This document shows, piece after piece, positions 1-64,000 of a DNA stretch of 64,000 bases. Below the pieces are notes generated by a model. That model was not told the DNA's origin. It ran no database searches and saw only the letters and a list, made by a program, of their open reading frames with translations. A program made the translations under genes and the position numbers. The DNA is taken from the NCBI RefSeq assembly GCF_006345805.1, contig NC_043017.1:19902001-19966000 (forward strand), read 5' to 3'. Every line of letters begins with the position of its first letter. Position 1 is the first letter of the stretch. The stretch is from Octopus sinensis (lineage: Eukaryota).

Positions 1-99
1 AATGGATGTCACAACAAAATTCAGTCTTGAAAGATTCAACTACCATCTTAATTTCTACTCGCAGCGTTTATTTTTACTGTTATTTGAGCAGGTAGAATT

Positions 100-468
100 G
101 TTTTTAGCAGGTTGGACAAAATGCTCAACTTTCATCTGTCTCTATGTTCTAAGTTCAAATTCTGCTGTGGTCGAATTTGCCTTTCATCCTTTTGAGAAAC
201 AAATACCAGTCAAATATGGGGGTTCAAGTAATTGACTAGCCCCTCCCTCCTTTAAAGTTTCAGACCTTGTGCCTGTAGTAGAAAGGATTATTATTAATAT
301 ACTGAAAAACAAAGTTGACCTTCAAACTCCATCGAGGGTCAACTTCGCATTTCATCCTTTCAGGGTCGATAAATTACATACCATTTAAGTTCTGGGGTTG
401 AGGTAATCGATTATCCTCTTCCCCGAATTTCAGGCCTTGTGCCTATAGTAGAAAGGATTATTATTATT
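100..468 (+). mobile_element. Two degenerate copies of tRNA-derived SINE family A
   Basis: B-box-like gttcaaatt, central gtcga.tttgcctttcatcc, tail caggccttgtgcctatagtagaaaggattattatt; matches many other copies in the window. Confidence 0.8.
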
Positions 469-870
469 AAGGAAGATGAGAGTAGAAAGGGAAGTGATGT
501 CTGGTAGCAAGTTTATTGAAAGGTGGGTGAATGTCGCAAGAATGGCCAGTATGAACAGACCAATTCTGAGGATACACCTGTGAGAATTAAAAGGAAATCT
601 AAAAGGAGAAAGGGGCTCTCTACCCCACTTTTGACCAGGCTCCCATGGTTTTTATGGGTTTTTCTACGAGTAACCTTTCGAAGTGCCTCCCCCTATTGGG
701 AGTTTTAATTGTTACTTGTATTTCGTTGTCATCCTGCTTTTGTACATGGACATTTTTCAAACGGACAAAACCCTTTGTAACTTTCGTCCTGTGTTTTGTC
801 CCTTTATGTTTTAAATGATTTTTGTTAGCCCTTGTGGCCAATAAACGAACGAATTATTATTATTATTATT
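467..870 (+). mobile_element. 3' end of an L1/Tx1-like LINE (ORF2 C-terminus, 3' UTR, (ATT)n tail)
   Basis: 470-583 translates RKMRVEREVMSGSKFIERWVNVARMASMNRPILRIHL*, resembling Tx1/L1 ORF2 ends. The UTR ends gcccttgtggccaataaa followed by (ATT)n. Confidence 0.5.
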
Positions 871-1281
871 ATTTCTATCACTACTCTTACTATTATTATT
901 ACTGTCTTAAATCCAGTTGAGCTGAGGTTATTGCAACTGACTTTCCTCCTCCCCCAAAATTGCAGGCCTTGTGTCAAAACTTGTAACTGCTATTACTATC
1001 ATAAATATTATTGTTGGTGTTATTTTTATTGCACCATTATTTAACTCCAGGCTATTTTTACAGTTTCAAATATCAATGTCATCATCATCATCATTATTAT
1101 CATTCTTCTTCTTATCGTTATTATTATTATTATTATTACATTATTAAAGACTGTTTGTTTAGAACATGCTAATAAAATTTCAAGTGATGTCACCAAATCT
1201 TGCAGAAAACAATTTTTATTCTACTTATTTTTAATTCTTCGTTTTCTTCTCTGTTCCTGCGCCTGTACCCCAACCCACAGC

Positions 1282-1358
1282 CTACATTATCCCAATCAGC
1301 CAACTGTGAACCTGATACTCAACAAATTCTTCTTTTCTCCAAATGTTTGTTTCCCTGG
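1282..1358 (-). CDS. Candidate terminal coding exon ((A)RETNIWRKEEFVEYQVHSWLIGIM*)
   Basis: Long pyrimidine tract ending ccctatgcAG at 1360-1359. Phase matches the 6777 donor. TAG at 1284-1282 and minus-strand AATAAA at 1220-1215. A plus-strand acceptor-like site (cacag, 1280) makes this ambiguous. Confidence 0.3.
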
Positions 1359-1944
1359 CTGCATAGGGAAGGAGAGAAAGAGAGAAACAAAGAAAGAAAG
1401 AGAGCAAGGCTTTATTTTTTACGGTCTGTTGCAATTCATGGTTTAAACTGTTTGTTCCGGCAATATCAGTTTAAGATGGATAGCTTGCTTCTTTGTATTT
1501 GTTGATGTTGTTGTTGCTGTTGTTGTCATCGTCATCATTATTGTATTATTAAAAGTCTCTTTGTTATTTTACCGAAGTATTTGTCGCAGATCTGTTAAAT
1601 ATCTTGTGTAATCGCTAACGAGATAATTATATTTCAAGATAACTTGGAAAATTAGAACTAAAGCAAATAAAAAAAAATTGAGGGGGATTTTAAAAATTAA
1701 AAAAAAAATGTCTTTAATTTGATGAGAGATGGTGGTGGTGGTGGGGAAGTTAGGAAGAAACATAAGGAGGTGGCTTGTATCGAAGTACGTATTGTATGTG
1801 AGCATGTGCATGTGTGTGTGTGTCTGAGAGAGAGAGAGTATGTGTATGCATGCATTATGGCGTCTATGTTTGCCTGCAAGGGTAGTATAATTTGATAAAA
1901 AAACAGTGGATTCAAATTTTGGTATAAAGCCAACAATTACAGTT

Positions 1945-2385
1945 GAAAGGTGGGTAAATCTATTACATCAACCCCAGTCCAAAACTGGTACTTATTTTAT
2001 CGACCCTGAAAGGATGAAAGGCAAAATCGACGTCGGCAGAATTTGAACTCAGAGTGTAAAGACAGACGAAATGCTGCTAAACGTTTTGCCTGACGCCCTA
2101 GGTGTTGGTTTGTTTGTTGCCATAACTTTGTGGTTTGGCAAAAGAGACAATGACTCTAGAATATAAGATTGGCATCTTATTTTGGCACAAGGCCAACAAT
2201 TTTGGGGGAGGAGTTAAGTCGATTACAACAACCCCAGTATGCAACTGGTACTTGTTTTACTGACTCGGAAAGGATAAAATGCAAAACTGACCCAGGCAGA
2301 ATTTGAACTCAGAACGTAAAGATGGATGAAATGCAGTTAAGTGTTTTGCCCAGCATGCTAATGGTTCTGCCAGCTTGCCATCTTA
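1945..2385 (-). mobile_element. Two SINE family A copies
   Basis: Reverse-complement motif aaaggatgaaaggcaaaatcgac...gaatttgaactcag occurs twice. Confidence 0.85.
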
Positions 2386-2739
2386 CTCTAGAATGTAAGA
2401 TTATTAAACATTTTACTTAGGAAGAAATTAATTACTGAATACTCGTTTATTTACTATAATAACTTTCAGGCTGAATTGAATAAGAAAGATAATCTTCTGT
2501 AATCTCTGCAATTAAGGAAATTTCTATCTGCCCTGACAATTGTCTTAATTAGCTATCTTAAGACAAGGGATTTACACGACAAAATGAACAATAATAATAA
2601 CAAATTTCTTTTAATTTAATTAAAAATGCCTAATTTCATTTCATATCATTTTATTCCTGTTGGAAGACATTAATAATTAATTTCATACTGATTTGTTGAA
2701 AAGCCTGTTAATTTGTTACCAGGAACTCAGGTAACAACA

Positions 2740-2789
<50 letters not shown>

Positions 2790-3196
2790 TAATAATAGGA
2801 ATATTTCAAGAACAGATAACTAAAACAAAAAAAAGACATTAGTAATATTTAACTATAAATGTATTTATCATTTTAAATGTGATAATAATGCATGTTGCTT
2901 TATTATTTATTTAGCTAAATAATAATCGTAGATTTTAAAACGTAATATATTTCGTAAACAAATTAATGTGAACCTTTTAATTTCTGACGTGTATTTAATA
3001 TTTATTTGCCAATATGGCATCAGTAGAATGTGTTCTAGCAAAATAGCTTTTATAGATTTCGGAAACCATTTCAGCAAATTCTGAATAACTTTCTCTCTTT
3101 TTCTGTGCTTGTGTATGTACGTATGCATATATGTATGTATGTATGTATGTATACATACATGCACACACACATATACACAATCACAAATATATGTCT

Positions 3197-3564
3197 TCAT
3201 AGTTAAGTAATTTGCTGCTCAACCAAGTATCAGGTTCAGTCCCACTGCATGACACCTTGGGTGAGTGCCTTCTACTGCAGCACTGAGTCAACCAAAATCT
3301 TGAGTGGATTTGGCTGGCGGAAGCTGAGAGAAGCCTATTGTGTGTGTGTGTGTATGTAATTTTTTTTGTTTCAGTCAATTGGCTGCGGTCATGCTGGAAC
3401 ACTGCCTTTTTAGTCAAACAAATCAACCCCAGGACTTATTCTTTGTAAGCCTAGTACTTATTTTATCAGTCTCTTTTCCCGAACTGCAAAGTTGCAGGAA
3501 TGTAAACACACCAGCTTTGGTTGTCAAGCGATGTTGGGAGGACAAAGACAGATACACAAACACA

Positions 3565-3596
<32 letters not shown>

Positions 3597-3750
3597 GTTT
3601 ACTTCACCATAACTTAGTAGTTTGGCAAAAAAGACTGATAGAATAAGTACAAGGCTTACAAAGAATAAGTCCTGGGGTTGATCTGTTATAAAGGTGGTGC
3701 TCCAGCATGGCCACAGTCAAATGACTGGAACAAGTAAAAGAATAAAAGTA
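3197..3750. mobile_element. SINE family B pieces in both orientations
   Basis: Head with ggttcagtcccactgc..gacaccttggg (+), an inverted tail block, then a + tail ending caaatgactggaacaagtaaaag. Confidence 0.8.
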
Positions 3751-4229
3751 TATATATATATACATATATATACATATATATATTAATATTATATTCTTTA
3801 TTTATATTTTAGCATGGTTTATATATACATACAAATATATATATACATATATATATATACATTCTTTTATTCATTTTAGTATAGAGTATATGTATATATA
3901 TATATATATGTATTTATATGTATGTATTTATATGTAGGTGTGTGGGACTGAAGAAGAAGAGATGTAAAAATATGAAATGAAATGTGCATAAGTGCATTTA
4001 TATACGAGCAAGCATTCATGCATGTCTGTGCCAACATTAATTTTACTTTTTGAGTGGTTCCAACTAGACATGAGGCCAATTTCTGTCATGGAAGCACCAA
4101 AGTTAATTGAATCAACATCAGTACATCACTAGTAGAGTGGTTTTTTTTCAAAAATATTTTTCTTTATTTTTCTCCTTCCCTCCTCAGAACAGTGAACTTA
4201 GAAACCAAACCAGATGCAATAAAGCATTT

Positions 4230-4306
4230 ACTACTACTACTACTACTACAACCACCACCACCACCACCACTATAACCACCATCACTACTACTACTACTAC
4301 TACTAC

Positions 4307-4337
<31 letters not shown>

Positions 4338-4344
4338 AATAATG

Positions 4345-4375
<31 letters not shown>

Positions 4376-4500
4376 TAATAGTAATAATAATAAAACTAAT
4401 AATGATGATGGTAATAATAATAATAATAATGATAATAATAATAAGACTAAGAAGAATAATAATGAGGGTAGTTGTAGTAATAATAATAGCAATAACAACA
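4230..4500. repeat. Compound (CTA)n(CCA)n(AAT)n microsatellite
   Basis: Directly visible; source of the poly-T/N/I/L ORFs. Confidence 0.95.
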
Positions 4501-4519
4501 ATCATAGTATTGATCTCAA

Positions 4520-4863
4520 ATTTTGGCATACGGTCAACAATTTTGAGGGGAGGGGTTAAGTCGGTTATATCGACTCCCCAATATTTTATCGATCCCCAAA
4601 AGGATGAGAGGCAAAGTTGACCCTGCTTTAATAACAGTATTAATAATCCTTTCTACGAAAGGCACAAGACCTGAAACTTTTGGGGGGAGGAGACTAGCTG
4701 ATTACATTGACCCCAGTGTTTTACTGATCCTTAATTTATTGACCTGGAAAAAATGAAGGACCAAAAAAAATGTCACTAAGCATTTTGTTTGGTGTATTAA
4801 GGATTCTGCAAGCTGGCTATAATAATAATAATAATGATAATAATAATAATAATAATAATAATG

Positions 4864-4897
<34 letters not shown>

Positions 4898-5265
4898 TAA
4901 TAATAATAATAATAATAATCCTTTCTACTCTAGGTACAAGGCCTGAAATGTGCAAGGAGTGGGTAAGTTGATCACATCGACCCCAGTACCTGACTGGTAC
5001 TTAATTTATCAACACCGAAAGGATGGAAGGTAAAGTCCATCTCAGCGGAATTTGAACTCAGAACAGCTTGCCACCTTAATAATAATAATAATAATAATAA
5101 TGATAATCGACCCCAGTGTGTAATTGGTACTCACTTAATTGAAACCCGAAAGGATGAAAGGCAAAGTCAACCTTGGTGGAATTTGAACTGAGAACGTAGT
5201 GGCAGACAAAATACCGCTAAGCATTTCGCCCATTGTGCCAACAATTCTACCAGCTCACCACCTAC
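4520..5265 (-). mobile_element. Cluster of four SINE family A copies separated by (AAT)n
   Basis: Repeated atcgaccccagt...gaaaggatgaaaggcaaagtc motifs. Confidence 0.85.
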
Positions 5266-5301
5266 ATAAAGATGATAATAATAATAATAATAATAATAAT
5301 A

Positions 5302-5650
5302 ATAGAAAGTGCCAGATAATTAACTTCACAGTGCCAAATGATGAAAAAATTAATATGAGAAGTATAGGAAAAATAGCAAAGTAGCAGGACCTGGCTATTG
5401 AATTACAGAAACTATGGAAAGTGTGGGCAAAATGTATCCCAGTAGTTATAGGTGCATATAACTAAAGGTCTGAACAGATGGATAGAGGAAATAGGCATAA
5501 AACCCAGGTTAGTACAGCTCCAGAAAACAGTGTTATTCGGATACTTAGGAGGGTCCTTGGCATCTAAGGTTACTTGTTGTAACCCGATGTTAGGATTCTT
5601 TTATTTTCCAAAAGCCTAATCTGTTGACTGCATATGAATATGATCATCAT
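5302..5650 (+). mobile_element. 5'-truncated R4/Dong-like non-LTR retrotransposon (restriction-like endonuclease C-terminus plus 3' UTR) in (TAA)n
   Basis: Translates RKCQIINFTVPNDEKINMRSIGKIAK*QDLAIELQKLWKVWAKCIPVVIGA...LQKTVL...ILRRVLGI*, matching the KxxKYxDL..E...W.....IPVVIGA RLE motif. (TAA)n lies on both sides. Confidence 0.8.
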
Positions 5651-6776
5651 AATAATAATAATAATAGTAGTAGTAGTAGTAGTAGTGATTTCTTTTATTG
5701 GCAACAAGGGCCCATGATGCTGAGTAGTACATCAAAAGACGATCTTAATAACAATGATAACATTAATAAAAGTAATATAATAAATCTAATATTTTGACTG
5801 TATCTACTACATGATATATATATATATTCCATTACTGAAATGCAGATGCACACACAAAGTCATACATAATTGTGCATACTGATGCACCAATAACACCAGA
5901 TGAAAGAATTAGTAGAGCGTTGGACAAATTAATTTTTGTATATTTTATTAGTGTTTGTTGTTATTACTGTCATTGCTGTTGTTATGGCCTAGCTTTAGGT
6001 CAGCTCTCTATAAGATCAGACCTAGGATCAAAGGCACTCTAGGCATGACCATCCAATCATATTTCAAAGCATAATACATCAAAGGTCTACAATATATACC
6101 TAGTATGTCCTGCTTTTCTAGAGAAAAGGAAGAGTGATTTTGTCAGAGATTAGACTGCTATTTCTGGTGTGTTCACTCTCATTCTGTTCTGATTTCAAAC
6201 CTTGTCCAGATTGATAAAATAAGTATCAGTGAAATACTGGGGTTGACATAAAGGGCTGCGCTCTAGAAAGCTGTACTCCAACATAGACGAGACAGCACAA
6301 GGACTTAAACCTTTTGTCACTACATACTTGTTGACATAAAATGTATATGCACACACAAATGCATGCATGCCTGTGTCTGTGTATCTAAAGATGTGTATGT
6401 ATAAATATATACATGTGTGTATATCTGTCAGTATGTATGTATGTATGTTATGTATATATATATATACACATACATATATGTATATGTATATATAAATCTA
6501 TATATATATTATATATATGATATATTATACACATATACAATATATACATATATGTGTATATATAGTATACATATATATACACACACACACATGTATATGT
6601 GTTTATATGTGTGGATGTGTATGTGTGTGTGCGTGCAATATACAATGTAGGGTTCTTTCATTACTTCACAGTTAAGTGGTTCATGAATTCAAAGCCTCAC
6701 AGAATTGTAAAAGCAAATTCTCCAATAAAGTAGGATGTCGAAAAGACATCATAAAACTGTACTCAAAAACCCGCAC

Positions 6777-6858
6777 CTCCCTGCCACCCGGTACCCATAA
6801 AAAAATATTGAGGAAAAATCTTCCTAACAGACATCTCACAAATTTCCCAAAATTCTAC
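6777..6858 (-). CDS. Next exon after a 79-nt intron; reads GRILGNL* or (V)EFWEICEMSVRKIFPQYFFMGTGWQG depending on splice sites
   Basis: Intron 6937-6859 is gt...cttaat...long T/C tract...ttacattccAG. Possible downstream donor GAG/gtgcgg at 6777. Confidence 0.5.
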
Positions 6859-6937
6859 CTGGAATGTAAAAGAAAGGAAAGGAAAACAACAAAAAAGAAT
6901 AAAAAAAAAAGATTAAGGGTAAACAAAGCTGTATTAC

Positions 6938-7155
6938 CTGTATTGCAGGAGAGCTGGTTGTTGTTCTGTTGGTTTAGATGAGAGCGTACCTTTTCATTGG
7001 TACCACAAGCTGCTGTGCTGCTACCCTGAGACTTATTTCTGGAATTATTGAGATTAGTTGTTGTGTTGGCATTGCCATTGAAATGACTTGTGTCTTTAGT
7101 GGTGGGGTTGCTGATTGTTGGACATTTGTTGCCTTGTTTGAATGTGGCAGGAAGC
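6938..7155 (-). CDS. Internal coding exon of an unidentified minus-strand gene (Asn/Ser/Thr-rich: LPATFKQGNKCPTISNPTTKDTSHFNGNANTTTNLNNSRNKSQGSSTAACGTNEKVRSHLNQQNNNQLSCNT)
   Basis: Non-repeat sequence inside ORF 6855..7280(-). The acceptor has a branch-like CTCAC, a pyrimidine tract and cctacAG (7157-7156). Donor CAG/gtaata at 6938, alternative AAG/gtacgc at 6990. No recognisable domain. Confidence 0.6.
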
Positions 7156-7384
7156 CTGTAGGGAGGATAATAAGAAAGGGAAACACATGGTGAGTTGAAA
7201 TTGTGAACCACTGGGTTTCCAAATAGAATAAAAATACATAAAAAATGCATAAAACAAAAGCAAACAATATCAATCTTCATAATACAATATAATGATAGGG
7301 ACTAAATCAAATCATCCCCAGAGATCAACTGGTACTTATTTCATCAACTCCAAAAGGATGAAAGACGAAGTTGATCTTGGAGGC

Positions 7385-7637
7385 GCGTTCCGTGCCAGTG
7401 GCACGTAAAAAGCACCATCCGATCATGGCCGTTTGCCAGCCTCGTCTGGCACCTGTGCCGGTGGCACATAAAAAGCACCCACTACACTCAGGGAGTGGTT
7501 GGCGTTAGGAAGGGCATCCAGCCGTAGAAACATTGCCAGATCAGACTGGGCCTGGTGCAGCCTTCTGGCTTCCCAGACCCCAGTTGCACCGTCCAACCCA
7601 TGCCAGCATGGAAAGCCGGCGCTAAACGATGATGATG
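7385..7637 (+). mobile_element. SINE family C ((GAT)n tail)
   Basis: gtgccagtggcacgtaaaaagcacc...ggcgttaggaagggcatccagccgtagaaac...ccatgccagcatggaaa...gatgatgat; many copies in the window. Confidence 0.85.
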
Positions 7638-8854
7638 AATGGTTTGTTTGCTGGGTTCATCATCATCATTTTTAACATTCATTTTCCCATGCTTGCATGG
7701 GTTCGATGGAATTTGCAGACCTGGTGGGGTGAGAGGGGAGGTCGCTAGGTCATTGCAAACAGTGGCAAAAAGAACTCTGACTGATTGATTGTTTTACCAG
7801 CACATTAAACAAATGATTAGTTAGCTTGTTGGCTAGATATTTAACCAACTGACCAATAACAAAGAAGTGGAACTGAACCTGTTCGTGTGTGTGTGTGTGT
7901 TATCATTATCATTATTGGTGTAATGACCCTCCCGAGACACAACAAAATTTGTTTCAACACACAGATTCAAATAAAGAAACTTAAAAATGAAATAAAAAAA
8001 AATAACAACGATGATGATGATGATGATGATGAAACATATGCCAAACCAAATCAAACCAAGCAATGCATACATATATCGTAGGCACACAAAGCTATGCTCA
8101 GTTGCATAGCAAGAAGTACCCAATAAAAATAAGAACCATCATAATAACAATTCTAGTAATGATGATAATAATAATAATAATAATAGTAATAATAATAATA
8201 ATAATAACAATAATAATAATAATAATAATAATAATGATGATAATAATAATAATAATAATATTAATAATAATAATAATAATAATAACAACAACAGTAATAA
8301 TAATAATAATGGCTGTGCAACAGGTCCATGCATTATTCTGGCGAATTAAACTAGTTTGTTTTGGAGAAAATCAATTGTAAGTACGGCAGTTAATGCTAAA
8401 AGAATCCATCTACTGTATGGAAGTTAGAGAGGATGACTAATACAGATGCCAAACAATGGAAGATTTCAGTTTTTGCCAAACGCCATTTACAGTAATGGTT
8501 ATTTGAATGTCTCAGGGATAGCAGGAATTACGAGTTTATTGATAGTTAAAAAGCTTTAAATTTTATCAACATTTAAATATACGTACATGTGTGTATACCG
8601 AGTGTGTGCGTATTGTGTGTATGTGTTTGTGTGTATATATGTGTGTGATGTGTTTGTGTGTATATATATATGTGTGAGTGCATGTGTGTGAGTATATATA
8701 TATATGTAATGTGTCTGTGTGTGTGTGTGTATTTTTGATGGAGTTTTTGCTTTGATATCTCAATTCCCAGATATAAATATTTTATATTAATTACTTCTAT
8801 TGCTATATATTACACACACACACCACACACACATATAAGTGTATGCATATATCC

Positions 8855-8932
8855 ATCTATTTATATATATATATAATATATATATATATATATTAGAAAT
8901 AATATATATATATATATATATAATATAATATA

Positions 8933-8978
<46 letters not shown>

Positions 8979-8997
8979 ATATTTGTAGATATATGCA

Positions 8998-9028
<31 letters not shown>

Positions 9029-9187
9029 GTATGTATGTATGCATATATATGAATTATATATACATCATTATATCTTTGTAAATAGCTTTCTTTCCTCTCT
9101 CTGTAAACAAATGCACACAGATATATGCACGCACATATCCATCTATCTATCTATCTATCTATCTATCTATATATCAATCATTATATA

Positions 9188-9228
<41 letters not shown>

Positions 9229-9787
9229 TATATATATATCAGTCAATCATTCTATCTATATATCAGTCAATCTATCAACTCAATCTATCTATCTATCAGT
9301 TAATCTATCTATCCCTCTATCTATCTATCAATCAATCTATCTTTATATCAATATATCAATCAATCTATCTATATAACAATCAATCAATCAATCTATCTAT
9401 CGATCCATCTATATATCAGTCAATCTATCAATCTATGTATAAGGGGTGGGGACCAATATAATATTTTGAAAAATTCTTTAAGGCCCATGGTGTGAATATT
9501 TCCCCACTAAAATTCATTTAATGGGTTCTGTGATTTTATTTAATTATGCAATCCTATTTAACGCAGTCATTGTGCACCAAGTAATGGTGCAATTTAAATG
9601 CAAAGATTGATGCAAATGCAAGGTGAACAACCCACATATACATCTGTGTGTGTGTTAACATACGTACATATATACAAGATGTATACATCAATGTTAATAA
9701 AATTATTTACATATGACAGAGAGTGGGAGGTATAGAGAGATAGATATATAGATAGAAAGCTAGATAGACAGAGAGGACGTTAGACAG

Positions 9788-9834
<47 letters not shown>

Positions 9835-9948
9835 AATAGAGCAAGATAGGTTGATATGTAGAGTGAAAGACAGATGGGCAGATAACTAGATGGACAGATA
9901 TAAATATATATATACATACATATATATATATATATCTATATATATATA

Positions 9949-9995
<47 letters not shown>

Positions 9996-10292
9996 AGAGA
10001 GAGAGGAGAGAGAGAGAGAGAAGCAGATGGATAGATAGATAAACAGAGAGTGATAGACAGAAATATAAGCATATAGATAAATGGAGAGAGAGAGAGAGAG
10101 AATCAGATATATGAATAAATAGATAGATAGGAAGGTAGATAGATTGATAGATAGAGAGATAGATAGATAGATATGCAGATAAACAGACAGATAGTGAATG
10201 AAAGAGAGAGAGAGAGAGAGATAAAGAAATGGTGAGAAAGAAGTAAGAAATTATGGAAGATGGCAAACAAAGTAAAGTTTGTAACTGTGAAT

Positions 10293-10368
<76 letters not shown>

Positions 10369-10500
10369 AAACTGGCAAAAAAAGTGACACAAAAGAAGTG
10401 AGAAAGTGATAGACTAAGAAAGAGAGAGAGAGACAGAAAGAGTGAGAGAATCAGAAATAAGAGAGAAATAGAAGAACGGAGAGAAAGAAAGAGATTAAGA
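8855..10500. repeat. Long compound (TA)n, (TCTA)n, (GATA)n and (GA)n tract
   Basis: Directly visible, interrupted by a unique island at about 9440-9640. Confidence 0.9.
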
Positions 10501-10764
10501 AATTAAGTGAAGCATGAATGAAAATATAATCATATTAAATAAATTGAAAACCTAATAAAAAGACACCAAAGGTGATATTCAATAGAGTGATGTCACATAT
10601 ATATATATATATGTATGCATGTATCTATTTATGTATGTATGTGTGTATGTGTGAATGTGCATGTATGTATGTGCATGTGTGTTTAGTGTGGCGATGAAGA
10701 GGAGTGATATGATGAAAGAAAGCGATAAAAGTAAGAATTAGAATGAAATGAAAGAGGGATTAAG

Positions 10765-10882
10765 GCAGGGGTGGGGTCGGGTGGGTGTGTGGGGGTGAGA
10801 AAAAAATGGGGAGGCGGAGTTGGGGTGGGGCGTGGGGGTGAGAAAAAAATGGGGAGGCGGTGTTGGGGTGGGGCGTGGGGGG
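10765..10882 (+). repeat. G-rich 43-bp tandem repeat with G-quadruplex potential
   Basis: Unit gtgggggtgagaaaaaaatggggaggcggagttggggtggggc starts at 10789 and 10832, with a partial third at 10875. Confidence 0.8.
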
Positions 10883-11371
10883 AAATGCAGCTGCGCTCCC
10901 ACAGGGATGTCACAGTACACAAACTGACATATACCTACATGTGCATATGTATATACACACACACACATATATATATAAATGTGTACATAAATACATGCAT
11001 ACATATACATAAATATGCATATACACTTACACGTATAGGTATGTGTGTGTATATACATTTTTACACATGTGGCAACACATGCATATATGCATGCATGTGT
11101 GTGTATATATTATGTATATATAGTTGTAGTTGAATAAGATTCAGGTCAAAAGCTTGTAGAATGCTATGCAAAGCTTATCCACAGTTATTGGCCACCTGGT
11201 GTCATCATACAGTGGAAATGTTCTTGCTACTGGAAATATGAGTGTATGTATATATATATATATATATATGTGCGTGACTGTTATGTGTGTATGTCTATAT
11301 ATCTACACACAAGCACAAACCCACATGTATAAGTACACACACTGGATATACAAGTGTATATATATATATAT

Positions 11372-11575
11372 AGTTAATCCAAACAAGAAAGCACAAAAAA
11401 ACACAACAACGCGAGGACGTGGAACAAATATAGTATTATTGGACGCTCAGGAAAGAAGGGAATAAGGAGGGTTTAACGTTTCGAGCGGAGCTCTTCGTCG
11501 GAAACATAGGAGAAGGAAAGATCCAGAGAAGGGAAGACAGAGGAAAAAAAATCGCCAACGGTACACACGAGGTCA
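11372..11575 (-). mobile_element. About 200-bp hammerhead-bearing element (family H1, Penelope-like or retrozyme-like)
   Basis: Homologous to 30930-31139, 32023-32230 and 46457-46580. Minus-strand motif GUUU-CCGACGA-A-GAGC-UCC-GCUC-GAAACGUU-AAAC at 11505-11471. Confidence 0.75.
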
Positions 11576-12209
11576 CACACACACACACATACATACAGAC
11601 TCGTGTATATATGACTGCATATGTGTGTGTGTCTATATATCTCCACACAAACACAAAGCTACATGAATACATGAACACACACACCCCTATGCCACATGTC
11701 TATAATCTTCGACCTACAAAAATCAACAGGATTTTGACATGCTTCAAGACATACAGGTGGCTTGTGTTTTGTTTTTGTTTTTTATAATTCTACCGTTCCA
11801 GCATTCAAAAAGACTTCTCCAACACCTGCTTAATTCCAGTGCATGCCTCCAGGGAGCTGTTTTACAGCGAAATGCATTGCAACTTGTCACAGCCAAATTC
11901 CCAATAAATTTAATGCAAATGTTATATAGATTACATTTTTATTTCCTCACGCATTCTACTTTCTCTTACATTTTGGCAAGGTTACAAGAAAAAAAATAAT
12001 AATAAATTAATAAATAAAACAATGGAATAAATGAATAAATAAAAAGACAAATGCAACAAAACAACACAAAAAAAAATAGGGAATTTTTAAAGAATGTTTT
12101 ATATTTTTGTGTATTGGTTTGTCTATTAGAGTTTTTTGTTCTCCTTTCAAGAAGGCAAAAAGAAAAGAAATAAAGGTACTTCTGATTTGTATGTAATTTG
12201 TCTCTCTCT

Positions 12210-12242
<33 letters not shown>

Positions 12243-12314
12243 GTGTGTGTGAAAGAGACAGAAAGAGACAAATTACATACAAATCAGAATACCTTTATTT
12301 CTTTTCTTTTTGCA

Positions 12315-12354
<40 letters not shown>

Positions 12355-12359
12355 TTATC

Positions 12360-12587
12360 ATCAATTATCATTAGCGCCCGCTTCCATGCTGGCTTGGTTG
12401 CGGTTCAACTGGGGCTGGGAAGCCAGAAGGTACCAGGCTCTAGTCTGATCTGGCAATGTTTACGGATATGCCCTTCTAACGCCAACACTCCGTGATATGG
12501 GTGCTTTTAGGTACGGCACATGCCGCATGCAAATATGGTGTATCCGATGTGGCCATATATATACTGTGACATGAATATGTATGTACG

Positions 12588-12619
<32 letters not shown>

Positions 12620-26893: not shown

Positions 26894-27192
26894 TATGCAT
26901 ACCTACATATATATATATGTATATATTTATATGCATACATATATATATATGCATATATACATATATATATAATATATATATATATAATATATATATATAT
27001 AATATATATACACATATATACATATATATACATATATATATATACATATATATACATATATATATATATATATTATATATATATATACATATATATATAT
27101 ACATACATATATGCACACACCTATACATATATATACATATATGCATATATATATGCATACATATATACATACATATATATATGTAGATACGT

Positions 27193-27223
<31 letters not shown>

Positions 27224-27230
27224 GATACGT

Positions 27231-27277
<47 letters not shown>

Positions 27278-27768
27278 TGTGGGTGTATATATTACCTACA
27301 CACATATGTACAGATTGCATTCTTAAGCATTCTACTTGAATATACAGAAGAAAGCAACAGGAAAAAAACAAAAACAAATCAAAAGCAAAAACAAATGATT
27401 AAAAAAATATGCATTCTCAAAACAAAAACAAAACAAAAAAAAACCCCCAACTCTCCCACCCCCCTGCTCAGATTCTCTCCCCTCCACCCCTGCATTCTAT
27501 CTTTTACTGAACAAGCTGTGCCGAAAAACAAAGATCACTGTTACATATTGTTGCATCTTATGGTATCAAGAAAAGGTTGGCGTTTCCTCTTTTTTCTTCC
27601 TTTTGAAAAGAAGTGGAGGGGGGGAGGAAAAAGGGGGTTTGGCAAATATTTCCTTGGTTCTTATTCATATTGTTTATATTGTATTATATTATATTATGCT
27701 ATGTTACGTTACGTTATGTGTATAATTGGTAGTTCAGTCATATTACAATATTTGACTTGCCACAAAGA

Positions 27769-27806
<38 letters not shown>

Positions 27807-28093
27807 TAATAATAATAATAATAATAATAATAAGAAGAAGAAGAAGAAGAAGAAGTCACTGCTTTGCTTGCATACTTAGACAATTGCGTAACCTTGGTGG
27901 TTGTGTAATTTTAAAAAAACATCTTGAGCGTTCTCAGTTCATGTAATTGAATTAAATCATAAACTAAGCTGAAACATAAATAAATAAAAAGTATTTTGCA
28001 AAAATGCATGGCAGTGTGATAAGAAGCTTGCTTCCCAGCCACATGGTTCTGGGTTCAATCCCACCGTGTGGCATCTTGGGCAAGTGTCTTCTA

Positions 28094-28337
28094 TTGGGTT
28101 GGTGCATAATTATTACGGCTTTTTATCGATAAATTTTATTCAACAAAAACAATAACATGTAACGAAAACATCTTTAAATGATTATTCTGGAGCATATACA
28201 CCATCTACTTAAATTACTGGTTCCCGTTTGCTTGGCAGACCGTCAGACCATCATTTAAATATGTTTTTGTAAAATATCGTTGTTTTTGTTGAATAAAATT
28301 TGTTGAAAAAATCCGCAATAATTATGTACCAACCTAA
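28094..28337. mobile_element. mariner-type MITE with TA target duplication
   Basis: TIR ttgggttggtgcataattatt / aataattatgtaccaacctaa, TA at 28092-93 and 28338-39, inverted arms of about 90 bp. Internal minus-strand relic LPSKREPVI*VDGVYAPE* resembles a mariner transposase C-terminus. Confidence 0.9.
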
Positions 28338-28531
28338 TACTATAGCCTCATACCAACCAGCCTTGTGAGTGGATTTGGTAAATAGAAACTGAAAGAAGCT
28401 CATCATATATATATATATATAAATTCAGCAAAATTTAAGTTAAGGGCACCAGAATTTTGTATGGTATTATCCCATATAAATCAAATGGGGTGATTATAAT
28501 CAAAATAAGCAACAAGGATATCCAAGGTAGA

Positions 28532-28617
28532 GTAGTACAATTGTTTCATGCTACTTCATTTTATTAAACACTGTAAGTATTACATCAGTTTTAAAATGTC
28601 GAGCAATCTTCAGCCAC
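28532..28617 (-). ncRNA. Type I hammerhead ribozyme motif with enlarged loop II (family H2 element about 28420-28620)
   Basis: GUGG-CUGAAGA-U-UGCU...(about 50 nt)...AGCA-U-GAAAC-AAUU-GUA-CUAC. Stem I GUGG/CUAC, palindromic ACAAUUGU stem III, GUA cleavage triplet. Confidence 0.6.
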
Positions 28618-28969
28618 ATATATATATATACATATATATTTATGTGTGTGTCTTTGTGTCGTGTTTATCCCTCCACCATCGCTTGATAACTTATGTTGGT
28701 GTATTTATGTCCCTGTAACCTAGCAGTCCAGCTAAAGAGTCTGATAGAATAAGTTCTAGGTGGTCGGTTTCTTCGACTAAGAAACCCTCTAAGGTGGTGC
28801 TCCAGCATGGCCGCAGTCAAATGACTGAAACAAGTAAAAGAATAAAAAAAGTATAACAAAAGAAAGCTTGGATGCTGTAGCAGAGAAGCTGCCCTGTTGA
28901 TGTGAATATCTCTTTGAAAATCAAAGAAGAGGAGGATAACCATGGCCTAATGCTTCACGCCCTCCAGAT

Positions 28970-29420
28970 TCTGTAAACCTCCTCGAGGAATGTGAAGACG
29001 CAAGATGGAAAGCAGAACATTTTCCAATCGAAGTCGGATGTAGAGGGTTCGTTGGACACAGTGTAAGATGACTGTTGTTATCGCTAGGCCTAACTCATCG
29101 TAAAGTCAATACCATCCATGACTGATATCCAATCTACAGTGGAGAAGGCTAGCCACTGGATTTGGTTAAAAAGAGACGATGAGCGATGGCTAGAAGGATA
29201 TTGAGTTTAACTTCATAACCAGCTGAACTAGCAAGCAGGGCCTCATATCAGTGAGGTGGGGGGCCGGTGCGCATTGATGCCGTCGAGAGGTAGGCCCTGA
29301 AACGGCGTGCATTCTCTCCTGATGACCCCATACACTTGCTGGCTTCCGGTATACGGAGCTTTTGACTGGTAGCACTTGCATGTGCAAGTTGTTTGCAAGA
29401 CATCTGGATTACAAATTTAC
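28970..29420 (+). mobile_element. 3' end of a HERO/NeSL-like RLE non-LTR retrotransposon with GC-rich structured 3' UTR
   Basis: Translates NLLEECEDARWKAEHFPIEVGCRGFVGHSVR*LLLSLGL...[frameshift]...TVEKASHWIWLKRDDERWLEGY*. PIEVGCRGF and EKASxWIWLKR are typical of this group. Confidence 0.8.
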
Positions 29421-30648
29421 GTTTATACCGATAGTGAAGTGGTGCACTTGGGTTTCGTGAATAAATGCCGAAGTGAGAATAAGGTTTTCAGAAAGAGAAA
29501 CCAATCCCCTAACTAACAAATACTCTAAGTAAAAATATGTAAGGATTTTCTCAAGTTTAAAATGCGACACAAAGACACACATATACAAGTTTCTTTCAGT
29601 TTCCATCTATCAAATCCACTCACGAGGCTTTGGTCTGCTTGAGGTTATAATAAATGACATTTGTCCAAGGTGCTATGCACTGGGACTGAACCTGGAACCA
29701 CATGTTTGGGAAGCAAATTTCTTACCATACATTCACTCCAGTGCCTAGTACCACCCTTCCAACTAACCCCACTAGCAGAAAAGACAAAAAAAGAAGTTAA
29801 GTTTCGACCGCAACTCATTGTGCTTCTAGTAAAGATATCTAAAATTAATAAAATGTAAATGATAGAATAAATGTAAATACAAGTGTTGGTTTATTTGTGG
29901 AGGATGGAGGCGAATATTGAATATTGGTATCAGTTTTAGATAAAGAAGTAAAAGAAAATCTAATCAGACAAAAAGATTAAGAAAAACAAAAGATTTTAGT
30001 TTTTGCGAGACAGACAAATTTATATATTTTTTTCCCCCAATGATTGTAGCATAATATATTGGGCTGAGAGCCAAATATTTGATAAAAAAGTTAAAGAAAC
30101 ATTGTAATGTTGATCTAATCAAAATAACATTACACACGCACACACACACACATTTATATATATATATACATACACACATATGTGAAAAGCAGCCATGCTG
30201 GTGCCACATAAAAAGCACCCAGTACACTCTGTAAAGTGAGTGGCGTTAGGAAAGGCATCCAGCCACAGAAACTGTGCCAAAATGGTTAAATGGAGCCTGG
30301 TACAGCTCTCTGACTTGCCAGCTCCTGTCAAACCATCTAACCCAAGCCAGTATGGAAAGCAATTGTTAAATGATGAAGATAATTTTCCAGAGAGCGAGAG
30401 AGAAGCTGCTGTTATTTTTGACAAGTCCATGGGGAAGGCAGCTCTTTAAAGAGAAAGATACTGTGACATAAAACTTAGTCAAAAACAGTGACCGATCATT
30501 TTGCAATGCTCGTCACTGGAACCTACTATGGCAACTGAGAGAGTGACCAACAGGGTTGTCCAAGTTTTTCTCACTTAAATCCAGTGATATCCAGATGTCC
30601 CACTGCCATTCATTTCTTGATCCATTTTGTATTGTATAAAGTCCTATA

Positions 30649-30680
<32 letters not shown>

Positions 30681-30890
30681 CAAAACGGAAGTTTGAGAAA
30701 ATATGGTATACCAAATTTTTTCAGTCTTTTTGTTTGGAAACATAATTATTCTGCAAACTGAATTCACCAAAAATTTCAATCGTTATGGATAGCACATTCA
30801 AAATAAAACATCTATATACATACAAAGGATTAATGGAAAAATGCAAATCTGCTTCATAAGGACAGAGCTTGGATTATAACTCCCTCTAAA

Positions 30891-30931
<41 letters not shown>

Positions 30932-31010
30932 TTAATCTAAACATGAAAACACAACAACGCGAGGACGTGGAACAAGTATGGTATTATTGTACGCTCAGGA
31001 AAGAAGGAGG

Positions 31011-31045
31011 GTTTAACATTTCGAGTGGAGCCCTTCGTCAGAAAC
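31011..31045 (-). ncRNA. Minimal type I hammerhead motif (family H1 element 30930-31139)
   Basis: GUUU-CUGACGA-A-GGGC-UCC-ACUC-GAAAUGUU-AAAC; one stem II mismatch. Confidence 0.55.
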
Positions 31046-31137
31046 ATAGGAAAAGGAAAGATCCAAAGAAGGGAAGACGGAGGGAAAAAAATCGCCAACG
31101 GTACACATGCGGTCACATTCTGAATGACCGGAAGGGA

Positions 31138-31174
<37 letters not shown>

Positions 31175-31738
31175 AATATATGATGGTCTTCCATACAGTT
31201 TCTGCCTATCAAACCCACTAGAAAAGCATTGGTTGGTGCAGGGCTGTTGTAGAAGACACTTGCCCAAGGTGGGACTGAAACCAAGATCATGTGGTTGCAA
31301 AGCCAGCTTTTTGACCTCGCAACCACGACTGATAAACAGAATAAGGAAGTAGAATTACTGTCTCTATTCTTCCTGGAGCAGCAGTGATCGGCCGATATTA
31401 AAGTATGAAAGACAACAGAAAACACAACTAAGTCTTTAAGCTGCATCGATTTTTTTTTTTAAATTGCTTTTTGGAATCTTTTTTTTGCAGATTTGTAAAA
31501 GTGTGAAAGAAAAGTTGGAATTATGGTAAAAAGAAGAAAAAGAAAAAAATACAGGAAAATACCTCCAAAGAACATAGGATTAATTTCCCGAAAACTATTG
31601 ACAGATATAAATTGATTATGACTTAAGTCCATCTTAGTTGCAATAGCTGCAGGCTGTAAGGTGTCTGTGCTATCATCCTGAGTGCTACTTGTGTTAGGGT
31701 AGTGTAAACATGTGTGTGTATGTATGTATATATATCTA

Positions 31739-31776
<38 letters not shown>

Positions 31777-31985
31777 AAACGGAAGTTTGAGAAAATATGG
31801 TATACCAAATTTTTTCAGTCTTTTTGTTTGGAAACATAATTATTCTGCAAACTGAATTCACCAAAAATTTCAATCGTTATGGATAGCACATTCAAAATAA
31901 AACATCTATATACATACAAAGGATTAATGTAAAAATGCAAATCTGCTTCATAAGGACAGAGCTTGGATTATAACTCCCTCTAAAT

Positions 31986-32024
<39 letters not shown>

Positions 32025-32103
32025 TTAATCTAAACATGAAAACACAACAACGCGAGGACGTGGAACAAGTATGGTATTATTGTACGCTCAGGAAAGAAGG
32101 AGG

Positions 32104-32138
32104 GTTTAACATTTCGAGCGGAGCCCTTCGTCAGAAAC
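32104..32138 (-). ncRNA. Minimal type I hammerhead motif (family H1 element 32023-32230), intact core
   Basis: GUUU-CUGACGA-A-GGGC-UCC-GCUC-GAAAUGUU-AAAC. Confidence 0.65.
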
Positions 32139-32230
32139 ATAGGAAAAGGAAAGATCCAAAGAAGGGAAGACGGAGGGAAAAAAATCGCCAACGGTACACA
32201 TGCGGTCACATTCTGAATGACCGGAAGGGA

Positions 32231-32263
<33 letters not shown>

Positions 32264-33914
32264 AATATATGATGGTCTTCCATACAGTTTCTGCCTATCA
32301 AACCCACTAGAAAAGCATTGGTTGGTGCAGGGCTGTTGTAGAAGACACTTGCCCAAGGTGGGACTGAAACCAAGATCATGTGGTTGCAAAGCCAGCTTTT
32401 TGACCTCGCAACCACGACTGATAAACAGAATAAGGAAGTAGAATTACTGTCTCTAATTCTTCCTGGAGCAGCAGTGATCGGCCGATATTAAAGTATGAAA
32501 GACAACAGAAAACACAACTAAGTCTTTAAGCTGCATCGATTTTTTTTTTTAAATTGCTTTTTGGAATCTTTTTTTTGCAGATTTGTAAAAGTGTGAAAGA
32601 AAAGTTGGAATTATGGTAAAAAGAAGAAAAAGAAAAAAATACAGGAAAATACCTCCAAAGAACATAGGATTAATTTCCCGAAAACTATTGACAGATATAA
32701 ATTGATTATGACTTAAGTCCATCTTAGTTGCAATAGCTGCAGGCTGTAAGGTGTCTGTGCTATCATCCTGAGTGCTACTTGTGTTAGGGTAGTGTAAACA
32801 TGTGTGTGTATGTATGTATATATATCTATATATATATATATCTATATCTATATATATCTATATATAAAATTATAATTTGGGCTATCTAAGAGATACCTCT
32901 ATGCTGGAAATAGCAGCCAAAACTTGACTCTAAAACCACATTAAATGTTCATACAGCACCAGGAGAGAAGACAAAAAGGACAAAATAAACTAGTTTTGTC
33001 CTGTTATCTGCTTCTTGTACAGGTATCTTGACCATTAGGATACTTGTATTTTACTTCATCTAACCCAGTATCTGACTGGTATTCATTTTACTTGCTACAC
33101 CTGCACCAATGGGGTGAAAAGGGAAGTGGACATCATCAAGAATTGATCACAGGACACAAATGATGATCTTCTGATGTAAGAACTCAAATTTCGCTTGAAA
33201 TATCACCAAGAAGTTCTCTACAAGCAATGTAAATTCTTCTATATTCTGGTAAAGGACATAAAAATAAAATCAACCAAGTGTCATACCAGCTTAAAAGCCA
33301 TTCTATGAATGAACCCTAGAGAGAAATACTAATGTGTTAAGTAGGCGTAGGATGAAGTAAAAGGGCCCACATTTATAATGAACACATCAATCAAACTGCG
33401 TTGGCATTTCGCATGACAGAGAAAAGAATAAGACCATTCTTTGACGAAATAAATAGAATGACATGGAAGGTGGTTTAATCAGAAATGTATTATATACATG
33501 TCACTTATTTCACCATAAATCCATTGCTGATTAAGGCAAGAAGCAGGGTAATTAATTAACCAAACTCACTCGTTATCTTTAATGACCAATCATTGTCAAA
33601 CTATGGCTTGTTGCGGCAAGGTTGGATGAGCTATCTATTAAGGTCTGGGCAATTACTGACATGGACATATAATTCGTTTGAATTAACACAGAAATTTCAC
33701 CATCTAGATGACTCTGGCTGAAGAGAGGTGATTGGTGGAGGTCAATAGAATGCTACTTCGACATAAGCCTAGGCTTCATCAACCAAGATTGTCTTCACCT
33801 GGATGTGGGTGTATGTTGTATGACCTAAAACACACAATAACCCCAGGATTGAATGCTGATGATGGGTCTCATCATTTGTAATGGTATTGCATTTGTAAAT
33901 GTATGTCCTTTTAT

Positions 33915-35394
33915 CTTTTACCTTTTGTATTTGTTTCAGACATTGGACTGTGGCTGTCCTAGGGCAATGCTTTGAAGGGTTTAGTTGAACAAATTGACCC
34001 CTGTACTTATTTTATTTTTAAGGCTGGTACTTTTATTGAGTTGCTAAGTCACAGGGATCCAAACAAACCAACACTGGTTGTCAAGTGGTGGTGGAGAGAG
34101 ATGCAAGCGGGATCACACACACACACACACGTTGGGCTTCTTTCAATTTCTGTCTACAAAATGCACTCACAAGGGTTTACTTAACCTGGGGGCTATAATA
34201 GAAGACATTTGGCCAATGTGCCATGCTGTTCTTCACGTTCTGAGTTCAAATTCTACCAAGGGTAACTTTGCATTTCATTCTTTCAGGGTCTATAAAACAA
34301 GTATCAGTTGAACAACGTAATTGTCTTACCCCTTCTCTCAAAATCCCTGGCCTTTGGTCATAATTTGAAAGCAATATTCAAAGCAAAGGGACATTAAATG
34401 CAAACCAGTAGTAATTATGCAAAGGTTGGGGAACAAAAAAGTTAGTGCAGGTATGGCTGTGGGGTTAAGAAGCTCGCTTTGCAATCAGGTGGCTTCAAGT
34501 TCAGTTCCGTTATGGGGCACCTTGAGCAAGTGTCTTCTATTATTGTCCTTGGTTGACCGAAGCCTTGTAAGTTGATTTGGTAGACGGAAACTGTGTGGAA
34601 GACTGTCATATATGTGTGCGTGTGTTTGTTTGTCATGTTTGACATGTGTGGCTTGACTACAAGTGTTGGTTTGTTTATGTCCCTCTAATCTAGCAGTTTA
34701 GCAATAGAGACAAATAAAATAAGTAGCAGACTTTAAAAACAAACAAACAAAAGCAAAACAAAACACAAGAACTGGGGTCAGTCTGTTCAATTAAAATCCT
34801 TGAATGTAATGCTCCAGCATGGCCACAGTCAAATGACTGAAACAAGTAAAAGATAAAAAGAAAGAAGAGTAGAAGACAATAGTGGATATATTCCAACCTT
34901 ATTATGGCCTCATCAGTAAAGTCTATATTTTGCTGCATTTAAGGAAGTAGTGATGGCAAAATCATTTGGTAAATGTACAAAGAATGTATCCACCTGATCT
35001 GTGGCCTGACCCCTTCTTTTATACTTAAACCCTTTCTCCCATAGCATAAGACCAATTTCTTCTCCACGGTAATCCCTGCATCCCCACTCCCACAAAAGAT
35101 GTATCAGGTACATACACACCTGTATTAATACATACACATGTCCCACACAAACACATACTTCAGAAGGAACAAGTACAGAGTAACAATTCATATACATACA
35201 TATACATTGCACAGAAGAAGTAAAACGTAGGCACAGGAGTGGCTGTGTGGTAAGTAGCTTGCTTACCAACCACTTGGTTCCGGGTTCAGTCCCACTGCGT
35301 GGCACCTTGGGCAAGTGTCTTCTACTATAGCCTCGGGCCTACCAAAGCCTTGTGAGTGGATTTGGTAGACGGAAACTGAAAGAAGCCCGTCGTA

Positions 35395-35454
<60 letters not shown>

Positions 35455-35640
35455 TGTGTGTGTGTTTGTGTGTGTGTGTTTGTCCCCCAAGCATTGCCTG
35501 ACAACCGATGCTGGTGTGTTTATGTCTCAGTCACTTAGCGGTTCAGCAAAAGAGACCGATAGTATAAGTACTGGGCTTACAAAGAATAAGTCCCGGGGTC
35601 GATTTGCTCGACTAAAGGCGGTGCTCCAGCATGGCCGCAG
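33915..35640. mobile_element. SINE cluster: B(-) 33915-34225, A fragment, B(+) 34445-34860, young B(+) 35228-35640
   Basis: Family motifs. Confidence 0.85.
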
Positions 35641-36005
35641 AGAAAGAGAAAGAAAGAGAAAGAGACATTCATACACTTACACACACACACACACATACAG
35701 ACCCACACACTTGCAACAGGGACAATCTGTGACATGCATGATTGTATTTAGACATATACATACACAATCACACACACACACATACATATAAGTAAAACAT
35801 ACAGTACAAACAGCATACACACAAACACACATTAAAATATACAGAACAGAAATAGCATACACATACACACACACATTAAAATACATGCATGAAACGAAAG
35901 TAGAACACATACACACACATCAAAGAGTAAAACTTAACCTAACCAACCAAGATATCTTATTACATTCCTCAGAGACAGTAGCAGCCATGCTACCATTTTC
36001 CTTTC

Positions 36006-36055
<50 letters not shown>

Positions 36056-36115
36056 TTCGCTCAATGGCAATAGAAATAATTCACACATTATGACCAACCT
36101 AATGGAACCACTTCC

Positions 36116-36149
<34 letters not shown>

Positions 36150-37059
36150 GTAATAGTAGTAGTGAGAATAATGATGGTGGTGGTGGTGACGATGATGATG
36201 TTGGTGATGATGATGATGAAGAGGAGGAAAAGGAGAAGGGTTGGTTTTTTTAATGATTCCACTTGTGAAATAAAACAGAGCCGTACAAACTCTCCACCTC
36301 TTGAGGGTTCTTGTGAATATGTGCCAATTCTTCATGCAAGGAACAGGTTGTTGTACGACCAAATTTCTGACTAAAGAGGATGCTTTTATGGCACTCAAAG
36401 CTCTAAGAAACAATATCAGAGAAGGCGTGAAAATTAAGGGGAAAAAAACCCCTTTGAAAAGAGCATTGTTTTTATTGTTGTTGTTGCTGGTGTTGCTGTT
36501 GTTTAGTCCTCGGCCATTCCTAATGAAGCAGGCTTATAATTCAAACCTGGCTTTTATCCAGGCATTGTATATCTAAGACAAATTATTTGGTAAGAAGTTG
36601 ATTTTTTTATAAGGTAGTCAAATGTAATTTAAGGATGAATTGGCTGCTATTTCTAACAGATCAAATAACCACTTAGAGGTTCTTGGCTTAGTTATGCCTT
36701 CATTGTAGTTTAGTCCCAGGTCATTCTTGATCAAGCAGGTTTAGGATTCCAGCCTGACTTTTATTCAAGCATTGTGTATCAAGGACTACAATATTCAATG
36801 TGAACTCAGATTAAAAAAAAAAAATATCATTGAACGTGATTTAAAGGTGATTTGGCTGTTATTTCTCACTGTATATGCAACTGTTTATTTTCTTGCTTGG
36901 GAACCCAGGTGAAGGTTAAAGCTAGACATAGGGGCCCAGGTCTGAGAGGGTTAAAATCCATTCGAATCAAGGCTATCAGAATGTATTATAAGAATATAAA
37001 CCAACCCCAGCCTTCACTGGTGCCTCATTTTATTTCTACTCCTCAACAACAATAAGCCA

Positions 37060-37610
37060 TGCATGCATGCATCAGCCCACAGCCTCCCACCTCATGTCTA
37101 TCCATCACATGGACATCATAAGGCGGCGAGCTGGCAGAATCATTAGCACGCAGGGCGAAATGCTTAGCAGTATTTCATCTGCCGCTACGTTCTGAGTTCA
37201 AATTCCGCCAAGGTCGACTTTGCCTTTCATCCTTTTGGGATCGATTAAATAAGTACCAGTTACGCACTGGGGTCGATATAATCGACTTAATACCTATGTC
37301 TGTCCTTGTTTGTCCTCTCTGTGTTTAGCCCCTTCTGGGTAGTAAAGAAATAGGTATGGACATGTCCTTCAGCTCCTGCCAAATCATCCTACTAGGGCTT
37401 TCTCGCATTCGACGCAGCTGCTGCAGGCTGGAAGAGGCCTTGAGGCAGGCCCCACACCAGATGGTTGGTCATGTTTGGGGAGGGCCTTCAGAGGCTTTAC
37501 ATCACCTTAGGGGATGCAGTGGGTCTGGCAGAGGACTGCCAGCAATAAAGAGCACTGGTGGACCTGGTCAACTCTGCACTTGACGATGCCTCTGGGGCCA
37601 CTAACTTGGG
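37060..37610 (+). mobile_element. RTE-like LINE 3' fragment interrupted by a young SINE A (37120-37354)
   Basis: After the SINE it reads YGHVLQLLPNHPTRAFLAFDAAAAGWKRP*GRPHTRWL (GHV...W.RP.GRP..RW motif). Confidence 0.75.
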
Positions 37611-38422
37611 ATGTCCCTACCTTTTCAAGCAAAGAGCATGAAGCAAGCAAATGAGCATTGTGTCTGGAAAATTCCTCCGAAGAAATTTCACCAATTAAGA
37701 AAATTTGTTGTAAGTACATTATATCAGCAAGTTTTTAAATAAAAAAAACAAAAAGAATGATAAAAAGTTTTATAAAAGCATTAAAGATTTTATTCAACAT
37801 CTAACATTGAAATAATGTATAAGGTGGTTGGTGTTAGGAAGGGCATCCAGCTGAAGAAACCGTGCCAAAACAGATAGCAAAGCATGGTGTAGTCTTCTGG
37901 TTTGCTAGCACCTGACAAACTGTCTAACCCATGCCAGCATGGAAAACAGACATTAAATGATGATGATAATAAGGCCATTGTACATGAAATTTCCTGAAGC
38001 AAAAATATTTGCGGTGAAATTTCCTGTAACCAAGCTGCAAAACCTAAAAGTCAGGCAAACTAAGTAAAGTGCCCTCTTGAGAAATATCATGAAATAAGAG
38101 AGCAATGGTATTGAACCTGTGACCCTTGAGGAGATAAATATGTATGTTTTAGCCTACTTGGCCATCTCCGTTTCCTTTTAGTAGGTCATCGAGATAAACA
38201 GGTTATAGTTCTGTTTTGTTTTCGTCATCAGTCTCCTCCGCTAGGACTTGGTATCCAAACAGAATTACAAAGAGAAATCTCCAGGTTATTAGTTGGCACG
38301 CTCAATAGCTTATCTTATATTCAGTGGTGTATACATGTGTGCATGGGTGTATAAACACACATACAGACACACAAATACACACACTACTAGAGTTGCTTAT
38401 GTGTGTGTGTGTGTGTGTGTGC

Positions 38423-38482
<60 letters not shown>

Positions 38483-38533
38483 TCAGACATATAGGTACAT
38501 ATTTGTGTGTTTATATAAATACACACATATATG

Positions 38534-38596
<63 letters not shown>

Positions 38597-38767
38597 TCCC
38601 ATACACACGTGTCTAGAATATCAATAAGGAGGCCTTAAGAGAAATCATTAGCTTTGTGTTCGTGTATATATATGTATAGACCTGTTTGTGTGCGTACGTG
38701 GTTTTGTGAGCACAATATACAGTCAGTGTATATACACATACAACCCTACTGAAAGACATCTCCATAT

Positions 38768-38810
<43 letters not shown>

Positions 38811-39135
38811 CACAGTCTAACAATTGATGTGTTTGTTTCGGGAAATTTTCTAATTTGTAGGATATCTAATTTATTTGTTCTACCCAATTAATTTCTACAT
38901 TTAAAGACAGATTAATAATAAATAAAAGAGATATTTATCTAGCTTTCGGCCAGCATATATACATACATATATTCACACACACACATATACAGATGAGCAA
39001 ACATAAGAAGACTTTGCACACACATAAACACGTATATAGACACAAATACCTACTTACATAAAATGTTGCTGAATATTTTAGTATCTCTTAACTTAAACCT
39101 ACACTATATACAAAGAAATAAATACTATACATACA

Positions 39136-39171
<36 letters not shown>

Positions 39172-39429
39172 CACACATATATATCAATGAAAAAATCCAG
39201 TGAAGTCTGTGAAGTTAGAGTGAGTAGATCCAATGGTAATCTGGGTGGTGTGTTGGTATGTGGATGAGGAGAAGTGCTGAAAGTTCAGGAAGTGGTTCAG
39301 AGATGCAAGTCTAAACAGTAGGAAGTTCAGTCAGAATCAGTTGATCATACACCTGTCTTCGTCTTTTGTTTTTCTATAAACTTCAACTATATATAAATTT
39401 ATCTATCTATCTAGCTATATATGCATATA

Positions 39430-41115
39430 CTCTTTTACTTGTTTCAGTCATTTGACTGCAGCCATGCTGGAGCACCACCTTTAGTCGAGTAAATCGATCC
39501 CAGGACTTATTCTTTGTAAGCCTAGTACTTATTCTATCAGCCTCTTTTGCTGAACCGCTAAGTTATGGGGACGTAAACAGACCACCATCGGTTGTCAAGC
39601 AATGCTAGGAGGACAAACACAGACACACATACATATATATATACATATATACGACGGGCTTCTTCCAGCTTCCGTCTACCAAATCCACTCACAAGGCTTT
39701 GGTCGGCCTGAGGCTATAGTAGTGACACTTGCCCATGGTTTCACGCAGTGGGAATGAACCTGGAACTATGTGGTTGGTAAGCAAGCTGCTTACCACACAG
39801 CCATTCCTGTGCCTATATATATATATATATACACACACACACATCTATCATCATCATTATTTAATATCTGCTTTCCATACTGGCATGGGTTAGAAAGTTT
39901 GACTGGAACTGATAAGTAGCAGAGCTTCACCAGGTTCCAGTCTGATTTTGGCTTGGTTTCTACAGCTGGACACGGTTCCTAATGCCAACCACTCTGAGAG
40001 TGTAGTGGGCAGCTTTTACATCCCACCGGCATGGGTGCCAGTTGTGTGACACCAGTATCTGCCACAACTACGATTCCACTTGGTTTGATGGGTCTTCTTC
40101 TCAAGCAGGCATAATGCCCGAAGGTCTCAGACATTTGTCACTGCCTCCATGGGGCCCAACACTCGAAAGGTCCTTTTAATGTCCCACTGGCACATACATA
40201 CATATTTTCAAATGGAAATTGTAGTTGTGATCCCTGTGCCAGTGGCATGTAAAAAGCACCATCAGAACGTGGCAGATACCGATGCCGCTTCAACTGGCTT
40301 CCGTGCCAGTGGCACGTAAAAAGCACCAACCAATCATGGTCGTTGCCACCCTACAAAGGCCCCTGTGTCAGTGGCATGTAAAAAGCACCAACCAATCATG
40401 GTCGTTGCCACCCCACTCTGGCCCCTGTGCCAGAGAATGTAAAAAGCACCCACTACACAGTTGGAGTGGTTGACATTAGGAAGGGCATCCAGCCGTAGAA
40501 ACATTGCCAGATCAGACTGGGCCTGGTGCAGCCTTCTGGCTTCCCAGACCCCAGTTAAACCGTCCAACCCATGCCAGCATGGAAAATGAACGTTAAACGA
40601 TGATGATGATGATGTATGTATAAATGACTCTCATTTTGGTACATGTACCAAATACTGGTCTTCATATTGATTCCAGTCACCAAATTCACTCACAGAGAAT
40701 TATATTTATTGTCATCACTGTCATCATTTAGTGTCCATTTTCCATGCTGGCATGGGTTGCATTGTGTGATAGGAGCTGTCAGGCCAGAGGGCAGCACCAG
40801 GCTGTAGTCATCTGTTTTGGCATGGTTTCTACACCTGGATGTTGTGTGTGTATGTTTGTATGTATGTATGTATATATATATATATGTATGTATATATATA
40901 TATGTATATATATGTATGTGTGTGTGTATATTTGTCCCCTTCCAACATTGCTTGACAACTGATGCTGGTGTGTTTACGTCCTCATAACTTAGCAGTTTGG
41001 CAAAAGAGATCCGATAGAACAAGTACTACCCTTACAAAGAAAAAGTCCTGGGGTCGATTTGCTTGACTAAAAGCAGTGCCCCAGCATGGCCACAGTCAAA
41101 TGACTGAAACAATAA
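39430..41115. mobile_element. SINE cluster: B(-) 39430-39815, C(-) 39848-40190, C(+) 40225-40612 with internal tandem units, C(-) fragment, B tail
   Basis: Family motifs. Confidence 0.85.
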
Positions 41116-41637
41116 AAATACATGAATTTATATATGTATCCTTAAAATCCTTAAAATGTTTTAGCCTGAAGGCCACGGCCATGCTATATATATATATATA
41201 TATATATATGTAGCTGTGTCTGGGGAATATATATACACACTTCTGTATTTCTGAAATAATGCATGCGTGTGGAAAAAATGCAAAATGGTGGTAGGGGTTA
41301 GGGTGGAATTTGCAAAGGAATAAGTAGAGCAGGCTTAGAGAAGGGGATTAGAGCGGATATATTCAGTCTCCCACCCACACACATACACACACACACACAT
41401 GCACAAAGACATATGCATATACACATATAGACAACATGCACATATACATATCAAGACATACATGTATATATACATACATGCATACATATGTGTGTGTATA
41501 TATATATATATATATATGAGTGTATATATATGTACAGATATGCATACACACACACATACAAATATATATATATATGTACACATACACATATATACATGTA
41601 CCCACATAGACAAACATGCACATACACATATTGAGAC

Positions 41638-41684
<47 letters not shown>

Positions 41685-43104
41685 AAGAAACATGATAATA
41701 TACACATGCACACACACACATAAAAAGTCATGTATATGCATACACTCACATGAGCAAACTCCCACATGCAAACATGCATATAAGCATACAGTCACACACA
41801 CACACACACACATTCCCCCAATAGTTACAGGTTTTATTGAACCCCCGGAAACACTTGAGAAAATATCCATTCAAGAGAATAAACTCTCCTAAAAGGATTA
41901 TCATACACTAACACACACACACTTACTTGGGCACACACATACATATACTCACGTACCTGCTCACACACACACACACTAACATGCACATACACGCTACCAG
42001 TCTTACTTATGCAAACACGTGCACATGCACACACACACACACACATACATACATACATAAATACATACATACATACATATATATATATGTATATATATAT
42101 ATATACATACATAAATACATACATGCAGATATATATATATATATATATATACATACATACATACATACATACATACAAACATACATACATACATACATAC
42201 ATACATGCATATATATATATATATATACACACATACATACATGCATATATATATGTATATACATACATAGAGACAGACAGACAGACAGACAGAAGCCTAA
42301 CTTGTTGATCTCTAGATTGAAAGGAGGCTAAACATGGGGAAAGTCAGGATTATCTTGCTGAACGATCAGTAATGAGGAAGGGAGGGAGAGGGGGAGGAGG
42401 CTAAGAGCGAGAGGGGGAGGCTAAGAGAGAGGGGGGTGTAGGGATGGGATAGAGAGGAAGGGGGTAAGTAAAATGAATTTAAATATATGTTTATATATAT
42501 GTGTGTGTGTATAAATGAAGGTGCATTATGTGTGTGAGAGAGTAATATGTGTATGTATATGTGTGTGTGTGTATGTGTGTGCATGCACATGTGTAAGTAT
42601 ATATACATATATACTAAATATATACTAAAATATACACTAAAATATATACTCAAATGGCGGTGCCCCAGCATGGCCACAACTCATGAGCTGAAACTAGATA
42701 AAATAAAATAAAAAAATATATCTAAATATACATATATATATATATAATATATACAATATATATATATGTATATATATATATTATATATATATATATACAC
42801 ACATACATACATGCATATATATATATATATATACACACATACATACATGCATATATATATATATACACACATGCATATATACATTATATACACACATACA
42901 TACAATATACACAGACACACGTATATACATAAACACAGCATGAGTGTGAAATGGTGCCAAAACCGGTGCCAAATGCAATGACTAAGAGAAGAAATTTACT
43001 CTGAGATTCTAAGATAATCTCCGACAGTGACAGGAGGCAAGAAGCTGTGAGATGCTGTTTAACCAGGCATAAAACAATGATGACCATGATGACAATAGGA
43101 CCGA

Positions 43105-43900
43105 TCATCATCACTGTCCGACCGTGGTCGAGACAATGGAATTTACCATGCTACGCCAGACTTCACGGTCCATCATAGCATTACGGAGGTCCTGTTTCTG
43201 GATGCCTGTATCCCTGGAGATCTAACACTTCTGCCAAGCCTTTCCGCCTCTACAACTGGAATGTGACTTTCTTATCAATGCCCCCCGAAAGAAAAGAAAA
43301 TAGCATTATTGGCTTTGATGGGATTTGAACTTAAACAGCAGTGAATTGAAACACGTGTAATGGTGAATAAATAATGCACCCTCTGGTATTGTGAGTAGAT
43401 GGCTTCCAGAGGAGAAGAGTAGAAATTACCTCGTTTTCAGCTCTACAACAATGTCCAGAAAATTGGACTCTCCTACCTTTCACAAGAGCTGACACAGGTG
43501 GTAGTTTCCCATATATTTGCATTTTGGTTGGATGACGCTTCCACGAGAGATTTTGAGCTCTCATAAGGAGGCGAGTGTAGGTTCCATCCAGCCGCCTCTC
43601 AAGCTTCTTTGATAATGTCCAGGTTTCTGAGCCATATAGTAGAATTGGTTCGACTGTGGCATTGGAGATTTCAAGTTTGAAGTCTCTACTTGATTTGATG
43701 ACCAGATCTTATGCATGTCATTACAGGCTGACCAGGCCATACCCTTTCTAGTTAGAAAATCTTTTCTAGATGATATGTATGACCCAAAATATTTGTAATC
43801 AGAAACCATATTTAAGGGCGCATTGTTGAGAGTATGGATGATGCAATCACTGTTGGACAGGCACTTGTTTATAGGAACGATACAGACAGGATCCTGTCTG
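43105..43900 (-). mobile_element. RTE-clade LINE 3' portion (end of RT to stop), with frameshifts and an inserted foreign segment
   Basis: DYKYFGSYISS...RKGMAWSAC...LLYGSETWTL...LMRAQNLSWKRH...FSGHCCRA...LLWKP...RDTGIQKQDLRNAMMDREVWR; (GAT)n tail. Confidence 0.9.
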
Positions 43901-44130
43901 TCAGTGTTGACCATGGTTCTGCATTGTCGTGGGCAACCCTGGTCAAGGATGTCTGGTAGAAGACCAGTAGTAGCCTGTCTTCTCTGATCCTCATTGCTTA
44001 ATGTCCATTTTCCATGCTGGTATGGGTTAGATGGCTTGACAGGAGTTAGCAAGCTGGAGGACTGTGTCAAGATCCATTGTTTTGGCACAGTTTTTTTTTT
44101 TTTTTGCTTGTTGCCCTTTTTAACATCAAT

Positions 44131-44530
44131 CACTTTACTGAGTGGACTGGCTGCTTTTTATGGGGAACTAGCACTGGTGAGGCATATTTTGGCAAGGTTT
44201 TTATAGCTGAATACCCTTCTTAACACCAACTACTTTACAGGGTAGACTGAGTGACTGTTAAGTGGCACCAGCCCCATTGAGGTCTGCTTTAGCATGGTTT
44301 TTATGGCTGGATGCTCTTCCAAATGCCAACCACTTTACAGAGTGGACTGGGTGTTCTTTATGGGGAACTGGTACCAGTGAGGTCTGCTTTGGCATGGTTT
44401 TACAGATGGATGTCCTTCCAAATGCCAACCCCTTTACAGAGTGGACTGGGTGTTCTTTATGGGGAACTGGTACCAATGAGGTCTGCTTTGGCATGGATGT
44501 CCTTCCAAATGCCAACCTCTTTACAGAGTA
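44131..44530 (-). repeat. About 100-bp tandem units derived from SINE family C
   Basis: cactttacagagtggactgg-like blocks at 44131, 44231, 44331 and 44430. Confidence 0.8.
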
Positions 44531-44932
44531 TAATGGATCCTTTTCATGGGGAACATTTTTTTACATGATACCAGCACCAGTGTGGTACCACTGCCTTAGG
44601 ACCAATACAGCTTAGTATCAGTACCATTGCAGGCACTACTGTATGAATGGAAAGATCCATGAGCAAACACCACAAGGTATCTGGTCTGATTTTCTATCTC
44701 TGGATTGTATTTTGCTTACTGACTCCCCAAATATAAAAAATAAAAAAGCAAAATTGATATTAGTTGGATTTGAACTCAGACTACAGGGAGTTGAAACAAA
44801 CACCATCTCATCTGATGATCTAACACTTCTACCAATCCTTTCCACCTCTATAACTAGATTGTGACTTTCTTATCAATGGCCCCTGAAAGAAAAGAAAATG
44901 GTATTATTGACTTTGATGGGATTTGAACTTAA

Positions 44933-45141
44933 CCCTTTAGTGTTCAGATTATTCAATCAAACATAATGCCTTTTGATTCCCATTGATTTGAATTAATCAT
45001 GCATTATCTCATATCTTCAAGATCTTGATGGTGTAATTACCTAATGTAGAATAACATTGTAGGGTAGGTGTGAGAGCCTGGATCTGGTCAGTTTGAACAT
45101 AAAACAGATTAACTATTTTGGCCGGTTTAAATACTAAAGGG
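44933..45141. mobile_element. piggyBac-type MITE, 209 bp, TTAA TSD
   Basis: TTAA-ccctttag...ctaaaggg-TTAA; the empty TTAA site is visible in the paralogous segment at 43331-43334. Confidence 0.92.
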
Positions 45142-45548
45142 TTAAACAGCAGTGAATTGAAATACGTGTAATGGTGAATAAATAATGCCAAAAAAATTTT
45201 CCAATCTCTTGTTTCGATATTACTACTCTGCAGAAAACATTTTCCAGTATTTTCTAACTATTATGCATGCTTCACACAAATATGACATTCTGCATATGGA
45301 TTTAGAATACTGGAATAAGCAGATAGGCTTCAAGAGAAGAACACAGATTGGATTTTAACTCTGTATACACACACACACACACACACAGCCAGTTAAGATG
45401 GAGTGCTTGATAAAATCTCTAGTTAAAAATTTGCAATTGAAAAATACAAGCAACATTAGTTATTGAACGAAGCATATTTATGTGTAAATCTAAAAAGATA
45501 TATGTACATATATCTTAGCTGTTAACAATTTATTCGTGTTTATGAGTG

Positions 45549-45587
<39 letters not shown>

Positions 45588-46059
45588 ATGTATAAGTATA
45601 CATAATGCATGCATAGAGACAAGGGGGAGGGAGGGTAAAAAGAACATTTCTGACAAGATATAATGATGTATTTACCAAAATCATACACGCATGCATACTT
45701 AAATCACATACACACACACACACGTACACATATGTGCACGCATGTCCACAGACACAGATACATAGATTAGAACATGGCCAAACGCTGCCAGTTTTAGCTA
45801 TAAAAATCTATAAATGTTTGGATCGTACTTGTAAGAACAGCGTAAAATGTTCACTCAAATTGTAACCAACCATCACGATTGGAAAGAAATGGGGGGAGGG
45901 AGTGGATGGGTATGAGGAACACATTGGATAAAGTAGTCTGGAGAGATGGGGATGGTCATGGCTGGAGTGCCTTTGTTCCGCCAAAGATCTGCATCTCTGA
46001 TGGCTGACCTGGGACTTCACAACATGTGTCTTATATTTCATCTGATCTTTTACTGATCT

Positions 46060-46390
46060 GATCAGTCATTGGACTGTGGCCATGCTGGGGCACCACCTTC
46101 AAGAACTGACCACAGGACTTGTTTTGTTTTAAGCCTTGCACTTATTCTATTGGTCACTTTTGCCAAGCTGCTAAGTTATGGGGAACAACCAACACTAGTT
46201 GCCAAGCGATGGAAGGGAAGGGACACACACAGTCTTCTTTCAGTTTCTGTCAATAAAATCCACTCACAAGACTTTACATAACCTGGGGCTAAAGTAGAAG
46301 ACACATGCCCAAGGTTCCACGGAGTGGAACTGAACCAGGAACCATGTGGTTGGGAAACAAACTTCTAACCAAACAGCTGTGCCTATGCCT
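46060..46390 (-). mobile_element. SINE family B (diverged)
   Basis: Family motifs. Confidence 0.8.
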
Positions 46391-46416
46391 ACATATCTAA
46401 ACTCTCTCTCTCTCTC

Positions 46417-46457
<41 letters not shown>

Positions 46458-46506
46458 CGATTTTTTTTCCTCTGTCTTCCCTTCTCTGGATCTTTCCTTC
46501 TCCTAT

Positions 46507-46541
46507 GTTTCCGACGAAGAGCTCTGCTCGAAACGTTAAAC
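46507..46541 (+). ncRNA. Minimal hammerhead motif, CCGACGA variant (family H1 element 46457-46580)
   Basis: GUUU-CCGACGA-A-GAGC-UCU-GCUC-GAAACGUU-AAAC. Confidence 0.5.
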
Positions 46542-46586
46542 CTTCCTTCTTCCCTTCCTTCCTGAGCGTCCAATAATACTATATTT

Positions 46587-47021
46587 GGCTCTCCGTGCCA
46601 GTGGAACATAAAAAGCACCATCCGAACATGGCCAATACCAGTGCTGCCTTAATGGCTCCCCGTGCCAGTGGCACATAAAAAGCACCATCCGAACATGGCC
46701 AATACCAGTGCCGCCTGACTGGCTCCCCGTGCCAGTGACACATAAAAAGCACCATCCGAACAAGGCCAATACCAGTGCTGCCTGACTGGCTCCCCGTGCC
46801 AGTGGCACATAAAAAGCACCAGCCGAACATGGTCAATACCAGTGCTGCCTTACTGGCTCCCTGTGCCAGTGGCACATAAAAAGCACTATCCGAACATGGC
46901 CAATACCAGTGCCACTTGACTGGCTCCCCGTGCCAGTGGCACATAAAAAGCACCATCCGAACATGACCAATACCAGTTCCGCCTTACTGGCTCCCCGTTC
47001 TGGTGGCACGTAAAAAGCACC
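46587..47021 (+). repeat. 67-bp minisatellite, 6.5 copies, forming the 5' part of a SINE C copy (to about 47155)
   Basis: Units start at 46587, 46654, 46721 ... 46989; each has palindromic gtgccagtggcac followed by ataaaaagcacc. Confidence 0.95.
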
Positions 47022-47549
47022 CACTCTAACCAGCTGTAGAAACCTTGCCAGATCAGATTAGGGCCTTGTGTAACCTCCTGGCTTGCCAGTCCCAAGTCAA
47101 ACCATCCAACCCATGCCAGCATGGAAAACGAACGTTAAACGATGACGAAAACGATATGTATGTATATACATATGTATACACACGCAGACATATCTGTACA
47201 CACGCAGATATAACTGTACACATGCATGTACGCAAGACTCACAGTTTACTTAAATGGGAAAGAGAGATTTGTGCTTGTTCTGAACACTGCTTCTGACAGA
47301 CACACATCTAGAACTTTCCTTGTTCAATAAATAAACTCCATTCAGTCGACATTCTGACCTCTGTTCTAATAATCATTATTGATATTTTTCATAATATTAC
47401 ACCAAGTATTTCAAATGTGGCTATTATTTTTCTTCTTCATTTAGTCTCTCCTATTTAGACATACAGTTTGGTAAATATTTGGGGAACATACATACATACA
47501 TAAAGATATATATATATATACATACGCACACACATATACACATACAGAT

Positions 47550-47584
<35 letters not shown>

Positions 47585-47668
47585 TACAGTTTGGTAAATA
47601 TTTGGAGAACATACATACATAAAGATATATATATACATATGCACATACATATACAGATACATACAGAT

Positions 47669-47705
<37 letters not shown>

Positions 47706-48576
47706 GATATATACTATCATCATTATCATTTAATGTCTATCTTCCATGCCAGGATGGGTATACATACACTTTCATACACACACACATATATATATACACA
47801 TATACATACGTACATATATACATACACATACATACATGCATACACTTTTATACACACATATATATACACATTCACACACAATCTATACACACATACTACA
47901 CATACACACAAATGTATGTACTAGAAAGAGAGAGAGAAGGCAAGAGGGAAGGAGAGAGAGAGGGAAGGAGGAGAGAGAGTGAGAGAGAGAGAGAGAATGA
48001 GAGAGGGAGAGAGATGTAGAGATGGAACTGAAGTTGGCAGATTCATTGAAATGTCAGACAACTGCCTTTGTCTGCATTGTGTGTTCAGATCTCAACTGTG
48101 CCTTTTGTCCTCCTTGGGTCAATACATAACGTACCAGTGGAGCACAGTAGAGTGCTGGAAACTTTAGAACATCAGAAGAGATACCTTGTGGTATTTTAAT
48201 CCAACTCTTTGCATATGTAGGGAGCAGGTAGATTATTCCCTCGCCTAGTTTAACACCATGTCCCCAGTTGGCACTTAGGGCTACTTTTAGTAGAGTCCAT
48301 TCTGTTGCAGGAATTCATGCCAGGTTTCCAGTTTGAAAATATCTTCTCTTCTCCTTCCTTCCCTCTCACCAGTCACAGAGACCCTTTAAAGGGCCCATGC
48401 CTTTGAACTGCATTTTCATTATTGGAGAAGAGATGGAACATGCAAATTAGTAAATCCAGTTCACTCTGGCTACTGGAATTGTTGAGTATATAAACAGATT
48501 AGCATCTCGTCCATAAGTGCAGAAACGAGATTTGCTTAGGAGACACAAACCCAGTTTTTCAGGAGAATCTCTCTCT

Positions 48577-48825
48577 CTATCCGCTCAGTCGAAGTTGACT
48601 CTCGGTCACTCGTTGGATCAGTGTCCTCCAGTCAGTTCTATCCTGGGCCACTTCTTTCAGATTGGCTATGTCCATTCCAATATCACTCTTGATGGTGTCA
48701 AGCCAGCGGGTTCTTGGTTGGCCTCTTCCTCTCTTACCACTGACCATTCCGAGCATGATGTCCTTCTCCAGGGATTTTCTCCGCATAATATGACTGAATA
48801 TTCAGGAGAATAGTCAAAGCATATT
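48577..48825 (-). mobile_element. BovB-like RTE LINE C-terminus
   Basis: MRRKSLEKDIMLGMVSGKRGRGQPRTRWLDTIKSDIGMDIANLKEVAQDRTDWRTLIQRVTESQLRLSG*. Confidence 0.9.
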
Positions 48826-49047
48826 CATTCCCTACCAAAAATGTTAAGGGGTGCACTTTCACCCCTTGCACCTCCTCTTCCCAAACCTATGAGCTTGTTT
48901 CTCCGAGAGTGGTCTAAACTGATGTAAACAGCTCTGATGAAAATCCAATAAGGTTCGGAAACCAATTAAGGTTCTTCGTAATTTTTTTCAATCGAAGGAG
49001 AAACAGCAAAATGAACTGTTTACATTACCTGCTGTGTAGGTTACATA

Positions 49048-49259
49048 TCGTTAGCACGCCGGGTGAAATGCGTAGCCGTATTTCGTCTGTCGTTACGTCG
49101 TGAGTTCAAATTCCGCCGAGGTCGACTTTGCCTTTCATCCTTTCGGGGTCGATAAATAAAGTACCAGTTACACACTGGGGTCGATGTAATCGACTTAATC
49201 CGTTTGTCTGTCCTTGTTTGTCCCCTCTATGTTTAACCCCTTGTGGGCAATAAAGAAAT
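49048..49259 (+). mobile_element. Young SINE family A with the long LINE-like tail
   Basis: CpG-rich; ends ccccttgtgggcaataaagaaat. Confidence 0.9.
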
Positions 49260-49887
49260 ATATATTACATCATACCTCGATTCTGTGTGGACTGAGATCT
49301 CTGAGGAGGGGCCCCTGATATTTAAAAACCAAGCGTTCACACAGAATATGCTAATTAGTATCACCAGTATTCTGTAGTCATTGTAATTGTTTAATATAGA
49401 ATCAGATTGGCTGATGGTTTCTTTGGGATTGTTCCAAACTGATGTAGATGTCTCTGATAAGATTTGAAAATCAATTAAAGTTGCTCGTTTTTTTGCAGTC
49501 TTCAGCTAAATTAGCTTTGTTTATAAATGGAACCCCAACCCTAACCCTAGTGTGGTTCCTGGTCTTGCCAGCTCCTGTCAAACTGTCCAACCCATGCCAG
49601 TATTGAAAACGGATGTTAAATGATGATGACGACGACCACATACATTAATATATATAAATATATGTGTGTGTGCCCTTGTTTTGACACCATATAATGATTG
49701 TAAATGAGCATCACACACACATACTTACATCATCATGTCATCATTACCATTCTACAAGACCTTTTGTCGCATGGGTTCTCTGAGAGCACTGTTCAAAGGT
49801 CTGATGCCTTTCTTGTCACCGACACTTTTAGAGATACCTTCAGTACACAAGCACACACTGTATCTGTTCTAATACCAGGAGATTATG

Positions 49888-50138
49888 GCTTCTGTGCTGG
49901 TGGCATGTAAAAAGCACCAACCGATCGTGGCTGCTGCCAGCCTCCCCTGGCACATAAAAAGCACCCACTACACTCACGGAGTGGTTGGTGTTAGGAAGGA
50001 CATCCAGCTGTAGAAACACTGCCAGATCAGACTGGAGTCTGGTGCAGCCTCCTGGCTTCCCAGACCCCAGTTGAACCGTCCAACCCGTGCTAGCACGGAA
50101 AATGGATGTTAAACGATGATGATGATGATGATGATGAT
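49888..50138 (+). mobile_element. SINE family C
   Basis: Family motifs and (GAT)n tail. Confidence 0.9.
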
Positions 50139-50305
50139 ATAGTGAAGTATATTTGCCATTTAAATATGGCTAACCCCTAAGGGTGGATGCTACTGCAGCT
50201 TGTAGCCCCAAGAGGACACCTCCTCCAGCTGGCTATTGACACACTTTCTGTGCCCTATCAGTATTTGCAAAGGGAAGCCATCCTTCCCGTCTTCAACCTA
50301 TGATA

Positions 50306-50350
50306 CACACAGACTCGAGTTTCTGAGTATTGAACCGTCATCAGCGTGTG
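50306..50350 (-). ncRNA. Type I hammerhead ribozyme motif with GUC site (family H3 element about 50140-50450)
   Basis: CACACG-CUGAUGA-CGGUUCAAUACUCA-GAAAC-UCGA-GUC-UGUGUG. 6-bp stem I, palindromic ACUCGAGU stem III, imperfect stem II. Confidence 0.75.
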
Positions 50351-50713
50351 ACAACCACAGTTGTCGATGAAAAGTAGGTTCTCTTTGCAAATATATATCC
50401 TTTTTCCAGTGTAGCATACCAATATGCCTGGTTCAATTACTGATGTTTCCTGCTTTTTACAATTGCAAATTTTTAACTAGAGATTTTATCAAGCTGTGTA
50501 ACTTATCTAGCTGTGTGTGTGTGTGTACATTAAGTGGACAGAGTTAAAATCCAAGATCTGTTCTCTTGAAGCCCATCTGCTTATTCCAGTATTAGGGTCA
50601 GTTTTGGAATGGTTTCTATGGCTGGATGCCTTTCCAAATGCTGACCACTTCACAGAATATTATACACACACATACACACATATATCCTGATTATCTGTAT
50701 TCTAAACCCCGAC

Positions 50714-50911
50714 CAGTGGTCCTTAACTGCAGTTCTCAAGGTCACACGAGGCCCTCAAGCATCCTTCCAGTGACCCCTGACAGTCTTCCCTCTATAAATA
50801 TAATTTTTTCTTTAATTGATTTGTATTTTACTTATTTTTTAGTGCTGGCCCCCTAAAGAAAATCTAGGTTTTGGATCAGGCCCAGACATCAAAAAAGGTT
50901 GAGAACCCCTG
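50714..50911. mobile_element. hAT-type MITE (degenerate)
   Basis: Termini cagtggtccttaac / gttgagaacccctg; the 8-bp TSD is not clean. A similar end occurs at about 19730-19747. Confidence 0.55.
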
Positions 50912-52202
50912 CCCTAAACTGTCTCCTCTAGCATTTATAAAATTATCTATTGCCATTCTTTTACTGAAGTATTTGGGTGACCTCTACTGACCAATGAAAT
51001 CCCCTGGCCCTCTTCCCAAATGCTCTCACTTAGAAGCCCTTTTTAAATTCACCTCATTCTGACTGTTCATCTGAAGATGTAGGCACTAATCTATGCCTCT
51101 GAAATTTTGAGTAATGTGGAATCAAGTTGGCCTTCCGTTACATGTTTAATACATGAACTATAAGTGTTGAGTGCTACCTTCTTTTGGTTGCATGTCTAAC
51201 CTTGCTCAAGAAGATACAATGCATGGAATTAGGGTCAGTTTGGGAATGGTTTCTATGGCTGGATGCCTTCCCAAATGCTAACCACTTTACAGAATATTAT
51301 ACACACACATACATATGTATATCCTGATTATCTGTAATCTAAGATTATGTATGGGGACATAAACAAACCGACACCAGTTTAAGAAGAGGTGGATGGGTAA
51401 CAAATGGACACAAAGACGCACACACATAAACATTAATAGATACACACACTCACACATGTATATATATATATATACATGACGGGCTTCCACACAGTTTCTA
51501 CCACTCACAAGGCTTTGGTTGGCATGCAGCTGCAGTAGGAGACACTTGACCAAGATGTCATGCAGTGGGACTGAACCTGAAACCTTGTGGTTTGAAAGTC
51601 AGATTCTCAAGCACATAGCTATACCATGCCTACACCTATTAATATAATATACACACATACAAATTTATATACATGCCATAGACACAAAGGCCATATATAT
51701 AGAGATATATGTATGTATGTATGTGTCTATGTCTACCTGGTGTTCTAGGTGAGACAGTGAAGTTAGCAATATGTTGACTAGACTGCCGTAATCAATTGCC
51801 ACATTGTAACTAGGTGTCTGTCTGTCTGTCTTACCTATGACGGCATATATTATTTGCAACACCTGCATCTCTAATGAATATACATAGGTAATTATGTAGG
51901 TAGCCGCTAAGTGTGGTGGTGTCTATATATATATTAAATATATATATATATATATATTATTATATATATATATATCAACACTCGAAGTATAATTTATATG
52001 TTTACAGCATACGTCTAATGTTATAGGTAAAATATATCATTAACATGTGTGTACACAACGTGTGTGAATGTAACTCTCCTCTCTAGAAATATACAATACA
52101 TATATATATATGTGTGTGGTGTGTGTGTTAGAGAGTGGTAGATACATGCATGCTTGGATGGTCACAGATACACAATATTATATGTATATATGAATGTAGC
52201 CA

Positions 52203-52233
<31 letters not shown>

Positions 52234-52270
52234 TTACATATATGTGTGTGTATATATATGTGTGTGTGTG

Positions 52271-52331
<61 letters not shown>

Positions 52332-52500
52332 CTGTCTATATATGAGTCTGGTGCAGCCTTCCAGCGTGCCAGCCCAGTCAAACCGTCCAACCCATGCCAG
52401 AGCATGGCCAACGGACATATGATGATGATGATGACATATATATATATATACGTATGTGTGTTTGTGTGTGTGTGTATTATATATATATATACACACATAC

Positions 52501-52550
<50 letters not shown>

Positions 52551-52711
52551 TTGTGTGACGTCTATATTAATCATTACAAGATGAATTTATAAAACAGACA
52601 ACAGCCATCTCGAAGAATATAACGCTTCCTCCAACACACACATATACACACAAAGGAAGAGACTAGAGACACACAGACACAACAACTTCTCCTCCCTCTC
52701 TCACACACACG

Positions 52712-52750
<39 letters not shown>

Positions 52751-64000: not shown

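Follow-up and report, generated by a model that had tools for sequence, protein, structure and literature searches.

What does a hammerhead core do in the 3′ UTR of a LINE when its strands do not stand in the order of types I, II or III, and which end of the RNA, if any, does it make? The question is raised by a retroelement copy in a 64,000-nucleotide stretch of Octopus sinensis DNA (contig NC_043017.1, positions 19,902,001 to 19,966,000; here called the window and numbered from its first letter). A sequence-only reading of the window had noticed all parts of a hammerhead core behind the ORF of a HERO-like element, in the order GUC strand, GAAA strand, CUGAUGA strand, and had proposed a permuted or dimer-forming ribozyme that could define the 3′ end of the element RNA. 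Comparison with other copies and with related elements points to a different role. We consider it probable, at roughly 0.6, that the tail of this HERO-like LINE carries a split-core hammerhead of type-SGC order that cuts after C29284, that the ends of the cut RNA are rejoined and that the RNA is copied round.

The element and its family

The window copy (Table 1) is the last 435 bp of a unit of ~3.74 kb, and the ORF frames are longer in L031 and L033. Longer copies encode a reverse transcriptase (RT; RVT_1) with CCHC and KPD motifs in a single ORF that ends in a C-terminal restriction-like endonuclease. Among the 2451 first-look candidates in this genome, the best 40 have identities of 95-100%, and the 26-nt core has 819 exact matches. 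The solved proteins closest to homolog P0001 are R2 proteins; in a visual comparison each RT block finds its counterpart in HERO-1_BF and HEROTn, R4-5_BX being much less close. Membership in the HERO clade is likely on these protein comparisons. Flanks differ among copies, which indicates no fixed target site, as in the HERO clade, whose elements likewise have a single ORF with CCHC and PD motifs (excerpts of PMC4640811, PMC7650587). Target duplications of at least 8 nt occur in 5/70 copies and are too rare to prove that over-length copies are single insertions. Two other interspersed repeats lie beside the copy (window 28620-28850 and 29567-29700), each resembling many unrelated loci at 70-85%; the window also holds a near-duplicated segment of ~1.05 kb with identical frames (30880-32870) and tandem arrays of 100 bp (44127-44496) and 67 bp (46586-47021).

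Table 1. Window coordinates of the element copy and of the parts of its predicted ribozyme
Feature	Position	Strand	Remarks
Worn, 5′-truncated copy of a HERO-like RLE LINE	28969..29403	+	94.9% to the longer copy L031
Broken ORF end (endonuclease region) with frameshifts and a stop; TGA 29202-04	28969..29204	+	
P0 closing helix, 5′ strand	29228..29240	+	Distal 29228-35 pairs with 29335-42; proximal 29237-40 pairs with CCCC 29326-29
Hairpin CCUCA/UGAGG between P0 and stem II	29241..29256	+	With P0, sits between A9 and G10.1
Stem II strand GGGGCC with G10.1 (G29260), displaced 5′ of the motif	29260..29265	+	4/5 pairs compensatory
Stem I-II interaction helix, 5′ strand GGUGCGC	29266..29272	+	Partner 29307-13
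Block S: stem III strand, GUC triplet, stem I strand	29278..29289	+	Predicted cut between C29284 and G29285
Block G: stem II strand, GAAA 29299-302, stem III strand, interaction strand	29293..29313	+	Stem III 96% paired
Stem I strand CUCUC, core CUGAUGA 29319-25, P0 3′ strands	29314..29342	+	Stem I pairs rank 1st and 2nd of 6903
Tail to the common 3′ end of copies (GACA-T-C-T-A, no poly-A)	29343..29403	+	Copy ends

A hammerhead fold with a split core

The motif letters reported earlier are in place: AUGCCGU-C at 29277-84, GAGAGG at 29285-90, GAAACGGCGU at 29299-308, UCUCUC at 29313-18 and CUGAUGA at 29319-25. The 8-bp helix 29228-35/29335-42 is located as described, stems I and III pair as proposed, and the order of the strands is indeed none of hammerhead types I, II and III, being S, G, C with crossing helices. 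From 5′ to 3′ the full order is P0, hairpin, stem II, interaction, block S, block G, interaction, stem I with CUGAUGA, and P0; four helices (P0, II, the interaction helix and III) span the predicted cut.

Relatives were collected by using 28 aligned homologous proteins to scan metagenome contigs, which gave 80 loci; because whole proteins were used, 33 of them are without the ORF end, and the 47 that include it provided 49 UTRs. Viral contigs contributed one distant RT. GAAA with CUGANGA (or the U3/A8 variant of it) downstream is present in 38/49 of these UTRs and missing in 11, of which four are shortened by contig ends and seven are not. Elements with an incomplete UTR core (L119, L121, L122, L143, L162, L169, L173) may have lost it, may have decayed or may belong to other lineages. 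A strict six-helix descriptor parses 25/49 UTRs, 0/1800 shuffles and 0/50 reverse complements, together with 2/705 upstream windows that were not individually inspected; by these counts the predicted six-helix fold stands far above chance.

Since a descriptor parse is fitted, a second alignment was built by sequence alone. Its 35 rows are the 38 UTRs minus five near-identical ones plus two rows from the octopus genome itself, all picked for the presence of both motifs, and pairs were ranked on 34 of them. Aligning related 3′ UTRs and looking for covariation was the check that the sequence-only reading had suggested, and it bears out the core of that proposal: when the 6903 column pairs are ranked by covariation, each of the leading 11 is a predicted pair (stems I, III and II, the interaction helix and P0). 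Across the 28 named pairs, 85% of cells are paired, compared with 59% in shuffled and 35-43% in slid alignments; 25/28 pairs show compensatory changes, and the covariation score of 0.63 drops to 0.20 on shuffling and to 0.145 or less on sliding, these controls not being tree-aware. The individual helices behave alike. P0 has changes on both sides in 5/5 column pairs with 72.6% of cells paired, and the interaction helix is compensatory in 6/6 pairs and 88% paired, with three of its pairs among the top 11; in the hairpin, 3/4 column pairs change on both sides and 73% are paired, its occurrence in 25/25 parsed relatives being by construction. The register is set by L104 (63% protein identity to the query), which has compensatory changes in P0 (GGAGA/UCUCC), stem II (GGGCUC/GAGCCC), the interaction helix and stem III.

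In rows chosen for both motifs, the letters of the catalytic core follow hammerhead rules. GAAA, U4, G5, A6 and A9 occur in 34/34 rows. C3/G8 occurs in 32/34 and is exchanged as a pair for U3/A8 in the other two (L147, L155), which form one lineage; in hammerheads a double swap of this core pair restores activity. N17 is C in 13 rows, U in 14, A in 7 and G in none, so that the NUH rule holds in 34/34; U16.1-A15.1 is U-A in 35/35 rows, and 10.1-11.1 is G-C in 30/35 and G-U in two. Covarying stems I, II and III around these core letters are expected of a hammerhead, here recognized from aligned sequences, and we regard the fold as real with near certainty. Two generic searches, both with pseudoknots beyond their scope, give no sign of it: Rfam, searched over 24000-32000, had no hammerhead hit with E <= 10, and single-sequence folding of the motif gave no support (z 0.21).

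Several features that had seemed to speak against a monomeric hammerhead arise because the window copy has decayed. It is a fossil, changed at 29237, 29257-59, 29298 and 29308, and its ribozyme is likely weakened. The proximal P0 strand 29237-40 is GGGG in most copies and AGGG in the window (G at 29237 in 52/63 copies), its partner CCCC standing directly after A9, and the stem II strand of block G is GGCCCC in most copies and GGCCCU in the window. The UGGG at 29257-60 that had been read as the stem II partner of CCCC is a minority state found in only 6/90 copies; L104 and the alignment place that partner at 29237-40. The alternative register, in which a single upstream strand stands in for both halves of stem II, is ruled out by L104 and the copy counts. 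The supposed C-U mismatch at 10.1-11.1 dissolves in the same way: 10.1 is G29260, 11.1 is C in 58/68 scorable copies, and U29298 is a CpG-type change that gives G-U. What looked like a 4-nt linker too short for a monomer is a strand of the covarying helix GGUGCGC 29266-72/29307-13. No dimer needs to be invoked, as every strand finds a partner inside one copy; the permuted hammerhead-like RNA itself, conserved and covarying in HERO-like 3′ UTRs, stands.

The strand order had been thought undescribed, and it is that of type SGC. HRIMA-1 and its variants have block order S, G, C and were shown to cleave (Eckert et al. 2023, PMC10085705, in excerpt). They share with this RNA the core letters, a stem I strand tied to a stem II strand by ~3 nt, and an interaction helix in which the strand linking stems III and I pairs with the one that comes after stem II. 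The two differ in block C. In type SGC, CUGAUGA is followed directly by its stem II strand (0-1 nt), whereas here the stem II and interaction strands lie 5′ of block S, and P0 and the hairpin come between A9 and G10.1. Letters after A9 pair in P0 and letters before GAAA pair with the upstream strand, both with covariation, which departs from an unbroken block C. According to PMC10085705, known alignments allow only 1-2 extra nucleotides between A9 and G10.1, an unbroken CUGANGA block is the stated assumption behind the six proposed permutations, and type SGC was seen in metatranscriptomes alone, no genome of a known organism yielding an example. The search pattern of Eckert et al. demands the unbroken block and would miss a split-core form. 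No description of the split-core wiring was found in the limited literature searched.

Probable footprints of cutting, and head-to-tail copies

If the predicted ribozyme cuts, some genomic copies could start at the base after the cut. The 17-nt core occurs in 660 copies. A strict filter, which asks for mismatches at the three letters preceding G29285, retains 8 of them, and 7 prove to be true 5′ ends on exactly that base; the same filter set 4 nt upstream yields one match that is not a 5′ end, and 4 nt downstream none. Seven ends compare with 0.22 expected from the local rate in 90 unbiased copies (P = 4e-9) and with 3.3 expected from the highest regional truncation rate (P = 0.05). The 90 are those analysed among the first 100 of the 819 core matches; the 10 left out include the cut-site copies L205 and L207, and L272, among the 90, begins one base upstream of the site. 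A looser pattern gives 39 matches, all viewed, with 9 true 5′ ends at 29285; the other 30 are decayed continuous copies or carry an internal deletion. The same base, L044:1472, is preceded by unrelated flanks in 12 contigs of run X15, although this run could derive from the sample that gave the window. Most copies cross the predicted site, and the first 30 unbiased copies display no pile-up there; it is visible only in whole-genome counts. The simplest reading of copies beginning at 29285, indirect as this evidence is, is that RT ran off the 5′ end of cut RNA; we consider it likely that the ribozyme cuts in cells. Two cut-site copies have particular joints: in L211:1395-1623 the copy starting at the cut is joined directly to an ORF piece (body 1547-1655) in a template-jump-like manner, and L210:1486-1627 has a 12-bp target duplication and five extra bases at its 5′ joint.

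The site marks 5′ ends and does not define the 3′ end as had been suggested: copies end ~118 nt downstream of the cut, without poly-A. After GACA the 3′ ends fade into the letters of the 5′ UTR (T in 38/43, C in 21/38, T in 13/21, A in 10/13), and in over-length copies the tail continues into the 5′ UTR. The tail sequence GACA-T-C-T-A would be the start point of reverse transcription.

The tail lies directly upstream of the 5′ UTR in 22/40 matches to the ORF start. These 22 collapse to nine insertions with nine different breakpoints, 180-990 nt into the tail and all past the cut, and a tenth insertion stops within ~6 nt of the tail-to-5′-UTR junction; 9/10 independent insertions that reach the 5′ end run on into their own tail. 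Twelve loci (L179-L182, L184-L186, L188-L190, L198 and L203, on contig C18 and unplaced contigs) share one breakpoint and the same deletions, which identify them as one insertion multiplied by segmental duplication. The two tails of a copy agree to varying degrees. Those of L187 differ at 3/512 positions and share three changes, flanking the cut on both sides, that are in no other aligned tail, and the upstream tail of L175 is nearest to its own downstream tail. The tails of L195 disagree at 16/172 positions, including two subfamily markers, and in L177, L178, L196 and L202 the own downstream tail is not ranked first. Among relatives with at least 700 nt downstream, the UTR runs into an ORF start in 8/13. 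Head-to-tail copies and the passage from UTR to ORF in relatives therefore indicate a template that is unbroken at the priming point as well as at the cut. Three contigs from runs guessed to be RNA also cross the tail-to-5′-UTR junction, by ~30 letters, and are not counted as evidence.

A second concentration of 5′ ends lies at 29020-29060 (body 2840-2880), where 21 of the 90 copies (L034-L063, L257-L316), or 21/43 of those at risk, stop within 41 nt, with a sharp fall beyond; this hot zone could be a transcript start or a stall. A smaller cluster of five ends at window 28965-28970 includes the start of the window copy. In L317:2099-3217, L318 and L319 an internal deletion has brought the ORF start next to the tail, with the joint at body 2853-2875; the unit of L317 measures 984 nt, is itself over-length and resembles a non-autonomous mini-element. 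In L118:85-7266 two elements 68% alike stand head to tail with one ribozyme each, either a mixed tandem or an assembly chimera. The 5′ UTRs of L097, L109, L110, L111, L115, L118 and L167 and L080:1020-1110 contain repeated GGAAAGAC words at ~20-nt spacing and, near the ORF start, a CCGAGAGGGG word, conserved among distant relatives; both words are possible protein-binding or promoter elements.

A proposed cycle, its alternatives and its meaning

These observations can be arranged in a cycle. An over-length copy (tail, 5′ UTR, ORF, tail) would be transcribed, and both ribozymes would cut to release a unit RNA of ~3.74 kb with G29285 as its first base and GUC as its 3′ end. Because four helices span the cut, this RNA would hold its own 5′ and 3′ ends together, and the paired ends could be sealed by the reverse reaction of the ribozyme or by a host ligase. 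The element protein would nick genomic DNA and prime at GACAUC, ~118 nt from the cut. On sealed RNA the RT would pass the site, as most copies do, and a full round would write the tail twice; on cut, unsealed RNA it would run off at 29285, in about 3 copies in 100. Sealing and copying round are proposed by analogy. We incline slightly towards a sealed circle as the main template.

The cycle recalls known systems in part. In retrozymes, hammerheads cut to unit length, the unit is circularized, and more-than-unit cDNA has been proposed to arise when RT goes round the circle (PMC7761336); retrozymes are short and non-coding with type I or III hammerheads, whereas this element is a 3.7-kb protein-coding LINE. 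Ribozymes of other classes (HDV-like in R2 and others, twister variants in Perere-3) make the 5′ end of LINE RNAs and leave footprints at the cut, and they sit at the 5′ end of a linear element (excerpts of PMC7761336, PMC13580325, PMC8501958); the ribozyme described here lies after the ORF; most of it is required to either side of the cut, and the head-to-tail repeat is its sole route to the 5′ side. Penelope-like elements share partial tandem copies, a terminal repeat with a hammerhead and an internal RT start downstream of the ribozyme. They have a minimal type I hammerhead, a GIY-YIG endonuclease and a telomerase-like RT, in contrast to the R2-like RT and restriction-like endonuclease of this LINE, which has neither GIY-YIG nor a telomerase-like RT. 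For a Penelope-like element, uncut RNA was the main substrate in vitro and the cut position yielded neither reads nor copies, whereas copies of this LINE start there (excerpts of PMC11167929, PMC7761336). In the limited literature covered, no description of a ribozyme, a head-to-tail form or a circular template was found for HERO.

A linear, Penelope-like cycle, to which the hot zone lends support, is the main alternative, and we think it unlikely, although deserving of weight. The working template would be an uncut partial-tandem transcript starting in the upstream tail near 29020-29060, with the ribozyme cutting a minority of RNAs or setting up translation; priming at the upstream GACAUC would give the many copies of 350-380 nt and priming downstream the over-length ones. 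The peak of 5′ ends at 29020-29060 and the sharp fall beyond it (21/43 at risk) fit such a start, as do the three deletion derivatives that rejoin the tail at the hot-zone position, the differing tails of L195 and the Penelope precedent. Yet 4/9 upstream tails extend well past the hot zone (body 2731, 2718, 2587, 2236), the private changes in both tails of L187 require one template or gene conversion, and four covarying helices clamping the cut are left unexplained.

Two further readings concern the cut itself. R2-type enzymes are capable of end-to-end template jumping, and the unit RNA might be cut and never sealed, forming a non-covalent ring through its helices in which RT jumps the nick. 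The same genomic layout would be expected, and L211, in which the cut site is joined to an ORF piece, looks like a jump. We hold this to be quite improbable: template jumps often add bases at the junction, whereas the GUC-GAG junction is clean in nearly all crossing rows viewed, with small changes in L026, L048 and L229. It is very improbable, in our judgement, that the fold is a non-cutting, protein-binding or pausing structure at which the enzyme stalls to leave starts at 29285. Such a stall would accord with the many copies that pass the site and with a split core known from sequence alone, but the catalytic letters, the NUH rule (34/34), G10.1-C11.1 and the joint swap of C3-G8 to U-A are all retained, and the 5′ ends sit on the one base that analogy predicts and not at the foot of the first-met helix. 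Counting against the cutting hammerhead that we prefer are the modest excess of starts over the highest regional truncation rate (P = 0.05), the related UTRs that lack the core, and the split between A9 and G10.1, for which the literature searched offers no tested precedent.

The strand order is already known as type SGC; the split core and the LINE setting appear to be new, no description of them having been found in the literature searched. If true, hammerhead permutations would no longer be confined to the six in which the CUGANGA block is taken to be unbroken, and the SGC-type order would move from unassigned metatranscriptome RNAs to animal genomes, where it would number hundreds to thousands of copies. 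Circular RNA production could also profit from a ribozyme that holds both ends of an RNA. The role of hammerheads in autonomous retroelements has been called unknown (PMC7761336, in excerpt), and a probable footprint of the cut in the genome bears on it. We put at even odds the broader proposition that autonomous LINEs of a widespread clade replicate by way of a covalently closed RNA of 3.7 kb; a hammerhead with wiring beyond the six proposed permutations would make it, its split core clamping the two ends for ligation, and target-primed reverse transcription (TPRT) would start inside the circle and roll past its start. If this is true, it would be a LINE with a Penelope- or retrozyme-like cycle, contrary to the rule of 3′-end priming on linear RNA.
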